Virus record (IMG/VR): IMGVR_UViG_3300044856_000216
Location: 32,001 to 96,000 of that record
DNA: 64,000 nucleotides
Source: a virus
Direction: 5' to 3' (one strand)
Both the position numbers and the translations under genes were made by a program. This document shows, one piece after another, positions 1 to 64,000 of the stretch (position 1 is the first letter of the stretch; each line of letters starts with the position of its first letter). The notes beneath the pieces are model-generated. The model did no database searches. It was not told the DNA's origin and worked only from the letters and a program-made list of their open reading frames with translations.

Positions 1-486
1 TAAATCTTCCTTATCTGTCTGTGAGATTGAGGTTTTTGACTGACACAAATTCTTAAAAATATCATAAAGATTTTCCTTTGTACCTAAGTCAATCACTTTT
101 ACTTTTGTTTTTTCAAATAGTGGCAATCTCTCATTCTTTTCCTCGTAAGGATATAATATACCACCAGACCAATAATGAACGATCGCATTGATAAACAAAT
201 CAATATAATCAGCTTCCATTACTGATTCAGGAAAATTAGGGTACATAGGTTTATACACAACATCTGCTCCAACCAGTTTTTTCAACATAGGAATTAACTC
301 TAAATAGAATTTTTGTAAATCTTCCTTAGTTTGTGTCTGAAGTGTTTCAAACAATTCTTTGGAAAATGTATATCCTAATGCTTCTACATTCTTCATAATC
401 GTAACAATGTACTGATTATTTGGTTCTGTAACATTACCTTTCTCTAAAATCACTTTATTTTTTCTTCGTAATAAAATCTCATTCAT
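1..486 (-). CDS. hypothetical protein, N-terminal part (gene continues past left edge)
   Basis: ATG at 486 preceded by AAGGAGAATAAAACT; frame open to nt 1 (MNEILLRRKNKVILEKGNV...); missing from ORF track only because no stop lies in the window. Confidence 0.5.
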   Translation of the reverse strand, partial: MNEILLRRKNKVILEKGNVTEPNNQYIVTIMKNVEALGYTFSKELFETLQTQTKEDLQKFYLELIPMLKKLVGADVVYKPMYPNFPESVMEADYIDLFINAIVHYWSGGILYPYEEKNERLPLFEKTKVKVIDLGTKENLYDIFKNLCQSKTSISQTDKEDL

Positions 487-554
487 AGTTTTATTCTCCT
501 TTTTTAATGAAATTGGCGATAGTAAAAACTGTACTTTTATTCTTCCATATGTAA

Positions 555-879
555 TAGAAGGAACTATCGCCATAGCCTTATTCTGTGGAAATAACAAAGT
601 CTAATATCTTTTGTTTCATATCCAAGACATTTATCTCAGATACGAAACACCATTTTCTTATTTGAAATTAGAAGGAAGACTTTATATAGCCACATAGTTC
701 TTATTATTTGTAGGAAATTAAAAGTTCTATCATATAAAAATTTTTCAGATTCTTGTTAATAGAAGGAAGAACTTTTGTAGCCTACATTTATATAATACAT
801 TAGGAAATCGTCAAAGCTAAAATATTCGATTAAAAGTCGAATGCTATTAGCATTATAGAAGGAAGCTTTGTTCATAGCC
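555..879. repeat. four dispersed copies of bipartite motif TAGAAGGAAG-N9/10-TAGCC
   Basis: copies at 555-577, 669-691, 760-782, 856-879 inside the 455-nt ORF-free gap 487-941; spacing 114/91/96 nt. Confidence 0.6.
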
Positions 880-941
880 TAATGTTTTATATCTACTTAT
901 ATATTCTCCGAATAAATATATTTTTTGTGTTTCAAATGTAT

Positions 942-1799
942 TTACTCTTCACCAGCAAAAACTAATCTATCAATATATTCTCTACCTTTGCCCTTGAAAA
1001 TAGGGATATCTGCATCAATAATCCACTCATTTTCTAATTTAGAAGCATCTCTTAACTGTGCAATTGCCATAACTCCATCAGATTCAACAACAACCTTATT
1101 TTTTGCGCAACAGCTTCCTCGCTTCTGATAAATCGGTAAATCATTCCAGTTAATATCTTTCTGAGTCATAAGCATATCCTGAATATCATTACATGATTTA
1201 TTCTGTAACTCTTTGTGTGAGAAATTGGCTTGACCTACCATCTGAATTGAATTACGAGAAGCGTCAAGTTGTCGCCAATAAAAGTTATTTGTTACCTCTT
1301 CTTTTGGAATATTAAAGCAACGAGCATCAAACATTGCACCCTTGTCAACTGCATTTAGTAATGTCTGAATATATCCCCGTGTACCATCCTCATATTTTGA
1401 AACACCATCCCATTTACTAAATCTATATTCGTCAACATAGTTTTCAAAAAATTTATTAAATGCCATCGTAGCCATACTTGCTGTAATACTACATAATTTA
1501 TCAACTCTATAATCAAAGAAACAATCTGTATTTAGCCTATCATAATCAATAAGAAGTAATGTGATTTCATCGCTCTGTTGATAAGATAATTTGCAATTCT
1601 GAATATTTTCGCATAAATATTTAGCAGTATTCTGCATTGATTTTATAAATACTTCATCAAACGGTCTTTTAAATCCTCTTGTGAAGCTATGTCCAGCCCT
1701 CATGTCTAGCCTCAAAATCACTGGCATTCTTCGCTGAAGATAATATCTATTCCTTTTTTCATAACTTTTCATTCTTTCAGCAAGATCACTTCTATCCAT
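942..1799 (-). CDS. Thg1-like protein (tRNA-His guanylyltransferase family, 3'-5' nucleotidyltransferase)
   Basis: 285 aa; Thg1-family pattern RMPVILRLDMRAGHSFTRGFKRPFDEVF ... SYQQSDEITLLL near the N-terminus. Confidence 0.75.
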   Translation of the reverse strand: MDRSDLAERMKSYEKRNRYYLQRRMPVILRLDMRAGHSFTRGFKRPFDEVFIKSMQNTAKYLCENIQNCKLSYQQSDEITLLLIDYDRLNTDCFFDYRVDKLCSITASMATMAFNKFFENYVDEYRFSKWDGVSKYEDGTRGYIQTLLNAVDKGAMFDARCFNIPKEEVTNNFYWRQLDASRNSIQMVGQANFSHKELQNKSCNDIQDMLMTQKDINWNDLPIYQKRGSCCAKNKVVVESDGVMAIAQLRDASKLENEWIIDADIPIFKGKGREYIDRLVFAGEE

Positions 1800-1810
1800 A
1801 TTATTCTCCT

Positions 1811-2071
1811 TTACGCTTCAAAATTGAACTCATCAGACGAAATCTTGTTGTTAATAATCTTCTGATAAATGTCTACATACATCTCATCTGTATCTCTGTT
1901 ATAAGTAACTTCCGCATATCTGTTACCCATTGGCTGTCCCCAAATAGTACACTTCTTATAACCTAACTCATGTGCGAACCACACAAAATCCAACTGGTCA
2001 ATACTGATGTTTTCACTCAATGTCTGAATCACTGCATTCTTTGCAGCTTTTTCAAATTCGTAACTTGTCAT
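1811..2071 (-). CDS. hypothetical protein
   Basis: 86 aa; start moved from track start 2086 to ATG after GGAGGTAATTATA. Confidence 0.5.
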   Translation of the reverse strand: MTSYEFEKAAKNAVIQTLSENISIDQLDFVWFAHELGYKKCTIWGQPMGNRYAEVTYNRDTDEMYVDIYQKIINNKISSDEFNFEA

Positions 2072-2109
2072 TATAATTACCTCCACTTTAATATTCTCTT
2101 AATCAATTA

Positions 2110-2490
2110 CTACTTCTGTTTCATCGCTTTATATAAACTTTTTTCTAAAGTTCCAATTTCTTTCTTTAAGTTCCTTAGTTCTTCTTTTTTATTACTTAAT
2201 AAATTTACTAATTCAGTAACATTGTTTTTAACTTTTTTAATATCAATGATGCAATGAGGGAATTTATAATTTGAATAAATAAGAAGTTGCATAGGATAAA
2301 ATTCTTCATCTGTAAGTTCTTTTACAAGTTTAAAGTCGTTAATTTGAGAATCATCAAGACTATAATTTCTATAAGAATTCCTGTTTATTATTATATTATC
2401 AATTTTGAATCTTAAATCTGTATGACCTTGATCTATATAAGCATCTAAATAACTTGGTTTTTCTATGTCTCCATATCTTCCGTAAACCAT
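2110..2490 (-). CDS. hypothetical protein
   Basis: 126-aa ORF in minus-strand gene train; no motif recognised. Confidence 0.5.
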   Translation of the reverse strand: MVYGRYGDIEKPSYLDAYIDQGHTDLRFKIDNIIINRNSYRNYSLDDSQINDFKLVKELTDEEFYPMQLLIYSNYKFPHCIIDIKKVKNNVTELVNLLSNKKEELRNLKKEIGTLEKSLYKAMKQK

Positions 2491-2648
2491 ATCAGATACA
2501 GATAAAACTAAATAAAAAGCATCTTTTGCAGGATTATAATATATACATTTTTCTTTTAAAATAATTCATTTCTCCTTTATATTTTCTCTCCTCTTGTTCA
2601 CAAGAAATCGAAAATTCTTGCTACTTTTCGCTTCCAGAAAGCCTTATT

Positions 2649-3302
2649 TTATAGGCTTTTTGAGAAGTCAACATAAATGATTTCATGTTCACCTTTAATT
2701 TTTGACTCAATTTCTTCAAGTGAATGGTCATATTTATTACCAACAACGATAATGTCTGCTTCGATGGTTTCTAATTCTTCGTGAGCGTCTGTCTCATATA
2801 CTGTTTTCGCTCGATCTGAATTAGCAATAATTCCTGCAATATAGCTCTTACCTAATCCACTATCACCTTTGAAAATCCAAACAGGTCTTTTATCCATTGC
2901 ACGATTTGTTTCTGTAAATAATTCTTCCGTAATTCCAACATCACCATCTGGATACCAACAGCTATCACCATCGTCATCTACATAAAAAATATCATTCTTG
3001 GCATTGTAAATAGTATCTTCAAGGTCTCCTTCTTTTGTCTCGATTTCAAACGATAAATCTTTGATTGGTTTATGTGTTGAGCCAATAAATGAATCGACAC
3101 ATTTGACTTCACAATGTCCCCATGATGCACTGCACCAACCACTAGGACAATCACCATATTCAGTCCAAAGCGATACTTCATATTTTAAATTATTCTCCGA
3201 AATACAATTTAAGATATATTTAGAATTGTCTTCAAAATCATCGTCTCTATCGTTGTACGTACGAATATGTTCTATTCTTAATGAATGTACTTTTAATTTC
3301 AT
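2649..3302 (-). CDS. P-loop NTPase domain protein
   Basis: 217 aa; Walker A GDSGLGKS in C-terminal half, Cys/Trp-rich N-terminal half; start moved to ATG after AGAGGTAAAT. Confidence 0.55.
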   Translation of the reverse strand: MKLKVHSLRIEHIRTYNDRDDDFEDNSKYILNCISENNLKYEVSLWTEYGDCPSGWCSASWGHCEVKCVDSFIGSTHKPIKDLSFEIETKEGDLEDTIYNAKNDIFYVDDDGDSCWYPDGDVGITEELFTETNRAMDKRPVWIFKGDSGLGKSYIAGIIANSDRAKTVYETDAHEELETIEADIIVVGNKYDHSLEEIESKIKGEHEIIYVDFSKSL

Positions 3303-3312
3303 ATTTACCTCT

Positions 3313-3693
3313 TTAATTTTCCTGCTCTTCAAGCTTATCTAATGCCAACTGAAAAATATCAATCATATGTTGAATTTCATCTCTATCCCATACGATGACC
3401 AAATCTTTTTCTTCATAATCTGCCGTACTTGTATCACTTGGCTCTAACCAATCTTTACTAGACAAACGAATTGGAACGCCTTTATCTAATGATACATAAC
3501 TTGGCATATGAATACATGCATGAAAGAATCCTCTTTCATCTCCGCCACACATTAGATTAAAGCCACTGATTTCGATATCGTCATAACATTTATCTTTTAA
3601 CCTATTTACTCTTTCTGCTGAAAAATCACTTACATTACTGAATATTGTTCCAGCAGGTTCATATCCTAAATCTCTTGCTTTAATTAATCGCAT
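3313..3693 (-). CDS. hypothetical protein
   Basis: 126-aa ORF in minus-strand gene train; no motif recognised. Confidence 0.55.
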   Translation of the reverse strand: MRLIKARDLGYEPAGTIFSNVSDFSAERVNRLKDKCYDDIEISGFNLMCGGDERGFFHACIHMPSYVSLDKGVPIRLSSKDWLEPSDTSTADYEEKDLVIVWDRDEIQHMIDIFQLALDKLEEQEN

Positions 3694-3717
3694 TTATTTT
3701 CCTCCTATTTGCTTCAT

Positions 3718-4083
3718 TTATCTCCAACTGATACTGTAATATGATTCATTATATTGATTGCCAGTTTCAACTTTATAACCAAGTTCCTCTAATTTCTTTC
3801 GTGTTTCAGGTTTTAAACAACCATCTTCACTGATTGAAAATTTGCCATCTGCAACCGCATCTCTAATCAATTTAGATAATTCTGCTAATTGCTGTGTAGT
3901 GCAACTATCAATTGCATTGTTTGTCATTTTATTTGCTTCTGATGCAAACGGAATAACATTCTTTGGTGAGTAAACTTCTGATATAGAAGTGATGGGAGTA
4001 ACTGCGTCTTCACAACAATCTATATCACTACAGCCTATACAAAATTTATAACTTCTGCTAGTTATTGGATATTTACAAGTCAT
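3718..4083 (-). CDS. hypothetical protein
   Basis: 121-aa ORF, Cys-rich N-terminus (CKYP..CIGCSDIDCC). Confidence 0.55.
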   Translation of the reverse strand: MTCKYPITSRSYKFCIGCSDIDCCEDAVTPITSISEVYSPKNVIPFASEANKMTNNAIDSCTTQQLAELSKLIRDAVADGKFSISEDGCLKPETRKKLEELGYKVETGNQYNESYYSISWR

Positions 4084-4098
4084 TTAATTATCCTCCTT

Positions 4099-4458
4099 TT
4101 AAACCTGTTTATATGACGGATTTAAGAGCTTTCCCAATACCTTATTAACAGCAACCTTGCCCATTTCTTTATTCCATATTTCACCTTGTCTAACCCTTGC
4201 AAAGAATAAAGCATATTCTGAAATATTATTCTCTACATCTTTGTAAAACTCTTTATCTTCTTCGCCATCGGCATATTCAGTTTTATATGTATCAAGAATT
4301 ATTTCCGTTAAAATGGTTTTCGCAACTTGAATTAAATCATCTGCTGTCTCAGCTTGTTCTTTTGCTGATTTTACTTTTAGTGTCGATCTTTCTGGCACTG
4401 AGAAGTAATATAATTGCTTAAAATCTTGCTCTTTTGTGTCTTCAATATGAATTCCCAT
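4099..4458 (-). CDS. hypothetical protein (true start probably upstream of the first ATG)
   Basis: 119 aa from ATG 4458, which has no SD; the same frame stays open and coding-like up to the TAG of the preceding gene (4537-4539), where a GGAGG sits. Confidence 0.5.
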   Translation of the reverse strand: MGIHIEDTKEQDFKQLYYFSVPERSTLKVKSAKEQAETADDLIQVAKTILTEIILDTYKTEYADGEEDKEFYKDVENNISEYALFFARVRQGEIWNKEMGKVAVNKVLGKLLNPSYKQV

Positions 4459-4536
4459 ATATTCTAATGTAAGTACAGTTTTAAGATTTTCTTCAATCTG
4501 TTTTGAATTATTCTCTAATTCTATTGGTATTACCTC

Positions 4537-4767
4537 CTATATTCCAATATGAAATTGTTCATAGATTTTATTCATTTTTTCAATAATTTTTCTATTCATA
4601 ATTTCCTGATCCATCAACTCTTCTACAATTTTTGCAGTAGCATACTGCGTCTGACTTCTAAGAATTTTACAAGCATTTTTCTTATATTCTTCTAAATCTT
4701 CTATAGAAGCACTTGACAGCATTGTATTTTCATTTGTTAATCCTTGCATTACTGATGGTGTTATCAT
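4537..4767 (-). CDS. hypothetical protein
   Basis: 76-aa ORF; ATGA overlap with upstream gene. Confidence 0.5.
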   Translation of the reverse strand: MITPSVMQGLTNENTMLSSASIEDLEEYKKNACKILRSQTQYATAKIVEELMDQEIMNRKIIEKMNKIYEQFHIGI

Positions 4768-5027
4768 TTATTTCTGCACCTTTCTTCAAAATCTTCTACT
4801 AGATTATTCTCTTTTATAACTTGAATTGCTTTGTTAAATCTCATAGCCAAATCATCATATTTGAATTTTAACTTTTCATAAGCTGGCTTATATTCAATAC
4901 CATCCTTCATTGTATCTAATACAATGTCCAACATTTCCGCAATAAAAGAAGGTCTTTTTACAATTTCATCATAATTTGGAATTTGTGATTCTGTACTATA
5001 ATTTTTCCACTCATCAGGATAATTCAT
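4764..5027 (-). CDS. hypothetical protein
   Basis: 87 aa; start moved to ATG after GGAGGCGACAAATT (track start 5045). Confidence 0.5.
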   Translation of the reverse strand: MNYPDEWKNYSTESQIPNYDEIVKRPSFIAEMLDIVLDTMKDGIEYKPAYEKLKFKYDDLAMRFNKAIQVIKENNLVEDFEERCRNK

Positions 5028-5072
5028 AATTTGTCGCCTCCACACGAAACCGATATTTCTTGTCCATTTTGT

Positions 5073-5117
5073 TACTATATATAGTAGTTTAAATTTATCT
5101 AACCACTATATATAGTG
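5073..5117. promoter_or_regulatory. pair of 14-nt perfect palindromes TACTATATATAGTA / CACTATATATAGTG
   Basis: 5073-5086 and 5104-5117 in an intergenic gap; related inverted pairs at 28091-28132 and 37543-37590. Confidence 0.4.
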
Positions 5118-5145
5118 TACTATTTTTCAATTTTTCTATATATTG

Positions 5146-5505
5146 TTATTCGCCTTTTATTCTGCAACCACCGTAGTCTCTATACCCATAATATTCTTCA
5201 AGAGATTTACTTGTCATAGTAGCCATTTCACATTTTGTACCTAATAATTCCTCAAGTACAAATGGGAGTTCATCAATTAAAACATGTTCTGGTTTCTTAT
5301 CAATTTTATCGCACCAAAAATCATCATCTAAAAATTCTGCAACTGTATAAACAGTTATTTTCTTATTTGTGATTTTTTCTGCACGTCTTTCAATATCTCT
5401 CTTCGTAGTTCTACGCAACGTAATAATTGGATAACCTGTTTTAACAGCTTCAATAATAATATTTGTTGTCTTACCACGACCTCTTGGTAAATTCATAATT
5501 TCCAT
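5146..5505 (-). CDS. small P-loop ATPase
   Basis: 119 aa; Walker A PRGRGKTT at the N-terminus; paralogous N-terminus to 14577-15083; SD AAGGAGAATAAATAT. Confidence 0.6.
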   Translation of the reverse strand: MEIMNLPRGRGKTTNIIIEAVKTGYPIITLRRTTKRDIERRAEKITNKKITVYTVAEFLDDDFWCDKIDKKPEHVLIDELPFVLEELLGTKCEMATMTSKSLEEYYGYRDYGGCRIKGE

Positions 5506-5554
5506 ATATTTATTCTCCTTTCAATTTCATAAGAAGCGATAAATTCCTACTTAT

Positions 5555-5830
5555 TTATTCTCTGTTCTTAGAATCCCATTTAATAAAATCTTCTAAATCA
5601 TATTCACCAGATTCTTCTTCCTTAATCTCAGGAACAAATACGTTATAATTACCTTCATTATGGTCATGTTCAATAATTTGTTTCAACATTTCATACATAT
5701 TTGTAATTCCTAACTGATATGCTCTCTTCTCGCCTTCAGTCATTCCGTCACAAATTTCATCATTCTTGTTTTCTAATAGATCCTTATATTTTTCTAAGCT
5801 TTCTACGATTAATAAAAATTCTTCGTTCAT
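5555..5830 (-). CDS. hypothetical protein
   Basis: 91-aa acidic ORF in gene train. Confidence 0.5.
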   Translation of the reverse strand: MNEEFLLIVESLEKYKDLLENKNDEICDGMTEGEKRAYQLGITNMYEMLKQIIEHDHNEGNYNVFVPEIKEEESGEYDLEDFIKWDSKNRE

Positions 5831-5845
5831 TTATATATTCTCCCT

Positions 5846-6112
5846 TTACCATGTAAGTTTCTCTGTTACGAGAATAGGTGCAAACCCTGATTTTTCATAA
5901 TCGTGGTTACGTTCATATTCCTGAATTAATGCCATCGCAGTCTTTTTATTTACTGCTCTAACAGCCTGTTTAATATCATCTACAAATTCATCATCTACAC
6001 CTAAAAATACTGTATCTGTGTCAATATCTCCAATACCTGCTTTTGCTCTAAATGTACCTTTGTCTCTTGTTCCAAGTTTAATTAGTACATAAAATTCATT
6101 TTCAATCTTCAT
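5846..6112 (-). CDS. hypothetical protein
   Basis: 88 aa; start placed at ATG overlapping the upstream stop (track start 6151 would overlap by 50 nt). Confidence 0.45.
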   Translation of the reverse strand: MKIENEFYVLIKLGTRDKGTFRAKAGIGDIDTDTVFLGVDDEFVDDIKQAVRAVNKKTAMALIQEYERNHDYEKSGFAPILVTEKLTW

Positions 6113-6524
6113 CAACCTTCTCATCCTCGCCTTTCTGTAATAATGTGACACTCATTTTTACGATAATATCTGTTCCTGACAAATAGCATTCAGATAAATA
6201 TACAATCGGCATGTTGGCATCATCATAAGATCTGTTATATAATTCTTCTTTGATAATATTCTCCATAAAATCATACACTGTTTTATATGTACAGTTATTT
6301 GTTGGAAGAGTATATCTTTTTCTATTTTTCCATAAATCTATTCTCTCTTTTGTATACGGATTGTATGCTTCATCAGAATCGCCAAACCACGCATATCTAC
6401 ATTCCAAGTGTGCAATTAAATTCTTATCAATTTCTCCCAAGGTATTTTGAATTGCGTCCTGTACAATGCTTTCAATCAAATTAGTTCTTGAATCTTTATC
6501 GAAAATTATATTCTTGCTATCCAT
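6102..6524 (-). CDS. hypothetical protein
   Basis: 140-aa ORF in gene train. Confidence 0.6.
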   Translation of the reverse strand: MDSKNIIFDKDSRTNLIESIVQDAIQNTLGEIDKNLIAHLECRYAWFGDSDEAYNPYTKERIDLWKNRKRYTLPTNNCTYKTVYDFMENIIKEELYNRSYDDANMPIVYLSECYLSGTDIIVKMSVTLLQKGEDEKVDED

Positions 6525-6854
6525 TTATTCCCCTCTTACAGTCACATCAGTTCGTCTATCATAAGCCCAATCAACATCAAACGAAGTCATGCTATCTGTA
6601 CTGACTACTTCGCCATTTTTAATTACAACTGGCTTACCTCTATATGGGACGAACACCATACATTCCATATCTTCACTATTTGCATACGACTTGAATATCG
6701 CCTGCAATATTCTATCCTGTTGTTCAATTATTGCTTTATATTCACTCAGATTTTTAGAAATATCCAAATATCTACTATATGAAGCTTCACTTAAAAATCG
6801 AATATCAGTTTTAATCTTTTCAAGTGTTTCTAAAATTTTACTTAATGTTTTCAT
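6525..6854 (-). CDS. hypothetical protein
   Basis: 109-aa ORF abutting the next gene. Confidence 0.55.
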   Translation of the reverse strand: MKTLSKILETLEKIKTDIRFLSEASYSRYLDISKNLSEYKAIIEQQDRILQAIFKSYANSEDMECMVFVPYRGKPVVIKNGEVVSTDSMTSFDVDWAYDRRTDVTVRGE

Positions 6855-6884
6855 ATATTCATTCTCCTCTCAACTTCTCTAAAA

Positions 6885-7097
6885 TTAAAACAAATTAATA
6901 TCTTCTATATTTTTAGCCCATGCATACGCAACATATAATTGTCCATTAAAAATTCCATAAACAGGATGATTCCTATGTTCAAAATAATCTAAACAATAAA
7001 GCATCTCATTTTTTAAATCGTTTAAATCCTGTCCAACATCAACCTTACAAATTGTTGTATGTTCTCTCATTAATATCTCCTTAAATTCTCTGTTCAA
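6885..7097 (-). CDS. hypothetical protein
   Basis: 70-aa ORF in gene train. Confidence 0.45.
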   Translation of the reverse strand: MNREFKEILMREHTTICKVDVGQDLNDLKNEMLYCLDYFEHRNHPVYGIFNGQLYVAYAWAKNIEDINLF

Positions 7098-7121
7098 TTT
7101 CGCAAGAACCGATAATTCTTC

Positions 7122-7703
7122 TTAATCATGGATATCAAGCACTGTAATAAATCCATCCATATTATCTGTTATAGCCTGTTTATATTTTTCATCGAATTTT
7201 TCATCTTTGATAATATCTTTACCATTCCATGAATCTCTTGCAATAGCTGAACCGTCAGGAAGAATACATATGTAACATCCAAGCTTGTTAATATTTAAAA
7301 CATCGCCTTGTTTTGCTCCATCAACAAGAATATATCCATCGCCAAAACCCATATTCATAAACCAATCTTCCTCATGGTACATCCATTCAGGTGTAATATT
7401 CTCTTTTAATGTTGATAAAAGACTTGACCAAAACAATCTGCCGTTTCTATCTTGTCTGTCATAATAACCCCAATTATAATATTCACTATTTGTAGATCCT
7501 TCTTTATCTACTTTTAGTTTTAATTCAGCCTTGTACCTGCCACCGATTCGATAGTAATCCCATGTAAAAACTGGATAATCAATCTGTTCGTCTTCTTCAT
7601 CATCTGAGCCATATACAAGTTCTGAATTATATGGCTTCATAATTTCTGCAATTTTATTCTCACTTGGTAATTCTTTTGTGAGTAAATGAACACAATAATG
7701 CAT
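7122..7703 (-). CDS. hypothetical protein
   Basis: 193-aa ORF; no motif recognised. Confidence 0.6.
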   Translation of the reverse strand: MHYCVHLLTKELPSENKIAEIMKPYNSELVYGSDDEEDEQIDYPVFTWDYYRIGGRYKAELKLKVDKEGSTNSEYYNWGYYDRQDRNGRLFWSSLLSTLKENITPEWMYHEEDWFMNMGFGDGYILVDGAKQGDVLNINKLGCYICILPDGSAIARDSWNGKDIIKDEKFDEKYKQAITDNMDGFITVLDIHD

Positions 7704-7768
7704 TTAATTTCACCTCCTACTCTTATATTTTCCTTTTAAATTCCGCAAGAAAAACCGATATGCCAAGT

Positions 7769-8377
7769 CTACTCTTCCTCATCAAAACCACAGATTTTAC
7801 TAATATCTTCGAGGAAATCTTTTTCGTCAGGAAGACTACTAAGACTATATTCTGTAACAAATTTAACAGGATAATATTCTTTGGGATTTTCTCGATACTC
7901 TTTCTCTGCAATCGGTGTTAAAAAATAAAACCTTTCAGATTCATCTAGTGGTTCTTTATTAAAACCTTCGTATACTTCATAAGTATTCTTATCCAAATCA
8001 ATAACATAAGCCCACTCACAGAAAAGACTATCTGCTGCAAAATTTAATGAGTTTTGCAACTTTGTTTTATTCTTAAACATAATTAGCTCTAAAATATCTC
8101 CACCTGTATCTCTTGATAATTCTGGATAAAACTTCTGCCAAGAAAATCTTGGATTATCCTTCCTTGCTTCATCAATATTCTTATTTATCTCATCAAAATC
8201 TTCCTTAGACAAATATGTACAATCATTTACTGCATTTCTTAATTCGTTAATATTTATCCCTTTAAGATATTTAAGCAACTGTACGCCTAAACCTTCAGGA
8301 TACCCATCCCACTGTCCATACTGTGCAACTTTATATTCGCCATTACTATATACAATTGTTAAATTTCGTGTTCCCAT
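7769..8377 (-). CDS. hypothetical protein
   Basis: 202-aa ORF (MGTRNLTIVYSNGEYKVAQYGQWDGYPEG...); supersedes overlapping 7723-7911 ORF. Confidence 0.6.
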   Translation of the reverse strand: MGTRNLTIVYSNGEYKVAQYGQWDGYPEGLGVQLLKYLKGININELRNAVNDCTYLSKEDFDEINKNIDEARKDNPRFSWQKFYPELSRDTGGDILELIMFKNKTKLQNSLNFAADSLFCEWAYVIDLDKNTYEVYEGFNKEPLDESERFYFLTPIAEKEYRENPKEYYPVKFVTEYSLSSLPDEKDFLEDISKICGFDEEE

Positions 8378-8435
8378 TTGTACCTCCTGTTCTTATATTC
8401 TCTGTAAAAATTTCCAAAAGAACGAATCTTTCTTC

Positions 8436-9413
8436 TTATCTATTCTTTTTATAATCCTGAACCAAGTTACCACAGCATAATGGTAATTCTGCTTTAGCAG
8501 CTACATCTACAACTACCTTTAGACCACAGCTCTCAACCTTTTCTTTAATCTTATTCATATTCTCCCAATTCCACTGAATTGCATCTTCAAGACCATGCTC
8601 CTTAGTAGCTGTCGTTGTGTTAAGAGGTGTAATTTTAACACAAAACACATTCGGATCAAGACCATATAGCTTGTTTGGATCAAGCTCCCATCCTGCTCCA
8701 CAAATAAAGTTCAGAGTGATAAGTCTATTGTTATTCGGCATATTATTAAACTCTTTCTTCATCTCTTCGATAGTTACAACATCAGCACCACCAAACAGAT
8801 ACCTTCTCTCATCCTCATTTGTGCTATTTGTTGAAATTTGAATATGCATAAACCCGTCAAGATACTCTTTTACAGGCATAACCTCGTCTTTCAGAACATC
8901 AACTGGACTCTTGCCAAATACTTTCACTTTAGGCAGAATTGTGTTGTAGCAAGGCAAGAAAGTAAATCCATCTCTATAAGTTTTCATATCTCTCATTACC
9001 TGTAAAATATTTTTCCAGTTATATTGTGGCTCTCCCATACGTGCAAAGCCCACCTTAATCTTGTCGCTATTTGTAACCTGTGGATGCTGATTAAATACAA
9101 ATTCAAGCTGCTCCCACATTTCTTCTGTAGAAAGATTTCCGTGAAATCCTAACTCTGGTACTAAACAGAACTGACAATGCTGTGGACATCCGTACTGTGT
9201 ACTAATCGCTGTAAGCCACTTTTCCTCAAACGGAACGAGATTCTTTTTAATCAAATCTACATCATCTGTCATAATGATTTCCTGAGATTTTCCTTTTGTA
9301 TTTACGTCCTGCATAGAAGTAGTTTCAATATAGAAATTCTTTTCTTTGTTATAAAGAACATAAACACTACCACTTGGATATGCGTACTCTTTTACTAATT
9401 CAAAATGTTTCAT
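8436..9413 (-). CDS. radical SAM enzyme, RlmN/Cfr-family-like RNA methyltransferase candidate
   Basis: 325 aa; ISTQYGCPQHCQFCLVPELGFHGNLSTEEM parallels RlmN SSQVGCxxxCxFCxTxxxGxxRNL; MGEP motif; C-terminal LCCGNL parallels RlmN AACGQL; the upstream mechanistic Cys of RlmN is not evident. Confidence 0.5.
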   Translation of the reverse strand: MKHFELVKEYAYPSGSVYVLYNKEKNFYIETTSMQDVNTKGKSQEIIMTDDVDLIKKNLVPFEEKWLTAISTQYGCPQHCQFCLVPELGFHGNLSTEEMWEQLEFVFNQHPQVTNSDKIKVGFARMGEPQYNWKNILQVMRDMKTYRDGFTFLPCYNTILPKVKVFGKSPVDVLKDEVMPVKEYLDGFMHIQISTNSTNEDERRYLFGGADVVTIEEMKKEFNNMPNNNRLITLNFICGAGWELDPNKLYGLDPNVFCVKITPLNTTTATKEHGLEDAIQWNWENMNKIKEKVESCGLKVVVDVAAKAELPLCCGNLVQDYKKNR

Positions 9414-9828
9414 TTTTAATTCTCTCCTTTGTCTTATATAAAATTTTATAAGCTGCACTTAAACCCGCTCTATCGTCTAACATAATGTTGTAATAGATTT
9501 TATTGCCAGTGAAAGGAATATAAGGTGGTGAGGCATTTATGTAATCAATATGAATTCCAACCTCTATACATTTATTCTCCATAAATTCAAATTTTGATTC
9601 GTCACAACATGTACTGAGAATCAATGTACATCCCATATCTTTACATTCTCTTTATAGAGTAATAACTTTGTCATACCTATATCCTTTGTCATAATAATCA
9701 AAAATTGTATTATCAAAATCAAATGCAATTATTATTCCATTGTGTAGTTTCCAATTTTCAACCAAGCGATCTATACACATATCATCATTAAGATATGGAT
9801 CAACCACAATATTGTTCAATTTCTTCAT
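9400..9828 (-). pseudogene. HAD-superfamily phosphatase/nucleotidase-like gene interrupted by an in-frame TAA
   Basis: ATG 9828 gives MKKLNN...IIIAFDFDNTIFDYY (HAD motif I DxDxT) ...DKVITL, then TAA at 9652-9654; the same frame continues RECKDMGCTLILST...MLDDRAGL to the stop at 9400. Confidence 0.55.
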
Positions 9829-10531
9829 ATTTCTTCATCCACACCTTTCTATCATTCTCTGTATAACCAAAGAAATATGGATAAAGCTTGTTATTGGTTG
9901 TGAAATAGTAATGATGATATTCACCATCTGGTAAGAACATAACACCTGGAATATTGATTGTATCTTTGATTTTTAAGAAGTTCTGATATGCATTTTTATT
10001 ACCAAACATCTGTCTAAACGTAATCTGCTTAACACCAATATTGTGCATCTTGTTTATGTAATCAAGACAATCTTCTGTAGTCATTCTTTCATTTAGTACA
10101 TTGATAACTCTCAACTTAGTAGTTTTCTCAATCTCAGGTAATATAACTTGCAATTGCTCCATTGCTTTTGTATCATAAGACTCAATGCTTAAAGCAATTT
10201 TTCTAAACTTTTTAATCAAATCCATATCTGTAGGAAGAATACGAGTATGTATATCTAACTTCTTTCCATATTTTGCAGCCAATTCATACACATGATTGTA
10301 AAAATCAATATTATTCTGCCAATCATAAAATGGATCTCCACCACCTGATAGATTAACAGTAGGTGCATTTGATTCAGAAATACACTTCTCTAAATACTCC
10401 CAATCTATTTTATTTTTATCAGTTACTGCATTTTGTAAAATCGGATGATGTTTTGTAATACAATATTTACAATGACAATCACACCCAAAATTTGTTATCA
10501 CAGTAAAACCTCTGTTCTGCTCTGTATACAT
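9800..10531 (-). CDS. radical SAM enzyme
   Basis: 243 aa; CX3CX2C cluster motif NFGCDCHCKYC near the N-terminus; GGGDP motif. Confidence 0.7.
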   Translation of the reverse strand: MYTEQNRGFTVITNFGCDCHCKYCITKHHPILQNAVTDKNKIDWEYLEKCISESNAPTVNLSGGGDPFYDWQNNIDFYNHVYELAAKYGKKLDIHTRILPTDMDLIKKFRKIALSIESYDTKAMEQLQVILPEIEKTTKLRVINVLNERMTTEDCLDYINKMHNIGVKQITFRQMFGNKNAYQNFLKIKDTINIPGVMFLPDGEYHHYYFTTNNKLYPYFFGYTENDRKVWMKKYEEIEQYCG

Positions 10532-10549
10532 ACTCTATGTCCTTTCTTA

Positions 10550-11281
10550 TTATTCCTCTGAATATTTACTCCAATCAATCTCTACATACTGCTTATAACA
10601 AGGATAGTATGTAGTCGCTCCCATCTGTTCTTTACACCAATCATCTAACAAATTTTGCAGACTACCAATATCACATTGTTCATAAGCATCTTCATGTAAC
10701 TCTTCACAAGCATTATCGGCTACATTATCGGCATCAATATGAATCTTCTCTACACTACATACCCATAATCTCACAGGTTTTATATATACTTCCTTATCTA
10801 TATAGTTCACTGCATAATCATCAAAGAAATCGTCAACTGTATCGTAATACTCGTCAAATTCCTCACAGTAAAGCATTGTGTTTACATCTTTTTCATCAAC
10901 AGCTACTGCATTTGCTACTTTCTCATTCCACTTCTTTATTCTCTCCTCTTCATCAATTTTCTTTTGTCCTTCACAGTCGCAATGTAAATAAGCCTGATTT
11001 TTATAAGGTTGTCCACAATAAGGACACAATCGCTGCACTCCATTAAAACAACTCTGGCAAAATGAAAGTGATTGATGCTTGTATGGAAAATGATATTTTC
11101 TGCCAACTTCGGATGTGTCACCTTTAATTCCATAAACATTGTCTTCTATTCTCATTCCAAGACCATTGCAGACAGGACAAATTCTTTCATGCTCTGTAAG
11201 ATCTTTGATTAGAATTTTAGGAAACGATTTTTGAATTGCTTCATAAAGATTTATTTCTTCTCTACATGTTAAATTATTCAT
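10550..11281 (-). CDS. zinc-finger protein
   Basis: 243 aa; CPVCNGLG (DnaJ-type CxxCxGxG) plus CQSC..CPYC..CDC clusters; acidic C-terminus. Confidence 0.55.
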   Translation of the reverse strand: MNNLTCREEINLYEAIQKSFPKILIKDLTEHERICPVCNGLGMRIEDNVYGIKGDTSEVGRKYHFPYKHQSLSFCQSCFNGVQRLCPYCGQPYKNQAYLHCDCEGQKKIDEEERIKKWNEKVANAVAVDEKDVNTMLYCEEFDEYYDTVDDFFDDYAVNYIDKEVYIKPVRLWVCSVEKIHIDADNVADNACEELHEDAYEQCDIGSLQNLLDDWCKEQMGATTYYPCYKQYVEIDWSKYSEE

Positions 11282-11293
11282 ATAGTTATTCTC

Positions 11294-11488
11294 CTATGCA
11301 TAATCTTCTGGATGTTCTTTATAGTCATCTACTACACTTTTCATATACCTATAATAATCTCTTACAGAATCACTACTTTCAGAAAACCCACTTGTAACTT
11401 CGTATCCATTATCGAACACTGCAAATGTTAAGAAACCTTCATCACATCGTCTTACTTCTATGTCACAACCTCTATATTTACCCTTCAT
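11294..11488 (-). CDS. hypothetical protein
   Basis: 64 aa; start moved to ATG after GGAGAATAACACT (track start 11596 overlaps the upstream gene). Confidence 0.45.
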   Translation of the reverse strand: MKGKYRGCDIEVRRCDEGFLTFAVFDNGYEVTSGFSESSDSVRDYYRYMKSVVDDYKEHPEDYA

Positions 11489-11492
11489 AGTG

Positions 11493-11681
11493 TTATTCTC
11501 CACTGTCCAATATTTCAACATCAATACAAAATAAATCGTGTAAATTTTTAATCTGCTCATCAGTTGGTTTCTTCCATGCCATTGTTTCATCCACATTAAT
11601 CGCTATAGCACCACCACATAGCTTAATTTTCGCAATGACTTTGGGATTAATACTATAATTTATTTTTACTAATTGTGTCAT
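11493..11681 (-). CDS. hypothetical protein
   Basis: 62-aa ORF in gene train. Confidence 0.45.
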   Translation of the reverse strand: MTQLVKINYSINPKVIAKIKLCGGAIAINVDETMAWKKPTDEQIKNLHDLFCIDVEILDSGE

Positions 11682-11693
11682 GTATTTATTCTC

Positions 11694-11849
11694 CTAATCA
11701 TCTTTATCTATAATGAACCAATATAAGAAACTTAAAAGTGTAAAAGTGATTCCAAGCATCTTATTTTCTACTTGATAAGAATACATCGTTACACCACTAC
11801 AGAACCACACCAAAAGAAATGCAATTGCTTGTCTATAATACTTTTTCAT
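11694..11849 (-). CDS. small membrane protein
   Basis: 51 aa, below track cutoff; GGAGGTGTGAA ATG; two hydrophobic segments (MKKYYRQAIAFLLVWFCSGV...). Confidence 0.4.
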   Translation of the reverse strand: MKKYYRQAIAFLLVWFCSGVTMYSYQVENKMLGITFTLLSFLYWFIIDKDD

Positions 11850-11956
11850 TTCACACCTCCTATATGGAACTCAATCATGTCGTCATCCCAATCCGAAGGA
11901 AAGTCCATTGGAAGATTTATTATCCACTGTATAGTTTTGGTTTGTCTGCCTGACAT
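11846..11956 (-). CDS. small hypothetical protein
   Basis: 36 aa; GGAGAACAAC ATG; ATGA overlap with the next gene. Confidence 0.3.
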   Translation of the reverse strand: MSGRQTKTIQWIINLPMDFPSDWDDDMIEFHIGGVK

Positions 11957-11965
11957 GTTGTTCTC

Positions 11966-12289
11966 CTACTCTTTCGCAATTCCAACACCACTTACATGAA
12001 AACTTGTAACTTTACCATCAACCATTTCAACACTTTCTTCTGTACCACCATGCCAAACAAGACCAACGCCTGTGATATACATACCATTTTTATCCTCAAT
12101 CAATTCAACTTCTTGTGCTACTCCAATAGAAAGAAACCGACCATCATTACATGGCATTTCAATTGGAATATTCTTTACATTTTTATAAGCATTTCTAATT
12201 GCTTCTTTGGAATATATGACACCGTTCAAATCAGGTTTATCAACTGGAATTGGAATTTTAAATGTTACTTCTATATTCTCTGTTCTCAT
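11966..12289 (-). CDS. hypothetical protein
   Basis: 107 aa; start moved to ATG (MRTENIEV...) just after the upstream stop. Confidence 0.55.
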   Translation of the reverse strand: MRTENIEVTFKIPIPVDKPDLNGVIYSKEAIRNAYKNVKNIPIEMPCNDGRFLSIGVAQEVELIEDKNGMYITGVGLVWHGGTEESVEMVDGKVTSFHVSGVGIAKE

Positions 12290-12293
12290 GTAT

Positions 12294-12662
12294 TTATCCC
12301 CTATTTCTTTTATGCTCTTTATATAAAGCATTTAATTCCTGTTCTAATTTCTTTTTCTCCATAGGATTCTTACAATACTTTATTCTCTTCTTAAGAGTAG
12401 ATATATCTTGTTTTGGTGATTCAGGAACAGGTGCTAGATCATCTAAAAGGTCAAATTCTTTAGCTGGCTTAAGTAAATCTTTAAACCAGTCTCCTTGTGA
12501 CTCTACCTTTAAATCCTTATATTCTTGTTCAAGCTCATTTTGTATTCGAGCTTCTATCGTTGCACTTATCATTTTTCCTATTTTGTCCATCTGCTGACCA
12601 ACTATTAAGGCTTTTGTAGCATCACTTATTAATTTATCATGTAACTCTGAAATATTAATCAC
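12294..12662 (-). CDS. hypothetical protein (coiled-coil-like)
   Basis: 122 aa, GTG start; K/E-rich. Confidence 0.5.
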   Translation of the reverse strand: MINISELHDKLISDATKALIVGQQMDKIGKMISATIEARIQNELEQEYKDLKVESQGDWFKDLLKPAKEFDLLDDLAPVPESPKQDISTLKKRIKYCKNPMEKKKLEQELNALYKEHKRNRG

Positions 12663-12705
12663 CTCGTTTTACTCTATGTTGTAGCCTTTAAATAGTGTTG
12701 TTCTC

Positions 12706-12906
12706 CTATGCACCTGTATTTGCTGTTAAAACACACTGTTCTTCGTTCATATCAATTTCTGTAATAGTAATCTCTTGACACTTCTTGAAGTCATCTGAAC
12801 TTACTCTTGCTTTTCTTTCAGCATGTCTTTCATCTTGTGCGATAATTACCATTGCGTAATCTTGACACCAATCTCTTGCAGGTCGTTCTACTAAATATGC
12901 TTTCAT
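12706..12906 (-). CDS. hypothetical protein
   Basis: 66-aa ORF in gene train. Confidence 0.45.
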   Translation of the reverse strand: MKAYLVERPARDWCQDYAMVIIAQDERHAERKARVSSDDFKKCQEITITEIDMNEEQCVLTANTGA

Positions 12907-12910
12907 ATCG

Positions 12911-13108
12911 TTATTCCTCTAAATTTTCACCACATAACGGACAAAATTTTATTTTTAACATTGCCGATGCATATTCACCACCTGAACTATCAGCAAATAA
13001 TGTGTTATTATAATAATGTCTATCAATAGAAAAATTTCCTATTTGACAAATATCTCTATTACTTTCCCAGCTAATCTTTTGTCCCTCTTCACAAAATTTA
13101 CACATCAC
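12911..13108 (-). CDS. zinc-ribbon protein
   Basis: 65 aa; CKFC ... CPLC pair. Confidence 0.45.
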   Translation of the reverse strand: MMCKFCEEGQKISWESNRDICQIGNFSIDRHYYNNTLFADSSGGEYASAMLKIKFCPLCGENLEE

Positions 13109-13148
13109 TTATACCTCCAATCTGTCTAAAGGAAAGAAAAATTTCTTG

Positions 13149-13901
13149 CTAATCTAACCACCTGTTATCCAAATAGTAGAACCCAAATACCATTCCACCA
13201 ATTAAAATAACCCAAAAGATCCAGAAAATAATAATTGGAAAATCAGATTCTAGCCTTTCTATCGTCTCATCAATAGTCGAATTATTATAAAATGATGTGT
13301 TATCAGAAATAGTTTTATCTCTCAAATCTGTAAAAATTGTTCCTTTATATTCAGTACCAACACCATAATATTTATATCTTACATGACTTGACTCCTTAAT
13401 TGTGTCAATATAATCAGTATCAGGTAAATCAATCTTATTACTTGCGAAATTCACTCCACAAAATGATATTTCTTTGCACTTAATATTTTCACTTCCGACT
13501 TTATCCCAAGTCCAATATGTTTCTGTTGTAGTATACGAATGTCCTTTACCATCGGTATGAGTAACAGTTCTTGTATGCATTGTATATCTCTCTTTGACTT
13601 TCTCTACATACATATATTCTCCACCAATTTCAGGATATGTAACTGTATCTACCGCTTTTAAATCACCATATACAAACGCATTACCAACATTTGTGTCCAT
13701 TCCGTATTGGAACATTTCTTGACTTTCTATCTTAACAGCCTTGTTATAAATTTCATTTTTATCCATTTGGTGTTCTGAAATCTTGGAAGAAATCAGAATA
13801 CCAAACAGAATCATAACTGCAATGATAGAAATACTGACCAAGATTTCACGTTTTGTTATTTCAAAATCGCCAAAATCAAAACCTTTTCTATCATATCCCA
13901 T
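13149..13901 (-). CDS. membrane protein (LemA-adjacent)
   Basis: 250 aa; hydrophobic segments near both the N-terminus and the C-terminus. Confidence 0.6.
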   Translation of the reverse strand: MGYDRKGFDFGDFEITKREILVSISIIAVMILFGILISSKISEHQMDKNEIYNKAVKIESQEMFQYGMDTNVGNAFVYGDLKAVDTVTYPEIGGEYMYVEKVKERYTMHTRTVTHTDGKGHSYTTTETYWTWDKVGSENIKCKEISFCGVNFASNKIDLPDTDYIDTIKESSHVRYKYYGVGTEYKGTIFTDLRDKTISDNTSFYNNSTIDETIERLESDFPIIIFWIFWVILIGGMVFGFYYLDNRWLD

Positions 13902-13904
13902 AAA

Positions 13905-14456
13905 CTAATCCTCTTTAAACAAATCCTGTGGAGCATCAACTGGCGCATTGTAATCCAAATACTCATATTCCTGTACTTCATATCCAAGCAATCCAAGAAA
14001 CTGTCTTGTAGGGAACTTTCTCACATATCGCTTGTATTCCTTAATCTGTTTATTGTAATTGCTGCGATACTCTGCAATCATATTCTCTGTCATAGATAAC
14101 TCATTCATAAGAGTCTTATAGTTCTCATTTGACTTCAGTTCAGGATATGCTTCTGCAACTGCTGTAATAGCTGTTGTTACATTCTCAATATCTCCTGTTG
14201 ATCCACGACCATCCGCAACTGCTGTCAATGTATCAGCTTCATGTTTGTCATACTGTTTTACGCAATCAGCAAGGTTATACACAAGGTCAACTCTTCGCTT
14301 TTCCTGTACTTTAATATCTGATGATGCTGTATTTACCTGCTCCTCAAGTGCAATAGCTTTATTCTGCGAACTCTGTACACCAAATACAATCATCAAAATA
14401 ACCGCTAATACTCCTACGCCAATAATTACTGGCACTTTCCAATTTGTGTTTTTCAT
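13905..14456 (-). CDS. lemA: LemA family protein
   Basis: 183 aa; N-terminal TM, then the LemA-type pattern QNKAIALEEQV...QEKRRVDLVYNL...AYPELKSNENY...YNKQIKEYKRYVRKFP. Confidence 0.75.
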   Translation of the reverse strand: MKNTNWKVPVIIGVGVLAVILMIVFGVQSSQNKAIALEEQVNTASSDIKVQEKRRVDLVYNLADCVKQYDKHEADTLTAVADGRGSTGDIENVTTAITAVAEAYPELKSNENYKTLMNELSMTENMIAEYRSNYNKQIKEYKRYVRKFPTRQFLGLLGYEVQEYEYLDYNAPVDAPQDLFKED

Positions 14457-14576
14457 TTAAAATCTCCTTTATATGTAATATTTTTATTAGTTACACTGTA
14501 ATATTCTCTTATTTGTTGGGATTCCCATAGCCGAATGGCTTAGATATGATTAAAAATTTTCCAATGAAAGATTGGT

Positions 14577-15083
14577 TTACTTCGATTCCTCTTTCTCATC
14601 CATAATTGCACCACAATTAGGACAATATTTTGATTTCAACTTCTGGTTCGCATAATACAGTTTATATATTTTTTTATTACAAACTGAACAATATACACCT
14701 TCGTTTGCACATTCGTCTAATGCAAACCAATGACCATGCTCCCTATCAGTCCCTTTTATATTGTCTTTTACATCGTCCATTGGAACTGTCATAGTTCCTG
14801 CTATAACATTGGCATTAAGAAACTTTGATAAAACATCACCAAGTATTAACTCTACGTTGTCTACAAGTATTTCGTTACTCTGCTTATACATTCTATGACA
14901 TTCTAACCATTCATTTATTGTATAAACTTCTACATTAGTCGATATACCCATTTTCTCTGCCATACTCATAAGACTGTTTTTATTATTCATTGTAGATGTA
15001 ACAATCGGTTTTCCTGTTACATATGCTGTTGAAATAAGCATTGCCGTTTTACCAGTCGCACGTCCACGATTTATAATTCTCAT
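14577..15083 (-). CDS. P-loop ATPase with C-terminal zinc ribbon
   Basis: 168 aa; Walker A RGRATGKT; CSVC...CPNC at the C-terminus. Confidence 0.6.
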   Translation of the reverse strand: MRIINRGRATGKTAMLISTAYVTGKPIVTSTMNNKNSLMSMAEKMGISTNVEVYTINEWLECHRMYKQSNEILVDNVELILGDVLSKFLNANVIAGTMTVPMDDVKDNIKGTDREHGHWFALDECANEGVYCSVCNKKIYKLYYANQKLKSKYCPNCGAIMDEKEESK

Positions 15084-15143
15084 GTTTTCGCCTCCAATGT
15101 ATTATTCTCTCAAAATCCAAGGATATGTTGCTTTCCTGTGAAG

Positions 15144-16034
15144 TTACTCAGATAAAATCATCTGGAACATGTTATCTACTGAGTCCAATAAGCCATATCT
15201 CTTATCAAATGCTGCCGTTGAACTTCTTGCAAATTTACGCTCTACCATGTCTATAAAATAAGTAAAATTACCGTCATCGCCCATATAGAACTCATTCCAT
15301 TCATCATCAGACATCAATCTTCTAACATTCAACTGGTCGATGGCAAGATTATCAAAGCTAACTACCTTAAATTTCTCAATAATATCTGCAAGATTTTCAT
15401 ATAGCCAATTCTGCTTTACAACAATGTTTTCATGATCTTCTGAATAAAAATCATCGCCACGTCTTAAATGTTTATAACCAAGAATCAGCATCTTCAGATT
15501 ATTATTCTCTAAAGCTTGTACGTCCGATGGCTTTAATACCCCGTTGATTACATGAATGACCGCATTTGGATATTTTTTAATAAGTTCAATAAATTTTTCT
15601 GTGGGATTTACAAGTGATACACCAAGACCATAGATAAGTTTTTCATCAACAAGCTTTTTAATAAGTTCTTGTTTTTTCTCAAAATGAATCTGATTTACCG
15701 TCATGTTTACAATAACTTTTCTATCTTTGAGTTTCTGTAAGAATGGAATTAAGTCAGGATGACTTGTAGCATCTCCACCACCAAGAGCAACTTCTTGATA
15801 TGGATGAAGTGTGTTAATGAATTTTTCATTCAAAATATCTCCAAATTTTCCATCTGTTGTACTACCTTCATGGCAGAATGGACATCCCATATCGCAAAAA
15901 TTACAAATTTTTATATCCATATTCTCTGCAAAAGCTGGTACAAACTCCTCATCTTCTGTCTCTCTAATCTTTGTTCCATCGCTCAAAATTGTGGTTTTAA
16001 AGTTACCATTTATGTATCTTCCTAATAATTCCAT
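15144..16034 (-). CDS. radical SAM enzyme
   Basis: 296 aa; CNFCDMGCPFC contains CX3CX2C; GGGD motif. Confidence 0.7.
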   Translation of the reverse strand: MELLGRYINGNFKTTILSDGTKIRETEDEEFVPAFAENMDIKICNFCDMGCPFCHEGSTTDGKFGDILNEKFINTLHPYQEVALGGGDATSHPDLIPFLQKLKDRKVIVNMTVNQIHFEKKQELIKKLVDEKLIYGLGVSLVNPTEKFIELIKKYPNAVIHVINGVLKPSDVQALENNNLKMLILGYKHLRRGDDFYSEDHENIVVKQNWLYENLADIIEKFKVVSFDNLAIDQLNVRRLMSDDEWNEFYMGDDGNFTYFIDMVERKFARSSTAAFDKRYGLLDSVDNMFQMILSE

Positions 16035-16058
16035 TTCTTAAAATCCTCCTAAATTAAA

Positions 16059-16472
16059 TCAATCATCGTATCCATATTTACCAAATGCAACAATTTTATC
16101 TCCACTTTTACTTGTATATCTATCTACAAATGTTTCAAGATTACTGTGCAGCCATTCAACATAGGTTTTGGCATCCTCGCCTACAATATTGTTCTCTTTT
16201 ACATATTTGGTATAATACTTTTCTTTTGCAGATTCTGACAAGTCTGACCAATCTTTAGAAAATTCATCTTTATGATTTTCATAGTCTTGTGCTGCGTATT
16301 TCTTATCATCATCTGATAAACTATTTACTTTTACAAATGACTCAGAACCCCATTCATCAAAAAGAAGTTCGCCATTCTTCCACTGTTCAAATTCCTCCTC
16401 GCTACACATTGTAAGTGAATGTGTGCTTGATGAGTTAGTTTCAAATACTCCTCGTCTAATCTGTCTTTTCAT
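16059..16472 (-). CDS. hypothetical protein, FETNSSSTH-motif paralog B
   Basis: 137 aa; N-terminus MKRQIRRGVFETNSSSTHSL nearly identical to the neighbouring gene. Confidence 0.6.
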   Translation of the reverse strand: MKRQIRRGVFETNSSSTHSLTMCSEEEFEQWKNGELLFDEWGSESFVKVNSLSDDDKKYAAQDYENHKDEFSKDWSDLSESAKEKYYTKYVKENNIVGEDAKTYVEWLHSNLETFVDRYTSKSGDKIVAFGKYGYDD

Positions 16473-16476
16473 ATCA

Positions 16477-17058
16477 TTAGTTTCCTTTCATATAAACTTC
16501 ATAATTATCGAATTCTGGTTTTAAACCACCGTAATTTGTATAAGTACCCCAACTTGTTTCTTCTTCGCCTTCGTTGACATACATTCTGTCACTAAACACA
16601 TCTGAATTATCATTACCTGTAATAATGACCGAATTGCCAAATAAGTATCTAAATAGTTTATCTGAATCCGATAATACATCATTGACAAAATCTTTTGTTT
16701 CACATGAATGATCAATGTAACCATCAATATCATAATAATATCTAATTTTACCACCATATTCCCATGATTTTACTTTTAGTTCTGGGAGAGTGTATTCAAT
16801 ATTATTGCTATCTAAAATATCCTTTAACTTCTGTAAATTTTCATCTGCCTCATCTTTATCAAAACTTAAAATCGCAGTAATTAAATATGAAGCCTTATTA
16901 TATAAACTATCATATTCATCATTTTCCCAACCAAATTCGCCAATTTCAAAATCAATATGACTAAATAAATTATGCCTATACTCACTTTTTGTAATACAAA
17001 TCGCATGTGTACTACTTGAATTAGTTTCAAAAGCACCTCTTCTAACCTGTCTCTTCAA
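16477..17058 (-). CDS. hypothetical protein, FETNSSSTH-motif paralog A
   Basis: 193 aa; N-terminus MKRQVRRGAFETNSSSTHAI. Confidence 0.6.
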   Translation of the reverse strand: MKRQVRRGAFETNSSSTHAICITKSEYRHNLFSHIDFEIGEFGWENDEYDSLYNKASYLITAILSFDKDEADENLQKLKDILDSNNIEYTLPELKVKSWEYGGKIRYYYDIDGYIDHSCETKDFVNDVLSDSDKLFRYLFGNSVIITGNDNSDVFSDRMYVNEGEEETSWGTYTNYGGLKPEFDNYEVYMKGN

Positions 17059-17107
17059 TTTTTTCTTACCTCCTTGCTTTAATATTCTCTCTTTTATTGC
17101 GGAATTA

Positions 17108-17272
17108 TTATCTCAAAAATATACATATCCACACTACAATTACGCTAATTAACCAAAACACTCTCGCAAGATCCTGTACTTTTTCAGATGCTTCAATCTG
17201 TAGTCCCCAAAAGAACATCATTGCGATACAAGCCAATATCTCTACAACTTCTACTGGTGTTAAATTACTCAC
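17108..17272 (-). CDS. small membrane protein
   Basis: 54 aa, GTG after GGAGAAATAATA; two hydrophobic helices; the overlapping plus ORF 17097-17345 is its shadow. Confidence 0.35.
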   Translation of the reverse strand: MSNLTPVEVVEILACIAMMFFWGLQIEASEKVQDLARVFWLISVIVVWICIFLR

Positions 17273-17316
17273 TATTATTTCTCCTTTAAATATTCACAAG
17301 AAACCTGAATTTACTG

Positions 17317-17508
17317 TTACTGCATATCATTTAATTCTTTATTAATATCTTTCTCAACTTCTCTTCTATATTTCTTTTTAAATAATCTACGATTCTTCTT
17401 TTTCATCTTTCTCCAACCATTGTGATTATTTGCCCAACAAGCATAATCATGGGAGAACCAAGATTGATGATTTTCAGAAAATTGTCGTCTTTTAATCTCT
17501 GATCTCAT
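17317..17508 (-). CDS. small basic protein
   Basis: 63 aa, K/R-rich. Confidence 0.45.
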   Translation of the reverse strand: MRSEIKRRQFSENHQSWFSHDYACWANNHNGWRKMKKKNRRLFKKKYRREVEKDINKELNDMQ

Positions 17509-17517
17509 AAAGCTCCT

Positions 17518-17856
17518 CTACTTACAATTCCTAAGTTCAACATTGTAGTCATCCTTAACATCAATAGTGACTTCTCTCTGAAATTTTCCTTCCTTATCAT
17601 AGAGGGATAAATAATATCTGTTACCACGCTGCTCTAAGTCAAGATTCTCATTCTCAAATAATAATACTCGTCTCTGCCTCTGCATTGGTTTATTCTCTAC
17701 CTTCAAGTTATTTATTGCTTCTTTTGAACCGACAAAGATTGGTGATTTTAATTCTTCAAGAATACAGCTAATATCATCGTCTAGCCTATCATCATCTTTT
17801 GTATGTTTATCAACTGCTTTGATTACGTCTTTCTCAAATAATAATCTGTTTGCCAC
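17518..17856 (-). CDS. hypothetical protein
   Basis: 112 aa; start placed at GTG after AAAGGAGAATATTAAA, directly after the upstream stop (track start 17913). Confidence 0.45.
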   Translation of the reverse strand: MANRLLFEKDVIKAVDKHTKDDDRLDDDISCILEELKSPIFVGSKEAINNLKVENKPMQRQRRVLLFENENLDLEQRGNRYYLSLYDKEGKFQREVTIDVKDDYNVELRNCK

Positions 17857-17857
17857 T

Positions 17858-18325
17858 TTAATATTCTCCTTTCCATTCATCCAACTCATAGAAACTGTTA
17901 ATCTGATTATCAAGCTTTCTAACCTGTTCTCTTAGTTCAGCTTCTTTCTTCTTACTATCTGTTCTCTGACACTTCTTCCATAATTCTTCACGCTGCTTAG
18001 TCAGTTCATTGTACTTATCAGACACATCAAGCTCTTTTACAACTGAAATCCCAATCTTCTCTCCACAATGAGGGCAGAACCGAATAGGATAATTGTCTGT
18101 CTGTTCCCATTCGTCTTTATATGATGTAATGACTTCTGTATAAGAAGTACAAAACCGTGGAATAAAAACACCATCATCTTCATATTCTCCACCAATATCA
18201 TTTATATCTTCATCTGTAAATACAATAGCTTTATCATTCTGAATTTCATCGCAACAATATGTAAATGGTTTATACTTGTACGAATAAGTGTCATTAAATT
18301 TCAATTTGATTAAATCTATCTTCAT
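17858..18325 (-). CDS. zinc-ribbon protein
   Basis: 155 aa; CC...CPHC; coiled-coil C-terminus. Confidence 0.55.
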   Translation of the reverse strand: MKIDLIKLKFNDTYSYKYKPFTYCCDEIQNDKAIVFTDEDINDIGGEYEDDGVFIPRFCTSYTEVITSYKDEWEQTDNYPIRFCPHCGEKIGISVVKELDVSDKYNELTKQREELWKKCQRTDSKKKEAELREQVRKLDNQINSFYELDEWKGEY

Positions 18326-18333
18326 TTATTCTC

Positions 18334-18519
18334 CTAGTTCATCAACCTAATTTCTCGAAAATCATCATCAGCTTTTACACCATTGATATAAGCATACCAA
18401 CCTCTAAGACCTTCTTTCTTAGAGATTGGATATTTATGCTTAATATTCATAACAACTTCGTAATCGTCTGGATAGTTTTCAAGAATAGACTTCAAATCAC
18501 CAACTAAAATACTACTCAT
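18334..18519 (-). CDS. hypothetical protein
   Basis: 61 aa; start at ATG after GGGAGTGAGAATC. Confidence 0.45.
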   Translation of the reverse strand: MSSILVGDLKSILENYPDDYEVVMNIKHKYPISKKEGLRGWYAYINGVKADDDFREIRLMN

Positions 18520-18524
18520 GATTC

Positions 18525-18854
18525 TCACTCCCAATTCTCAATATTATCATCACAAGGGAAATACGAAAGTTCAATCTCGCTCAGTTTTTTGTAATAGATA
18601 ACAGATTCACTCCAATCTTTTTCAAAACTTTCGCTATCATATATTTCTCTAAACCCAATCAGAATATCCTTATCTGGAAGTTCAATAGCTTCCTTAATCT
18701 GAATATGTCTAAAATGATAATCAACATATAATGACTGATCCACGAACTTTTTATCCATCTCATAAGGAGTATATTGTCCTGGTCTACGAATTTCTAACAT
18801 GCGAAAAATATGCTCATATCCAAAATCATGTAGCCATGTTTCAAAATCAGTCAT
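18525..18854 (-). CDS. hypothetical protein
   Basis: 109 aa; start at ATG after AAGGAGGATTATA. Confidence 0.5.
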   Translation of the reverse strand: MTDFETWLHDFGYEHIFRMLEIRRPGQYTPYEMDKKFVDQSLYVDYHFRHIQIKEAIELPDKDILIGFREIYDSESFEKDWSESVIYYKKLSEIELSYFPCDDNIENWE

Positions 18855-19329
18855 TATAATCCTCCTTTTCAAAAGGAATATCTGTCTCGTAAAAATCTCT
18901 TGTCACTAAGACAAAATATTCCTCGTCACCTTCGTACCTGAATACACTTAAGAATAAATCTCCATGACATGTATACCAACAGAACTCATTTTTATTTACT
19001 CTAAAATAATCAATAGCTCTCTGAATTTCTTTAATTACTTCATCTTTTCCCACTTCAACAACATTTCTCAGATTCTTGTTAGTTCTATTGAAATGTATCG
19101 GATAATCAATATTGTCTTTTGTTAATGTAATTCCATCTAATTCATTAACCATTGATTCTTGTCCACAGCAAGGACACTTAACAAACGGTGCGCCAAGCCA
19201 TCCAATATGAGTATCTTCTTTAGAAATTTCCAATTCTGAATCACAATGTTCACAGAAGATATGTATTTTTTTAGACTTTTCTTCAATGTTTTTGTTAAAA
19301 TTGTTCTGAATAACTTTTATAATAATCAC
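18847..19329 (-). CDS. zinc-ribbon protein
   Basis: 160 aa; CEHC...CPCC; start codon uncertain (GTG). Confidence 0.5.
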   Translation of the reverse strand: MIIIKVIQNNFNKNIEEKSKKIHIFCEHCDSELEISKEDTHIGWLGAPFVKCPCCGQESMVNELDGITLTKDNIDYPIHFNRTNKNLRNVVEVGKDEVIKEIQRAIDYFRVNKNEFCWYTCHGDLFLSVFRYEGDEEYFVLVTRDFYETDIPFEKEDYND

Positions 19330-19351
19330 CTCTTTCTATGTATTTATTCTC

Positions 19352-19624
19352 TTATCTCAGTTCAATCTCACCGAATTTTAATGTGTCATCTTCAAACATT
19401 TTGTTACCCTGATATTTACCAATAAAACAACGTTTAAACGAGGTCGTAACACTGGTTATTGGCGATACGAATTTTAATTCATGTACAATCGGTTTAACTA
19501 ATGCTTCAAGCGTCTCTTTGTTTGCAAATATGTACGGTTCATGTCCTTCTCTATATACGAATTCTGCAATTTTCGTATTTAACTTATTCACATCTATCTT
19601 ATCTACTATTGAAAATGTCTCCAT
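19352..19624 (-). CDS. hypothetical protein
   Basis: 90-aa ORF in gene train. Confidence 0.5.
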   Translation of the reverse strand: METFSIVDKIDVNKLNTKIAEFVYREGHEPYIFANKETLEALVKPIVHELKFVSPITSVTTSFKRCFIGKYQGNKMFEDDTLKFGEIELR

Positions 19625-19669
19625 TTATTGTTTTCCTTTCCAAAAGAAATGCTTCTTTAATTGGATTGT

Positions 19670-19948
19670 TTATTCTCCCATCTGATCTACAATACTCTGT
19701 AACTTATCAACATATATTTGAGCTTCTTCCTTATTATTTAGCTGCTTAATATCAGCAGGTACAAAAGCTAACTTCGATTCATCGAAAACATCATTATTCG
19801 AACAAACTTTCATAAACTGGCACATAGTTTCAGCATCAACCCGATCTAAATCTGGCTGTAAACAAATCACATCCCCCTCCTGTGGATGCAGTTTTCTAAC
19901 TTTAATAAGCGTCTGTTTAAATAACTTCTTTTTCTGTCTTTTGTTCAT
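19670..19948 (-). CDS. hypothetical protein
   Basis: 92-aa ORF in gene train. Confidence 0.5.
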   Translation of the reverse strand: MNKRQKKKLFKQTLIKVRKLHPQEGDVICLQPDLDRVDAETMCQFMKVCSNNDVFDESKLAFVPADIKQLNNKEEAQIYVDKLQSIVDQMGE

Positions 19949-19952
19949 ATTG

Positions 19953-20204
19953 TTATTCTCCTTCGAATATTACTCTTATTGGCTTTATAGCTTCGTCATT
20001 TGTTGGTATAAGAAACACTTTGTCATTTCCAACCTGATCTTTAAATATTTTTGGAGCTTCAACAAATGTAACTCTTTTTGAGCTATCACTATCCAGCCAC
20101 TCTTTAAACTTTTTAAGATTTTCTTTTTCAGAAATTGCAGCACATGGACTTACTTTATCTATTAACTCTAAAAATTTTTGTCTTTCATCTTGTGATAACT
20201 CCAT
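19953..20204 (-). CDS. hypothetical protein
   Basis: 83-aa ORF in gene train. Confidence 0.5.
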   Translation of the reverse strand: MELSQDERQKFLELIDKVSPCAAISEKENLKKFKEWLDSDSSKRVTFVEAPKIFKDQVGNDKVFLIPTNDEAIKPIRVIFEGE

Positions 20205-20208
20205 ACTG

Positions 20209-20454
20209 TTATTCTCCTATTTCTACATGGTCATTATCCAACAAACCAAATTTTCGTAAATAGTACTGTTTGGTTTTATCATCGACTCTACAATAAAAAT
20301 TATGTCTTCCTGACTTCTGCAAAGATAATGTATTGATATTAAGCTCTGCGTTCATAATAATCAGTAATTCGTTTAATGTAATATCATAGCAATGAAACGT
20401 TTCGCCTATTAGAAGCTTATAATATTTCTTCTCTAATTCTGTTATTTCTTCCAT
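20209..20454 (-). CDS. hypothetical protein
   Basis: 81-aa ORF in gene train. Confidence 0.5.
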   Translation of the reverse strand: MEEITELEKKYYKLLIGETFHCYDITLNELLIIMNAELNINTLSLQKSGRHNFYCRVDDKTKQYYLRKFGLLDNDHVEIGE

Positions 20455-20466
20455 ATTGACACCATC

Positions 20467-20859
20467 CTACGCTTCTATATATTCCAATATCCAACTGTCG
20501 TATTTATTTTCTTTAATTAATTGCTGATATAAATTTATCCATTCTTGTGCTGAAAGACCATTGTACTTCCAAACGCATTCTTTCCAATGTCTGTGTATAA
20601 AATGACCTCTTGTTTTTAACTCAATACATTTCACACATTTATCGTATAATTTCTTGGAATACCAATTCGATCTCCTTCTATTCCAGCCATTAAACCCGCC
20701 ATCTATAAATGCTTCAGTCGGATCATATCTGCTTCTCATATCAGTAAGAGTTCTGTCGTATAACTCAGTTTTTGCATTGTATAAACAATGAAGCAGAAAA
20801 TAGATGTCTTCATAATCATTTTTAAAATTCCATTCTTCAATATTTAAATCAAAATACAT
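20467..20859 (-). CDS. hypothetical protein
   Basis: 130-aa ORF in gene train. Confidence 0.55.
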   Translation of the reverse strand: MYFDLNIEEWNFKNDYEDIYFLLHCLYNAKTELYDRTLTDMRSRYDPTEAFIDGGFNGWNRRRSNWYSKKLYDKCVKCIELKTRGHFIHRHWKECVWKYNGLSAQEWINLYQQLIKENKYDSWILEYIEA

Positions 20860-21362
20860 TATTCTTCATTCCTTATTACATCAAACTTAATTGGTAACAT
20901 AACTGTAAATCTACTCTTCATCCAAGGTTTTTCTTTCGTTGCAAATTCATCACCAAATTCTTCTGCCAATACAAAATCTCCGACAGTGTAGACAATAGAA
21001 TATCCAGTTAAATCTTTTGGAATCTCCTTATTTACATTACAGGTTTTAAGATGAATCATTTTATCTATGCACTCACCCATTAAGTCTTGAAAGAATACAA
21101 ACGTTCCATCACAATTGCAACGCTGCATTGTGAAATATTCAAAATCTGCATCTGGATCATGCTTAATAATCACATTAAAATAAGGTTTGTCACCTTTAAG
21201 ATAAGGTACATCTGCTAAAATTGTTCCATTTTTGGTGTAATTAACAACCGTAAATAGCTCTCGTATATCCTGTTCAATCATGGATTCATATTTATTATTC
21301 TCCATGCCATTGCACTGACCTGATGCAATTCGTTCTTTTACAAATTCTAATGATTTACCCAT
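20859..21362 (-). CDS. hypothetical protein
   Basis: 167-aa ORF in gene train. Confidence 0.6.
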   Translation of the reverse strand: MGKSLEFVKERIASGQCNGMENNKYESMIEQDIRELFTVVNYTKNGTILADVPYLKGDKPYFNVIIKHDPDADFEYFTMQRCNCDGTFVFFQDLMGECIDKMIHLKTCNVNKEIPKDLTGYSIVYTVGDFVLAEEFGDEFATKEKPWMKSRFTVMLPIKFDVIRNEE

Positions 21363-21371
21363 AAATTTCTC

Positions 21372-21533
21372 CTAATTACTCAGTCTGTATTTGTCATATT
21401 CATACATTGAACAATCTTCACAATAAAGATTTTGTTCTTTGCAATCTTCACAATCGAAACATCCACCATAAATGCCACCATTTTCATTCATCTTACAGGT
21501 ATTACATTTACAAGTTTCACATGATGTATTCAC
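21372..21533 (-). CDS. small Cys-rich protein
   Basis: 53 aa, GTG after GAGGAGGTGATTAA; 10 Cys (CETCKCNTC...CFDCEDC...CEDC); below track cutoff. Confidence 0.4.
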   Translation of the reverse strand: MNTSCETCKCNTCKMNENGGIYGGCFDCEDCKEQNLYCEDCSMYEYDKYRLSN

Positions 21534-21573
21534 TTAATCACCTCCTCGAATGAAACGTGGTTTTCCTACTGGT

Positions 21574-22116
21574 TTATTCTCCTAATGGTCTTTCATATGT
21601 AACTAATTTTTCAACAATTAGATCCTTTGGTAATAAATCTCTACAGAAATATGCTGTTGCAAATGGACTACCTTTTACTACAGAATCCATATGCTCCTTA
21701 TTGTGATAACAAATTCTTGCATCAAAACTAAGAATCTGAATACCATCTTTGAAATATTTATATCTTGTTTTACCTTGTAGGGAATTAAGCGGTAGAAGAA
21801 CCGCAAATGGTTTATTGAATGAATAGAGTCTTTCTAAGACTTTATCTTTGATTGAGAAGGGTGGATTGCTAACTATGATATCCCATTTTTCAGGTTCATA
21901 ATTAAAAAAATCCTGACCTTCAGCTAATGAACTTCTGACTACATTGTATCCTTCTTCTTTTAGTCTGTTGTAGAAAGCAGACCAGTTTTCATCAAATGGA
22001 CACCATATAATTTTATCTTTTGGAAGATATTTAATAATGTGATCTGTTGCGTAATAGGGCGTGTATAACTCATTATCTTCCTTATCTGATGTTAAATATC
22101 CAATATTTAATGCCAA
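21574..22116 (-). CDS. DNA N6-adenine methyltransferase (NPPF type)
   Basis: 180 aa; catalytic motif IV VSNPPFS; upstream IWCPFD resembles the SAM-binding motif; TTG start with weak context. Confidence 0.6.
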   Translation of the reverse strand: MALNIGYLTSDKEDNELYTPYYATDHIIKYLPKDKIIWCPFDENWSAFYNRLKEEGYNVVRSSLAEGQDFFNYEPEKWDIIVSNPPFSIKDKVLERLYSFNKPFAVLLPLNSLQGKTRYKYFKDGIQILSFDARICYHNKEHMDSVVKGSPFATAYFCRDLLPKDLIVEKLVTYERPLGE

Positions 22117-22205
22117 TATTTGTTCACCAATAGTAGCTGCGCAGCTTTACTCACATGTGAACATTTATCCTTTCTTTAATTGTACTTACTTTGTTATATT
22201 CTCTG

Positions 22206-22397
22206 TTACTTCTTTCTAATACTCCATAAATAAGGACTACTACATCCACAATGATGAATACCATCTCCAAGAACACATCTTCTGCAATCTTCATATTCTT
22301 CATGTGTACTACAATACTCTTTAACTGTATTTATAGCATTTATAATTTCTTCATTTATGGATTCTGGTTCAATATACTCTCTTTCTTCAATTCTCAT
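22206..22397 (-). CDS. small Cys-rich protein
   Basis: 63 aa; CRRC...HHCGC; ATG after AAAGGTGATTGATT. Confidence 0.45.
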   Translation of the reverse strand: MRIEEREYIEPESINEEIINAINTVKEYCSTHEEYEDCRRCVLGDGIHHCGCSSPYLWSIRKK

Positions 22398-22463
22398 AAT
22401 CAATCACCTTTGTCCTGAATATTGTATAGTTTTCGTGACAAGCCAAGAAACCAAAATTTCATC

Positions 22464-22790
22464 TTACTTTTGCAAATTCTTCAATCTCTTATGACTCAAT
22501 ACATTCAGTGTATCTTCGATACCTTCATAATAAGCAGACTTCATATCTGGATTGTCATAATTTTTTGCCTTATCAAACACTTCTTTTATGTATGTCTCTT
22601 CATCTCTCTTATCTATAGATAATTGCTTAATTTTATCAATACAATCATCACATATATCCAGTCTGTTAAAAAGTTTATTCCAAATTCGACAACCATTAAT
22701 ATATCTTTTGGCAATTCCTGCAATATCAAATTCAAAACAAGGAATTCTATTTCCACAAATATCACATACTCGATAGTTTACTTTTGACAC
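22464..22790 (-). CDS. zinc-ribbon protein
   Basis: 108 aa; CDICGN ... CDDC; GTG after GGAGGCGATTTA. Confidence 0.5.
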   Translation of the reverse strand: MSKVNYRVCDICGNRIPCFEFDIAGIAKRYINGCRIWNKLFNRLDICDDCIDKIKQLSIDKRDEETYIKEVFDKAKNYDNPDMKSAYYEGIEDTLNVLSHKRLKNLQK

Positions 22791-22836
22791 TAAATCGCCT
22801 CCTGTAGATTAAAGAAATGTCTGATTAATTACTTGT

Positions 22837-23343
22837 TTATTCTTCACTCAAAATCTCTTTAGGACAGTAAATAATCTTCTTACCTGCTTTCTGTGCTTTA
22901 CGAATTGTTGACCAAACACCACCTGATTTATTCCCATCCCAAATTGCAAGAAGTACATCGCAATGGTCAACCATATATTGATCTCTTACATTGTCACATC
23001 CTTTATAGAATTCATCTGATAATTCAACCCATTCGTCTGCTTCATCCTTAATAAAACGATAATACTTATTTGAAGAGTTATAGTTTTTGCAGGGTAATAT
23101 ACAATGTAACTTTAAATTCTTTGTTCCATTTTTAATAACAGACACAACAAAGCCAAAACTAATATCACAACCAGAAGCCATTCCACAATATTCGTCAACA
23201 TATGTATTACTCAATATTGCAACTTCTGTCATTTTTGTAATTTGTTCAGTTAGCCAATTAGTAATTTTGCTCCACTTTTCATCCGTCTCATCTTCTGGTA
23301 ATCCTAATCTCTGAGGTCTATGACCTGTTAATGCTACCTTCAT
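22837..23343 (-). CDS. DUF1273/YoqJ-like SLOG-superfamily protein
   Basis: 168 aa; N-terminal MKVALTGHRPQRLG is the family hallmark as found in SPbeta YoqJ-type proteins. Confidence 0.65.
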   Translation of the reverse strand: MKVALTGHRPQRLGLPEDETDEKWSKITNWLTEQITKMTEVAILSNTYVDEYCGMASGCDISFGFVVSVIKNGTKNLKLHCILPCKNYNSSNKYYRFIKDEADEWVELSDEFYKGCDNVRDQYMVDHCDVLLAIWDGNKSGGVWSTIRKAQKAGKKIIYCPKEILSEE

Positions 23344-23386
23344 ATATTTTATTCTCCTTATCTAAAAACAAGAAATGCGAGTTTTA

Positions 23387-23617
23387 TCAAGTTAATACAA
23401 ACTCCATATCATATCTCCCAACTATTTTAATTTCAAAATATTTATTACCTTCTGTATATCCTGAAATAATTAGTTTATTTTTATCACAAGGAATATCTTC
23501 TATAATTTTCCCATACTTTTCTTTATAATGATGTAGTTGCTCAGATATGACATTTACATTATTAGGCTTTAATATCTGGATAGATTCTACACTTTTAATA
23601 ATTAATGAATTGTCCAT
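23387..23617 (-). CDS. hypothetical protein
   Basis: 76 aa; start at ATG after GAGGTGAATAAAAAT. Confidence 0.45.
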   Translation of the reverse strand: MDNSLIIKSVESIQILKPNNVNVISEQLHHYKEKYGKIIEDIPCDKNKLIISGYTEGNKYFEIKIVGRYDMEFVLT

Positions 23618-23638
23618 ATTTTTATTCACCTCACTAAA

Positions 23639-24370
23639 TTATTCTCCAACTACAAACAACTTTTCTACTGCTTTTTCACCTGTTACTCTATCCGACTTTT
23701 GTAACACTTTACGTTCTTTCTTCCAGATACACTTAAAATCATCAGGCATATTATATTCACTTACCAACACTATATTGCTCTCTGAAAGTTTACGAAGAAA
23801 ATCGTAAAAAGAATCATAGTCAATTGACTGTTTAGAATACTGTTTTGTATTTTTGTAAGGTGGATCAAAATAAAATACGCAATTTTTATAATCTGAGAAA
23901 TTTTGATAATCGCAGCACGTTATTTCAATATCTTTTAATAATGGAGAATCTTCTTTCAAATTTTTGACTCTTTCCTGATAGATATTACGCTTACCAGTTT
24001 TATCCTTACCCCAACCGCCATCGAAGTATCTGCCACCATACGAACCACAATATCCAATTAATGCTGTATACTCCTTGGAGTATTTGCCAGTTCCTAATTT
24101 TCTATTCTCTCTTACTTCTGCATAATGTTCAAAATTACAATCTGGTGGTGCAATAGAAAGCGTTGAATCAGATTTTACATACTGTAACAATGCTATCAAT
24201 TCATCATTTACATCTGCTGCAATTCTGTTATCACATTGAATTTTTTCAATAATCGAACAACTACCACACATAGGTTCTATGTAAGTTTTAATATGATTAT
24301 CATCAATATACTTCTGAATAATCGGCACTAAAAATTTTGCCAACCTGTTTTTACTTCCTTGATATACCAT
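23639..24370 (-). CDS. dam: Dam-family DNA adenine methyltransferase
   Basis: 243 aa; YQGSKNRLAKFLVPII ... YIEPMCGSCS (SAM motif) ... FDPPY catalytic motif. Confidence 0.8.
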   Translation of the reverse strand: MVYQGSKNRLAKFLVPIIQKYIDDNHIKTYIEPMCGSCSIIEKIQCDNRIAADVNDELIALLQYVKSDSTLSIAPPDCNFEHYAEVRENRKLGTGKYSKEYTALIGYCGSYGGRYFDGGWGKDKTGKRNIYQERVKNLKEDSPLLKDIEITCCDYQNFSDYKNCVFYFDPPYKNTKQYSKQSIDYDSFYDFLRKLSESNIVLVSEYNMPDDFKCIWKKERKVLQKSDRVTGEKAVEKLFVVGE

Positions 24371-24428
24371 TTAATTACTTGGAGTAAGGAATTCCTTCTT
24401 GTGCGCACAAACCTCGTCTCCTTTCATT

Positions 24429-24626
24429 TTATTTGAATTCTATTTTATTTCTCTTTAATACCTTAACCGCCTTATCATAATCAGTCTCCGCTATTTTAAT
24501 GCTTTTCATCTTAACCGGTTTTGGTTTAATCCAATCACGACATTTTGTAATATCTTCGTCATACCACATCAAACCGCTTTCACAATATTTGTGCCATTGA
24601 CAGTCATTATTGCCACAGTTGCTCAT
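24429..24626 (-). CDS. hypothetical protein
   Basis: 65-aa ORF, Cys-containing N-terminus. Confidence 0.45.
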   Translation of the reverse strand: MSNCGNNDCQWHKYCESGLMWYDEDITKCRDWIKPKPVKMKSIKIAETDYDKAVKVLKRNKIEFK

Positions 24627-24638
24627 TTATGTATTCTC

Positions 24639-25040
24639 CTAATCAGTTAATATGAAATGTATATACTGACCAATATGCTCCTTCAGTTCTGTTTCTAAAT
24701 CATGACCACCAATAATCAAGTTATCAATATTAAATCCAGTAATAGTCCATTCTGAATACTCTACATAATGTCCTTGTGTTAATAAATTTCCTGTAAGTAT
24801 ATAACTGTCAAAGTTCATCTGTGCTTCTTCTAAAGTACATTTTTCATCAGAGAACCAACAACGTAGATTCGCATTTGGAATCGTGGTGATTTTCTCGCCA
24901 AGTCCTCTGTTTAGTTTTGTACAATTGAAATAATCCATAATAGATTCTGCTATTGATTCATAGTAATCATTAATTTCTTCAGCTAATCCTAAATTGCCTT
25001 CGCTATTGCGTCCTATCCAACCTTGTAATATTAATTCCAT
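24639..25040 (-). CDS. hypothetical protein
   Basis: 133 aa; start at ATG after GAGGTGAACGAA. Confidence 0.55.
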   Translation of the reverse strand: MELILQGWIGRNSEGNLGLAEEINDYYESIAESIMDYFNCTKLNRGLGEKITTIPNANLRCWFSDEKCTLEEAQMNFDSYILTGNLLTQGHYVEYSEWTITGFNIDNLIIGGHDLETELKEHIGQYIHFILTD

Positions 25041-25066
25041 TTCGTTCACCTCTCTGTATTATTCTC

Positions 25067-25267
25067 TTATTTGTGATAGGCTACATCAATATGTTCCATA
25101 CACCATTTCCAATATGGAATTACTTTAACACCACCAGCTTCGTTCCAATCTTTCTTTAACTGCGTTTGTGTATCTTTATCTAAGCAGGAAGCTAAATACA
25201 AAGAACACTCCATTGGTGCTGTTTTTCTGTATTCTTCACTAAAATCTTCTAAATTTAGATTCGCCAT
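25067..25267 (-). CDS. hypothetical protein
   Basis: 66-aa ORF in gene train. Confidence 0.45.
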   Translation of the reverse strand: MANLNLEDFSEEYRKTAPMECSLYLASCLDKDTQTQLKKDWNEAGGVKVIPYWKWCMEHIDVAYHK

Positions 25268-25343
25268 TTCTACCTCCTAAACCACCAAGAAAATTCAATT
25301 TCATAATATATTTATAATTATATATATCGTAATTTCTTGATTC

Positions 25344-25386
25344 ATACCACAACATATAGCACGCAAATTACCATATGTTGTGGTAT
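25344..25386 (-). terminator. 14-bp perfect hairpin downstream of the secreted-protein gene
   Basis: ATACCACAACATAT-N15-ATATGTTGTGGTAT, 22 nt after the stop at 25409; the U-tract is convincing only on the plus strand, so its function as a minus-strand terminator is uncertain. Confidence 0.3.
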
Positions 25387-25408
25387 TTATTATTTAATTG
25401 TTAATAGG

Positions 25409-25903
25409 TCAAAACCCAAATCTCGTAATATTAGTATCATCTGACCAACAGCCAAATGTACTATTATCACCGTAAGCTTTAACGCTTACTGTAGCTCCGT
25501 CCATACCATCTGTGATGAAATCATCAGTGTAATTAGTAGAGTAAAATGATGTATGTGTTGTATCAAATTCTTTGTAAGTTCCATCGGCTTTTGTGATACG
25601 CACCTTATAGGTTGTTGCGTTTTCGACCTCTGACCATTTGACTGCTACGTGACTGTAATGAAAATACCTTGATGCACTCTTGTAGTAAGATGCATATTTC
25701 ACCACCGGAGTAGCGAGGACGCATTTCTCGAGCCAATTTTTTACAGCATTGTTAATAGCATCTTCTAAAGCACCATCAGGCTGAAAGTTGATATCTGGGA
25801 TTTTAACAGATGGCGGATTAAGTGGTGGTGTGCAGGCATATGCTGGGATAGTAGAACCTACAATCATCATGGTTACAATTAAAGTACTTACTAATTTTTT
25901 CAT
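25409..25903 (-). CDS. secreted protein (signal peptide, possibly lipoprotein)
   Basis: 164 aa; MKKLVSTLIVTMMIVGSTIPAYAC signal sequence; beta-rich remainder. Confidence 0.6.
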   Translation of the reverse strand: MKKLVSTLIVTMMIVGSTIPAYACTPPLNPPSVKIPDINFQPDGALEDAINNAVKNWLEKCVLATPVVKYASYYKSASRYFHYSHVAVKWSEVENATTYKVRITKADGTYKEFDTTHTSFYSTNYTDDFITDGMDGATVSVKAYGDNSTFGCWSDDTNITRFGF

Positions 25904-26089
25904 ATTTTTTAATTCCTTTCTTTATTAGCATGTTTATATTGTTTTTATATAATAAGTGATCACCTATATTTATATTATTCTCTGATTTATTTAGATTTCT
26001 CATCATATCCAGTCTCTTCAAGGAATTTATCAAATTCCTCTTTTGTCATATTGTTTGGATAATACATATCCATCACCATATCAAATGGC

Positions 26090-26335
26090 TGCAAATAATT
26101 ATCTAACACATTTCAAAAACTTCACCTCTTTTCATATTAAGAGTACATTCATTTCTGTACTCTATGAGAGCATCCTTATTCCTCATCATTACATGTTAGG
26201 ATCGAGGTTTGTTCCAAGGCATTATATTCTCAAATAAGTTTCAGCCTATACGCTCATCGGTTGACTGACTTGTTAGTTTCAGCCTTCACCTTTACCTTTT
26301 CACCATCTCAGGATTCATTGGTTTATTTAACCGTT
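26090..26335 (-). ncRNA. putative TnpB omega-RNA (reRNA) scaffold region; ends not determinable
   Basis: GC-richer, ORF-poor stretch starting at the tnpB 3' end; 11-nt direct repeat AGGCTGAAACT (26237-26247, 26275-26285); 7-bp hairpin GAGTACA-N8-TGTACTC (26141-26162); position matches where omega-RNAs are encoded. Confidence 0.35.
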
Positions 26336-27552
26336 TGTAGTGGTATATTTACGACTACTGGATGTGAACCTGCATCCACTATCCCATTGACGAAAGCCTT
26401 TGGGAATACCTTTTTCATTATCTGATAACTACCATTTACGTCTGCATTAATATATTTTCCCTTCTCACTCTGAAACAAACCTCTGTGAATTCTTCTGTCT
26501 TTATTGTAATTTTTCTCAATTGGTTCTTCACCATCAAGAAAAGATGTACCACTTGTATAACTTTCATTTGTTTTAATAAATTTAATTCCTTCATTCTCGC
26601 ATTTATATTCAAGCCTTTGTACAATACTTAAATATGGAATAGATACAAATTTCTGATTAACTCTTTTGCCCATATTGGTATCTTGTTTCCAGCCTGAATT
26701 ATAACCACAAACTAAAGTATCAATATTATTACACTTACAAAAATTTACCACCATCTTTGTTGATTTCTGAATATAGTCATCTACTTGATTATTTCTTTTA
26801 GTTGTAAATCTTTGCATCTCATTTGACCAATCACTATCATTTCTCAGCTTTAATGCAGATCTCATTTCTGAAATTTTCTTATTATAATACTGATTAATTG
26901 ACTTTAATGGTTTTCCATTTATTATAATTGGACTCACGTCACAGTTTGTTGTAATAGTCATTAAATTATCAACACCTAAGTCAATCGCAGCAATTCTCTC
27001 TGATACTATATTCTCTGTTTCAGGAACTTCTATTTTATATACTATCTCCATAACATAATAATCGGCTTTGGGAACAAATCTACATTGCATCAGTTTACCT
27101 TCAGCATGAGTATTCACTGTATAACCACCAAAAGGTTTAAATGCAATTCTGAATTGTCTATCATTTAATGAGCACTGTATATTCTTCAGCATAAAAACCT
27201 GTCTGCCGTCCTTCGGTAAATACTTAGGTAATTTTGGCATTCCTAAATACTTTGATGGATTTTTCTTCCAATCTTTTATTGCAACAAAATAGCCTTTCCA
27301 CATTTTATCTACAAGCTGTATTGTTTTCTGTGCTGCTTGCGAACCACATTCCTTATAGCAATCCATTGACTGCATAAGTTTTTGGACATCATAAGCACCT
27401 ATTTTATTTTTATTATTAATGAATTCTTGTCTAATAATATAATTTGCTTGATTATATACATTCTTTGAATAGAAACAATACTGGTCTACAATTTTATATA
27501 TAGGATTATTTCTTTTAATTATTTGCTGTTCAACACGATTAACTTTTTTCAT
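26323..27552 (-). CDS. tnpB: TnpB (IS200/IS605-family OrfB) RNA-guided RuvC nuclease
   Basis: 409 aa; RuvC-I IAAIDLGVDN, RuvC-II KTNESYTSGTS, RuvC-III INADVNGSYQI; the segment between II and III lacks the usual CxxC pairs; no tnpA in the window. Confidence 0.85.
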   Translation of the reverse strand: MKKVNRVEQQIIKRNNPIYKIVDQYCFYSKNVYNQANYIIRQEFINNKNKIGAYDVQKLMQSMDCYKECGSQAAQKTIQLVDKMWKGYFVAIKDWKKNPSKYLGMPKLPKYLPKDGRQVFMLKNIQCSLNDRQFRIAFKPFGGYTVNTHAEGKLMQCRFVPKADYYVMEIVYKIEVPETENIVSERIAAIDLGVDNLMTITTNCDVSPIIINGKPLKSINQYYNKKISEMRSALKLRNDSDWSNEMQRFTTKRNNQVDDYIQKSTKMVVNFCKCNNIDTLVCGYNSGWKQDTNMGKRVNQKFVSIPYLSIVQRLEYKCENEGIKFIKTNESYTSGTSFLDGEEPIEKNYNKDRRIHRGLFQSEKGKYINADVNGSYQIMKKVFPKAFVNGIVDAGSHPVVVNIPLQTVK

Positions 27553-27562
27553 TTAGTTTCCT

Positions 27563-27729
27563 TTATTTATTATTTTAAAAATTACATAGCTCTAAAACTA
27601 CTATTATTAATATGATTGTTGCTATAAGGGTTTATTACTAATTAAAATTACATAGCTCTAAAACCAAGTGATAATGCTGTAGCAACTCTGTTGGGTTTAT
27701 TACTAATTAAAATTACATAGCTCTAAAAC
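27563..27729 (-). CRISPR. mini-CRISPR array, 3 repeats / 2 spacers, type II-A-like repeat
   Basis: minus-strand repeat GTTTTAGAGCTATGTAATTTTAATTAGTAATAAACC at 27694-27729 and 27629-27664 (identical); third copy 27563-27598 matches the first 21 nt and then degenerates; spacers CAACAGAGTTGCTACAGCATTATCACTTG (27665-27693) and CTTATAGCAACAATCATATTAATAATAGTA (27599-27628). Confidence 0.8.
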
Positions 27730-27750
27730 CTCAAATATGTATTCGTAATT

Positions 27751-27779
27751 TATATAGTTTCTTGAAGTTTTACGTTCAA
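27751..27779 (-). promoter_or_regulatory. candidate sigma-70-type promoter in the array leader
   Basis: minus strand TTGAAC (27774-27779), 17-nt spacer, TATATA (27751-27756), about 20 nt upstream of the first repeat. Confidence 0.25.
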
Positions 27780-27880
27780 TGGACAAAACCCACGCCCACT
27801 ATCCAATTGATTTCTCTTTTGGAATACTTGCTACAGGATAAACATTTATCTATCCTGTATTTATATATTCTCTCTTTCAA

Positions 27881-28030
27881 TTACATCATCGTTGCAATTT
27901 CAGATATACTCATTATGAACCAACATAAAGCCATTACAGACCATGTAAATTTTTGCATCTTTTCTTTTACAGAAACAGCGTTTGCAATGCTCAAAATAAC
28001 TAATGCAATGTGCATTATCAGTAAAATCAC
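27881..28030 (-). CDS. small membrane protein
   Basis: 49 aa from GTG after AGGAGGTGAGACA (track start 28093); two hydrophobic segments. Confidence 0.4.
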   Translation of the reverse strand: MILLIMHIALVILSIANAVSVKEKMQKFTWSVMALCWFIMSISEIATMM

Positions 28031-28090
28031 TGTCTCACCTCCTAAATTTTTCAGAAGAAATTCCGCTTTCTTTCGGTCTTGATTTTTATA

Positions 28091-28132
28091 CAATATATAG
28101 TATTTGTTGTAATTATTTAATACTATATATTG
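28091..28132. promoter_or_regulatory. 14-nt inverted repeat pair CAATATATAGTATT / AATACTATATATTG
   Basis: perfect arms 28091-28104 and 28119-28132; same ACTATATAT core as the sites at 5073-5117 and 37543-37590. Confidence 0.4.
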
Positions 28133-28177
28133 TATATGCTATTTTGTTTTCAACTACTTATTGTATTATTCTCCATT

Positions 28178-28390
28178 TTATTTTCTAACCACATATAAAT
28201 AACTAAATCCACCAGCATTACCTACAGGCTGTGCTAATAAACACATTGCTACATGGTCTGAATCATATACCCTATTACCCTGGCGAAATTGCTTTCCAAA
28301 ATTTATCTCACCAATACCTCCAACTAACTGTGGCTTATCACCACAAGCAGAACTTAATCCACTTGTGGCTGATGAAAATTTGCCATCTTC
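28178..28390 (-). pseudogene. start-less open frame encoding a C5-methyltransferase TRD-like segment
   Basis: 70 sense codons with no ATG/GTG/TTG before codon 48; ...GGIGEINFGKQFRQGNRVYDSDHVAMCLLAQPVGNAGGFSYLYVV resembles target-recognition modules of SPbeta-type C5 MTases; overlaps the MTase 3' end by 37 nt in the -1 frame. Confidence 0.4.
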
Positions 28391-29859
28391 TCATCTGTAC
28401 AAATATATGTATTGTCATACTGAGCCTTATATAAATGCTCAATCAACAAAGAGATGCAAGTTGTCACTATACTGTTACCGCTTTGTTTATATCCCTGGGT
28501 ATCAGACATTCCAACTGCTTTACAGTTCTCATAATCAATATCATCGAATCCCATGAGCCTGTGGCACTCTTTTGGTGTGAGCTTTCTCACAACTCTTAAA
28601 TTGTCTCTATCTTCTTCGACCATTTGTTGCCGATTTCCTCCCTGGCATGTTGTTATTGTTGGAGAAATATAATCTTTGTCCCAAACATTTCCTGCGAATC
28701 CAGTTCCTTTATTTTCACCATAAATATTAAAAAGTCTTTTTATATTATTTGAATCTGCAAGAATCTGTTTTGGCTGTTTATAATCAGTTGCCACTAAAGT
28801 ACCCATTACTGAATCCTGCTGATAAACTAAATCTCTCTGACCGATAGTTCTGAATTCAGGTTTTGTAGTGCCAACAATATTTTTTTTAAATTTTGGATCT
28901 GTTATCTGAAGTCTTTTCTGTACTTCATCAGATAAGAAATATTTCGCCAAAACACTGCTATCTGTTTCTAATAAATCCTTTAATCTGATTCCTGTGTCAA
29001 AAGGCTGTGGAAATTCAAAAGACTTGGTATCAATATCCTTACGAATAGAGATACAGAAGATTCTATTACGATTCTGTGGAACACCTGTGTTCTTTGCATT
29101 GATTGTCTGATAATATGAGTTATATCCCAAGTTATCAAGCCGAATCAGCCAATCCTTAAAACTGTCAATATACTTCTTTGATACAAGAGCATCTACATTC
29201 TCCATAAGCAAATACTTTGGCAATGTGTTATTCTCTTTTGCTTTTACAAGAAGTCTCTCAACTTCATACAATAAACCTGAACGAGTTGATTTAATGTTGT
29301 GACTGCCACAATTAGGGCAAGTATAACGAGTATCTACATCTAATTCTGATGGATCATATTCACAACCACAATCATGACATGTCCACTTTAATCCTTCCTG
29401 TTTACCGGCGATTGACAAATCTGTGCATGGAGTCGAGTATGTAAGTAAATCACTATATGGCAGTGACTCAATCTGCATCATATCGCCAAGATTATGTGAA
29501 ATATGGTCTGCTAACCAATATTTCTCAATACCTTTTGTCTTGTTCTTCTTTCGTGAAAGTTTTTCCCAATCATACGGAACATCTTTTTTAAAATCATATC
29601 CAAGTCTCTTATCTGTAAGCTGTCTTACCATTTCTTCTTTGCTTGGATAATCTTCATAGTTTTCAATCATCTCATTAGTCAAACCACAATGCATTGCAGC
29701 ATAACTAACTACTACTTCTTTGTCTAAATCTGCTGTTGCAATCATATTTGCATTAAATAGATGAGTATTATCAATTCCCTTCATCTGCGCACCAATACCA
29801 CTACAAAGCTCAATTACACTTAACTCACAATAATTATTTTTTTCTTTATTCTCTGTCAA
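28354..29859 (-). CDS. DNA (cytosine-5)-methyltransferase, SPbeta/phi3T-like with zinc-ribbon insert
   Basis: 501 aa; motif I ELCSGIGAQ, IV TPCTDLS, VI LMENV, VIII QNRNRIF, IX RKLTPKECHRLMGF, X SGNSIV; CHDCGC...CPNCG inserted after motif IV; TTG start. Confidence 0.9.
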   Translation of the reverse strand: MTENKEKNNYCELSVIELCSGIGAQMKGIDNTHLFNANMIATADLDKEVVVSYAAMHCGLTNEMIENYEDYPSKEEMVRQLTDKRLGYDFKKDVPYDWEKLSRKKNKTKGIEKYWLADHISHNLGDMMQIESLPYSDLLTYSTPCTDLSIAGKQEGLKWTCHDCGCEYDPSELDVDTRYTCPNCGSHNIKSTRSGLLYEVERLLVKAKENNTLPKYLLMENVDALVSKKYIDSFKDWLIRLDNLGYNSYYQTINAKNTGVPQNRNRIFCISIRKDIDTKSFEFPQPFDTGIRLKDLLETDSSVLAKYFLSDEVQKRLQITDPKFKKNIVGTTKPEFRTIGQRDLVYQQDSVMGTLVATDYKQPKQILADSNNIKRLFNIYGENKGTGFAGNVWDKDYISPTITTCQGGNRQQMVEEDRDNLRVVRKLTPKECHRLMGFDDIDYENCKAVGMSDTQGYKQSGNSIVTTCISLLIEHLYKAQYDNTYICTDEKMANFHQPQVD

Positions 29860-30048
29860 AATCCTTTAATCTACAGAGATTGCGCAATCATTTTTACCTA
29901 GGAGTTACTGTTAAATCCTTTCTTCTTACTTATTTTGTTGTAAAATTCTATGGAATTAACACGTCTGCTAAAACCATAGGAAAAAAATATTTCTTGTTAC
30001 TTTTTTGGAAAATTTGGCTGATCAGCCTTTGAATAGAAAAGTTTGATA

Positions 30049-30315
30049 TTACAATTTGATTATTTCATTAAAGCAGTTATCCTTTAGAATCCCTTCAATT
30101 TTCCCAATAATATCCCACTCTGCAATATCTCCTTTATTGGAATATGTATAAACATTTGTTTTATTAATTCTAATATCATACCAAAAAGAGTTATCACAAC
30201 TATGATCAATATAATATCCTTCTATAATTCCCAACAACAAACAATCTTCTGTTTTAAAAATAACTACATCACCAACATCATATTCACTTGTATATTCTTC
30301 AATAATTTTTCCCAT
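30049..30315 (-). CDS. hypothetical protein
   Basis: 88-aa ORF in gene train. Confidence 0.5.
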   Translation of the reverse strand: MGKIIEEYTSEYDVGDVVIFKTEDCLLLGIIEGYYIDHSCDNSFWYDIRINKTNVYTYSNKGDIAEWDIIGKIEGILKDNCFNEIIKL

Positions 30316-30328
30316 AATTTTCGCCTTT

Positions 30329-30625
30329 CTATATTAGATTATTCTCTACTTGAAATTTCTTTAATTCATCTTGAATCATCTTCTGTATATCTTCTTCGTT
30401 AAAAGACATGTTTACTACTGGAACGACATTTGCATTCAAATTAACATCACCAACAATAGCCTTATCAAACGCTTCTAAAAACATTTCTGCGAATTCCTTT
30501 TCATAAAAACCACACATTCCATCACAGTTAATATCTGCAATTACTCTTGAAAAGAAATCTTTGAACTTATCAGCGATAAAATCTCTTTCATATCCTTTTG
30601 GAATATCAATTGTTAATTTCACCAT
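30329..30625 (-). CDS. hypothetical protein
   Basis: 98-aa ORF; start overlaps the upstream stop. Confidence 0.5.
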   Translation of the reverse strand: MVKLTIDIPKGYERDFIADKFKDFFSRVIADINCDGMCGFYEKEFAEMFLEAFDKAIVGDVNLNANVVPVVNMSFNEEDIQKMIQDELKKFQVENNLI

Positions 30626-30834
30626 TTCACCTCACTTACTACTTTTACCTTACATTCGATTTCTACAACTTCTAGTTGCCTATCAGCGTTATAACGTCTT
30701 GACATAAAATTTCTAACCGCATTCTCAGCAGTTTTTCTTGTTTCCCAATATTTGTGTCGTGGGCTTGTAAGATTACTTACTAATTTACCTGTTAATTTAT
30801 CCATTACACCATATAATGTAAATTCATTTACCAT
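30619..30834 (-). CDS. hypothetical protein
   Basis: 71-aa ORF in gene train. Confidence 0.45.
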   Translation of the reverse strand: MVNEFTLYGVMDKLTGKLVSNLTSPRHKYWETRKTAENAVRNFMSRRYNADRQLEVVEIECKVKVVSEVKW

Positions 30835-30849
30835 TCATCTCACCTCACT

Positions 30850-31623
30850 TTACAATATCCTAACAATCTGTTCATACAAACAAATATCTTTATCATTAAT
30901 TGCTTTATTCACATGCATATGACCAAACAAATGCTTTTTATATTCAGTTGCAGCTTTCACTTCTTCCATATAATTAGTCAACACATCTGGTTCATACAAC
31001 CCTTTGCCACCCATAAGATATAACTCTGACGTAGAGGGACTATGTGTGATAATATAATCAACTATATTATTATTCTCTTTTAGAACATATAGTCCATGCT
31101 GCATTTCTTCGTCTGTTGGTAATTCCTCTTTCCACCAAGATAAATCTTTAATACGATACATATACCTACATTGTTTATCAAGTTCTTTGGCTTTTTCTCT
31201 CCAATTTTTGTCACTGTAATCAAGAATACCATCCTGAATATCATGACTTGATGCACCACCAAATGTAAAGAAATTCTTATCTTCGATAGTAAAAACTTCA
31301 CCACGCATTAGATGTAATACATTAGATCTGATTTCATGAACCTTACCACCATGCCATTCTTTTACAGGATAAGTCGCAAGCATTTTATGATTCTCGTGAT
31401 TACCATCAACAAATACTGTTGTAAATGGTTTTTGATTAAGCCAATCTAACCAATATTTTTCTTGCTTGCTTTCACCATTTTGATTCCACACAAGACCAAA
31501 ATCACCAAGGATAATTACAGTATTCTCATCTTTATTACCAGAAAAATCTTTCTGTTCATAGAAATTATCTTTACTTAATCTCACAGGATTTCCATGTATA
31601 TCACCTGTTACATATACTGCCAT
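30850..31623 (-). CDS. calcineurin-like metallophosphoesterase
   Basis: 257 aa; VTGDIHGN, ILGDFG, VDGNHEN, GHMH motifs in canonical order; ATG after AGGAGGTAACT. Confidence 0.8.
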   Translation of the reverse strand: MAVYVTGDIHGNPVRLSKDNFYEQKDFSGNKDENTVIILGDFGLVWNQNGESKQEKYWLDWLNQKPFTTVFVDGNHENHKMLATYPVKEWHGGKVHEIRSNVLHLMRGEVFTIEDKNFFTFGGASSHDIQDGILDYSDKNWREKAKELDKQCRYMYRIKDLSWWKEELPTDEEMQHGLYVLKENNNIVDYIITHSPSTSELYLMGGKGLYEPDVLTNYMEEVKAATEYKKHLFGHMHVNKAINDKDICLYEQIVRIL

Positions 31624-31625
31624 AG

Positions 31626-32069
31626 TTACCTCCTGCATACTAAAATCTCAACATCCGTATCTGCAAAAACATTTTTAATTTGTTCTGAGACATCATTCCA
31701 GTTCAGCCTATCTAAACCACAACCAATTACAGGCATTGCAATCTTTTTAATATTATTCTCCAAACAAATCTGTTTCATCTTTTCAAGTGCAAGTCTCATT
31801 GTGATAATTGTTGGCTTGTGAAAATATCTCTCTTTTGTAATAAGATTTAATACTCTAGCTTCTAATAAACAGTCACCACCAATTCTTTTATGAGTGTACT
31901 GGTCAAAATAATATGGATATTTTGTCAGCAACCTTCTCTTCATATCAAACCTTTTATTGAACTCAACTACAATTCCTTTACCCATTCCAAAATCTGCACT
32001 GATACAATGTGCTAAATAATAATCTTCTGGTACTGTAAATAAGTCTTTATTTTCTTCTCTATACTTCAT
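31626..32069 (-). CDS. macrodomain protein, TARG1/OARD1-like (ADP-ribose hydrolase candidate)
   Basis: 147 aa; LAHCISADFGMGKGIVVEF and MPVIGCGLDRLNW match the TARG1-type macro signature as I recall it. Confidence 0.75.
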   Translation of the reverse strand: MKYREENKDLFTVPEDYYLAHCISADFGMGKGIVVEFNKRFDMKRRLLTKYPYYFDQYTHKRIGGDCLLEARVLNLITKERYFHKPTIITMRLALEKMKQICLENNIKKIAMPVIGCGLDRLNWNDVSEQIKNVFADTDVEILVCRR

Positions 32070-32082
32070 TCTTCTACCTCGT

Positions 32083-32556
32083 TTAGAATCCATCTCTTAT
32101 GCTTTCTTTAAGACTTGCACGATTATATTCTTCCAAATATAAATCAATATTATGTTCTTTATTGAACTTTTCGCAAACCTCTTGAGCTTCCTCTTTTGTT
32201 CCAAAATATGTATTACTACCATCATCACATCTATGGATTTGTAAACCACAACTCTCTGAACCAGTGGCATAATATTCATAAGCGTTTTTCTTATTTTGAA
32301 GACTAATAATGCTGCCAATTCTTATATCATAATCATCAATAATTTTTTCAACTATCTCCTTATATATGTACTCACCTTTACAAGCAGGGCATATAAATTC
32401 TTTTCCTTTTATCAATACACGTCCTGTACTTTCACAATATTCACATTTTTTATGAAATTTAAACCTGTGTTCCTTGTTCTCAATATGATATATTTTTTGA
32501 CCAAGTTTAAATGTGCCAACTGGATATCCAATTTTATCTATGTCACTTAAAAACAT
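32083..32556 (-). CDS. zinc-ribbon protein
   Basis: 157 aa; CEYCESTG ... CPACKG. Confidence 0.55.
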   Translation of the reverse strand: MFLSDIDKIGYPVGTFKLGQKIYHIENKEHRFKFHKKCEYCESTGRVLIKGKEFICPACKGEYIYKEIVEKIIDDYDIRIGSIISLQNKKNAYEYYATGSESCGLQIHRCDDGSNTYFGTKEEAQEVCEKFNKEHNIDLYLEEYNRASLKESIRDGF

Positions 32557-32566
32557 TCATTTCACC

Positions 32567-32824
32567 TCACTCTATCATCTCAACTTTGATTCTGAATTTT
32601 GTTGTTTCTATATGTTCGTTTTCTTGATAAGGACGATTATAATCAAAGTGCTGATGTTTAACAGTCGCAATCAAATGAGTATCATTACCCGATATAAATT
32701 CCGTATCTGTTTCATAAGTATCTTCTGAACCATCACCAAGTTTAGAGTCTGTACAATATATCTGATTTGCGTCTAATGCATCTTGAATAATTCTGTAAAT
32801 GTCTCCTGTATTATACATAGTCAC
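32567..32824 (-). CDS. hypothetical protein
   Basis: 85-aa ORF in gene train. Confidence 0.45.
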   Translation of the reverse strand: MTMYNTGDIYRIIQDALDANQIYCTDSKLGDGSEDTYETDTEFISGNDTHLIATVKHQHFDYNRPYQENEHIETTKFRIKVEMIE

Positions 32825-32835
32825 TCTCCATCCTA

Positions 32836-33757
32836 CTATTCAAAGATTTCCTCAATAACTTTCAACTTAATACTCTGACTAAATTCTGAACCAGCAGCCT
32901 TTGGATGACCACCGCCACCAAATAAACTTGCTACATCTTTACCAAGATCAATATCTTCTTTAACTGTTCTATAAGATACCGTACAACCATCAATATCAAT
33001 CATTGCCACAAAATCAATTTCAGGATGCATTTTACAAAGTCTATTACCTAATTCACTAACAAACCTATCTGCAAATACAAAACCACAAACCTTACCACAC
33101 ATAGGACTGGTAAACATAGTTTCGTTCTTTTCTTCGATATATCTATCAATTTCATCCTGCTTAATCTTCAGAACAACCTCATCTTTAGCAGATAATCTTG
33201 GGAATACCTCATCATGGATTTCTGAAATACACCAATGAATAAAATCATCTCGACCATACAGATAAAGTAAATCGTTCACCTGCTTACAAATAACTCCATC
33301 TTCGCCAAGTTCTGACCATCTCCAAGTGTCGTAATCTCTCACTAATTCAGTAAATCTTCTTAATGTCTCTGAATCTTTTAAATACCCATTCTCGATTAAC
33401 CAATAATAAAACATCTCTGTTCCACTGGTTTTAATAGTTCCAAGTTTCATATCTTCATACTCGATAGTCACAGAACACCAAAGATACTTATTAAGTCCTA
33501 GAGCTGTTGGATGGTGATCTAATAAATAAAAATTATCAAATCTGTCATCAATAATTTTCGCTGTATCTTCATTTACTCTAATATCTGTAATAATACACAT
33601 ATCAAATTTTGTTTCACTATCAATAAACTCCTTGACACTTAAATCAATGTTATCATAATCACAATATGAAATATCTACATCATCTCCAAATGCAAGTTTT
33701 GCCAAAATACCACAACCGATTCCATCAAAGATCGGTATGAGTAAATAATTTTATCAT
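32836..33757 (-). CDS. DHH/DHHA1 phosphoesterase (NrnA-like), requires a +1 shift at CUU UGA
   Basis: DHH motif LLDHHPT and DHHA1 GGGHPKAAG in the long frame (32836-33705+); motif I HTDL|DGIGCG is split: ATG 33757 gives MIKLFTHTDL then TGA (33725-33727); skipping one T restores DGIGCGILAKL. Confidence 0.7.
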
Positions 33758-33822
33758 ACCTTACATATCTCCCTTCACTTGAATATATTGAATCATATCA
33801 ATATATCTGCTATATTTTATTG

Positions 33823-35211
33823 TTAATACTCTATCCAACCATCTGTAATACCAGTCATCCAATAAATAAGATCTTCTCTATCATTTTTTAATCTTCCATC
33901 TATTACACGAGTTAAGATTTCATTGAGCCAGTAGCCAACTTCTTTTCCACTTTTAATAAGCATTGTATCCATTACATCTTTTCCATTAACTGCTAAATCC
34001 TTTAGAGAAAAACATTCATCATCTTGTAAGACTTCTTCTAAAATATATTCAATTTTATCAATCTTTTGCAATCTAGTTTCCTGATTCATGTCTGCTTGTG
34101 CTTTAATGTCAGCTCTGCGAACATTTAGTAATCTTCTGAACTGTTCTTCTCCGATTTTATTAAGCCATCTCTTGATATATTTCTTTCCCACCTCAAAAGT
34201 AGCATCATGATAATAAACTAATTCAACGACCTTTTCTCTTGTATCATTGTCAAAACGAAGTCTTTTCATAATTGTATCAGTTATATCAGCACTGACTTTT
34301 CCATGCCCTTTAAAATGTCTAATACCATCTTCGCCATCTTGATAACAATGTGGCTTTCCAATATCATGAAAAAATACAGCCAATGACGTAATCAAATCTC
34401 TTGGATTCAAGTCGGGTTCACAATCACATTCATAAGCTTGTACTGCATGTACTGTATGATTCCATACATCATAGATGTGATATGGATTATTCTGTGGAAA
34501 ATCAAACATATCTTTTATTTCAGGGATAAATAACGAGAATACTTCACGGAATAATCCTATCTGTATATAAAACTCACTTGATAATGCAATTTTACAGAAC
34601 TCACTGTTAATTCTCTCAATAGATATATTCTCTAAATTCTTATACATTTTATGAATATTCAAACTTACATCAGAATCAACCACAAATCCCAGTTGTGAAG
34701 CAAATCGAATAGCACGTAAAATCCTTAAAGCATCTTCTGAAAATCTATCCTCTGCTTTACCAACACATCTGATTTTATAATGCTCAATATCTTCCATGCC
34801 ATTAAACGGATCTACAAAACCAACTTCATCATTGTATGCCATCGCATTGATTGTAAAATCTCTACGCTTTAAATCTTCTTTAAGATTTCGTGTAAATGTT
34901 ACACTATCAGGTCTACGGCTATCTGAGTAATTACCGTCAATTCTGTAAGTGGTACATTCATATCCCTCACCGTCAATTACAATGGTAATAGTTCCATGCT
35001 GCAATCCAGTTTCAATAATCCTCTTGTCCTTGAATACTTCCATCATTTCATCTGGTGTAGCAGATGTTGTAATATCATAGTCATGGATTGGTCTGCCAAG
35101 AATACTATCTCTCACTGCACCACCACATAAAAATGCCTCATATCCATTACTATGCAGAATATGGATAATTTCATTTGCACCAGATGGAATTTCAATTTTC
35201 AATCTTTTCAT
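33823..35211 (-). CDS. cca: CCA-adding tRNA nucleotidyltransferase with HD domain
   Basis: 462 aa; GGAVRDSILGRPIHDYDITT head-domain motif, RRDFTINAMA, HD motif FFHDIGKP. Confidence 0.85.
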   Translation of the reverse strand: MKRLKIEIPSGANEIIHILHSNGYEAFLCGGAVRDSILGRPIHDYDITTSATPDEMMEVFKDKRIIETGLQHGTITIVIDGEGYECTTYRIDGNYSDSRRPDSVTFTRNLKEDLKRRDFTINAMAYNDEVGFVDPFNGMEDIEHYKIRCVGKAEDRFSEDALRILRAIRFASQLGFVVDSDVSLNIHKMYKNLENISIERINSEFCKIALSSEFYIQIGLFREVFSLFIPEIKDMFDFPQNNPYHIYDVWNHTVHAVQAYECDCEPDLNPRDLITSLAVFFHDIGKPHCYQDGEDGIRHFKGHGKVSADITDTIMKRLRFDNDTREKVVELVYYHDATFEVGKKYIKRWLNKIGEEQFRRLLNVRRADIKAQADMNQETRLQKIDKIEYILEEVLQDDECFSLKDLAVNGKDVMDTMLIKSGKEVGYWLNEILTRVIDGRLKNDREDLIYWMTGITDGWIEY

Positions 35212-36154
35212 CCAAATTCACCTCAATTTTCGGTTCGTCAATAAACTTTGCCAATAGTCCTTCATGGTAGAATACCTTGTCACTTTCAGTAATTTCTTCT
35301 CCTAAAAAATATCTAAGTACGAATGGCATCATATAATTATCCAAACACTTAAATTCAATATTATATTCTTCATTTTCTTTATAGATTTTCTTACAGTATC
35401 CGTCAGTACCATTGATTTTGTGGAGTGAAAATAATTCTACTCTGAATGGAATATTAGATTTTATACTTAATCTTTCTTCAACACAATTTCTCACAAGACT
35501 TAACATGCGCAAATTACTTGCCGTTGTCATATCGTAAACAATCTCATCATTTGAAAAGAATACAATTCTCTCTTCACCAATGATGTCATATAATAACGAT
35601 AATGTCTGATCCATAAGGTACTTTTCATATGTGATGTGTCTTTTGGGATTGCAATTACCCAAAATTACCTGACGAATATATTTACTATTTATAATATGTT
35701 CATTATCTGTGAATTGAGAAATAAAATCTTCCCATGTATCAGTCCCACGAAATATATTCCTATCATATTCGTGTAAAGATGAAAAATTAGCCTTTCTCAT
35801 ATCAATACTGATAAAAACTCTTCCAGTATTAGTTGGCTTAAATATATCTTTATTAGGTAAATCTTTATGAGTCGTAGTAAATTTATTCATATCTTCCGCA
35901 TTAAATCTCTGATATGCTTCTGAATTTTTGATGCTTGTAATAGCTGCATCCTTTACACGATTATATTCCTCAAAGTAATCCTGTTCACAATTGTATTGCT
36001 GTAATTCACTTGCAAATCTAATCCATTTATTAACTGTTCCATAAAAATTATCAAAGAGTTTAATTCTGTCTGAAAAATATGGTTCTTGGAACAATCTAAT
36101 TGGTATATTGCAATCCTTACAGAATCTTTCTTTTGCTCTATTTGATATTTCCAT
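35192..36154 (-). CDS. hypothetical protein (possible divergent polymerase-palm-like fold)
   Basis: 320 aa; overlaps cca by 20 nt; acidic motifs ISIDMRKANF and FFSNDEIVYD spaced about 90 aa apart; speculative. Confidence 0.55.
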   Translation of the reverse strand: MEISNRAKERFCKDCNIPIRLFQEPYFSDRIKLFDNFYGTVNKWIRFASELQQYNCEQDYFEEYNRVKDAAITSIKNSEAYQRFNAEDMNKFTTTHKDLPNKDIFKPTNTGRVFISIDMRKANFSSLHEYDRNIFRGTDTWEDFISQFTDNEHIINSKYIRQVILGNCNPKRHITYEKYLMDQTLSLLYDIIGEERIVFFSNDEIVYDMTTASNLRMLSLVRNCVEERLSIKSNIPFRVELFSLHKINGTDGYCKKIYKENEEYNIEFKCLDNYMMPFVLRYFLGEEITESDKVFYHEGLLAKFIDEPKIEVNLDEKIEN

Positions 36155-37182
36155 CAGATATCTCCTTTCACAATTCTCTCATTTACATACATCTTAAATT
36201 CATTGATTTTCTTATGATCTGGTTTATCAGGTAAAGATGTATTTGCTTTTGCATATTCAAAACGTTTTTCATATTCATTCAATAAATCATAGAATTCAGA
36301 AATAGGCTGTCTATTCTCGTCTAAATATTCTCCGTTTCTAATACTCATAAGCAAATCGTATTCATCTGATCTATAAGTGATAATCTCTTCCTTTTCCAGA
36401 ATATCAATACACATCATATATAATCGAATCAAATGAGCCATATGTTTTCCTAATTTATCATGGGCTACAGCCTTTTCATTTCTTTTACCAAATTTGCTGT
36501 AACTACTAACAATGGACTTCATTTCGTTCCACATGCCAGCCCAATCTCTTAACGGATAATGTTGCAAGTTTACATCCATAAAAATCTCACTATCATATCC
36601 TTCTTGAACAGCCTTATCAATATATAGTTTCACATCACTATTTTCATGAGGGTAATATCTGTTTTTAAATTCATATCTTGCATTGTTGATGCTTTTTAAA
36701 ATGTTAGCTTCATTTTCTGCCTGACCAACCAATCTTGCAGCCTTGTTCTCCATACGTCTGAGCTGAGAACCCGCATATCCTCCAAAGGTGTGAACACAAA
36801 TCTGCGAAAGAAACATTTTTCTATTATCCAATAATTCTTTACCAATTTTAGATAAATGTAAATAATGTTCAGGCAAGCAGCCAAGTTGTTCAATTGTATT
36901 AGGATTACTTGATGCTAAAAGCTGTATCATTTTATTAAACGAATACATAGTTGTATCTGTATCAACATCTACGACCTGTTCAAAGTCTGTTCCAAGTAAA
37001 ATATCTGATTTGCTGTTGAGTGCAATACCTCTCACATCTAAATCAGATCCTTCTTTATCCATTCCATATGCATGACTTCCACCAAGAGTTAAGATAATGA
37101 TATTGTTACCCAAATTCTTATCTGTTCTCAGAAAGTCATACTCTTTTGATTTTAATTTGTCCTTAATCTGTTCAATTGTCAT
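36154..37182 (-). CDS. pol-beta-superfamily nucleotidyltransferase
   Basis: 342 aa; GGSHAYGMDKEGSDLDVRGI (GS...DxD NTase motif); ATG after GGAGGTTAAGACA (track start 37197). Confidence 0.65.
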   Translation of the reverse strand: MTIEQIKDKLKSKEYDFLRTDKNLGNNIIILTLGGSHAYGMDKEGSDLDVRGIALNSKSDILLGTDFEQVVDVDTDTTMYSFNKMIQLLASSNPNTIEQLGCLPEHYLHLSKIGKELLDNRKMFLSQICVHTFGGYAGSQLRRMENKAARLVGQAENEANILKSINNARYEFKNRYYPHENSDVKLYIDKAVQEGYDSEIFMDVNLQHYPLRDWAGMWNEMKSIVSSYSKFGKRNEKAVAHDKLGKHMAHLIRLYMMCIDILEKEEIITYRSDEYDLLMSIRNGEYLDENRQPISEFYDLLNEYEKRFEYAKANTSLPDKPDHKKINEFKMYVNERIVKGDI

Positions 37183-37308
37183 TGTCTTAACCTCCAAAAT
37201 TTTATATATCTATTTTTACTCGCCCTTTAAAGTTTGGGATATCCTTGTTGTCCTTGTTTCGAGAACGCATTAGATATACATATAAGTTTGACATTATATT
37301 TATTCTCC

Positions 37309-37488
37309 TTACTTATTTAAAACAATCAAAATATTACTTAGATATAAAGCATAGAATACTAAATAGCTACCACCTGCCAAGAACAGCAATTTGAATACAA
37401 AGTCAATAACACCATTTTTCGTCCATGCTATCCCAACAATAAGGTTAAAAATTCCCATAATCAATAAAATAATGTTTAAAATATTCAT
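37309..37488 (-). CDS. small membrane protein
   Basis: 59 aa; GGAGGTGAAAT ATG; MNILNIILLIMGIFNLIVGIAW...; below track cutoff. Confidence 0.4.
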   Translation of the reverse strand: MNILNIILLIMGIFNLIVGIAWTKNGVIDFVFKLLFLAGGSYLVFYALYLSNILIVLNK

Positions 37489-37542
37489 ATTTCACCTCCA
37501 AATTTCCGCAAGAAATGTGCGTTTCTTTCTAATGTAAAATAT

Positions 37543-37590
37543 ATACCATATATAGTATATACCGCTTATTTTTAATACTATATATGGTAT
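37543..37590. promoter_or_regulatory. 16-nt inverted repeat pair ATACCATATATAGTAT / ATACTATATATGGTAT
   Basis: perfect arms 37543-37558 and 37575-37590 in an intergenic gap. Confidence 0.4.
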
Positions 37591-37601
37591 ATTTGTAACA
37601 A

Positions 37602-37991
37602 TTACTCACTTAATTCTGCAAGTGCCTTATCCAGATCCTCATCAGACATATTTTCAAGTGCTGCGTCCTGTCTTTTAGCCTTGATTTCAAGCAATCTCTG
37701 TCTCATCTCAGCATTTTTCTTAGCGTCTTCTCTCTTCTTCTTCTCATCTAGCTTCACACTAACAATATACTTGACAATTTCAATCTTATTAGAAATCTCC
37801 TCATCTTCCTTTGACTTGGTATTCAGAAGACTTTCTTCCTCAGACTTCTTTGCTTCCGCATTGAGTGTCTTAAATACTGAGTCCAGATTTGTGAGAGATA
37901 AATCCCACAAATCAATTACGTTAATCATTCCTCTGAATGGGAACTGATAGTTTGCTCTTGTTGCATTAATAAATAATTCGTTGTTTGTCAT
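37602..37991 (-). CDS. hypothetical coiled-coil protein
   Basis: 129 aa, K/E-rich. Confidence 0.55.
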   Translation of the reverse strand: MTNNELFINATRANYQFPFRGMINVIDLWDLSLTNLDSVFKTLNAEAKKSEEESLLNTKSKEDEEISNKIEIVKYIVSVKLDEKKKREDAKKNAEMRQRLLEIKAKRQDAALENMSDEDLDKALAELSE

Positions 37992-38018
37992 AATAATAAT
38001 CTCCTTTTCTAATTCTAA

Positions 38019-40076
38019 TTAAAACTTAATCTTCATTACACGCTCTGTTGCACCCTTAACCTTAACAACTAAATCTGCTCTCTTAGTCATAGAGAATCCA
38101 ATTCCCGAAAGCTGATCATCAGTATCTTCTACATGGCACTTAGCACCTAAAGCCTCAAATACTCTCTTGTGCTTTTCAAGGTCACTCTTTAAGAACTCAT
38201 TGTAATAGCCATTAGGCTCTTCGTTGTTCACACAATCCTTCAGGAAAAAGAATAAATGTCTATGACCAATTCCATCCTGTTCATCAAAATAGTTTGGACT
38301 ATAACTAATTACTGATACAGGAACAAACTGATTTGTATTTACACCCCAAATCTCACGACTTGAAATAGATGAACTTCCAGACAGTTTTTCCTTAATTGAG
38401 AAGTTGCCATTCTCGTCAAGTGTAACTTCTGCCACCTGAACATTCTCACCAGTTCTCATAGGATTGCTATAATCAAATGAGTAAATCTCACCATTAAACT
38501 CAACTTCTGCTCTGAACCCATGTCTTACTGCACCTGAATACTGATGTACAAAAAATCTATATGTTCCTGGTTTCATTCTTGATAAATCCTGCCAAGTAAT
38601 ATTCTCTACTGCAACTTTTCTACATGGATTTACAATATCTACATCTAACTGACCACCCATTCTTGATGACTCAGGTTTTCTACAATTGCTAAAATAAATC
38701 TCATTTCCACTAGGCTCAACGCAATGAGCATCAAGATCGTAATTATCATGTCCGTCTTCATTCCACTGAATTGAAAATCTGAGTACACCGTCAACATTAC
38801 CGCCAGCAGCTTTTACATTCTGTTTCATATCAGAATCAGTAATGTTTCCTGAATAAGCCCAAGACAATCCATTGTTCCACTTGAACATTGTCTTAGCGTC
38901 TGGATTAACAGGTGCAATCATAGAAACAAAATTCTTCTCATGTTTATTCTCTACAAAAGCTTCAATCTCCTTTGCAGTTGGAAGTACCTTATCAATGAAA
39001 TCCTGTGCTGAAATCTCTTCAACTTTAGAAAACTTCTTAGGACTTACAGCAACATCCTTTTCCATCTGCCCAAAAATATCATCTGCACCAACCATTCTTC
39101 TTGCAGCACTTTTATTTGAGAACAGTACATTATTTACAGTAATATCATTCAGATTAGCAAATCTTCTCTGTAATGAATCCATATATCCAAGTTCTGTAAT
39201 GGTCTTCTTTGCATCCTCAAGCATCTTCTTTGTGAAAATAGCCTTTGGTCTTTTATAGTTGCTTGGAGCGACAATCTGCTCATACTTCTTAACTGCTGTG
39301 TCAAGATCCATATCCTCACTTACATTAATAAGAAGTGTTCCGATAGAATGATTTCTAATTCTTCCGATAGCCATACCTGCTGTTACCGACTTCTCCCAAG
39401 CATATAAATCCTTTTCAGTATCAGAAGTCAGCTTATCGTATTCCTTCTTATACTTCTTGAACTCTGTGAGTACACCTTTCCACTCTTCACCCTTGTAAAG
39501 TGTATTTGAGTTGATAAGTTCAAGAATTGTATCAAGTGCTTCCATAGTAATCTCATCGAGAGAACGCTTAAATACATTTCTTGTATCTCTGAACTGTCCT
39601 TTAACTTCCTCGTTAGAACGACTACTTCTATTTACGAATTTGCTTGGAAGCTCTAAGAAGAAGTGATCCCACTGATGAGACTTTCCATTGATTTCCTCAA
39701 AGTTAAAATCTGTACCAATCTTAGGGAACTTAGTTGTATAAATATCTGTAACTGTATGAGCTTTTACAAAAGCATCAAGTGCATCACATACTGGCTGATA
39801 TGTTGTATCACCAAGATTCAGCTCCCAAATCGTATGAATCTGATTATCCTTGATAGTGACAGCAGAACCAATATTCTTAATAAACTGTCTACAACAACTA
39901 CAATCATGTTCTCTACGCTCTCTGAAAATCTCATTTGTACCAGCAGGGAAGCTATCAAGATATGTATTCCATAATTCATCTTTGTCTACATTTACCTCAA
40001 ATAAATGTGTAGTCTCTTTCTGCATTTCATCGAAGTGCTTCTGTAAAGCCTTTTTAAACATCATAAATCCATCCAT
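38019..40076 (-). CDS. large hypothetical protein
   Basis: 685 aa, the longest ORF in the window; AGAGGTACAAAAT ATG; HDCSCCRQF motif near the N-terminus; C-terminal DLDAHC...GGQLDVDIVNP segment faintly TerD-like. Confidence 0.7.
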   Translation of the reverse strand: MDGFMMFKKALQKHFDEMQKETTHLFEVNVDKDELWNTYLDSFPAGTNEIFRERREHDCSCCRQFIKNIGSAVTIKDNQIHTIWELNLGDTTYQPVCDALDAFVKAHTVTDIYTTKFPKIGTDFNFEEINGKSHQWDHFFLELPSKFVNRSSRSNEEVKGQFRDTRNVFKRSLDEITMEALDTILELINSNTLYKGEEWKGVLTEFKKYKKEYDKLTSDTEKDLYAWEKSVTAGMAIGRIRNHSIGTLLINVSEDMDLDTAVKKYEQIVAPSNYKRPKAIFTKKMLEDAKKTITELGYMDSLQRRFANLNDITVNNVLFSNKSAARRMVGADDIFGQMEKDVAVSPKKFSKVEEISAQDFIDKVLPTAKEIEAFVENKHEKNFVSMIAPVNPDAKTMFKWNNGLSWAYSGNITDSDMKQNVKAAGGNVDGVLRFSIQWNEDGHDNYDLDAHCVEPSGNEIYFSNCRKPESSRMGGQLDVDIVNPCRKVAVENITWQDLSRMKPGTYRFFVHQYSGAVRHGFRAEVEFNGEIYSFDYSNPMRTGENVQVAEVTLDENGNFSIKEKLSGSSSISSREIWGVNTNQFVPVSVISYSPNYFDEQDGIGHRHLFFFLKDCVNNEEPNGYYNEFLKSDLEKHKRVFEALGAKCHVEDTDDQLSGIGFSMTKRADLVVKVKGATERVMKIKF

Positions 40077-40169
40077 ATTTTGTACCTCTTCTTTCTTATA
40101 TTTATTTTTGTTAATTGTTTCTATTATTATATTCTCCGTTTATAATCCAAAGGAAACGAAGTTTTCTTG

Positions 40170-40457
40170 TCACTTATTGTAGATATAGTCAGCACTCCTA
40201 AACAATATATTTGGAAACATATTTACAGCAACATTACGAAGTGCTACAAACAAATCCCCTCTCTCATCTACACATGAATCATGTCCATCAACTGTCTTAA
40301 ATACATTTAACTCATCATCGGAATTTTTATATACAAAATAATCAGTATCCTCATCAAGAACAAAACCCATATGTAAAGTTTCACATAAAATTCTAAATGC
40401 TTCTGCTGAATCAATATCTATAGTACATATTGCTTTTGTATTAACAGTTATTTCCAT
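40170..40457 (-). CDS. hypothetical protein
   Basis: 95-aa ORF in gene train. Confidence 0.5.
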   Translation of the reverse strand: MEITVNTKAICTIDIDSAEAFRILCETLHMGFVLDEDTDYFVYKNSDDELNVFKTVDGHDSCVDERGDLFVALRNVAVNMFPNILFRSADYIYNK

Positions 40458-40498
40458 TTGTTTCCTTCCATTGCTTTTTCTTTATCTGCATAATCAAT

Positions 40499-40705
40499 TT
40501 ACCAAATTCCATTTACCGTCTCATCAATAGCTTCTCTCATTGCTCCACCTGTCATTTTGTTCATTGTATCTGCAACAAGACCTTTGAATTCTGCTCTTAT
40601 TCGCCTATTATGATGAGTACATGGCGTTGAACAATAATTATTTCTTCTACATTTTTCACAATTGCCACTTAACTTCCACTGTTCATTTTCCTGAATCTGT
40701 TCCAT
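40499..40705 (-). CDS. small Cys-rich protein
   Basis: 68 aa; CEKCRRNNYCSTPC. Confidence 0.45.
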   Translation of the reverse strand: MEQIQENEQWKLSGNCEKCRRNNYCSTPCTHHNRRIRAEFKGLVADTMNKMTGGAMREAIDETVNGIW

Positions 40706-40708
40706 AAC

Positions 40709-40864
40709 TTAGCCTCCTCTTCTATCTAAAATCTTCTGAATAGTTTTCTTATCTTTCTCAGATAAACTATCCCAATCCAACTTAAAACTTTCACAATTCT
40801 TATGGCAATTCCAACCATCACCACAATCATAAGAATAACGGTACGCACAATAATCACACGCCAT
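40709..40864 (-). CDS. small Cys-rich protein
   Basis: 51 aa; GAGGTGAATATAA ATG; MACDYCAYRYSYDCGDGWNCHKNC; below track cutoff. Confidence 0.4.
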   Translation of the reverse strand: MACDYCAYRYSYDCGDGWNCHKNCESFKLDWDSLSEKDKKTIQKILDRRGG

Positions 40865-40904
40865 TTATATTCACCTCGCTTCCATATGAAATCGAACATT
40901 CTTA

Positions 40905-41381
40905 TTACAATAGTTTGTCAAACAAATCATTCGCATCAATTTTTACATACAAACTATTTGTCCTGATTCCAAGTTCATCGGATGTTTTTAATTCTTCTAT
41001 TGATTTTCCAAATAAAAAATTATGTGAAATTTTCTTTAGCTTTTTAGCTACAACATCAATATCATCTTCAGTTTTTAATACTTTTGTAATATGTACAGAG
41101 TCGTTAAATGTATATGCATTATTACATTTAGATTCCGTTGTTAATAATGTATTTGTTATAATTTTCTTATATGTGGTTTCTCCACTAGCACGATATACAA
41201 AATCAATATAAATAATTGGTTTTATATTATTCAAATCAATCATATTAACTTTTTCATATTGGATTTCTCTATCATCTGATATATTTTCAAATTTTTTTAA
41301 ATCCAGATTGTCCTTTAATATTCCAATTGGTTCAATATAAGACTGACCGCAATCTTCATCAATTTTATATGTTAAATACAT
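40905..41381 (-). CDS. hypothetical protein
   Basis: 158-aa ORF in gene train. Confidence 0.55.
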   Translation of the reverse strand: MYLTYKIDEDCGQSYIEPIGILKDNLDLKKFENISDDREIQYEKVNMIDLNNIKPIIYIDFVYRASGETTYKKIITNTLLTTESKCNNAYTFNDSVHITKVLKTEDDIDVVAKKLKKISHNFLFGKSIEELKTSDELGIRTNSLYVKIDANDLFDKLL

Positions 41382-41391
41382 AATTTACCTC

Positions 41392-41553
41392 CTAATCTAA
41401 AGAAAGAGAATTTTCAAGTTCAATCACGATTGTCTTCTTTTCTCTTCTTAACCATTTCTCAAATTCTTCGCCAGTTGCACAATCATTTTTGACAGGAATT
41501 TTATCACTGTTATCTATTTCTTTTATAAGCTCTTTTGCAAATTTAACTGACAT
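41392..41553 (-). CDS. small hypothetical protein
   Basis: 53 aa read by hand (MSVKFAKELIKEID...); weak SD. Confidence 0.3.
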   Translation of the reverse strand: MSVKFAKELIKEIDNSDKIPVKNDCATGEEFEKWLRREKKTIVIELENSLSLD

Positions 41554-41561
41554 AGTTCACT

Positions 41562-41681
41562 TTACTTCCTTGTTAATCTAATTATTATCTCTACAAGTCT
41601 CTCTTTACTCATAGCATGTAAATGCTCTCTCTTCTCATCATCTGAGCAGTTTTCAATAATTTTTAAATCACTCTCTGGCAT
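41562..41681 (-). CDS. small hypothetical protein
   Basis: 39 aa; GGAGGATTAAAAA ATG. Confidence 0.3.
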   Translation of the reverse strand: MPESDLKIIENCSDDEKREHLHAMSKERLVEIIIRLTRK

Positions 41682-41693
41682 TTTTTAATCCTC

Positions 41694-41828
41694 CTATCTC
41701 AACAATAAATATTTTAACCAATCAGGTATATCAGCATTTACGACCATGCTAAATATCCCAATGTTTACCAATATAGCGAGTATCGCAATTACTATAAACA
41801 TTCCTATAATGAACAACTTATCTTTCAT
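41694..41828 (-). CDS. small membrane protein
   Basis: 44 aa; MKDKLFIIGMFIVIAILAILVNIGIF...; ATGA-type overlap with the upstream gene. Confidence 0.3.
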   Translation of the reverse strand: MKDKLFIIGMFIVIAILAILVNIGIFSMVVNADIPDWLKYLLLR

Positions 41829-42109
41829 ATTGACACATTCTCTCCTTGCCAACTCATATATCCAAGTATTAACAGTTTCTGTAAATCATTACCATGAAAA
41901 CCTGTTACATCACAAAATGCGCCAAGTATTTCTGTATCTTCATGTGTTATTGCATGATAATTTACACTATTACATTCTTCTAAGTGATTCATATTTCCGT
42001 TTTGGAAAAATGTATTATACAATATTTCATATCCAGTATTCGTCATTTTACCACTCTTTGAAATCTCGTAACTTTTTTCAATCAACTTGTCATCGTCAAT
42101 CAGTCCCAT
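41825..42109 (-). CDS. hypothetical protein
   Basis: 94-aa ORF; the large plus ORF 41746-42180 is treated as its shadow. Confidence 0.45.
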   Translation of the reverse strand: MGLIDDDKLIEKSYEISKSGKMTNTGYEILYNTFFQNGNMNHLEECNSVNYHAITHEDTEILGAFCDVTGFHGNDLQKLLILGYMSWQGENVSI

Positions 42110-42365
42110 CGCCTAACTCCTTTAACATTTCACTCTGTATATCAGCAATCAATTTATTAACTCTTAAGACATCAGTATAGCTCGTCAATGTGTCAAGCAA
42201 TCTCTTTTCAAGTCTGTTTCTAAAATCGAAAATACCACTTTTTATAAGCATAATCTGCTCATCTGTAGCACGTTCCCATTTGTTAGTGTAATTACTACTG
42301 CAAATTGCACAAGGTTGCTCGGAATCTTTGTAAGCATATCTGCAACTACTACATATTTTTTCCAT
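42096..42365 (-). CDS. small Cys-containing protein
   Basis: 89 aa; CSSC...CAIC; ATG after AGAGGAGCAAAGT. Confidence 0.45.
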   Translation of the reverse strand: MEKICSSCRYAYKDSEQPCAICSSNYTNKWERATDEQIMLIKSGIFDFRNRLEKRLLDTLTSYTDVLRVNKLIADIQSEMLKELGDGTD

Positions 42366-42849
42366 ACTTTGCTCCTCTCTGATTTTTAGCAATTCTTTTA
42401 ATCTTTATATTCTCTGGAATATCCATTGGTCTGAAGTCAGATCTGACAATTCTAGTTATAATAACTGGCTTAACACCCCATTTTGTGTAGCACATGACTA
42501 TATCTCCTACAGATATATTCTCTACAAACATTCTCCATTTTTCGGATGTCGGCACTCTCCAAACGTATTCTTTATCACTCTGCTGATTCGGGTGTTTTCC
42601 ATATATGTATGTAACTACTTTATTTTCCCTTTCATATTCATATCTATATTGTTTGACATCTTCGACATCAAACTCTTTGAGCACTAAATATCTTATGTAT
42701 CCATCTACCAATTCTTTTTTATGGTTGATAATAATTGGCTTGTCCAGCTCCCCATGCTCTATAAAATATCTTTTTGCTCTATTCATCTTCGCCTCATTTG
42801 GTACAGATTCTGCAAGGTAATCTGGAATTATAATACTTGTTAGTTTCAT
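42349..42849 (-). CDS. ParB-like N-terminal (nuclease/sulfiredoxin-fold) domain protein
   Basis: 166 aa; ...PIIINHKKELVDGYIRYLVLKE resembles the ParB-N xxLVDGxHRxxA box. Confidence 0.45.
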   Translation of the reverse strand: MKLTSIIIPDYLAESVPNEAKMNRAKRYFIEHGELDKPIIINHKKELVDGYIRYLVLKEFDVEDVKQYRYEYERENKVVTYIYGKHPNQQSDKEYVWRVPTSEKWRMFVENISVGDIVMCYTKWGVKPVIITRIVRSDFRPMDIPENIKIKRIAKNQRGAKYGKNM

Positions 42850-42875
42850 GTTTTATTTTGTTCTCCTTTATGTAT

Positions 42876-44297
42876 TTATGCGTTTGCCATCTTATCAAAA
42901 CTTCTCTTCATGAAGTCATAATTTACTTTCTGAGATGGACTAAACTTTTTTGTATTCTTATATTTATTAATCCATTCCTCAAACTTGTCCTCATTTTCAT
43001 TCTCACAAGCATATGCCATTAATGCGATTAAAGCTGTTTGGCATTGCTGATATATTGGAGCATTGACTTCAATTCCATTATGATCAAGGCAATAATCAAC
43101 AAGGTCAGAGTAAGTATCAATGTCCTCATCTGTCGCTTCTGGATTTGCGTTTTCCTGTACAAATGAGAGTGTTGATTCATTGGAGTTTTCGCCCTCTAAA
43201 ACTCTTGATTTTATTTGGTTTTTAAGGTCAAACATTTCCAACATAAGCGAAATATATGTATTTATCTTGTTTTGTATCAATTTTTTATCAGATGTACCAG
43301 GTTCTTTGTCAAGTATGTCATAGCTCCATCCATCAACCACTTTGTCATGTAAATTATTTACCAATTCATCTAAAAACTCGACAAATTTGCTATCTTCTAA
43401 TCCCAACTTAATGAATCTATGGAACACGGCAAACCAAACTGGGATATCTTTGAATACAAACAAGTTTTGGAATTTCTCTCCACAAACCTTTGCAATTCGA
43501 TTTCCGTATATATTAATTGTGTTAAATTCTTCATCAGAAGAGCTATTTTCGATAAATTCATTTCTGTCTTTCGGATTCTTTTTCCAATCATCCATATGAA
43601 ATACAGTCATTACAGAATTTGCAACTGTCTGCTCGTAAGTTCCATTCTTCCTCTTTGCACTTGAATATGTAACACAATTTTTGTAAAACTCATTGTTTGC
43701 AATGTTTTTAATTTTTCTTGCATATGTAGGAATCCATGTAAGAGCTTTCTGGTTTGAACCCATGCTCTTATTGCGGTTATACCTTCTTACTAACTTACTG
43801 ATTTCCATCATATTGCAGTTCTGATGAATAACAATTCTGATCTGATAATCATCAAATTTCTTTTTTAATTCATCAGGTAACTGCTCGTAAGTTTTATTCT
43901 TTATGTCAAACTCACAATTGTCCCAAAGAATGCTTCCGTTCTCATCTTTAATAAGATGTCCCTTTTCATCTCTTCGCTTCTTCTGATACTGAATAACGCT
44001 ATTCTCAAAAGATTTAGTTGTTTTCCAGTTCATATGCCTGAATTTATTCAGAGCTGTTGTTCTCTGAATACCATCAACTATATACTGCTGAGTTAAATTA
44101 TCTCCAAGCTCTTCCTCTCCAAGAATTATAGGAGGAATATAATCTTCATTAAGCACCGTATAGATTAGCTCATTTATTGCTCCATTATCCCAACAGAACA
44201 TTCTCTGAACGTCCTGATTTTCTGAAATATCTTCACTATTTACACTCTTTAAATATGAAGATAATGCTATTGCTTGTTCTCTTACCTTTTTTGCCAT
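42876..44297 (-). CDS. DUF262 (GmrSD N-terminal/ParB-like) domain protein
   Basis: 473 aa; IVDGIQRTTAL corresponds to the DGQQR box of DUF262; no obvious HNH/DUF1524 C-terminal motif seen. Confidence 0.6.
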   Translation of the reverse strand: MAKKVREQAIALSSYLKSVNSEDISENQDVQRMFCWDNGAINELIYTVLNEDYIPPIILGEEELGDNLTQQYIVDGIQRTTALNKFRHMNWKTTKSFENSVIQYQKKRRDEKGHLIKDENGSILWDNCEFDIKNKTYEQLPDELKKKFDDYQIRIVIHQNCNMMEISKLVRRYNRNKSMGSNQKALTWIPTYARKIKNIANNEFYKNCVTYSSAKRKNGTYEQTVANSVMTVFHMDDWKKNPKDRNEFIENSSSDEEFNTINIYGNRIAKVCGEKFQNLFVFKDIPVWFAVFHRFIKLGLEDSKFVEFLDELVNNLHDKVVDGWSYDILDKEPGTSDKKLIQNKINTYISLMLEMFDLKNQIKSRVLEGENSNESTLSFVQENANPEATDEDIDTYSDLVDYCLDHNGIEVNAPIYQQCQTALIALMAYACENENEDKFEEWINKYKNTKKFSPSQKVNYDFMKRSFDKMANA

Positions 44298-44326
44298 TGA
44301 TTAATTCCTCCTATATATATTGCCCA

Positions 44327-44899
44327 TTAGTATCTCTGGGTTAAGACTCTTGTGTTTTCATAAGACTGTATTGCTTGTATATTATTTGAATACTCTTTTG
44401 CACTCATATGTAAATATTCTCTGATTTCCATTGGTTTATATCCTTCAGAAAGCAACGCAACAATTTTCCTTTGTGTATGTGATAACTGATTTAAATATCT
44501 CTGTATTCTTGTACCGCCCATCATACTTTGTGCTGCTATTTCAAAAGTATCAAAATCAGAAGGTATCATCTCACTGATTTCCATTCCATCTTCACCTATT
44601 AAAGCATTCATACTTTCAATATTTTTCTGAGGGATTTTTTTTAATCTGTTTCTGTCTCGTATTTCAGTTTTGAACTTGCGTTTAATGTTACTTGCTAAGA
44701 AACAATCAAAATTACATTTATTGTTCTCATCATACCTAAATACTGAATCGGTTAAAACTCCAAGTGCAATTGAATAGAAATCATCAATATCCATTCCATA
44801 TAAACCACCGATTTTATTTAGCATTGGATTACACATTTTTTTAAGCTTTGCCATTTCGTTATTACAATACTTTTCGAGTATTTCTTTTTGTTGAATTTC
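44327..44899 (-). CDS. sigma-70-family (ECF/phage-type) sigma factor
   Basis: 190 aa; region-2-like DIDDFYSIALGVL...; region-4 HTH LSHTQRKIVALLSEGYKPMEIREYLHMSAKEYSNNI. Confidence 0.6.
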   Translation of the reverse strand, partial: EIQQKEILEKYCNNEMAKLKKMCNPMLNKIGGLYGMDIDDFYSIALGVLTDSVFRYDENNKCNFDCFLASNIKRKFKTEIRDRNRLKKIPQKNIESMNALIGEDGMEISEMIPSDFDTFEIAAQSMMGGTRIQRYLNQLSHTQRKIVALLSEGYKPMEIREYLHMSAKEYSNNIQAIQSYENTRVLTQRY

Positions 44900-44933
44900 C
44901 ATTTTTACCACTCTCCTTATGTTTGATATATAA

Positions 44934-45554
44934 TTATTCTCCGTTTTCTATCTCAACTATTCGGTATCTATATTTACGACTAAATAATCCATTTATCGCT
45001 TTTTGTGTTCTTTCTTTGCTGACTTTAGTGGTATCTACCTCAGCTATTACATTATGTATAATGACCATCTCATCCTTAAGATTTCGTCTATTTTTTCGAT
45101 TGGTACGAATTCTCTTATAGAATATCCAACCTCTGTAAAGATCAACTGGCTTTTCCAACTCTACCTCATGCAAAATATCTATCAATTCTTCGTCAGCTCG
45201 CTTCAACTCAATTTCAAGTTCTTTATATCTTTTTGCTGCATCATTAAGAATTCGCTCACATTCACCAAATTTATCAATCCAAGACCTAACAGATTCAGAG
45301 ACTTCATATCCATCATTACCTTTGATTGATGTTTTCGTTGCTTCAACAATTCTCTCAACTGGTGTCTGTATCTTAATATCAGGAATACATTCCAACTTAA
45401 AATGCAAACGTCTCATGGATTTTGGTAGATGCTCCAAGATATTTTCTGCCTTTTGTTTTGGAAATGTATCTCTAATTTTCCTTGAACAAGCGACTGGTTG
45501 TCCATTATTGAGCCTTATGTATACACCATTGTTGTTTACAATTGCGTATTCCAA
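44934..45554 (-). CDS. hypothetical protein
   Basis: 206-aa ORF, basic, coiled-coil middle. Confidence 0.6.
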   Translation of the reverse strand: MEYAIVNNNGVYIRLNNGQPVACSRKIRDTFPKQKAENILEHLPKSMRRLHFKLECIPDIKIQTPVERIVEATKTSIKGNDGYEVSESVRSWIDKFGECERILNDAAKRYKELEIELKRADEELIDILHEVELEKPVDLYRGWIFYKRIRTNRKNRRNLKDEMVIIHNVIAEVDTTKVSKERTQKAINGLFSRKYRYRIVEIENGE

Positions 45555-45585
45555 TTTCTATCACCCTTTCTTCTTATTTATAATA

Positions 45586-45643
45586 AGAGGCATCAAGGAG
45601 TTGAACCTTACATGATTTGGCTTTCCTGCAAAGCTGATGCCTC
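45586..45643 (-). ncRNA. tRNA-like minihelix (acceptor stem, D-arm and T-arm present; anticodon arm absent)
   Basis: minus strand GAGGCAT-CA-GCTT(TGCAGGA)AAGC-CAAATCATG-TAAGG(TTCAACT)CCTTG-ATGCCTC-T; perfect 7-bp acceptor pairing and a canonical T-loop TTCAACT. Confidence 0.35.
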
Positions 45644-45773
45644 ATCCGTTAGTGGATTAAACTATGGTAGAACTATAGCAGCTACACATTCTGCTCTTAC
45701 AAGGCAATATGTATGTACAAAGAAACAAGTGCCTTGCGTTATGCACTTACATCGGGTGTGATTCAGTGCATAG

Positions 45774-45845
45774 CAGGGCTAGTTGGATTCGAACCAACGA
45801 ATGCGAGAATCAAAATCTCGTGCCTTACCGCTTGGCGATAGCCCT
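45774..45845 (-). tRNA. tRNA-Gln (anticodon UUG), CCA not encoded
   Basis: AGGGCTATCGCCAAGCGGTAAGGCACGAGATTTTGATTCTCGCATTCGTTGGTTCGAATCCAACTAGCCCTG folds as a cloverleaf; loop UUUUGAU; aligns position by position with E. coli tRNA-Gln; followed by CTA, not CCA. Confidence 0.9.
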
Positions 45846-45903
45846 ATAATTTATTAAATTAAAATTAAATAACGTGAAAATGTGCTGAATTGCCTGAATT
45901 TAA

Positions 45904-45932
45904 TTGACAGAATGCCAATTTATATGTATTAT
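45904..45932 (+). promoter_or_regulatory. near-consensus sigma-70 promoter on the plus strand
   Basis: TTGACA (45904-45909), 17 nt, TATTAT (45927-45932). Confidence 0.45.
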
Positions 45933-45936
45933 AACT

Positions 45937-46040
45937 ATGAGCGTATTCCAGTACGCTCATGAACAACAATTCAATAAACAATGTTATTAGAGGAAGTCGA
46001 GCGAGTGTTCCAGCACTATGATGCTCGACTTTCTCTTTTT
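45937..46040 (+). ncRNA. candidate small RNA (about 100 nt) with two hairpins and an intrinsic terminator
   Basis: hairpin 1 ATGAGCGTA-TTCCAG-TACGCTCAT (45937-45960); hairpin 2 AGTCGAGC...GCTCGACT (45995-46030) with an inner AGTG-TTCCAG-CACT tip, followed by TTCTCTTTTT; alternatively a leaderless 17-codon ORF. Confidence 0.35.
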
Positions 46041-46113
46041 GTATCTCACATTTAATATAATAGAACGTTCGTTCGGCTTTGTCAATACTTTTATCGAACA
46101 TTCATTCTGTTTT

Positions 46114-46392
46114 TTATATGATATCACGTTGCGAGTCCCAAATTCTGCCCTCGCAACTACAAAATTTAATATTGTGTATCATTTCTGTATGAGACAAGCT
46201 AATTCGATTGAACACATTATTAGATAACCAATCAATCTCATCATCAGCTTTATTAATTATTCTCTTTCCTTCATCGGGTGTAATCTGTTTTGGCTTTGTA
46301 TGAATAAACGTAATTCCATTAAAGGAATCCAACCAGATTTTACCAGGAGCTTCGTCTATTAGTTGTTTTGCTTCTTCTTTGCTTATATACAT
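46114..46392 (-). CDS. hypothetical protein, translationally coupled to the MazF-like gene
   Basis: 92 aa; 10-nt overlap with the upstream toxin-like gene. Confidence 0.5.
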   Translation of the reverse strand: MYISKEEAKQLIDEAPGKIWLDSFNGITFIHTKPKQITPDEGKRIINKADDEIDWLSNNVFNRISLSHTEMIHNIKFCSCEGRIWDSQRDII

Positions 46393-46772
46393 GTCGTTCC
46401 CTCCTCTAATCTATATCCAGTTCCAAAGAACAAACCATTAAAACACGTCTGGTCAATCATTCTTCTATCTTCCTTACATATGATTGTACCAAGTTTTTCC
46501 ATTACCTCCGTTTTAGAGATAGTTATTATCTGCTCGCCCATTACCATTGAATAAAGCTGCAATCCATTTTCTCCATTGGCTTCAAGACATCCATGCACTG
46601 GCATATTTGTCTTTTTAATTTTACTTGTCAAAGGCATCACTGTAATTATCGTAGCATGTTTTGTCCCAATTGGGTTTGATACGATCACATATGGACGTTC
46701 TTTAGTCTGGACTGATCCTTCGCCTTGATATTTGATTTTCGCTTTTATAACATCATATCTCTGTAAATCCAT
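46383..46772 (-). CDS. MazF/PemK-family toxin-like endoribonuclease
   Basis: 129 aa; YDVIKAKI...ERPYVIVSNPIG...ITVMPLTSK pattern typical of PemK/MazF. Confidence 0.6.
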   Translation of the reverse strand: MDLQRYDVIKAKIKYQGEGSVQTKERPYVIVSNPIGTKHATIITVMPLTSKIKKTNMPVHGCLEANGENGLQLYSMVMGEQIITISKTEVMEKLGTIICKEDRRMIDQTCFNGLFFGTGYRLEEGTTCI

Positions 46773-46933
46773 ATGTACGTTCCTCCTCTCTTTTGTATTT
46801 ATGTACCTTGGATTACCTTTGATATTTCATACTATACGCCCTTAACAATATAATGTCAATAGTTATTCTTAAGATTATATTTATTTTTTTAACAATATAT
46901 GCTAAAGTATATATTATCAAGGAGGTAATATAT

Positions 46934-47143
46934 ATGAAACTTAATATAAAACCATTAGTTGACGCAAAAGGACTAAATAGAAATCAGCTTTCAAAAGAAC
47001 TAAAAATAGGATATCAAGCAACATGTAATTTGTATGATGGTAATGCACAACGCATATACTTTGATACATTGCAAAGATTATGTGACGTTCTCGAATGTAC
47101 TCCTAATGATATTTTAATATCTGAACACGACACTAAAAATTAG
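46934..47143 (+). CDS. XRE-family helix-turn-helix regulator
   Basis: 69 aa from ATG after AAGGAGGTAATATAT (track start 46853); LNRNQLSKELKIGYQATCNLYDG...LQRLCDVLECTPNDIL; the only convincing plus-strand gene. Confidence 0.7.
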   Translation: MKLNIKPLVDAKGLNRNQLSKELKIGYQATCNLYDGNAQRIYFDTLQRLCDVLECTPNDILISEHDTKN

Positions 47144-47156
47144 TGTCGTATACATA

Positions 47157-47351
47157 TCACACAAATTTAACTAGATCAAATGGTTGCACTTTCATAGCTT
47201 TGGCAACCAAATCTAATACAGCCAAATCAGGAACAGCACTTCCATTTTCCCACTTACTAATTGTACTTGGTGCAATGTCAGCCATTTTCGCAAGTCCTCT
47301 TACTGTTATTCTCTTTTCAATTCTGATTTTCTTTCCGATATATTTAACCAT
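47157..47351 (-). CDS. XRE-family helix-turn-helix regulator
   Basis: 64 aa; ITVRGLAKMADIAPSTISKWENG...; ATG after GGAGATGTGATT. Confidence 0.7.
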   Translation of the reverse strand: MVKYIGKKIRIEKRITVRGLAKMADIAPSTISKWENGSAVPDLAVLDLVAKAMKVQPFDLVKFV

Positions 47352-47353
47352 AA

Positions 47354-48334
47354 TCACATCTCCATCAATTTCTCTTTCATTCCAACAGCTCCATTGGCAT
47401 AATTATTAACTGTTGTATTTACACTACTATGTCCAAGCTGCTGCTGAACAAATGCAAGATTTCCATTTCTGTTCATTATACTAGCATAATAATGTCGCAT
47501 CATATGTGGAGTAATACCATTTCCATAATTCTCAAATATCTGTTTGATATTTCTCTCTGTTGTACGTGTACCGTTTTTATTTACAAACACAGCTTCCGTA
47601 TCTACAATATTGTCTAAGGTACTTCTGTATTCTAACCATTCTCTTATAGCTTTTAAAGCAGATCCACTAAGATATACCGTTCTATTTTGCATTTCTCTAT
47701 ACACGCCCTTACCAAGAATAGTAATATATGGCATTTCTTCGTCCAAATGTAAATCAGATAAATCCAAACCAGCAAGTTCAGATTCTCTTATTCCAGTTCC
47801 TCTTAACACACGAAAGATAGCAATATTCCTATTTCTTACTGGAATATCCTTTTTCCACATTATTTTCTGTTCCATATCATTAAGCTGTTTTTCTGTTGGG
47901 AGTTTTTTAGTTAAGTTGTTCCCAGATGGAATTCCTTTATATGTTACATCTTTAAAGAATTTATCTTTAATTTCAGTTCCTTTTACTCTGCTCATATAAT
48001 CCCAAAAGCTACTTATTATATGTTTCCTAGTTTCTAATGTTGTAGGTGACATTCCATTCTGCTCTTTTGTCTTTAAATATAACGTGATATCTTCTGCCAT
48101 AATGTCAGTAAAATCCGATGGCTCAATATCTGAAATATTTGTTTTATCAATAAGTTTCTCTTTAATAAACCAATTGAGTAAATCTACAATAACCCCAAGA
48201 TAATTCAATGCGCCTGCTTTACTCTCTATCTTTACAGTAAAATATTTTCTCATATATATAGGAAGATTTAACTCATCCAACTTTCTATTAAGCTTTTCAG
48301 CATTTTTATTTTGTATTTTTATTTTGTAACACAT
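47354..48334 (-). CDS. int: tyrosine recombinase / phage integrase family
   Basis: 326 aa; RGTGIRESEL (Arg I), HMMRHYYAS (His-x-x-Arg), LGHSSVNTTVNNY (His...Tyr). Confidence 0.85.
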   Translation of the reverse strand: MCYKIKIQNKNAEKLNRKLDELNLPIYMRKYFTVKIESKAGALNYLGVIVDLLNWFIKEKLIDKTNISDIEPSDFTDIMAEDITLYLKTKEQNGMSPTTLETRKHIISSFWDYMSRVKGTEIKDKFFKDVTYKGIPSGNNLTKKLPTEKQLNDMEQKIMWKKDIPVRNRNIAIFRVLRGTGIRESELAGLDLSDLHLDEEMPYITILGKGVYREMQNRTVYLSGSALKAIREWLEYRSTLDNIVDTEAVFVNKNGTRTTERNIKQIFENYGNGITPHMMRHYYASIMNRNGNLAFVQQQLGHSSVNTTVNNYANGAVGMKEKLMEM

Positions 48335-48339
48335 AATTA

Positions 48340-48609
48340 TCACTCCCTTGTGTAATCTGCTATCGCTTTTGCAATAGCTTTAGCTGCTCTTTTACTTTTT
48401 AATGATCTCTGAATAGATTCTGTATTCCAAGGGACATCACTAAACTCAGCTAACTCACCACCACAATTCCAATTCGGAATACTAAAGAACCCTCCATTTA
48501 CATATTCTCCGAAAATCACACTATAATAATTTCCATTATATTCAACACCTATATGGTGAATATTTTCAACATAAGCATCACCATTATAACCGATTTTATA
48601 ATTTTCCAT
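48340..48609 (-). CDS. hypothetical protein
   Basis: 89 aa; start at ATG after GTGAGGTTGATTAAT. Confidence 0.5.
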   Translation of the reverse strand: MENYKIGYNGDAYVENIHHIGVEYNGNYYSVIFGEYVNGGFFSIPNWNCGGELAEFSDVPWNTESIQRSLKSKRAAKAIAKAIADYTRE

Positions 48610-48620
48610 ATTAATCAACC

Positions 48621-48920
48621 TCACTTTCCTACATACATATTCTCTGTTTTCCATTCAGGTAGCAGCTCATTATTCTCATCATAATATTTTGACTTAATTT
48701 TCTTTGCATATTCCATTCGCTCATCAAAATCATCGCACCACCTAACTTCAAGATTTTTAGTTCTCATTTGTAACTTTGTACATAGACAACACAAGTTTTT
48801 TACATGATCCTTTTCTCTCATATTCGGTCTGCGTATTTTATCACCAACTTGATTTTTGCTAAGACATCTTAAGCAGATAAACTCACTTGCTCTGCTCGTA
48901 TTGTCGTGTCGTTTACTCAT
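48621..48920 (-). CDS. Cys-rich basic protein
   Basis: 99 aa; CLRC ... CCLC; ATG after GAGGTAATGAAT. Confidence 0.5.
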   Translation of the reverse strand: MSKRHDNTSRASEFICLRCLSKNQVGDKIRRPNMREKDHVKNLCCLCTKLQMRTKNLEVRWCDDFDERMEYAKKIKSKYYDENNELLPEWKTENMYVGK

Positions 48921-48943
48921 ATTCATTACCTCATTTTCTGTAC

Positions 48944-48972
48944 TAAAAAAGAAGCAGATGATTTCTGCTTCT
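48944..48972 (-). terminator. rho-independent terminator
   Basis: minus strand AGAAGCAGA-AATCA-TCTGCTTCT followed by TTTTTT, 48 nt after the stop at 49020. Confidence 0.55.
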
Positions 48973-49019
48973 ATTGCTTATTTCTATATTTAATTTGCTT
49001 TCAATAAGAAAGTATTTTT

Positions 49020-49397
49020 TCATTTAATTAATACATCTACATCAATATCTGTTTTAAAAATAACGAACGATCCTAGTTCAATTAATTCTTCCGTTTTCTT
49101 AGCGGCTTCTCTCCAATCTAATCCTTCGTAATCTCTCTTTGAAATTTCAATAAAATCAGTTTCGTAAATTTTCTTATGAGTCTTTTTTATATCAACACAT
49201 CCGCTACTATTCAGTTCAGGTCTTCGTATTTTTACAACATATGAATCATATTTTGTGTCGATTATAAGTACACTTGCCATTTCACAGATTCTTTTATCTG
49301 GTAATCTACTTATAAGTTTTGTTCTAATATCTCCAATATCCTCTTTATATAAATGTGGCTCATAAACACAATCTACAAGGCTTCCAAGTATCTTCAT
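49020..49397 (-). CDS. hypothetical protein
   Basis: 125-aa ORF in gene train. Confidence 0.55.
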   Translation of the reverse strand: MKILGSLVDCVYEPHLYKEDIGDIRTKLISRLPDKRICEMASVLIIDTKYDSYVVKIRRPELNSSGCVDIKKTHKKIYETDFIEISKRDYEGLDWREAAKKTEELIELGSFVIFKTDIDVDVLIK

Positions 49398-49427
49398 ATT
49401 ATTACCTCCAAATTTACCAAGAAATCG

Positions 49428-49706
49428 TCAATTCTTTACTTCTTCTCTTTGCCAACCATCAATATACCAGTTTGCATTTTTCTTATCTTTAATACCGCTA
49501 TTATATCTCGCAATCAATCTGCCAATTTCTTCATTACTCGGTTGTTTCTGTAACTGATTCACAGATACATGTCTACAATCATCAGGATTATCACAATTAT
49601 CAAACTTTACGATGCACTCTTCATCGCTGTTCCAAGTGTACTCCATAAAAGTTCCCACAAGCCTCAATCCCAAATGAACTACTCTATCACCTTTTTTAAA
49701 TTCCAT
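49428..49706 (-). CDS. hypothetical protein
   Basis: 92-aa ORF in gene train. Confidence 0.5.
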   Translation of the reverse strand: MEFKKGDRVVHLGLRLVGTFMEYTWNSDEECIVKFDNCDNPDDCRHVSVNQLQKQPSNEEIGRLIARYNSGIKDKKNANWYIDGWQREEVKN

Positions 49707-49739
49707 CTATACCACCTCTTCCAATCTTCCAACAAATTC

Positions 49740-49892
49740 TTAATACCCATTACACATACAATAATACTTAACATCAGGTTCTCCTCTAACATGGCGATAC
49801 CCCATTTCTCTTATTAGCCTTAAACCTGAATTATACTGCTTGTCATTTGTAAAATTATCTTTTCTTGCCAATTCATTTATAATTGATTCCAT
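49740..49892 (-). CDS. small hypothetical protein
   Basis: 50 aa; GGAGAATACAA ATG; below track cutoff. Confidence 0.35.
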   Translation of the reverse strand: MESIINELARKDNFTNDKQYNSGLRLIREMGYRHVRGEPDVKYYCMCNGY

Positions 49893-49935
49893 TTGTATTC
49901 TCCATTAATTCGGCTTTTATGCTGCTAGTTTAATA

Positions 49936-50169
49936 TTAAATTTTGTGTCTTTTGACATAATCCCAGGAATATGATTCCAATAGCCTTTGTCCAAATTGAA
50001 ATGGAATTACTTTCTTATACCCCATTTTAATTAATTCTGTTACTCTTATTTTACATTTTTTAATATCATCTCCAAATTCAGCTAAGATCCACGGCTCATT
50101 TTCAGAAAAACTTGTGCCATCTTTATCTGCGTATGCTATAGCGTAACTTCCTTGAATTCCATCCATCAT
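49936..50169 (-). CDS. hypothetical protein
   Basis: 77 aa; ATG after AGAAGGAGAAAA (track start 50199). Confidence 0.45.
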   Translation of the reverse strand: MMDGIQGSYAIAYADKDGTSFSENEPWILAEFGDDIKKCKIRVTELIKMGYKKVIPFQFGQRLLESYSWDYVKRHKI

Positions 50170-50199
50170 TTTTCTCCTTCTTTTTCTAAAAAAAATCAT

Positions 50200-50463
50200 T
50201 TACAGTGAAATTTTACCACTTCTATAGTCATTTATTTTAGCGGTTCTTTGTGTACCATCAGCATTAAACATCAATTCTTCAACTTCCTGCTTCATTATAC
50301 TGATTTCCGACAAATCGTACTGCTCAACCATTCTCTTTAATTCATCAGATAATCCAGTCATTTGTGATAAATCTTCAATAGCTCTTTCCATATATTCATA
50401 AGCTAAATCTAAATTGTTCCACACGGTATCTAAATTATTTTGCGTTTTATTAATTCGGCTCAT
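50200..50463 (-). CDS. hypothetical protein
   Basis: 87-aa ORF in gene train. Confidence 0.5.
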   Translation of the reverse strand: MSRINKTQNNLDTVWNNLDLAYEYMERAIEDLSQMTGLSDELKRMVEQYDLSEISIMKQEVEELMFNADGTQRTAKINDYRSGKISL

Positions 50464-50473
50464 TTATATCACC

Positions 50474-50641
50474 TCATTTCATCACAGACACATCAATAAC
50501 ATTTAATCCTGCATCTTCCAAATCCTGTTCAACACAATATCTCAATGTTTCTTCTGATGACTCATCATCATAGAATTCTCCTTCAACTTCTACAATAAGT
50601 TTTGCTTTTACCTTATTTGGTTTATCCATTGTTTTTGACAT
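50474..50641 (-). CDS. small acidic protein
   Basis: 55 aa; GAGGTGATATAA ATG (the same SD context as the next gene); below track cutoff. Confidence 0.4.
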   Translation of the reverse strand: MSKTMDKPNKVKAKLIVEVEGEFYDDESSEETLRYCVEQDLEDAGLNVIDVSVMK

Positions 50642-50653
50642 TTATATCACCTC

Positions 50654-50842
50654 TTATCTCTCAGTTACAATTAAATTCTCTATATCGTACCTGCAATCAA
50701 TCCAATGTTCATATAATCCAATATTTTCATCTGTCGGCTTCCTTGTTGCTGATGAAATATAATTATCAAATTTAGCAATTGCATTATACATTTTCTCAAG
50801 GTCTTCTTTTGTGATCTCATCAGTACTTCTAAATTCTTTCAT
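50654..50842 (-). CDS. hypothetical protein
   Basis: 62-aa ORF in gene train. Confidence 0.45.
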   Translation of the reverse strand: MKEFRSTDEITKEDLEKMYNAIAKFDNYISSATRKPTDENIGLYEHWIDCRYDIENLIVTER

Positions 50843-50885
50843 TATACCACCTCTTCCATTCTTCCAAGTAAATCATTCTTTCTTT

Positions 50886-51128
50886 TTATCTTTGTAAAAA
50901 GTAAATATAAAACCATTTTGGATATCCGTCTTGCCAAAATTCACAATAATGCCTATATCTGCTTACTTTATTCTCTTTGTATAATTCTGCGAGCAGCCTA
51001 CCAATTTCAGGAACTTTCGGTGCTCCATATAGATACCATTCTATTACTTTCGGATTAAATTCATTTATATATGCGTTTACAAAATTCTCTGATACAACAT
51101 CAATAAACCCATCTTTGTGTTGTAACAT
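50886..51128 (-). CDS. hypothetical protein
   Basis: 80-aa ORF in gene train. Confidence 0.45.
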   Translation of the reverse strand: MLQHKDGFIDVVSENFVNAYINEFNPKVIEWYLYGAPKVPEIGRLLAELYKENKVSRYRHYCEFWQDGYPKWFYIYFLQR

Positions 51129-51186
51129 ATAATTGAGTATCCATTGCTTTTTGCGTTCTTTTATAGCATATCACCTCCAAGGAAAG

Positions 51187-51420
51187 TTAAATTTCTTTGC
51201 CTCTATGTTCTATGAACCATCTATCAGCTATAGTATGTGTGAGTTCTATTTGCGTCATAATTACAGTATTCGCACCAAAATCTTTTTCATATTCTGTTTT
51301 AATCTTCCCAAGCTCTGTATTTTCGTCAAATCCACCATTCTTTTCTGCGTCAAGAAATTCAGAATAAAGAGCCGTTAATTCTAAGTCTGTTTTTGTTTCA
51401 AAAATATTTATATGGTTCAT
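51187..51420 (-). CDS. hypothetical protein
   Basis: 77-aa ORF in gene train. Confidence 0.45.
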   Translation of the reverse strand: MNHINIFETKTDLELTALYSEFLDAEKNGGFDENTELGKIKTEYEKDFGANTVIMTQIELTHTIADRWFIEHRGKEI

Positions 51421-51440
51421 ATTTAGTTATCTCCCCTTTT

Positions 51441-51462
51441 ATATATATATATATATATATAT
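51441..51462. repeat. (AT)11 dinucleotide microsatellite
   Basis: 22 nt of uninterrupted AT repeats, 20 nt upstream of the start at 51420. Confidence 0.9.
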
Positions 51463-51513
51463 TTATTTATATATATTTATTAATACTTAATATATTGATT
51501 AAATTTCTTTGCC

Positions 51514-52209
51514 TTATTCTGATTCAATATCAACTGGATTTTCCAATTTTAATATCTCATCTCTATGCTCTACCAACGCAGCACTTGCAATAGCATTTAT
51601 TTTATTCTGGCAAAATGACTCAATTTCTCCTTTTGCCTCCATAACCGTTTTGTCCATCTGTTCATTGAACTGGTCTGCAATAAAATCCAAGTTACATCCA
51701 AGATCCATACTTAATTTTCTAAGTTTAGATATTACAGCTTCTTTGTCTGCCTTTGTTAGTGCTTTCTTCTGTGAAAACAAATCAGTTACATCCTGAATTA
51801 ACTGCTGTGACTCATTCATTGCATTTTTTGTTTTACCTTTGAATTCATCAGTAAACTGTTCTCTTTTGCTAACAAAATCACACGGAGGTATTTTACCATC
51901 TTTTTCGGTATAGCGAATTGTTACTGGAATTCCTGTACCCTGTCCAAAAGATGTAATCGCTTCAGCGAATTGTGAATAACTCATCTCTATTTCTGCAATA
52001 GGAGCTTTGCCATAAACCCAATCTCTATTTAAGCCACGCTCTATTTCTGCATGTCTTAACTCCATTATTATTACATTACTATGTTCAATACTGCTTCCGA
52101 ATAATGGTGTCTTTCCACCATAAGCTCTATTAAACATAATAGTTCCATATGACGGATGGGAAGTTCTAGTCCCAAGATCTGTTTCTTCTACCTTATATTC
52201 ATTCTCCAT
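51514..52209 (-). CDS. hypothetical protein
   Basis: 231-aa ORF in gene train. Confidence 0.6.
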   Translation of the reverse strand: MENEYKVEETDLGTRTSHPSYGTIMFNRAYGGKTPLFGSSIEHSNVIIMELRHAEIERGLNRDWVYGKAPIAEIEMSYSQFAEAITSFGQGTGIPVTIRYTEKDGKIPPCDFVSKREQFTDEFKGKTKNAMNESQQLIQDVTDLFSQKKALTKADKEAVISKLRKLSMDLGCNLDFIADQFNEQMDKTVMEAKGEIESFCQNKINAIASAALVEHRDEILKLENPVDIESE

Positions 52210-52242
52210 ATGTTCTATTTTCCTTTCAAACTAACAGTAAGC

Positions 52243-52551
52243 TTAGATTCCCAAAATGTTTAATTCTTTTGAATTACGAAATAACATTAAGTCATCTTCT
52301 ATATCATTATGGTATCCATGATTATAAGCATATTTTCCAATATCTCTAATTGTTTTTAATCTTGTTTGTAAGTATATGTCTATGTCCATTTTTCTTACGT
52401 CTTTACGTTGTTCTGACGTTACAGATCCATTTCTAGTAAAGATACAGACCTGATCATTATTTACTTTGATTACATTACATGGATACCAATTTTCTCCAAT
52501 TCTGAATTCATACATAAAATTCCAATTTCCGTTACACTCTTCTAACGTCAT
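52243..52551 (-). CDS. hypothetical protein
   Basis: 102-aa ORF in gene train. Confidence 0.5.
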   Translation of the reverse strand: MTLEECNGNWNFMYEFRIGENWYPCNVIKVNNDQVCIFTRNGSVTSEQRKDVRKMDIDIYLQTRLKTIRDIGKYAYNHGYHNDIEDDLMLFRNSKELNILGI

Positions 52552-52586
52552 ATATCACCTCTCGGAACTTAGTTTCTTAGTAACAT

Positions 52587-52805
52587 TCAATATTCAATTG
52601 TATTGGCAATCTCTTTTATCTTATCTGCATTTAATGGTGCAACTGCATCTACTAATCTACCTTTAATTTCTTTATATTCTTTCGAATATGGATCAAATCC
52701 AGATAATTGACACCAATTTTCAATTTCTACTTCTAATTTACTTGCTTTTTTACAAGCTTCATTTTGCTGCCTGATCTTATTCTGTATATATTTAGGTATC
52801 TCCAT
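52587..52805 (-). CDS. hypothetical protein
   Basis: 72-aa ORF in gene train. Confidence 0.45.
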   Translation of the reverse strand: MEIPKYIQNKIRQQNEACKKASKLEVEIENWCQLSGFDPYSKEYKEIKGRLVDAVAPLNADKIKEIANTIEY

Positions 52806-52839
52806 ACAAATTTATTCTTCTTTCTACACATAAGTAAGC

Positions 52840-53214
52840 TTAGATTTCAAGTCCATTTTCCATACATTTTTCTGCAAATTCACTTGAATTATTTCCGACA
52901 ATTTTTCTATAAATATGATTCCAGTCGGTATTTCCAAATGCTATTTTCACATCACCTTCAAGATATGCGTTAAATGTATCAGATTCATCTTTGCTTAAAA
53001 CACAAGTTTTGTCCTTACAAACGCTGTCAAATTGTAACAATAATTCTAGCTCTGCAATTTCTGTTTTCAGTTTTTTCATATACAACAACGCATTGATAGC
53101 ATTGTCTTCATAATTTGATTGTTCAATGTTTTTCATATCAATTCTGAAATATTCTTGTTGATTTTTCAAATCTCGCTTTTTAGCAGCTAATCGCTGTTCC
53201 AATACATCATTCAT
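52840..53214 (-). CDS. hypothetical protein
   Basis: 124 aa; ATG after GGAAGGAGTGAATAAT. Confidence 0.55.
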   Translation of the reverse strand: MNDVLEQRLAAKKRDLKNQQEYFRIDMKNIEQSNYEDNAINALLYMKKLKTEIAELELLLQFDSVCKDKTCVLSKDESDTFNAYLEGDVKIAFGNTDWNHIYRKIVGNNSSEFAEKCMENGLEI

Positions 53215-53255
53215 ATTATTCACTCCTTCCACAAGAAAACTTGGTTTACTTGGCT

Positions 53256-53930
53256 TTAATATTTAATATTAGTCTCATCGGTTATTTTTCTTACAAGCTC
53301 ATCCAATTCTTCATATTTTTCAAGTAAATATTTTAATTCTTCAATAGTAATGTCTCTTTTTTTACTACTATCATTAGTATCATATACAAAGATACTTCCA
53401 TCACTGCAAGAACCAATATTCACCCCAAATGTCGTACCATAGTTTCTGTTTCTGTCTCTGAATTTCTGTTTTAATATAGAATATTCATCATGTTCTAAAA
53501 AATATTTATGTTCTAAATTTTCACATTCTTTTAACTGGCGATGAAAGACTTCATCAACATAATCTTTATAGGTATCATATCCACCTTTTCTATTAATATA
53601 TTGAATATTTCTTTCGCCCATAAAATAAATGCTTCCGTATTGGTATGAATTATCAATTAAATTTCTCTTATCATTTCTTTTGATCCATGCTTTGAGTGAT
53701 ACTGTTTTTACATCTCCCCAATTATCGGTCGGCATATCTTCTTTATCTTTTTCGAATTTCTCTGACAGCTCTAAGATATAGCTTAACTTGTTATCTTGTA
53801 TTTTATCAACAAATGCAATTTTATCTTCTCTTGTTATATCATGCTCACAGTTATATATTTTTTCTTTTCCAATTATTATACTGCTTCTCTGATTTAGCAA
53901 TTTCATGTCTTCCACGTTCCACTTAAACAT
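53256..53930 (-). CDS. hypothetical protein
   Basis: 224 aa; ATG after GGAGAGTGAAAAT. Confidence 0.6.
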   Translation of the reverse strand: MFKWNVEDMKLLNQRSSIIIGKEKIYNCEHDITREDKIAFVDKIQDNKLSYILELSEKFEKDKEDMPTDNWGDVKTVSLKAWIKRNDKRNLIDNSYQYGSIYFMGERNIQYINRKGGYDTYKDYVDEVFHRQLKECENLEHKYFLEHDEYSILKQKFRDRNRNYGTTFGVNIGSCSDGSIFVYDTNDSSKKRDITIEELKYLLEKYEELDELVRKITDETNIKY

Positions 53931-54090
53931 ATTTTCACTCTCCAATCTTTTTATTATTCTTCATCGTCATCTGTGTCATTAATAATTTCTATAATATCAT
54001 CAAGCGAAGTACAATCATCACAAGTCATAGTAAACTTGAATTCCTTGTTACTTTAATATTCTCTGTTTTAATAAGTAATGGTGCTATAAT

Positions 54091-54426
54091 TTATACAGCA
54101 CCATTATCTTCTAAAAATTTTCTATACATGTTTTCAATTCTATTCAAATCATCTTTGTGCAAATCACCGATTTTAAATATAAAGCTATCTTTTGTAAGTA
54201 GTGTTACTTTTGATACTCTCGCAGTTGAAGCTAATCTCAAACTCGCTTCTTCCCAATAGATAATAGGAGTATCATAAGGATCTTCTTTTCTTACCTTATG
54301 CTTTGTTATCTTGACAGATAATACACCAAGTAAATTTTCATCAAGCACCACAACAGGTCTATTCAGTATTCTACTTGGATCTTCTTCTAATGGAAATTCG
54401 ACAAACCATACTTCTCCTTTGTTCAT
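54091..54426 (-). CDS. MazF/PemK-like toxin
   Basis: 111 aa; GEVWFVEFP...NRPVVVLDE...VKITK... pattern; start overlaps the antitoxin stop by 1 nt. Confidence 0.6.
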   Translation of the reverse strand: MNKGEVWFVEFPLEEDPSRILNRPVVVLDENLLGVLSVKITKHKVRKEDPYDTPIIYWEEASLRLASTARVSKVTLLTKDSFIFKIGDLHKDDLNRIENMYRKFLEDNGAV

Positions 54427-54743
54427 TATTCAATACCTCTTTCTTTTTTCATTTTCTCAAACATATCATCCCATTCTGATTCAGTTGCCCAATCGTCAAC
54501 AGAAGATATTGTCGCTTTCCCTTCTTTATTGTAATTTGTATTTTTCATTGCTAACTGATATGATTTCAAGCCATATATTCCCGTATTCATATCAGGATGA
54601 AATGGTAAAGCCTGCTCTCTTACAGCTTGTTTAGCAGCCATTGTAAAGAAAGTAGTCATATCCATTCCAAGATTAGACATAAGCTCCTGTAATTGAGCTT
54701 TCAGTGTTTCATCAATTCTCATTGTTACATTTGTATTTGCCAT
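54426..54743 (-). CDS. RelB/DinJ-family antitoxin
   Basis: 105 aa; NVTMRIDETLKAQLQELMSNLGMDMTTFFTMAAKQAVREQALPF is the DinJ ribbon-helix-helix signature. Confidence 0.75.
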   Translation of the reverse strand: MANTNVTMRIDETLKAQLQELMSNLGMDMTTFFTMAAKQAVREQALPFHPDMNTGIYGLKSYQLAMKNTNYNKEGKATISSVDDWATESEWDDMFEKMKKERGIE

Positions 54744-54829
54744 ATATATATCACTCCTTTCTTTAATATTATTATATTCTCCATTTGCATCACTGTCAAT
54801 ACATTGTTATAACATTGCACATGAAACTA

Positions 54830-55450
54830 TTAATTCCTTCCCCATAAGTCATTTAATACTTTCTGATCACTTGGTAGATTCGAATAACTAATTCCAATAG
54901 TCTGCAACTTATAATATTCTTCTTTTGTAATGTCGATTCCATAATCTCCTTTAACAGTTTCTCTATAACCGAATTTATCTTGGCATTCAGGTCTGAAGTA
55001 CCATTTCTTATAAATTGGTTTATCTCCATGTTCCCATTTAAAAAGACAAGTAATTGTTCTTCCAGTAGCAATCTCCGTTGTAACCGATCTTCCAAAATAA
55101 GGATTATACTGCATATAAGCTAATTTACCACGTTCAATTGCATCTTGTTTGTCACGCTCACTCATTTCGAATAACTGCTGTGTACCTCTTCCATAAGAAG
55201 TGTCATACACTTTACTACTATTCACACCAACTGTAGAATATAATTTAACTCCATTTTTATCAGTTGTTTCAACTCTCTTTACTCGCTCTCCGTTGATGTA
55301 ATCATTGCAAAGTCTATCCATATAATGAACATTTCCTTTTTCATCAACTCTACGAGATACTTTTTTCATATCATAGTTATCTTTAGCTGCCTTTGCAGCA
55401 CTTCCTGCATAAATTCCTAAAAATGCCAACAATCCACCGAACATATTCAT
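54830..55450 (-). CDS. membrane-anchored protein
   Basis: 206 aa; N-terminal hydrophobic MFGGLLAFLGIYAGSAA. Confidence 0.6.
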   Translation of the reverse strand: MNMFGGLLAFLGIYAGSAAKAAKDNYDMKKVSRRVDEKGNVHYMDRLCNDYINGERVKRVETTDKNGVKLYSTVGVNSSKVYDTSYGRGTQQLFEMSERDKQDAIERGKLAYMQYNPYFGRSVTTEIATGRTITCLFKWEHGDKPIYKKWYFRPECQDKFGYRETVKGDYGIDITKEEYYKLQTIGISYSNLPSDQKVLNDLWGRN

Positions 55451-55467
55451 CAGCCACCTTTCTTATA

Positions 55468-55620
55468 TTATCTTCTCCATTTATCCATTTCGTCTACAGA
55501 CTTCTTGTTTAAGTTATTATACATATCTCTTCTCTTTTTTGCCTCATCTTTCTCATTAGCTTTCCAAGGAAGATAAATACATAAATATCCTGCAATCAAA
55601 CATCCAATTAACTGTGCCAT
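55468..55620 (-). CDS. small membrane protein
   Basis: 50 aa; GGAGGTAGTTATT ATG; MAQLIGCLIAGYLCIYLPW... Confidence 0.4.
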   Translation of the reverse strand: MAQLIGCLIAGYLCIYLPWKANEKDEAKKRRDMYNNLNKKSVDEMDKWRR

Positions 55621-55665
55621 AATAACTACCTCCGTCATCTTATTTCCGTTACCATATTACTATTA

Positions 55666-55839
55666 TTATATCACTACTATTTCATTATTAATAGTATCAA
55701 ATATCTCGTAGAAATTCTCTTCATAGATATTATCCAATTTATCGGTTTCCTCATACTCATTAAGGGCATATGTCGCAGCTTCCAATGACTCAAAACTGTC
55801 GATGACATTTCCACCTTGTCTGTCTCTGACCTCAAACAT
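55666..55839 (-). CDS. small acidic protein (first gene after the intron)
   Basis: 57 aa; GGAGGTGATTAT ATG; MFEVRDRQGGNVIDSFESLEAATYALNEYEE...; replaces track ORF 55677-55946, which runs across the intron 3' end. Confidence 0.45.
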   Translation of the reverse strand: MFEVRDRQGGNVIDSFESLEAATYALNEYEETDKLDNIYEENFYEIFDTINNEIVVI

Positions 55840-55872
55840 ATAATCACCTCCATTATATTATTCTCCAATCGA

Positions 55873-57725
55873 GTAGGAGGGAAATTTAACGAAATTTCCC
55901 GACCTCTCACACCACCGTGCGTACCGTTCGGTACACGGCGGTTCAATCAACTTAACAAGTAACGCACCTTTCGGTGTAGTAATCTAACATTGAGACTAAT
56001 CCAAATGAGGTTAGTCTCTTTGTACTTATAGCCTTTTGTATCCATCCATTGTGGGCGAGTCTTGCATATCTGTCTCCGCAATACGCTATTTTAAATGCTG
56101 CCCATCTTGGTACATCAAGTTTCATAAGGTTCTTTGCTCTGTTTTGTGGAGTTTTCCAATGTTTCCAAATGCACATACGAAGTCTGTATCTGATGCTACC
56201 ATCTAGTTCTCGACAAAGTGTTTTCATACTTCCAATTTTAAAGTAATTTATCCAACCTCTGATGAGTTGATTTAATTTCTCCACCTTGTAGCTGTTGCTA
56301 ACGCCCCAGCTACGGCATGTGAGTTCTTTCATTCTTTTCTTAAACTTCGCTACTGATTTTGCATGTGGTTTTGCCTTAAACTGATGTGCTCTTGTGTCAA
56401 AGTAGAACCCAAACCCAAGGTATTTAAGTCCGCTTGGTCTGTCTACTTTACTCTTTGTCATGTTGACCTTGAGACCTAGTTTCTCCTCAATAAATCGAGA
56501 TATGTTTCTCATTACCCGATTTGCAGACATTTCACTTCCAACCATGATAATACAGTCATCTGCATATCGCACAAAGTTAAGCCCTCGCTTTTCCATTTCC
56601 TTATCAAGTTCATTGAGCATGATGTTTGCCAATAACGGCGAAAGATTTCCTCCTTGCGGTGTTCCCACAATAGAATCCTCATATTCATCGTCTATCATGA
56701 TTCCGCTGACAAGGTATTTCCTTATGATAGAGATAACATCTCCATCTTTTATAGTTCTGCCTATGATAGTCATAAGCTTGTCATGGTTTACCGTGTCAAA
56801 GAACTTTTCCAAGTCAATGTCTACAATCCAATCGTTACCATCATTCATCATGTCAAGTGCTGTTAGGATTGCTTGCTGTGCACATCTATTCGGTCTGAAT
56901 CCATAACTATGTTCATGGAATTGTTCCTCGTAGATTGGTGTTAATACCTGTGCAATGGCTTGCTGTATGAATCTGTCTGTTACTGTTGGTACTCCTAGGT
57001 TTCTGACACCGCCATCGGGCTTTGGTATCTCCACTCTTCGTACTGGTTGAGGTTTATACTTTCTTGTCCCCAACTGTTCCTTGATGATTTCGCCGTTCTT
57101 TTCAAGATGTTCTTTGAGTTCCGTGTACTTCATTCCGTCCACTCCCTCTGCACCTTTATTTCGTACGACTTGCAGATATGCTCTGTTGAGATTATCGCTA
57201 GATAAAATCTGCTCCATTAGACTACTTGTGTCCATGCGTTCTTTCCTTTCCGTCTCGCTTGATTTGACCATCTTTTACCCGATTGGTTACGGCAGATGTT
57301 GCCATTTCTGCAATACGAGACATACTCAAACTTATTGATTGTTCGCCCCTTCGCTCCATTTCCATTACAGAAACTTCTTCACTACTATGGGCTCGGCTGA
57401 CTTCTCACAGTTCGTTGTTACTAGGCTAATAGAACCTCTGTGAGACCTCCACGCTTAAGGTGCACGCTCTTTCTCTCCATACATCCGCCACATTTACTCT
57501 GCTACTACAAAAAGTGATAATTATTAGACTTCGTTGCTTTTAGCCAACTTATCTCTCATAGCCTAGCCTTATATGTGATTTCTATCCGTCGGACCAGAGA
57601 TTTGCTTACAGCTTCCTTCAGATTCCATCTCACGATGAACACCCTTGCTGTTCAGCTATACACTTCCCACTATCTGGGCGTGTTCGGGACTTTCACCCGT
57701 TAGAGCGCGCCCATGGCGCGCAAAC
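55873..57725 (-). mobile_element. group II intron, class IIC-like (ends +/- a few nt)
   Basis: 5' end GTTTGCGCGCCATGGGCGCGCTCTAACGGGTGAAAGTCCCGAAC closely parallels the Oceanobacillus iheyensis IIC intron as I recall it; domain V ACCGCCGTGTACC-GAAC-GGTACGCACGGTGGT at 55905-55940; domain VI GGGAAATTT-CGTT-AAATTTCCC; RT/maturase ORF inside. Confidence 0.85.
55952..57235 (-). CDS. ltrA: group II intron reverse transcriptase/maturase (no endonuclease domain)
   Basis: 427 aa from ATG after AAAGGAAAGAACGC; RT blocks PKPDGGVRNLGVPTVTDRFIQ, YGFRPNRCAQQA, DIDLEKFFD, GTPQGGNLSPLLAN, RYADD; X/maturase C-terminus; no HNH. Confidence 0.9.
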   Translation of the reverse strand: MDTSSLMEQILSSDNLNRAYLQVVRNKGAEGVDGMKYTELKEHLEKNGEIIKEQLGTRKYKPQPVRRVEIPKPDGGVRNLGVPTVTDRFIQQAIAQVLTPIYEEQFHEHSYGFRPNRCAQQAILTALDMMNDGNDWIVDIDLEKFFDTVNHDKLMTIIGRTIKDGDVISIIRKYLVSGIMIDDEYEDSIVGTPQGGNLSPLLANIMLNELDKEMEKRGLNFVRYADDCIIMVGSEMSANRVMRNISRFIEEKLGLKVNMTKSKVDRPSGLKYLGFGFYFDTRAHQFKAKPHAKSVAKFKKRMKELTCRSWGVSNSYKVEKLNQLIRGWINYFKIGSMKTLCRELDGSIRYRLRMCIWKHWKTPQNRAKNLMKLDVPRWAAFKIAYCGDRYARLAHNGWIQKAISTKRLTSFGLVSMLDYYTERCVTC

Positions 57726-57726
57726 T

Positions 57727-57758
57727 AAAAAAACAGACAACCTTTCGATTGCCTGTTT
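57727..57758 (-). terminator. rho-independent terminator used as the IIC intron insertion site
   Basis: minus strand AAACAGGCAA-TCGAAAGG-TTGTCTGTTT + TTTT, 26 nt after the stop at 57784; the intron 5' G follows 2 nt after the U-tract. Confidence 0.65.
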
Positions 57759-57783
57759 CAAGTCATATATTTATTTTACAGTA

Positions 57784-58251
57784 CTACAACACATACATTA
57801 TATAGTACCATTTTCCTTCAATTTCCACACATCCCCAATCAGTGCAAGGTTTATGTGTTCTAACCATCTCTCTTACCATGTCAGAATATCCATCATCTGC
57901 ACAACAGCTATCCCATTCTTCACAGTATCCTTCAAGACCTTCCTCTAAATCTCGGTATATAGTTGTGCCAGTTTCCAAGTATTTCTTTGCTTCTGCTTTT
58001 GTACAATTATCTTCAAGAAGAATATCTATATCATCAGGGATAACCTCTATTCGATCTTCAACTCTCATTCCGTCTGCTTTATACTCTAAATACTCTCTAA
58101 GATCATCGACATCATTTACTTCTTCCCATTTATCATGCATTTCTTCACCAAATATTTCAATGTCTGGTTCAAAGAAATCTTTAAGTTCATCGAAGCTCAT
58201 TTCCTTAGTATATTCAGCCTTATTGTCTATGTCAAACACTCTATACTTCAT
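57784..58251 (-). CDS. acidic hypothetical protein
   Basis: 155 aa; ATG after GGAGGTATGTATT. Confidence 0.6.
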   Translation of the reverse strand: MKYRVFDIDNKAEYTKEMSFDELKDFFEPDIEIFGEEMHDKWEEVNDVDDLREYLEYKADGMRVEDRIEVIPDDIDILLEDNCTKAEAKKYLETGTTIYRDLEEGLEGYCEEWDSCCADDGYSDMVREMVRTHKPCTDWGCVEIEGKWYYIMYVL

Positions 58252-58266
58252 AATACATACCTCCAA

Positions 58267-58452
58267 TCATAAATCCATTATATCAATTCCAAACTCTGAT
58301 TTCAAGACATTCTCAAAATCTGGATCAATCTCACAGTATCTCTTAATGAATTCATTGTTACTACATGGTGCAAGTTCTTGATGCACCTGTTCTCTTACAT
58401 CGCCATTCATAAATATTGCAATTGCTGGCATCGCATATTTACTTATTTCCAT
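58267..58452 (-). CDS. hypothetical protein
   Basis: 61 aa; ATG after AAGGAGTTTGATAAA (track start 58494). Confidence 0.45.
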   Translation of the reverse strand: MEISKYAMPAIAIFMNGDVREQVHQELAPCSNNEFIKRYCEIDPDFENVLKSEFGIDIMDL

Positions 58453-58466
58453 TTTATCAAACTCCT

Positions 58467-58631
58467 TTACAAACACTGTGCAAATAGTATACACATTCTC
58501 TTAGGATTTGTGTACGTTATTTTTTTCTTCGTTATTTTGTTATACACAGTAATACTCAATTGCTTTGTGAGCAGATTTTGATTTAGTATTATCTGTTTCT
58601 CTTTTGTGTCTTTCAATAACATATCATTCAT
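58467..58631 (-). CDS. small hypothetical protein
   Basis: 54 aa; GAGGTGTCA ATG; read by hand. Confidence 0.3.
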   Translation of the reverse strand: MNDMLLKDTKEKQIILNQNLLTKQLSITVYNKITKKKITYTNPKRMCILFAQCL

Positions 58632-58668
58632 TGACACCTCACTTTCTCCAAGAAATTTCCGTTTCTTC

Positions 58669-58842
58669 CTAATCGCTAATCGGTAGCCAATTTACAACCG
58701 CTGGCATTTGAATTAAGCTTTCTGTTTTCTGTATATCTTTTTGCATTTCTTTTATGTCTTCTGTAGTTGGTGGAATATTTTTAAAATTATATACCGCACT
58801 ATATATTCCGTTTTCCGTATAAAATATTACTAAATGTTTCAT
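58669..58842 (-). CDS. hypothetical protein
   Basis: 57 aa; ATG after GTGAGGAAAACAAGT. Confidence 0.4.
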   Translation of the reverse strand: MKHLVIFYTENGIYSAVYNFKNIPPTTEDIKEMQKDIQKTESLIQMPAVVNWLPISD

Positions 58843-58878
58843 ACTTGTTTTCCTCACTTTCCGCAGTAAATCATCGTT

Positions 58879-59109
58879 TCATTCACTCTTACTATTTAAA
58901 GCATCTATAAGACCTTTCCCATTCTCTATACTAGATAATTTTAATTCTACATCAGCTATCGTACTAGCAGAAACCATTTTAACAAACTCAAATGATACTT
59001 GCCCGTTATTATTCTCTGCTACTACTTCAAGTCCATGAATTAATGCTTCTAATCCAGCTTTCATGCCACCTAAGAAAGCTAATTGAATATTATTATCAAT
59101 TTTTTCCAT
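58879..59109 (-). CDS. hypothetical protein
   Basis: 76 aa; ATG after GGAGGCAGAC. Confidence 0.45.
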   Translation of the reverse strand: MEKIDNNIQLAFLGGMKAGLEALIHGLEVVAENNNGQVSFEFVKMVSASTIADVELKLSSIENGKGLIDALNSKSE

Positions 59110-59142
59110 GTCTGCCTCCATTCTTCAAAGGAAACTCTTGAT

Positions 59143-59373
59143 TCATAGTGACGTATATTCCGTCATTTCTGAATCTCCACGTTCTATTGTAATTCCTGTC
59201 CTATAATATTTTTTATTTGTTGTCTTACTCCATTCAACGATTTCATTCTGCATTCCGTCAACGAAGTTAAATCCACGATTAACGAGGGCAATAATCAAAT
59301 TCTCTATATTGTCTGCAATACAAATTTGATTTCCATAACCATTCCTTGTGGAAAAATCTGCTGTAAATTTCAT
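59143..59373 (-). CDS. hypothetical protein
   Basis: 76-aa ORF in gene train. Confidence 0.45.
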   Translation of the reverse strand: MKFTADFSTRNGYGNQICIADNIENLIIALVNRGFNFVDGMQNEIVEWSKTTNKKYYRTGITIERGDSEMTEYTSL

Positions 59374-59388
59374 ACTTATACCTCCATT

Positions 59389-59601
59389 CTATCCCATACA
59401 TCCTAATTCAAGAACATCAGGATTATCAGCAAACCAATGATTATCAATATTTTCAATTTCAATCATATCTTTGGTTATCACTGACTCGTATCCTCCATGC
59501 TCTGTATATGCTTTTAATACTTTCTGTTTGGCTTCCTCTTCTGTATCAGCTTTTACAATTCCATAAGTGTCATCGTCAAATGTGTATATCCAAAACTTCA
59601 T
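59389..59601 (-). CDS. hypothetical protein
   Basis: 70-aa ORF in gene train. Confidence 0.45.
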   Translation of the reverse strand: MKFWIYTFDDDTYGIVKADTEEEAKQKVLKAYTEHGGYESVITKDMIEIENIDNHWFADNPDVLELGCMG

Positions 59602-59607
59602 AGATCA

Positions 59608-59796
59608 TCACTCCTTATCATCTTCCCAATAAGCATTTACATCATCTTTGTTATCCTTGTCATCATCCCAACAATTAAATCCACATTTTACTTTTGCTTT
59701 ACAATCCCATTTCTTATCACAATAATAACAACATCTATCATCTTTGTAACTGCAATCGTCTGTTTCAGGCTTTACATAATTTCCACATTTGTACAT
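59608..59796 (-). CDS. small Cys-rich acidic protein
   Basis: 62 aa; 10 Cys (CCYYCDKKWDCKAKVKCGFNC). Confidence 0.45.
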   Translation of the reverse strand: MYKCGNYVKPETDDCSYKDDRCCYYCDKKWDCKAKVKCGFNCWDDDKDNKDDVNAYWEDDKE

Positions 59797-59802
59797 ATAT
59801 CA

Positions 59803-60000
59803 TCACTCCATTTCTAACTCTCTTCTAATTACAGTATCAACAAACCATTCAACTTCTTCTGGAATTTCCTTTTCGCACTCATATAATTTGTTATGAAATT
59901 TTCCATCATTATATGTTTTAATCACAAATGATTCTTGATTATATATCAACCAATACTCATTATCTCCTGTTTGTCTAAAGTGAATATCAATATCTTGCAT
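59803..60000 (-). CDS. hypothetical protein
   Basis: 65 aa; ATG after GAGAGGTGATAATT. Confidence 0.45.
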   Translation of the reverse strand: MQDIDIHFRQTGDNEYWLIYNQESFVIKTYNDGKFHNKLYECEKEIPEEVEWFVDTVIRRELEME

Positions 60001-60005
60001 AATTA

Positions 60006-60215
60006 TCACCTCTCTCCAATCTCAAATAATTCATTACCTGAAAAATCAGTCATATCTTGTAATACTGCATGAGCAAATTCTTTTGCGTATTCTGACCATA
60101 TTTTATCTTGCAATTCTTCTACACTTAATCTTTCAAGCTCATAATCCTTAACGAATTTCCGAACTATATTTTTCATTCTGTATTCATAATCTTCTTCTAT
60201 TATTGGAATATGCAT
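60006..60215 (-). CDS. hypothetical protein
   Basis: 69-aa ORF in gene train. Confidence 0.45.
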   Translation of the reverse strand: MHIPIIEEDYEYRMKNIVRKFVKDYELERLSVEELQDKIWSEYAKEFAHAVLQDMTDFSGNELFEIGER

Positions 60216-60232
60216 ATCTTATACCTCCAATC

Positions 60233-60553
60233 TTATAATTTTATCTTTCCATAATCAGGAATCATCTGAATAAATTCATCTGCATTTGTAAACTGTTTAT
60301 TGATTTCAATCCAATATTGTTCGTTATTTGTATCTGTACAACAAGCTTCTAATTTAAAATCATGCTGTGCGTAAATCGTTAAACATAATTCCGCTTTCTG
60401 AATAGATACACCCTCTGGAACTTCTTCAACAGTTGCATATTCTTCTAAAAAGTCATCAATTTCGCTTTCTTTTAAATCATAATTGTAAAATGCCTGTAAT
60501 GGTTTGTCTGTGTCATCTAACTCATTAAATGTAATTTTTGTATAATCTAACAT
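60233..60553 (-). CDS. hypothetical protein
   Basis: 106-aa acidic ORF; start just after the upstream stop. Confidence 0.5.
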   Translation of the reverse strand: MLDYTKITFNELDDTDKPLQAFYNYDLKESEIDDFLEEYATVEEVPEGVSIQKAELCLTIYAQHDFKLEACCTDTNNEQYWIEINKQFTNADEFIQMIPDYGKIKL

Positions 60554-60554
60554 A

Positions 60555-60791
60555 TTAAGCAATCCTTTCTACACTACAGAAGAAATCATCTTCTGTAAAA
60601 CTATATCCATCATAGTGTTCATAAATAAATTCATCACTAACATATTCATCAATACTTGCAATCATTTCATATGATGGTTCATTGATATTAACTCCCATCA
60701 CTTCTGCAAAAGTGCCTTCATTTACAAGTTCTGAATAATATGCCTGTTTCAATTCGTGTAACTGATCTCTATTTAATTCTCTCGCTGTCAT
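60555..60791 (-). CDS. hypothetical protein
   Basis: 78-aa ORF in gene train. Confidence 0.45.
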   Translation of the reverse strand: MTARELNRDQLHELKQAYYSELVNEGTFAEVMGVNINEPSYEMIASIDEYVSDEFIYEHYDGYSFTEDDFFCSVERIA

Positions 60792-60804
60792 AATTTATCA
60801 CTCC

Positions 60805-61278
60805 TTATGCAACTTTTGTTATTTCCATGTAGCAACCATTCATAGCTTTATCATACTGTCTAATATCATAGAGCCAACTAAACGGAACTTTAACAGTTCC
60901 TTCTTTTTTCAATTTTTCCATTACTTCCCCAATAGAAAAATAGCCCTGCATCCAACCATAGCCTGATAAATACTGTTGTCTATCCAAATTACACAGTCTG
61001 TCATGATATTTGATTGTATTTTTCTTTAGAAATTTAATATATCTATCAGATAATCCATAATTTTCTTCTGGGTTGTCATCACTGTATTCCGACATAACAA
61101 ATGAATTTCCGTGGAATAATTCAAGCTGCCACATTACTTCTCTCATATTATAAAGAGTTCTCGTTATTCCGTTTATTGCAATCATATAATCATTTCGTGT
61201 GCCAGGTTCCCAATTCTTTTTACTACATCTTCCGCATTTATATGTATCTGTATTAATTATCATTTTATATCTCGCCAT
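60805..61278 (-). CDS. hypothetical protein
   Basis: 157-aa ORF; start at the second ATG. Confidence 0.55.
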   Translation of the reverse strand: MARYKMIINTDTYKCGRCSKKNWEPGTRNDYMIAINGITRTLYNMREVMWQLELFHGNSFVMSEYSDDNPEENYGLSDRYIKFLKKNTIKYHDRLCNLDRQQYLSGYGWMQGYFSIGEVMEKLKKEGTVKVPFSWLYDIRQYDKAMNGCYMEITKVA

Positions 61279-61295
61279 ACAATCAACCATCCTTT

Positions 61296-61583
61296 CTATA
61301 ATTCAAATTCCACGATTCTTCCAGAACTTAACACTACATATTCATCTCCATTTTCTGCAATATGATTTCCAAGCTCTGTATAATCAAGAACCGCCTCAAT
61401 ATGATGATCTAATTCTCCAATTACGTTATCAATATAATTACTTGCCAAGTCATAAGCGGAATCAAATATTGCTACAATATGTAAATCATCTTCTGTTACA
61501 TTGTCGTTAAAATTTCCAAGAAGTTCATCAACTTCCCTTTCCCATATATCCTGATCTAATAAGTATTCTCTTAATTCTTCCAT
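61296..61583 (-). CDS. hypothetical protein
   Basis: 95 aa; ATG after GGAGGATAAAATC. Confidence 0.5.
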   Translation of the reverse strand: MEELREYLLDQDIWEREVDELLGNFNDNVTEDDLHIVAIFDSAYDLASNYIDNVIGELDHHIEAVLDYTELGNHIAENGDEYVVLSSGRIVEFEL

Positions 61584-61614
61584 GATTTTATCCTCCAATC
61601 TTAAAATGAAATTG

Positions 61615-62043
61615 CTATTTCTTCACTCTTCCATCCCAGTTTTCTTCGTTGATCCATTTCATAAAATACTCTGTATCAACGTCTCCGTATTCATCAGTAG
61701 TTCTTTCAACAAATTCATCATAGATTTCCTCTGTAACTGAATCCAAACAATCAAATATCTTTAAATCATCATCACATTCCAAAACTGCTGAATATCCGTT
61801 ATTCCAAGCATATATTAAACAAGCCAAGAAATAATACTGTTCTACGCTTATTCCATTTCCATCGCAATCATAAAATGGTTCATCCAATTCTAAGTCCGAA
61901 ATAAGAAATCTGACATAATCTGCAAATTGTCTTTTATATTCTGCCGACATTCCTTTTGGCAACCATCTATTTGCTAAATCAACAAGCCTTTTTTCATCAA
62001 CTACCATCCGTTTACCTTCTAATGTATATGTTGTCATTTCCAT
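61615..62043 (-). CDS. hypothetical protein
   Basis: 142 aa; start ambiguous between ATGs at 62043 and 62037, after GGAGTG. Confidence 0.55.
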   Translation of the reverse strand: MEMTTYTLEGKRMVVDEKRLVDLANRWLPKGMSAEYKRQFADYVRFLISDLELDEPFYDCDGNGISVEQYYFLACLIYAWNNGYSAVLECDDDLKIFDCLDSVTEEIYDEFVERTTDEYGDVDTEYFMKWINEENWDGRVKK

Positions 62044-62053
62044 CACTCCAATC

Positions 62054-62275
62054 TTATAAAAAATCTCCACACGCTAACAATTCACCATAACTCATATCTG
62101 AATATGGTCGTTCAAAATAGAATCGTTGAGCTTCAGGATAATTTTCTCTTGCCTTTTCTATTTTCCTATCTTTCCATAATTCCATATAATCTTCATCAAG
62201 ATCGTTTCCAACATTGAATGTTTCGACCTTGACTTCATCTCCACATTCATCAACCATAATTAAATCTAATTTCAT
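62054..62275 (-). CDS. hypothetical protein
   Basis: 73-aa ORF in gene train. Confidence 0.45.
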   Translation of the reverse strand: MKLDLIMVDECGDEVKVETFNVGNDLDEDYMELWKDRKIEKARENYPEAQRFYFERPYSDMSYGELLACGDFL

Positions 62276-62290
62276 TTACATCACTCCAAT

Positions 62291-62563
62291 CTATGCTTCA
62301 TAATCAAATTCACTCAATCCACCTTGTTCTTTAACCCACCAGATAATATCTTGTGGATCTTCTTTTATGATGTCCGTTCCATCTTCAATTGCATTATCTA
62401 CTGCAAGAAGGATAATCGTTATCAAATTTTCCATTGATGTCTTTGGTTTATACATTTCTCTACGAATTAACACCGCAAGATAATCATACATACACCATTT
62501 CTCTTTTGGATATATGTTATAATCTTTTTCCTCCGTCCATTCGCCAGTCCACTGATTTACCAT
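62291..62563 (-). CDS. hypothetical protein
   Basis: 90 aa; start moved to the ATG after the upstream stop (track start 62632 overlaps by 65 nt). Confidence 0.45.
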   Translation of the reverse strand: MVNQWTGEWTEEKDYNIYPKEKWCMYDYLAVLIRREMYKPKTSMENLITIILLAVDNAIEDGTDIIKEDPQDIIWWVKEQGGLSEFDYEA

Positions 62564-62567
62564 ATAA

Positions 62568-62747
62568 TCACTCTCTAATCTCTTCTGAAATTTCTTTTCG
62601 TGTTCCTCTAATAGAACAACCTTCTGTATCATGTTTGTTTAGAATGTTCCAAATTGCATTTTCTTCAGCTTCGGTAAGACTAAATCCTTCCCAATAACCG
62701 AAATCATCTTTACCATGCTCGATTACAATTCCTGAAACTTTGCACAT
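62568..62747 (-). CDS. hypothetical protein
   Basis: 59 aa; ATG after AAGGAGGTATGAGT (track start 62801). Confidence 0.45.
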   Translation of the reverse strand: MCKVSGIVIEHGKDDFGYWEGFSLTEAEENAIWNILNKHDTEGCSIRGTRKEISEEIRE

Positions 62748-62749
62748 AC

Positions 62750-62968
62750 TCATACCTCCTTGTAATCTTCCAGCAGCTCGTTTAGATTTCCTTTTCTCCA
62801 CCGATGAAGTTTCCCATCACCAGTATAATTTCTAACAACTCCAACCTTACGACTTGCAACTTTCTGGTCATACTCTATGTATTGACGAACAGAATTGTGA
62901 TAATGTCCGTCATTATGAACTTCAATATATTTCCGTTTGTTTCTCTTGTTCTGATATGTTTTAATCAT
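62750..62968 (-). CDS. hypothetical protein
   Basis: 72-aa basic ORF; ATGA overlap. Confidence 0.45.
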   Translation of the reverse strand: MIKTYQNKRNKRKYIEVHNDGHYHNSVRQYIEYDQKVASRKVGVVRNYTGDGKLHRWRKGNLNELLEDYKEV

Positions 62969-63162
62969 TCTCGCACCTCCACAATTTCAATCTCGAAATC
63001 ATCAGGATCATATTCACTGCCCTCAATGTCCCAATCTCTCATATATTCTTCTTTTGCAAGTTCGCTCTCTTCTCTTGCTTCTTCTTCGGTTTCATAGAGA
63101 TAACCCAAATCTGAACTATCTCTAAGCCATCCGCCATCATGCCAAATTATATATTTAAACAT
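62965..63162 (-). CDS. hypothetical protein
   Basis: 65 aa; ATG after GGAGGGATATTAAT. Confidence 0.45.
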   Translation of the reverse strand: MFKYIIWHDGGWLRDSSDLGYLYETEEEAREESELAKEEYMRDWDIEGSEYDPDDFEIEIVEVRE

Positions 63163-63163
63163 A

Positions 63164-63352
63164 TTAATATCCCTCCAATCGCTTCCATTCATTGTCAATC
63201 TGTTCCCATGCTGTAGGATTTAAGCCATACAAATCCTTTTTGAACAATTCATCATATCTTTTGTCCATCTGCTCTTTTGTATTGAAAAATTCTTCGTGGT
63301 CTAAATTGCCTTTATCTATACCAGACAGTTTGTAAATTCGCAGCTTATACAT
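63164..63352 (-). CDS. hypothetical protein
   Basis: 62 aa; ATG after AGGAGGTGTAACC. Confidence 0.45.
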   Translation of the reverse strand: MYKLRIYKLSGIDKGNLDHEEFFNTKEQMDKRYDELFKKDLYGLNPTAWEQIDNEWKRLEGY

Positions 63353-63363
63353 GGTTACACCTC

Positions 63364-63549
63364 CTAACACCATAAGCCTAACTCATTCATTACTTGGTAA
63401 ATTCCCTTTTGTAATGAAGTACCTGCATATTTATCTACATCATCTTCAGTAAAGTTATCATTTTCCTCAAAAATATCATTAATTTTTTGGCATAGGTTAC
63501 TTAATTCCATTTTTTGTTCTTCTGTTAATTTATTTAGTAATTCTTCCAT
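63364..63549 (-). CDS. hypothetical protein
   Basis: 61-aa ORF in gene train. Confidence 0.45.
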   Translation of the reverse strand: MEELLNKLTEEQKMELSNLCQKINDIFEENDNFTEDDVDKYAGTSLQKGIYQVMNELGLWC

Positions 63550-63553
63550 TTAA

Positions 63554-63748
63554 TCACTCTCCCTTACAATTTTTTAAATAATCAGCTTTCTGTTTTTTAT
63601 ATTCTGCTTCAATTTTATCTAGTCTTTTCTGTTCTTCATCGCACTCTTCTTGTGATTCAAATACATCATAATAATGTGTATCTCCATTCCAACGACATCG
63701 CACAATTTTATCTTTCTCTTCGTCTGTTAATTGATAAACTCTGTACAT
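63554..63748 (-). CDS. hypothetical protein
   Basis: 64-aa ORF in gene train. Confidence 0.45.
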   Translation of the reverse strand: MYRVYQLTDEEKDKIVRCRWNGDTHYYDVFESQEECDEEQKRLDKIEAEYKKQKADYLKNCKGE

Positions 63749-63751
63749 TTT

Positions 63752-63928
63752 TCATCTCTCTCCTTTCAAATTAGGACATAAACCAAGACCACCATCAATT
63801 TCAGGTACTCTTCTATACGCTCCTCTGTGTGGACATTCTTCTTTTTTACATTCGGTACAATCGCATTTTTGATATTCCTCATAACTCATTTTCCAGTTTG
63901 TCTCTGCAAATCTTTCTCTTGTCATCAT
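63752..63928 (-). CDS. small Cys-containing protein
   Basis: 58 aa; GGAGGTGCAGGAATT ATG; CDCTECKKEECPH; below track cutoff. Confidence 0.4.
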   Translation of the reverse strand: MMTRERFAETNWKMSYEEYQKCDCTECKKEECPHRGAYRRVPEIDGGLGLCPNLKGER

Positions 63929-64000
63929 AATTCCTGCACCTCCAATGCTTTCTGTACTTTTTCATTAAATTCCCCATACATTGATTCCCATTCCTTAATA
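63925..64000 (-). CDS. hypothetical protein, C-terminal end (gene starts beyond right edge)
   Basis: open frame ...IKEWESMYGEFNEKVQKALEVQEL ending with TGA at 63925-63927, overlapping the next start. Confidence 0.35.
   Translation of the reverse strand, partial: IKEWESMYGEFNEKVQKALEVQEL

Follow-up and report, generated by a model that had tools for sequence, protein, structure and literature searches.

We consider it rather probable that the phage DNA analyzed here (hereafter the window; 64,000 nucleotides) carries a CRISPR-TnpB module of the TranC/type V-U kind, which is borne by the phage, lacks cas1 and cas2, and is directed against competing phages. The preliminary description of this DNA had offered two readings, namely a CRISPR-guided TnpB representing a type V-U-like intermediate, or a tnpB element that came to lie beside a mini-array hijacking Cas9. 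The former is supported in part by the present analysis, and better than the latter, because of the strict linkage between the array and the gene (56-100% TnpB identity), the motif on the 5' side of the protospacers and the leader homologous to an omega-RNA.

Layout of the module and its TnpB

The unit comprises an omega-RNA-like leader, one to four spacers, tnpB and the natural omega-RNA in this order, and measures 1.6 kb. In the window, the array (three repeats and two spacers; 27729 to 27563, minus strand) stops 10 nt short of the ATG of tnpB. The coordinates of the array and tnpB, as well as their shared strand, stood as first described when the sequence was re-read. The features of the locus are listed below.

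27833-27857, minus strand: hairpin ACAGGATAGATAAATGTTTATCCTGT, marking the upstream limit of the module as conserved
27730-27831, minus strand: array leader, by sequence a divergent duplicate of the omega-RNA scaffold together with the 3' end of tnpB
27729 to 27694, minus strand: repeat 1 GTTTTAGAGCTATGTAATTTTAATTAGTAATAAACC, 36 nt
27693 to 27665, minus strand: spacer 1 CAACAGAGTTGCTACAGCATTATCACTTG
27664 to 27629, minus strand: repeat 2, with no differences from repeat 1
27628 to 27599, minus strand: spacer 2 CTTATAGCAACAATCATATTAATAATAGTA
27598 to 27563, minus strand: terminal repeat, intact only in its first 21 nt (27598 to 27578)
27563 to 27556, minus strand: tnpB ribosome-binding region AAGGAAAC
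26323-27552, minus strand: tnpB, ATG at 27552, 409 aa
26312-26413, minus strand: scaffold of the natural omega-RNA, which overlaps the 3' end of tnpB and is matched by the covariance model
~26311 to 26292, minus strand: candidate fixed guide, directly after the omega-RNA scaffold

A small membrane-protein ORF (27881-28093) is followed by the hairpin at 27833-27857 and then by the module. In relatives, another hairpin occupies the position of the latter, immediately preceding CAAGTATTCC, and the edges of the module are sharp and conserved in differing phage contexts. The C at 27693, the base after repeat 1, acts as a 37th repeat position. The ribosome-binding region of tnpB stands in the place of the 3' part of the terminal repeat, and this truncation is the same in all clades. 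As noted previously, no terminator separates the array from tnpB; our scan found no terminator-like site between them. The promoter scan was uninformative in this AT-rich DNA (19 sites vs. 15 expected).

The tnpB ORF matched the NCBIfam profile NF040570 (guided_TnpB) with 188.1 bits (cutoff 100; E = 2.9e-55), and OrfB_IS605 and a Cas12f1-like TNB domain were assigned by Pfam. No match was obtained by phmmer with TnpB against PDB; matches came with the profile. When the AF2 model of TnpB (pLDDT 79) was subjected to Foldseek, AsCas12f (E = 2.6e-15) and ISDra2 TnpB (8h1j; E = 9e-15) were the best structural matches. D191, E330 and D371 are invariant in the sets of 20 and 31 homologues, and the interval between RuvC-I and RuvC-III contains an invariant GxNxxWKQ (G283). 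We infer that G283 in the RuvC-II region represents the glycine-for-glutamate rearrangement, in which the glutamate has been relocated (E330). TnpB contains no CxxC zinc finger, and its size in the module family ranges from 409 to 433 aa. The gene is single-copy within the window; no transposase was recognised among the window ORFs examined, and no IS ends were identified for the window tnpB.

The natural omega-RNA downstream of tnpB is composed of stem0, hairpin 1 (loop CAGGTTCA), hairpin 2, hairpin 3 (GGTT..AACC) and a 3' hexamer, TGAATC (26317 to 26312), the pairing partner of the loop of hairpin 1. The covariance model matched 26350-26413 with 72.6 bits (E = 6e-15). In the alignment of the omega-RNA family, 100% were paired, with compensatory changes in 7 out of 10 pairs, and the hairpin-1 loop and the 3' hexamer covary among relatives. 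TGAATC closes the scaffold 11 nt past the stop codon of tnpB, at the point where the sequences of relatives diverge. Of what had been described for this locus, the arrangement of the array and tnpB is real and recurrent, but the omega-RNA, previously placed at 26.0-26.3 kb, corresponds to the scaffold at 26413 to 26312. The 26.0-26.3 kb segment was found only in contigs with identical TnpB and is missing in the 96-98% relatives (L001-L004, L012 and L026). The guides of the natural omega-RNAs and the empty sites yielded no independent TAM. The 'empty site' in L009 resembles a decayed right end instead, and TTTGAG, which is common to the leader end and ~26232 and had been taken to mark a second right end, is now considered a chance similarity.

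The array leader and the omega-RNA

Judged from its sequence, the array leader is a homologue of the omega-RNA. It contains stem0 (TCCAA..TTGGA), hairpin 1 (GGGCG-TGGGTTT-TGTCC) and hairpin 2 (TTGAA..TTCAA), and its 3' end is ATTTGAG (27736 to 27730). The covariance model used for this test, built from natural omega-RNAs only, matched the leader at 27771-27831 with 32.9 bits (E = 2e-5), compared with 12.5 bits for the next-best match in the window. Among 13 leader variants, 93% of the cells pair vs. 29-54% in slid controls, and compensatory changes were found in four pairs belonging to stem0 and hairpin 1. The hairpin-1 loop of the leader is complementary to the 3' end of the repeat in all clades (97% of the cells paired), which appears to mirror the pseudoknot formed by the loop and the 3' hexamer in the natural omega-RNA. 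This putative pseudoknot of 6 nt hardly varies.

The energy of the leader:repeat duplex (-11.0 kcal/mol) was no better than that of shuffled repeats (mean -12.6), and therefore an anti-repeat is not supported. No anti-repeat was found within the window, and Rfam returned sub-threshold CRISPR-DR22 matches only. The preliminary description had suggested looking for a tracr-like pairing of the repeat with the 3' region of tnpB. The leader is the likelier partner, and we propose that it serves as the tracr-like scaffold.

Conservation, spacer turnover and targets

The order of leader, array and tnpB was found in all of the 44 relatives with at least 300 nt of upstream sequence and a TnpB identity of at least 68%, which is the outcome of the survey for array/TnpB co-occurrence that the preliminary description had proposed. 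The array-tnpB arrangement was also found in the 63% clade (L019/L038), and arrays are likewise present in L166/L167, a 68% TnpB clade whose repeat is another one, as well as in the prophage of Lachnospiraceae bacterium A4 (L197), of which TnpB is 56% identical. The scan of IMG/VR with the leader pattern detected zero arrays of this kind without tnpB. In genome and metagenome collections, the leader-core pattern GATAGNGGGYGYGGGTTTY lacked specificity, mostly retrieving unrelated GC-rich DNA among the matches listed; it recovered at least ~10 further array loci, including L197. Megablast of the locus against GenBank phages gave nothing useful.

These distributions bear on the reading that a tnpB element inserted into an old array, or next to one, with no interaction between the two. 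The terminal repeat breaks off at position 21, the very point at which the upstream region of tnpB starts, and could represent an insertion scar; TnpB relatives without an array do occur in similar phages (L014-L018 and L020). On the other hand, the arrangement is kept down to a TnpB identity of 56%, the changing spacers perfectly match current phages, and the leader displays compensatory evolution. Chance insertion, considered possible at first, is refuted by the recurrence of the arrangement in every close relative, which is far beyond chance. Altogether, the comparative data effectively refute an inert juxtaposition, to which we assign a very low probability.

Forty distinct spacers were identified in the family, with lengths of 28-32 nt (about 30), and the spacer sets differ between near-identical phages. 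In the phages with identical TnpB, the array contains either spacer 2 alone or spacers 1 and 2, showing the gain of a spacer beside the leader; the same leader-proximal pattern was found in L026, L004 and L002. Within single arrays, repeat positions 26-36 never differ but positions 5-17 do, and the 5' half of the repeat varies inside the individual arrays of L197, L325 and L006. Each spacer adjoins an intact 3' end of the repeat on its upstream side and an intact 5' half on its downstream side; in L163, the repeat before one matched spacer is reduced to its last 15 nt. Temperate carriers were recognised (L080, L197 and the 1.62-Mb contig ERZ28761166:contig_1328), and the lysogens that possess the module and can be cultured include Eubacterium segne BX4 and Lachnospiraceae bacterium A4.

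The earlier remark that the repeat is type II-like holds. Repeat positions 1-21 are identical to those of Listeria type II-A repeats except for a single site (20/21; 29/36 for the full repeat by hand count), and the junction ATTTGAG/GTTT in the window matches the motif known for the leader-repeat junction of Group 1 type II-A systems (Van Orden et al. 2017, PMC5382924). The leader end is degenerate in some clades, being ATTTTAG or ATTTGAT. The II-A-like 5' half of the repeat and ATTTGAG make spacer loading by the host possible, and suggest the II-A Cas1-Cas2 integrase of the host as the loader. None of the 57 window ORFs of at least 120 aa was found to be cas9, cas1, cas2 or csn2 (note that Cas2-sized ORFs fall below this threshold). 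The 'Cas1_IIIb' match reported by PADLOC is a group II intron reverse transcriptase.

There are virus-borne mini-arrays that borrow Cas proteins of the host. The module could be a mini-array hijacking Cas9, in which the crRNAs would act in host Cas9 together with host tracrRNA, Cas1-Cas2-Csn2 would add spacers, and TnpB would be a passenger, either unrelated or merely co-regulated, working with its own omega-RNA only. The Group 1 junction, the 20/21 identity to the Listeria repeats and the spacers of ~30 nt all agree with this possibility, as does the terminal repeat, which retains exactly the portion with which a tracrRNA would pair. Host machinery would be at hand as well, since the phages are temperate (see above). 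However, a conserved and covarying leader homologous to an omega-RNA would be useless to Cas9, no array of this kind lacking tnpB was detected in the IMG/VR scan or among the close relatives, and neither cas9 (among the 57 ORFs) nor an anti-repeat was found in the window. The variable 5' halves of the repeats in L197, L325 and L006, the repeat of only 15 nt in L163, and spacer lengths varying between 28 and 32 nt are also at odds with Cas9.

Spacer 1 matches perfectly the integrase gene of the phage contig IMGVR_UViG_3300029249_000260, and spacer 2 matches perfectly a small membrane-protein ORF in the same contig. The seven independent protospacers are all located in the contigs of other phages (6/7 perfect), which encode portal, terminase and capsid proteins, or an integrase and an HNH endonuclease. 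All seven carry A at -1 (P about 4e-4) and a purine at -3, six of them have A at -2, and the first base of the protospacer is clade-specific in 7/7, with C in the window clade and T in the other clades. The 5' protospacer motif is R-R-A followed by C or T. In 2 of the 13 copies of one target, the 45-nt 5' flank is changed at -1 or -2 only, and the mismatches in imperfect protospacers fall at spacer positions 22-29, distal to the 5' motif. No fixed position for a 3' PAM was found in the seven flanks (AAG, AGG, GGA, TGT, TGG, CAG and CAA), which lean weakly towards purines/NRG, with a purine at +2 in all seven and G at +3 in four. A 5' motif with no clear 3' PAM fits TnpB or a type V effector but not Cas9. 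Thus, despite the weak NRG bias in its favor, Cas9 hijacking is contradicted by the strong 5' motif and the inconsistent 3' side, and we regard it as improbable. It should be noted that the 5' motif comes from just seven protospacers, which counts against interference by TnpB, as does the 3' NRG bias. Twenty-one concatenated spacers searched by blastn against GenBank phages gave nothing useful, and a second spacer set had no protospacer in plasmids. No protospacer of L008_s2 was found in IMG/VR, nor one of L006_s1 among the genomes searched.

The array may alternatively be a hybrid, in which the 5' half of the repeat and the leader end serve the II-A integrase of the host (and possibly Cas9), while the 3' end of the repeat and the scaffold serve TnpB. 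Such a division would account for the II-A-like and omega-RNA-like features together, for a 5' motif plus a faint NRG bias on the 3' side, for spacers flanked by an intact repeat 3' end and an intact 5' half, and for the lack of adaptation genes among the 57 ORFs of the window. Nevertheless, II-A adaptation normally needs a 3' PAM chosen by Cas9, which is not clear here, and some clades have a decayed leader end, as described above. We consider the hybrid array unlikely.

Proposed mechanism and relation to known systems

In the favored reading of a CRISPR-TnpB module, a single transcript starting upstream of the leader would cover the whole unit, and TnpB would bind the scaffold encoded by the leader in the manner of its own omega-RNA. 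The 3' end of the repeat, AAACCY, would pair with the hairpin-1 loop GGGTTT and rebuild the pseudoknot. In the natural omega-RNAs of this family, the pseudoknot is located immediately 5' of the guide, and the rebuilt one would set the following spacer in the guide position. The leader, repeat 1 and spacer 1 would constitute a contiguous omega-RNA-like molecule, while later repeat-spacer units would use the leader scaffold in trans, like a tracrRNA. DNA bearing the 5' motif would then be cut at the RuvC site (D191, the relocated E330 and D371). As the gene still has its normal omega-RNA, in which the guide is fixed, TnpB probably uses both types of RNA, the array-derived one and its own.

Several observations sit uneasily with the favored reading. 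The first 21 nt of the repeat, ATTTGAG and the 5' half retained in the terminal repeat are features that a II-A integrase and a Cas9 crRNA would require; the array precedes tnpB instead of following it; and the leader:repeat duplex energy does not stand out. We tentatively entertain, as possible though not probable, that a type II-A array was captured and adopted by TnpB. In this case, the repeats would be chimeric: their 5' half and the leader end ATTTGAG would still be read by a host II-A integrase loading the spacers, and their 3' end would complete the pseudoknot of the duplicated omega-RNA scaffold, allowing the phage TnpB to use these spacers.

The closest likeness is to TranC, the transposon-CRISPR intermediate systems (Jin et al., Cell 2025, cited in PMC13565253), in particular to clade 9. 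CauTranC9 is described as encoded in a Caudoviricetes genome, with an effector of ~414 aa, 38-bp repeats and a phage-targeting array, and the same preprint reports no consistent tracrRNA structure for clade 9 (bioRxiv 10.64898/2026.03.27.714800). As far as these descriptions go, the module shares with clade 9 a TnpB-sized effector (409-433 aa here and ~414 aa there) with no REC/WED expansion, the absence of cas1/cas2, a short phage-borne array with 36-38-nt repeats, phage-targeting spacers and a 5' PAM. It also shares with TranC the idea that the omega-RNA was divided into tracr-like and crRNA portions, and an effector that may use both RNA types. In contrast to clade 9 as described there, the array and a scaffold copy are found here upstream of tnpB while a complete omega-RNA is kept downstream, and the 5' half of the repeat and the leader end are II-A-like.

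The type V-U/V-U*, Cas12f and Cas12n systems resemble the module in having TnpB-derived RuvC effectors of independent origins, which are linked only to arrays and recognise a 5' PAM. Nearly all conserved Cas12-array associations have the array on the downstream side of the effector gene (Altae-Tran et al. 2023, PMC10691335). The module differs from type V-U/V-U* in that its array is upstream, and in that its protein belongs to a branch with the RuvC-II glycine, a relocated glutamate and no zinc finger. The guided_TnpB profile and an omega-RNA overlapping the 3' end of the gene, with a pseudoknot just before the guide, are shared with ordinary IS200/IS605 TnpB. Unlike the latter, the window tnpB has no identified tnpA or IS ends, is fixed beside an array in all close relatives, and is accompanied by a second scaffold copy serving as the array leader. 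As in type II-A arrays (PMC5382924), the junction is ATTTGAG/GTTT, the 36-nt repeat starts with GTTTTAGAGCTATG and the spacers are ~30 nt. The differences from type II-A are the motif 5' of the protospacer, the omega-RNA-like repeat end (...AAACCY vs. ...AAAAC), and the constant company of TnpB and a leader derived from an omega-RNA. The few spacers against competing viruses, and a virus that lacks adaptation genes, are features in common with virus-borne mini-arrays.

How Cas12 effectors evolved out of TnpB, and from where they obtained their arrays and tracrRNAs, is a question addressed only recently, through TranC. Here, a single unit holds an unexpanded TnpB, an intact omega-RNA, a diverged copy of its scaffold as a leader, and an active mini-array. 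If the array was indeed captured, a Cas12-like system would have arisen by capture and the sharing of machinery across types, rather than by duplication of an omega-RNA segment. As the module is shared by several clades that have diverged from one another, and two or more of its lysogens can be cultured, the split-RNA and array-capture models are both directly testable. Large temperate gut phages may carry an RNA-guided nuclease of ~410 aa against smaller rival phages, and this very compact nuclease would recognise a short A-rich 5' PAM. The module has the appearance of a minimal CRISPR weapon carried by a virus, at a stage halfway from a transposon gene to a Cas12 system.

The array-tnpB locus and its phage

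Re-reading the locus element by element bore out the array and tnpB coordinates of the preliminary description. All genes of the window lie on the minus strand.

Elements of the module
27857->27833, minus: hairpin, first element of the module
27831->27730, minus: leader, 102 nt, last bases ATTTGAG
27729->27694, minus: repeat 1, GTTTTAGAGCTATGTAATTTTAATTAGTAATAAACC, then a C
27693->27665, minus: spacer 1 (S1)
27664->27629, minus: repeat 2
27628->27599, minus: spacer 2 (S2)
27598->27563, minus: terminal repeat, intact in its first 21 nt only
27563->27556, minus: AAGGAAAC, between the terminal repeat and the tnpB start
27552 (ATG) to 26323 (end), minus: tnpB, 409-aa ORF (NCBIfam and Pfam profiles)

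The 409-aa ORF scored 188 bits against NCBIfam guided_TnpB (cutoff 100), and Pfam assigned OrfB_IS605 plus TNB to it. The best structural matches of its AlphaFold model (pLDDT 79) were AsCas12f and ISDra2 TnpB. As D191, E330 and D371 do not vary among the homologues, the GxNxxWKQ motif including G283 is invariant and there is no CxxC zinc finger, we regard the protein as a putative member of the 'rearranged RuvC-II' branches of TnpB described previously (PMC10691335).

The DNA methyltransferase directly upstream of the module, an integrase, a tRNA nucleotidyltransferase, many PHROG families, a group II intron and a tRNA-Gln identify the window as phage DNA. The relatives were IMG/VR contigs of 90-186 kb, and close relatives of the module were found in a Eubacterium segne BX4 contig, a Lachnospiraceae bacterium A4 scaffold and a 1.62-Mb metagenomic contig; the carriers are large temperate phages of gut Clostridia. 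No Cas1, Cas2 or Cas9 was found among the 57 window ORFs of at least 120 aa, a cut-off above the size of Cas2. The PADLOC match 'Cas1_IIIb' was rejected as Cas1, being the reverse transcriptase (ORF 55952-57271; RVT_1 plus GIIM) of the group II intron (55868-57639, minus; Rfam D1-D4 and D5/6 matches). Cytosine and adenine DNA methyltransferase genes (28354-29859 and 23639-24370, both minus) bracket the module region, and methyltransferases also adjoin the module in the loci L162, L166 and L410-L415. A 473-aa ORF (42876-44297, minus) with a sub-threshold GmrSD N-terminal domain (32.3 bits, cutoff 33.2) is possibly another phage nuclease or defence gene.

Linkage and turnover of the arrays

We surveyed 110 TnpB loci and counted those of at least 68% identity with at least 300 nt upstream; an array lay directly before the tnpB ATG in 44/44. 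Arrays also precede tnpB in a 63% clade (L019/L038), in a clade at 68% whose repeat differs and whose leader is shorter (L166/L167) and in a prophage copy at 56% (L197). This linkage contradicts the chance neighbourhood entertained earlier, and we consider a fortuitous arrangement very improbable. Searching IMG/VR with the leader end turned up no array of this kind that lacked tnpB. TnpB relatives without arrays exist (L014-L018, L020, L025 and L030). Since these are placed between array-bearing groups in a rough NJ tree, arrays seem to have been lost in some lineages. In two array-less sisters, L014 and L018 (66% identity; 5700-6000), the place before tnpB is taken by a small gene transcribed divergently and by a promoter with an operator-like inverted repeat, and L014 carries upstream of tnpB the decayed 3' end of a second tnpB in opposite orientation.

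The arrays contained 40 distinct spacers. Phages with identical TnpB carry either [S2] or [S1][S2], and the loci L026, L004 and L002 differ in the leader-proximal spacer. Thus, we regard the arrays as alive.

Leader, repeats and omega-RNA

The natural omega-RNA scaffold is short, ending in TGAATC (26317->26312) 11 nt past the stop codon, where relatives diverge. The omega-RNA had been placed at 26.0-26.3 kb, but that segment is lineage-specific: the ~325 nt from the scaffold end to the next shared gene (25987-26311, minus) occur in all contigs with identical TnpB and are absent from the 96-98% relatives. The segment includes a 40-aa ORF (25987-26109) that recurs elsewhere in L007, and the fixed guide of the omega-RNA would occupy the first ~20 nt of the segment. 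In L005-L013, L021, L022 and L163, the 12-16 nt past the omega-RNA end are semi-conserved (TTCGATTTCTTG / TCAGGTTTC.TT / TTTGGTTTCTTGG) in differing downstream contexts, suggesting a conserved fixed guide or target site.

For a covariance model, we aligned only the 5' modules of natural omega-RNAs from this family (n=20); the alignment was 100% paired, with compensatory pairs 7/10. The model recovered, in the 64-kb window, the natural omega-RNA (26350-26413, 72.6 bits) and the array leader (27771-27831, 32.9 bits, E=2e-5); the next match (59463-59524, minus, 12.5 bits, E=1.8) is probably due to chance. The start of the leader is recognisable as a copy of the final ~40 nt of a tnpB ORF, and the leader keeps stem0 (TCCAA/TTGGA vs TCAAA/TTTGA) and hairpin 1 (GGGCG/CGTCC vs GGGTG/CACCC) through compensatory changes. 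The hairpin-1 loop of natural omega-RNAs pairs with the six nucleotides that directly precede the guide, and loop and hexamer covary (GGTTCA:TGAATC, GGTTTA:TAAATC, CATTTA:TAAATG). The leader loop is GGGTTT, and its complement (AAACCC/AAACCT) forms the 3' end of every repeat, directly before each spacer (97% of cells paired). Together, the leader, repeat 1 and spacer 1 thus have the predicted arrangement of an omega-RNA whose guide is spacer 1, and this scaffold could also serve the later repeat-spacer units in trans. Positions 26-36 never differ among the repeats of an array, whereas positions 5-17 do. One L163 spacer whose protospacer has a perfect PAM follows a repeat of which only the last 15 nt remain. 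One unit of the L163/L164 array (2700-3000) is internally deleted, 19 nt of a spacer being joined to those 15 nt; the spacer after them still has its match in a phage, with the correct 5' motif. A longer leader:repeat anti-repeat, seen by eye in each clade, gained no support from duplex energies against shuffled repeats and is hypothetical only.

The repeat is type II-like, as noted earlier: its positions 1-21 are 20/21 identical to Listeria II-A repeats, and leader and repeat meet in ATTTGAG/GTTT, the motif that Group 1 type II-A systems need for spacer integration (PMC5382924). To judge from the sequences, this likeness cannot be coincidental. The repeat 5' half is kept in the terminal repeat of all clades, and no anti-repeat to it was found in the 64-kb window. 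Most simply, the array has a type II-A ancestor or has stayed compatible with that type, and its spacers may be loaded by the II-A integrase of a host.

Targets and relation to known systems

Seven independent protospacers, six of them perfect, were found, all in other phage contigs. S1, S2 and one L002 spacer match the same 28.6-kb contig, which has integrase, repressor and HNH genes; a contig family encoding portal, terminase and capsid proteins is targeted by spacers that belong to two TnpB clades, and L008_s1 matches a third target, the viral contigs L168 and L169. Read in crRNA sense, the 5' flank has A at -1 (7/7), A at -2 (6/7) and a purine at -3 (7/7). The first spacer base (7/7) depends on the clade, C in that of the window and T in the others, agreeing with the near-constant '37th' base of the arrays. 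Among 13 copies of one target (spacer CAAGTAGAGC...; L105-L121), the 45-nt 5' flank varies only in L117 (-1, A>G) and L120 (-2, A>C), which may be escape variants. Imperfect matches had mismatches at spacer positions 22-29, distant from the 5' motif.

With the motif next to the repeat-3' end of the spacer, the PAM lies where TnpB and type V effectors, but not Cas9, have theirs. The 3' flanks have no fixed position and a weak purine/NRG bias; +2 to +5 are purine-rich (+2 purine 7/7, +3 G 4/7, NRG 4/7), which could reflect a faint Cas9-type PAM or coding-strand bias. That the 3' PAM is missing and the repeat 5' half varies within arrays speaks against Cas9 using the spacers as well, and a mini-array used by Cas9 only is quite improbable. 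Altogether, we consider a CRISPR-guided TnpB for inter-phage conflict the probable reading, and a hybrid with spacers loaded by a host II-A system unlikely.

TnpB-derived effectors with arrays are already known as types V-U and V-U* (PMC10691335) and, as cited in PMC13565253, as the 'transposon-CRISPR intermediates' TranC, with an omega-RNA split into tracrRNA and crRNA (Jin et al. 2025). A TranC clade 9 protein (active, ~414 aa, Caudoviricetes genome) has 38-bp repeats, phage-targeting spacers and no identified tracrRNA (2026 preprint, bioRxiv 10.64898/2026.03.27.714800); compared by description, it and the window module may belong to the same family. Four features of the module appear new: an upstream array with a duplicated omega-RNA scaffold at its head, retention of the natural omega-RNA downstream, the proposed pseudoknot with the repeat 3' end, and the II-A-like repeat 5' half and leader end.

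What the first reader, a model, noticed from the sequence alone, without database searches (positions are those of the whole stretch)
27563..27729. Orphan mini-CRISPR array with a Cas9-type (II-A-like) repeat and no cas genes in 64 kb
Seen, on the minus strand: GTTTTAGAGCTATGTAATTTTAATTAGTAATAAACC occurs twice identically (27694-27729 and 27629-27664). A third copy (27563-27598) keeps the first 21 nt and then degenerates. Unique spacers of 29 and 30 nt give a period of 65/66 nt. The first 14 nt equal the start of the S. pyogenes II-A repeat, and the repeat ends in AAAC(C). The degenerate repeat is at the end distal to a 150-nt AT-rich leader that contains TTGAAC-17-TATATA. By eye I found no cas9, cas1, cas2, csn2 or anti-repeat/tracrRNA in the window. 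Established: viruses and plasmids can carry mini-arrays or solitary repeat units. These either load host Cas effectors with spacers against competing elements or act as RNA anti-CRISPRs that sequester Cas proteins. Inference: this array most plausibly parasitises a host type II-A system (Cas9 plus tracrRNA plus RNase III).
Basis: partly seen in the sequence, partly recalled or inferred. Interest (0 to 1): 0.8.

Follow-up and report, generated by a model that had tools for sequence, protein, structure and literature searches.

The report
Phage TnpB with captured CRISPR array
The short CRISPR array is real but not orphan: it belongs to a compact phage-borne unit with a transposon-type RNA-guided nuclease (TnpB), and the array looks copied from a Cas9-type system, so it may show how new CRISPR systems arise.

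Summary
In detail: two identical 36-nt repeats, a truncated third repeat, and 29- and 30-nt spacers. The "orphan array that uses host Cas9" reading is mostly not supported.

- **Nuclease next door.** A 409-aa TnpB-family RuvC nuclease starts 10 nt after the last repeat. All 61 assessable array loci of this family (about 40 contigs) have tnpB directly downstream. The array-bearing TnpBs form one clade (63-98% identity).
- **The array is active.** Related phages share trailer-side spacers and differ at the leader side.
- **Targets.** Seven independent protospacers lie in other Lachnospiraceae mobile elements. All carry a 5' RAA flank (P about 1e-7) and no 3' PAM, which points to TnpB/Cas12 and not Cas9.
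- **The "leader".** It is a diverged copy of the TnpB omegaRNA scaffold followed by an anti-repeat that covaries with the repeat, so it resembles a tracrRNA.
- **Type II-A descent.** The repeat and the ATTTGAG|GTTT junction match genuine II-A loci (31/36 identical to a verified cas9-cas1-cas2-csn2 locus).

Best reading: a TranC/type V-U-like transposon-CRISPR intermediate built on a captured II-A array. Use of host II-A adaptation proteins is inferred only. I rate it a new variant of a known kind.

The parts
27730..27827 (-). The 98-nt 'leader': a diverged second copy of the TnpB omegaRNA 3' scaffold (three hairpins), followed by an anti-repeat and the ATTTGAG junction motif. It is the candidate tracrRNA-like element, in cis with the array.
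   Evidence: The left border of the conserved module is at GTATTCC. Homology to 26409-26312 scores 20.5 against 9.9 +/- 1.7 in shuffles (0 of 1000 reach it). The joint consensus fold has 15 pairs, 5 with compensatory changes.
27737..27758 (-). Anti-repeat segment inside the leader. It pairs with repeat positions 12-29.
   Evidence: Across 16 distinct leader+repeat combinations, 97.3% of cells are paired against 40% or less in slid registers. Compensatory changes occur in L320, L322 and the window clade, and 0 of 500 shuffles reach the observed value. In the window's own clade the duplex is weak (dG -7.9, not better than shuffles).
27730..27736 (-). ATTTGAG, the type II-A Group 1 leader-end motif, abutting GTTT of repeat 1.
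   Evidence: Sequence. The motif and its role in adaptation are described in PMC5382924. It is conserved in nearly all module variants.
27694..27729 (-). Repeat 1 (36 nt).
27665..27693 (-). Spacer 1, CAACAGAGTTGCTACAGCATTATCACTTG. It matches a tyrosine-recombinase gene of another viral contig (L150) perfectly, with the 5' flank CCAAA.
27629..27664 (-). Repeat 2 (36 nt, identical to repeat 1).
27599..27628 (-). Spacer 2, CTTATAGCAACAATCATATTAATAATAGTA. No target was found.
27578..27598 (-). Truncated terminal repeat (first 21 nt only). It runs into the Shine-Dalgarno site and start codon of tnpB.
   Evidence: The truncation point is the same in all clades.
26323..27552 (-). tnpB-like gene: 409 aa, RuvC triad D191/E330/D371, no zinc-finger cysteines. 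It is the candidate effector.
   Evidence: NCBIfam guided_TnpB 188 bits (cutoff 100); Pfam OrfB_IS605 plus Cas12f1-like TNB. D-E-D is invariant. dN/dS is 0.06-0.08. The AF2 model has pLDDT 79, and the top folds are AsCas12f and ISDra2 TnpB.
26312..26409 (-). Canonical omegaRNA 3' scaffold overlapping the 3' end of tnpB and ending at ...AATGAATC, the transposon right end.
   Evidence: Nucleotide-level conservation and a sharp border shared with array-less relatives. Conserved hairpins with covariation. The junction base (C or T) predicts the first base of the spacers.
25985..26311 (-). Variable segment directly after the omegaRNA end. It is absent or replaced in phages whose tnpB is 96-98% identical. 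This is the position of the canonical omegaRNA guide.

Best explanation
The array is one part of a roughly 1.5-kb phage-borne module: omegaRNA-like scaffold plus anti-repeat (the 'leader'), a mini-array, tnpB, and the canonical omegaRNA.

Shown here:
- The array always occurs with the TnpB gene.
- The array-bearing TnpBs are a single clade with an intact RuvC triad, under purifying selection.
- Spacer content turns over, mostly at the leader end.
- Spacers match other Lachnospiraceae prophage-like elements.
- Protospacers carry a 5' RAA flank, followed by a clade-specific Y as the first spacer base.
- The leader is homologous to the omegaRNA scaffold, and its 3' part covaries with the repeat.

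Inferred mechanism:
- The locus is transcribed from upstream through leader, array and tnpB.
- The leader supplies three scaffold hairpins and an anti-repeat.
- The anti-repeat pairs with the middle and 3' part of a repeat, in cis for spacer 1 and in trans for later spacers.
- This gives a split omegaRNA (tracr-like RNA plus a repeat-spacer crRNA) that guides TnpB to cut DNA of rival elements next to a 5' RAA(Y) motif.
- The gene's own 3' omegaRNA is also kept, so the nuclease probably uses both kinds of guide.

The repeat and the ATTTGAG|GTTT junction descend from a type II-A array. New spacers are therefore most likely inserted in trans by a host II-A Cas1-Cas2(-Csn2-Cas9) integrase. This step is inferred only.
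For: - **Linkage.** 61 of 61 assessable array loci have tnpB 30-99 nt after the last repeat, including loci found through the leader or repeat pattern alone.
- **Single origin.** Array-bearing TnpBs are monophyletic among array-less relatives, and D-E-D is intact in all. dN/dS is 0.06-0.08.
- **Spacer turnover.** [sp04], [sp05][sp04] and [sp06][sp04] occur in near-identical phages.
- **Flanking motif.** 7 independent protospacers with 0-3 mismatches have AA at -2/-1 in 7 of 7 (P 1.3e-7, or 3e-5 after correction) and R at -3 in 7 of 7. There is no comparable 3' motif.
- **Escape-like variants.** Some targets have an intact protospacer but a changed 5' flank (L159, L162, L170).
- **Link between the two guide types.** The base after the omegaRNA end (C or T by clade) predicts the first spacer base (Fisher p 5.6e-6).
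- **Leader as scaffold.** Leader-omegaRNA homology and shared hairpins with 5 compensatory pairs.
- **Anti-repeat.** The leader:repeat duplex is 97% paired against 40% or less when slid, with independent compensatory changes.
- **Matches the published architecture.** Compact type V/TranC guides are described as 3-4 stem-loops, an anti-repeat:repeat stem, a short unpaired stretch and then the guide (bioRxiv 10.64898/2026.03.27.714800).
- **II-A descent.** The ATTTGAG|GTTT junction (PMC5382924), and a repeat 31/36 identical to arrays in loci verified as cas9-cas1-cas2-csn2.
Against: - There are no expression or activity data.
- In the window's own clade the leader:repeat duplex is weak (dG -7.9, reached by 105 of 300 shuffles).
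- No conserved promoter lies upstream of the leader. The only promoter-like site in the window clade (TTGAAC-17-TATATA) sits inside the scaffold.
- Only 7 protospacers are known, from three target families.
- The clade contrasts behind searches are few: 2-4 independent lineages.
- The truncated last repeat keeps exactly the 5' 21 nt, the part a Cas9-type crRNA would need. The type V-like model does not explain this.
- L322 has a TnpB 91% identical to the window's but a repeat differing at about 11 positions, so repeat and nuclease are not tightly co-evolving.
- A complete canonical omegaRNA is retained, so TnpB could in principle work without the array.
- No II-A adaptation genes were shown in the named hosts (*Eubacterium segne*, *Roseburia* sp.). 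The adaptation step therefore has no direct support.
Confidence: 0.72

Rival explanations
1. One reading: the mini-array parasitises a host type II-A system. Host tracrRNA, RNase III and Cas9 process and use the phage crRNAs against rival elements, and tnpB is only a neighbour.
For: - The repeat is 31/36 identical to genuine II-A repeats, and its first 22 nt differ at only 2 positions from that of a verified II-A locus.
- The II-A leader-end motif is present.
- The truncated terminal repeat retains the 5' 21 nt that pair with a II-A tracrRNA.
- Viral mini-arrays that use host Cas proteins are an established phenomenon (PMC11656645).
Against: - The protospacer motif is on the 5' side in 7 of 7 cases, with no consistent 3' PAM.
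- The repeat is absent from 185,579 bacterial and archaeal species genomes except inside the same TnpB module, whereas known viral mini-arrays carry repeats identical to the host's.
- Every module variant has a derived 3' end, AAACC, not seen in the bacterial II-A repeats.
- The linkage to tnpB is obligate.
- The first spacer base tracks the omegaRNA junction base.
Confidence: 0.12
2. Hitch-hiking: an ordinary tnpB insertion sequence landed next to a phage mini-array once, and the pair has simply been inherited together. TnpB uses only its own 3' omegaRNA.
For: - A full omegaRNA with a sharp right end is retained and shared with array-less relatives.
- TnpB relatives are very abundant: 7,615 hits.
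- The repeat can differ a lot between closely related TnpBs (L322).
Against: - The pairing has survived divergence to 63% protein identity, in at least five different flanking contexts.
- The array's leader is itself a copy of the omegaRNA scaffold and covaries with the repeat.
- The last repeat is fused to the gene's ribosome-binding site in all clades.
- The 5' motif and first-base rule link the spacers to the TnpB.
Confidence: 0.08
3. Decoy or regulator: the repeat units act as RNA anti-CRISPRs or cr-like regulatory RNAs that sequester host Cas9 or adaptation proteins, and the spacers have no function.
For: Phage-borne solitary repeats and cr-like RNAs with such roles are known (PMC11656645; bioRxiv 2024.10.29.618823 listed).
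Against: Spacers turn over, match real targets perfectly over 29-31 nt, obey a flank rule, and their targets show escape-like flank changes. A decoy needs none of this.
Confidence: 0.03

Closest known systems
TranC (transposon-CRISPR intermediate) systems and type V-U* candidates: TnpB-sized nucleases linked to CRISPR arrays (Jin et al., Cell 2025, cited in PMC13565253; PNAS 2023, PMC10691335; CauTranC9 in a Caudoviricetes genome, bioRxiv 10.64898/2026.03.27.714800)
   Same: - A TnpB-sized RuvC nuclease (409 aa) without added domains.
- A short array and no cas1/cas2.
- A guide built from an omegaRNA-derived scaffold plus an anti-repeat:repeat stem.
- A short 5' motif.
- A phage carrier that targets other phages.
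- Retention of the transposon-type guide RNA alongside CRISPR RNA. That TranCs use both guide types is my recollection of the TranC abstract; the paper could not be read here.
   Different: - The array is upstream of the gene. The PNAS survey found arrays almost always downstream.
- The tracr-like element is the array's own leader, on the same strand.
- The repeat and leader-repeat junction are clearly of type II-A descent, not derived from the omegaRNA.
- Arrays hold only 1-3 spacers.
- Whether this family equals a published TranC or V-U clade could not be checked, because the sequences are not held.
Virus-borne orphan mini-CRISPR arrays that use host Cas proteins (reviewed in PMC11656645)
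   Same: Phage-borne, with 1-3 spacers, spacers against competing mobile elements, and no adaptation genes.
   Different: Known mini-arrays have repeats identical to the host's array and no effector gene. Here the repeat is found in no bacterial array, and a nuclease gene is fused to the array.
Type II-A CRISPR-Cas (cas9-cas1-cas2-csn2, Group 1 leader ATTTGAG)
   Same: 36-nt repeat starting GTTTTAGA, spacers of about 30 nt, the ATTTGAG|GTTT junction, leader-end polarity, and up to 31/36 identity to real II-A repeats.
   Different: No cas9, cas1, cas2 or csn2; no II-A-type tracrRNA; the flank motif is 5' and not 3'; the repeat's 3' end is changed from AAAAC to AAACC.
IS200/IS605-family TnpB-omegaRNA (OMEGA) elements such as ISDra2
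   Same: The protein family and fold; an omegaRNA scaffold overlapping the gene's 3' end with a sharp right end; a 5' target-adjacent motif.
   Different: It carries a CRISPR array and a second scaffold copy upstream. No tnpA was seen. The motif is short (RAA) rather than a 4-5-nt TAM. Mobility of the module was not shown.

Membership tests
Type II-A CRISPR array | 36-nt repeat of the GTTTTAGA... family with spacers of about 30 nt | tested here: met
   (spacers 29-32 nt, mode 30). The repeat is 31/36 identical to repeats of bacterial II-A loci.
Type II-A CRISPR array | Leader ends in ATTTGAG directly before GTTT of repeat 1 (Group 1 junction) | tested here: met
   Definition from PMC5382924.
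Type II-A CRISPR-Cas system | cas9, cas1, cas2 and csn2 next to the array | tested here: not met
   tblastn with verified II-A proteins from L259 gives no hit below E 0.9 in the window, and none in any module-bearing locus. The largest window ORF is 685 aa.
Type II-A CRISPR-Cas system | tracrRNA with an anti-repeat to the 5' part of the repeat | tested here: not met
   No complementary 16-mer (2 mismatches or fewer) anywhere in the 64 kb. The only conserved partner pairs with repeat positions 12-29 and lies in the leader.
Type II-A CRISPR-Cas system | PAM on the 3' side of the protospacer | tested here: not met
   Seven protospacers: the best 3' column is G at +3 in 5 of 7, whereas the 5' flank is AA in 7 of 7.
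TnpB (IS200/IS605 OMEGA nuclease) | Protein matches the TnpB family model above its cutoff, with an intact RuvC D-E-D | tested here: met
   NF040570 188 bits against cutoff 100; D191/E330/D371 invariant; fold matches 8H1J and 8J12.
TnpB (IS200/IS605 OMEGA nuclease) | omegaRNA scaffold overlapping the 3' end of the gene, ending at a sharp transposon right end | tested here: met
TnpB (IS200/IS605 OMEGA nuclease) | Mobile element: multiple copies, a TnpA partner, insertion next to a TAM | tested here: inconclusive
   The module sits in at least 5 different flanking contexts. However, there is one copy per contig, no tnpA was noticed, and the left flank (C/A)AA|G does not fully match the RAA(Y) rule.
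TranC / type V-U (TnpB-derived CRISPR system) | Evolutionarily conserved association of a TnpB-like nuclease with a CRISPR array | tested here: met
   61 of 61 loci; a monophyletic clade down to 63% identity.
TranC / type V-U (TnpB-derived CRISPR system) | Guide split into an omegaRNA-derived tracrRNA with anti-repeat, plus a repeat-spacer crRNA | tested here: inconclusive
   Scaffold homology and covariation support it. The duplex is weak in the window clade, and no RNA data exist.
TranC / type V-U (TnpB-derived CRISPR system) | 5' PAM/TAM next to protospacers | tested here: met
   RAA in 7 of 7.
TranC / type V-U (TnpB-derived CRISPR system) | Sequence membership in a published TranC or V-U clade | not testable with these tools
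   Jin et al. 2025 is not held. No supplementary sequences are held for PMC10691335 or the 2026 preprint.
Viral orphan mini-array using host Cas | Repeat identical to the host's CRISPR repeat | tested here: not met
   0 exact and 0 degenerate matches in 185,579 species genomes outside the module itself.
Viral orphan mini-array using host Cas | No effector gene linked to the array | tested here: not met
   tnpB is fused to the array in every locus.
Viral orphan mini-array using host Cas | Spacers target competing mobile elements | tested here: met

The most novel reading that the evidence does not exclude
A natural chimera between two CRISPR types. A phage-borne TnpB captured a type II-A array and duplicated its own omegaRNA scaffold as a built-in tracrRNA. 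It now relies on the host's type II-A integrase to load spacers that only the TnpB can use. That would be cross-type parasitism of adaptation. It would also be a living example of a type V-like system born by capture of a pre-existing array, rather than by duplication of omegaRNA segments.
Probability: 0.4. Interest if true: 0.85.

Novelty: new variant of a known kind. Interest (0 to 1): 0.72.

Why it matters
How TnpB transposon nucleases became CRISPR effectors is an open question. The PNAS 2023 survey (PMC10691335) says arrays arose either by duplication of omegaRNA segments or by insertion near a pre-existing array, and that the second route "cannot be ruled out". This module looks like a concrete case of that second route:

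- The array is demonstrably of type II-A descent.
- The tracr-like part is a duplicated omegaRNA scaffold.
- The ancestral omegaRNA is still present.
- Array-less sister elements exist for comparison.

It also changes how phage "orphan" mini-arrays should be read, because some of them may carry their own minimal effector. Finally, it offers a 409-aa nuclease with a very short predicted 5' motif (RAA), which would interest genome-editing work if confirmed.

Tried and rejected
- **Anti-repeat elsewhere.** I looked for an anti-repeat or other repeat copies in the window by fuzzy search and by duplex scans of the module on both strands. Nothing turned up outside the leader. The strongest hits came from the repeat's near-palindromic 5' end or from single-clade coding-region matches, so I discarded them.
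- **Missing half of the terminal repeat.** I tested whether the truncated repeat's other half sits beyond tnpB, which would indicate insertion into a repeat. It is not there.
- **Repeat 3' end covarying with the omegaRNA terminal hairpin.** No covariation: all clades keep AAACC while the hairpin changes (GGTT/AACC, GGCT/AGCC, GGTAAAA/TTTTACC).
- **Cas12 hacker (Cas12p).** A different family, 500-700 aa.
- **Spacers against cultured phages and plasmids.** No credible hits.
- **Self-targets.** None in the window or the related loci.
- **Other spacers.** The T-starting spacer of L001 has no target in IMG/VR. The window's spacer 2 has no target in any collection searched.
- **Rfam.** Only sub-threshold CRISPR-DR22 matches.
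- **Promoters.** Consensus matches are no more frequent than in shuffles.
- **Published TranC / V-U sequences.** The paper and the supplements were not available.
- **Host adaptation genes.** I could not show a II-A locus in *E. segne* or *Roseburia*.

Full report
**1. Observation.**
On the minus strand the 36-nt sequence GTTTTAGAGCTATGTAATTTTAATTAGTAATAAACC occurs twice and is identical (27729-27694 and 27664-27629). A third copy (27598-27563) keeps only the first 21 nt. The spacers are 29 and 30 nt.

**2. The array is not orphan.**
- A 409-aa ORF (26323-27552, minus strand) starts 10 nt after the degenerate repeat.
- It scores 188 bits on NCBIfam "RNA-guided endonuclease TnpB family" (cutoff 100), and it hits Pfam OrfB_IS605 and the Cas12f1-like TNB domain.
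- Its RuvC triad D191/E330/D371 is invariant.
- dN/dS is 0.06-0.08 at dS 0.34-0.76.
- An AlphaFold model (pLDDT 79) matches AsCas12f and ISDra2 TnpB best.
- No Cas9, Cas1, Cas2 or Csn2 is encoded in the window.
- The window is phage-like, with PHROG families, an integrase, methyltransferases and a group II intron. Close relatives are IMG/VR contigs of 100-186 kb.

**3. The array is active and always travels with tnpB.**
- The repeat core occurs in 7 IMG/VR contigs and in none of 185,579 bacterial and archaeal species genomes.
- Near-identical phages carry the same leader and gene but different spacers. The trailer-side spacer is shared and the leader-side spacers differ: [sp04]; [sp05][sp04]; [sp06][sp04]. 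This pattern indicates leader-end acquisition. A few arrays differ internally or at the trailer end, which fits deletion or recombination.
- TnpB relatives at 63-71% identity in other phage contigs, and in one *Eubacterium segne* contig, have the same layout with diverged repeats.
- A scan with a leader-junction pattern, which does not use the protein, brought the total to 64 loci (about 44 distinct contigs). All 61 assessable loci have tnpB 30-99 nt after the last repeat.
- In a neighbour-joining tree the array-bearing TnpBs form one clade nested among array-less relatives.

**4. Borders and the second guide RNA.**
- Conservation begins about 98 nt upstream of repeat 1 at GTATTCC (27827).
- It ends 11 nt after the stop codon at ...AATGAATC (26312).
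- Outside these borders the sequences differ between phage groups, and on the right side they differ even between phages whose tnpB is 96-98% identical.
- The last ~100 nt up to that right border (most of it the 3' end of the ORF) are conserved at the nucleotide level and fold into conserved hairpins with covariation. Array-less relatives share the same right border.
- The canonical omegaRNA is therefore retained.

**5. The leader is an omegaRNA-like scaffold plus anti-repeat.**
- The leader (27827-27730) aligns with the omegaRNA 3' scaffold (26409-26312). The score is 20.5 against 9.9 +/- 1.7 for shuffles. None of 1000 shuffles and none of 981 other genomic segments reach it.
- A joint alignment folds into two shared hairpins: 15 pairs, 5 with compensatory changes, and almost none broken.
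- A third hairpin is kept as TTGAA...TTCAA in the leader against GTAGT...ACTAC in the omegaRNA.
- The leader's 3' part pairs with repeat positions 12-29. Over 16 distinct leader+repeat combinations, 97.3% of cells are paired, against 40% or less in slid registers.
- Compensatory changes occur in independent lineages: C-G to U-A in L320 and L322, and at the neighbouring pair in the window clade. None of 500 shuffles reach the observed value.
- Caveat: in the window's own clade the duplex is weak.
- The inferred architecture matches the one published for compact type V and TranC guides.

**6. Targets and flank motif.**
- Seven independent protospacers (0-3 mismatches) were found. All lie in three families of other viral contigs: a 28-kb element (tyrosine-recombinase gene), small contigs of 5-28 kb, and 42-57-kb elements with a TubZ-like gene.
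- One family is 97% identical over 8 kb to a *Roseburia* sp. genome contig.
- Both DNA strands are targeted relative to the genes.
- In spacer orientation the 5' flank is RAA in 7 of 7. AA alone has P = 1.3e-7, or 3e-5 after a generous correction. The 3' flank shows nothing comparable.
- Some target variants keep the protospacer intact but change the flank (ACA, AAG, ACC), which looks like escape.
- The first spacer base is Y in 34 of 35 spacers, and it matches the target.
- That base is C in the clades whose omegaRNA ends ...ATGAAT|C and T in those ending ...ATGAAT|T (Fisher p 5.6e-6). There are only two or three independent clade contrasts, but this links the spacers to the TnpB's own guide rules.

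**7. Type II-A descent.**
- ATTTGAG|GTTT is the Group 1 type II-A leader-repeat junction needed for spacer integration (PMC5382924).
- The junction pattern finds 106 bacterial loci, mostly gut Bacilli, Clostridia and Mycoplasmatota, with arrays of 5-53 repeats. Their repeats are up to 31/36 identical to the phage repeat.
- The closest one (L259) is a verified cas9-cas1-cas2-csn2-leader-array locus. Between 54 and 75 of these loci encode the four proteins.
- All module variants differ from the bacterial repeats at the 3' end, AAACC instead of AAAAC.
- Use of a host II-A integrase for spacer uptake is a reasonable inference. It is not shown: no such locus was seen in *E. segne* or *Roseburia*.

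**8. Comparison with what is known.**
- Viral mini-arrays are described as carrying host-identical repeats and using host Cas proteins (PMC11656645). That does not fit this locus.
- TnpB-to-Cas12 intermediates are known: about 50 independent V-U events (PMC10691335, PMC12669027) and the TranC systems of 300-600 aa, including a TnpB-sized one in a Caudoviricetes genome.
- This module works like those systems.
- It differs in three respects: the array is upstream of the gene, the tracr-like scaffold is fused to the array as its leader, and the array is of type II-A origin.
- I could not test whether it belongs to a published clade.

**9. Verdict.**
- I rate the finding a new variant of a known kind, with interest 0.72.
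- The adaptation route and the RNA mechanism remain inferences.

Noticed in passing
window 55868-57639 (minus strand): A group II intron (Rfam D1-D4 and domain V/VI models above gathering score) with a 439-aa reverse-transcriptase ORF at 55952-57271, inside the phage genome.
   Followed up: partly
window 25985-26311, compared with L070-L073 and L095: The sequence directly after the omegaRNA right end is a hot spot. The window carries about 330 nt (with a small ORF) that is missing in L070-72. L073 and L095 carry unrelated sequences at the same point, although their tnpB is 96-98% identical.
   Followed up: partly
L110 5071-5570 (IMGVR_UViG_3300043436_004687, 339 kb): A different CRISPR array of at least 8 repeats (GTTGTGATTCCCTCACGGATTAGGATAAATACCAAT, period 66-67 nt) lies about 850 nt downstream of a TnpB relative with 44% identity. 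This is probably a separate TnpB/Cas12-CRISPR association in a huge phage.
   Followed up: no
L322 (metagenome contig ULWV01003215.1): Its TnpB is 91% identical to the window's, but its repeat differs at about 11 of 36 positions (GTTTGATGACTATGTGAATTTATAGGATAGTAAACC). The leader has a matching compensatory change. This suggests repeats can be exchanged or evolve fast relative to the nuclease.
   Followed up: partly
window 28087-28136: A perfect 18-nt inverted repeat (TATACAATATATAGTATT / AATACTATATATTGTATA, 14 nt apart) lies just upstream of the 70-aa membrane-like ORF that precedes the module. It is possibly an operator.
   Followed up: no
window 21574-22116, 23639-24370, 28354-29859 (minus strand): Three DNA methyltransferase-like genes lie within 8 kb around the module. 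The 501-aa one hits cytosine methylase families, which suggests anti-restriction functions cluster in this region.
   Followed up: partly
window 45773-45845, 47354-48343 and 33823-35211 (minus strand): A tRNA-Gln(TTG), a tyrosine integrase and a tRNA nucleotidyltransferase-like gene. The integrase fits a temperate lifestyle, as does the related prophage-like region in *E. segne*.
   Followed up: no
L150 (plus-strand coordinates 1658-1757): Spacers from two different phage lineages (the window's S1 and the S1 of L003/L007) hit the same recombinase gene 40 nt apart on the same strand. This may be an acquisition or selection hot spot.
   Followed up: no
tnpB product, residues about 331-368: The region between RuvC-II and RuvC-III has no cysteines, where many TnpBs have CxxC...CxxC. 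It is modelled with low confidence (pLDDT below 50), so the zinc finger appears to be lost in this clade.
   Followed up: no
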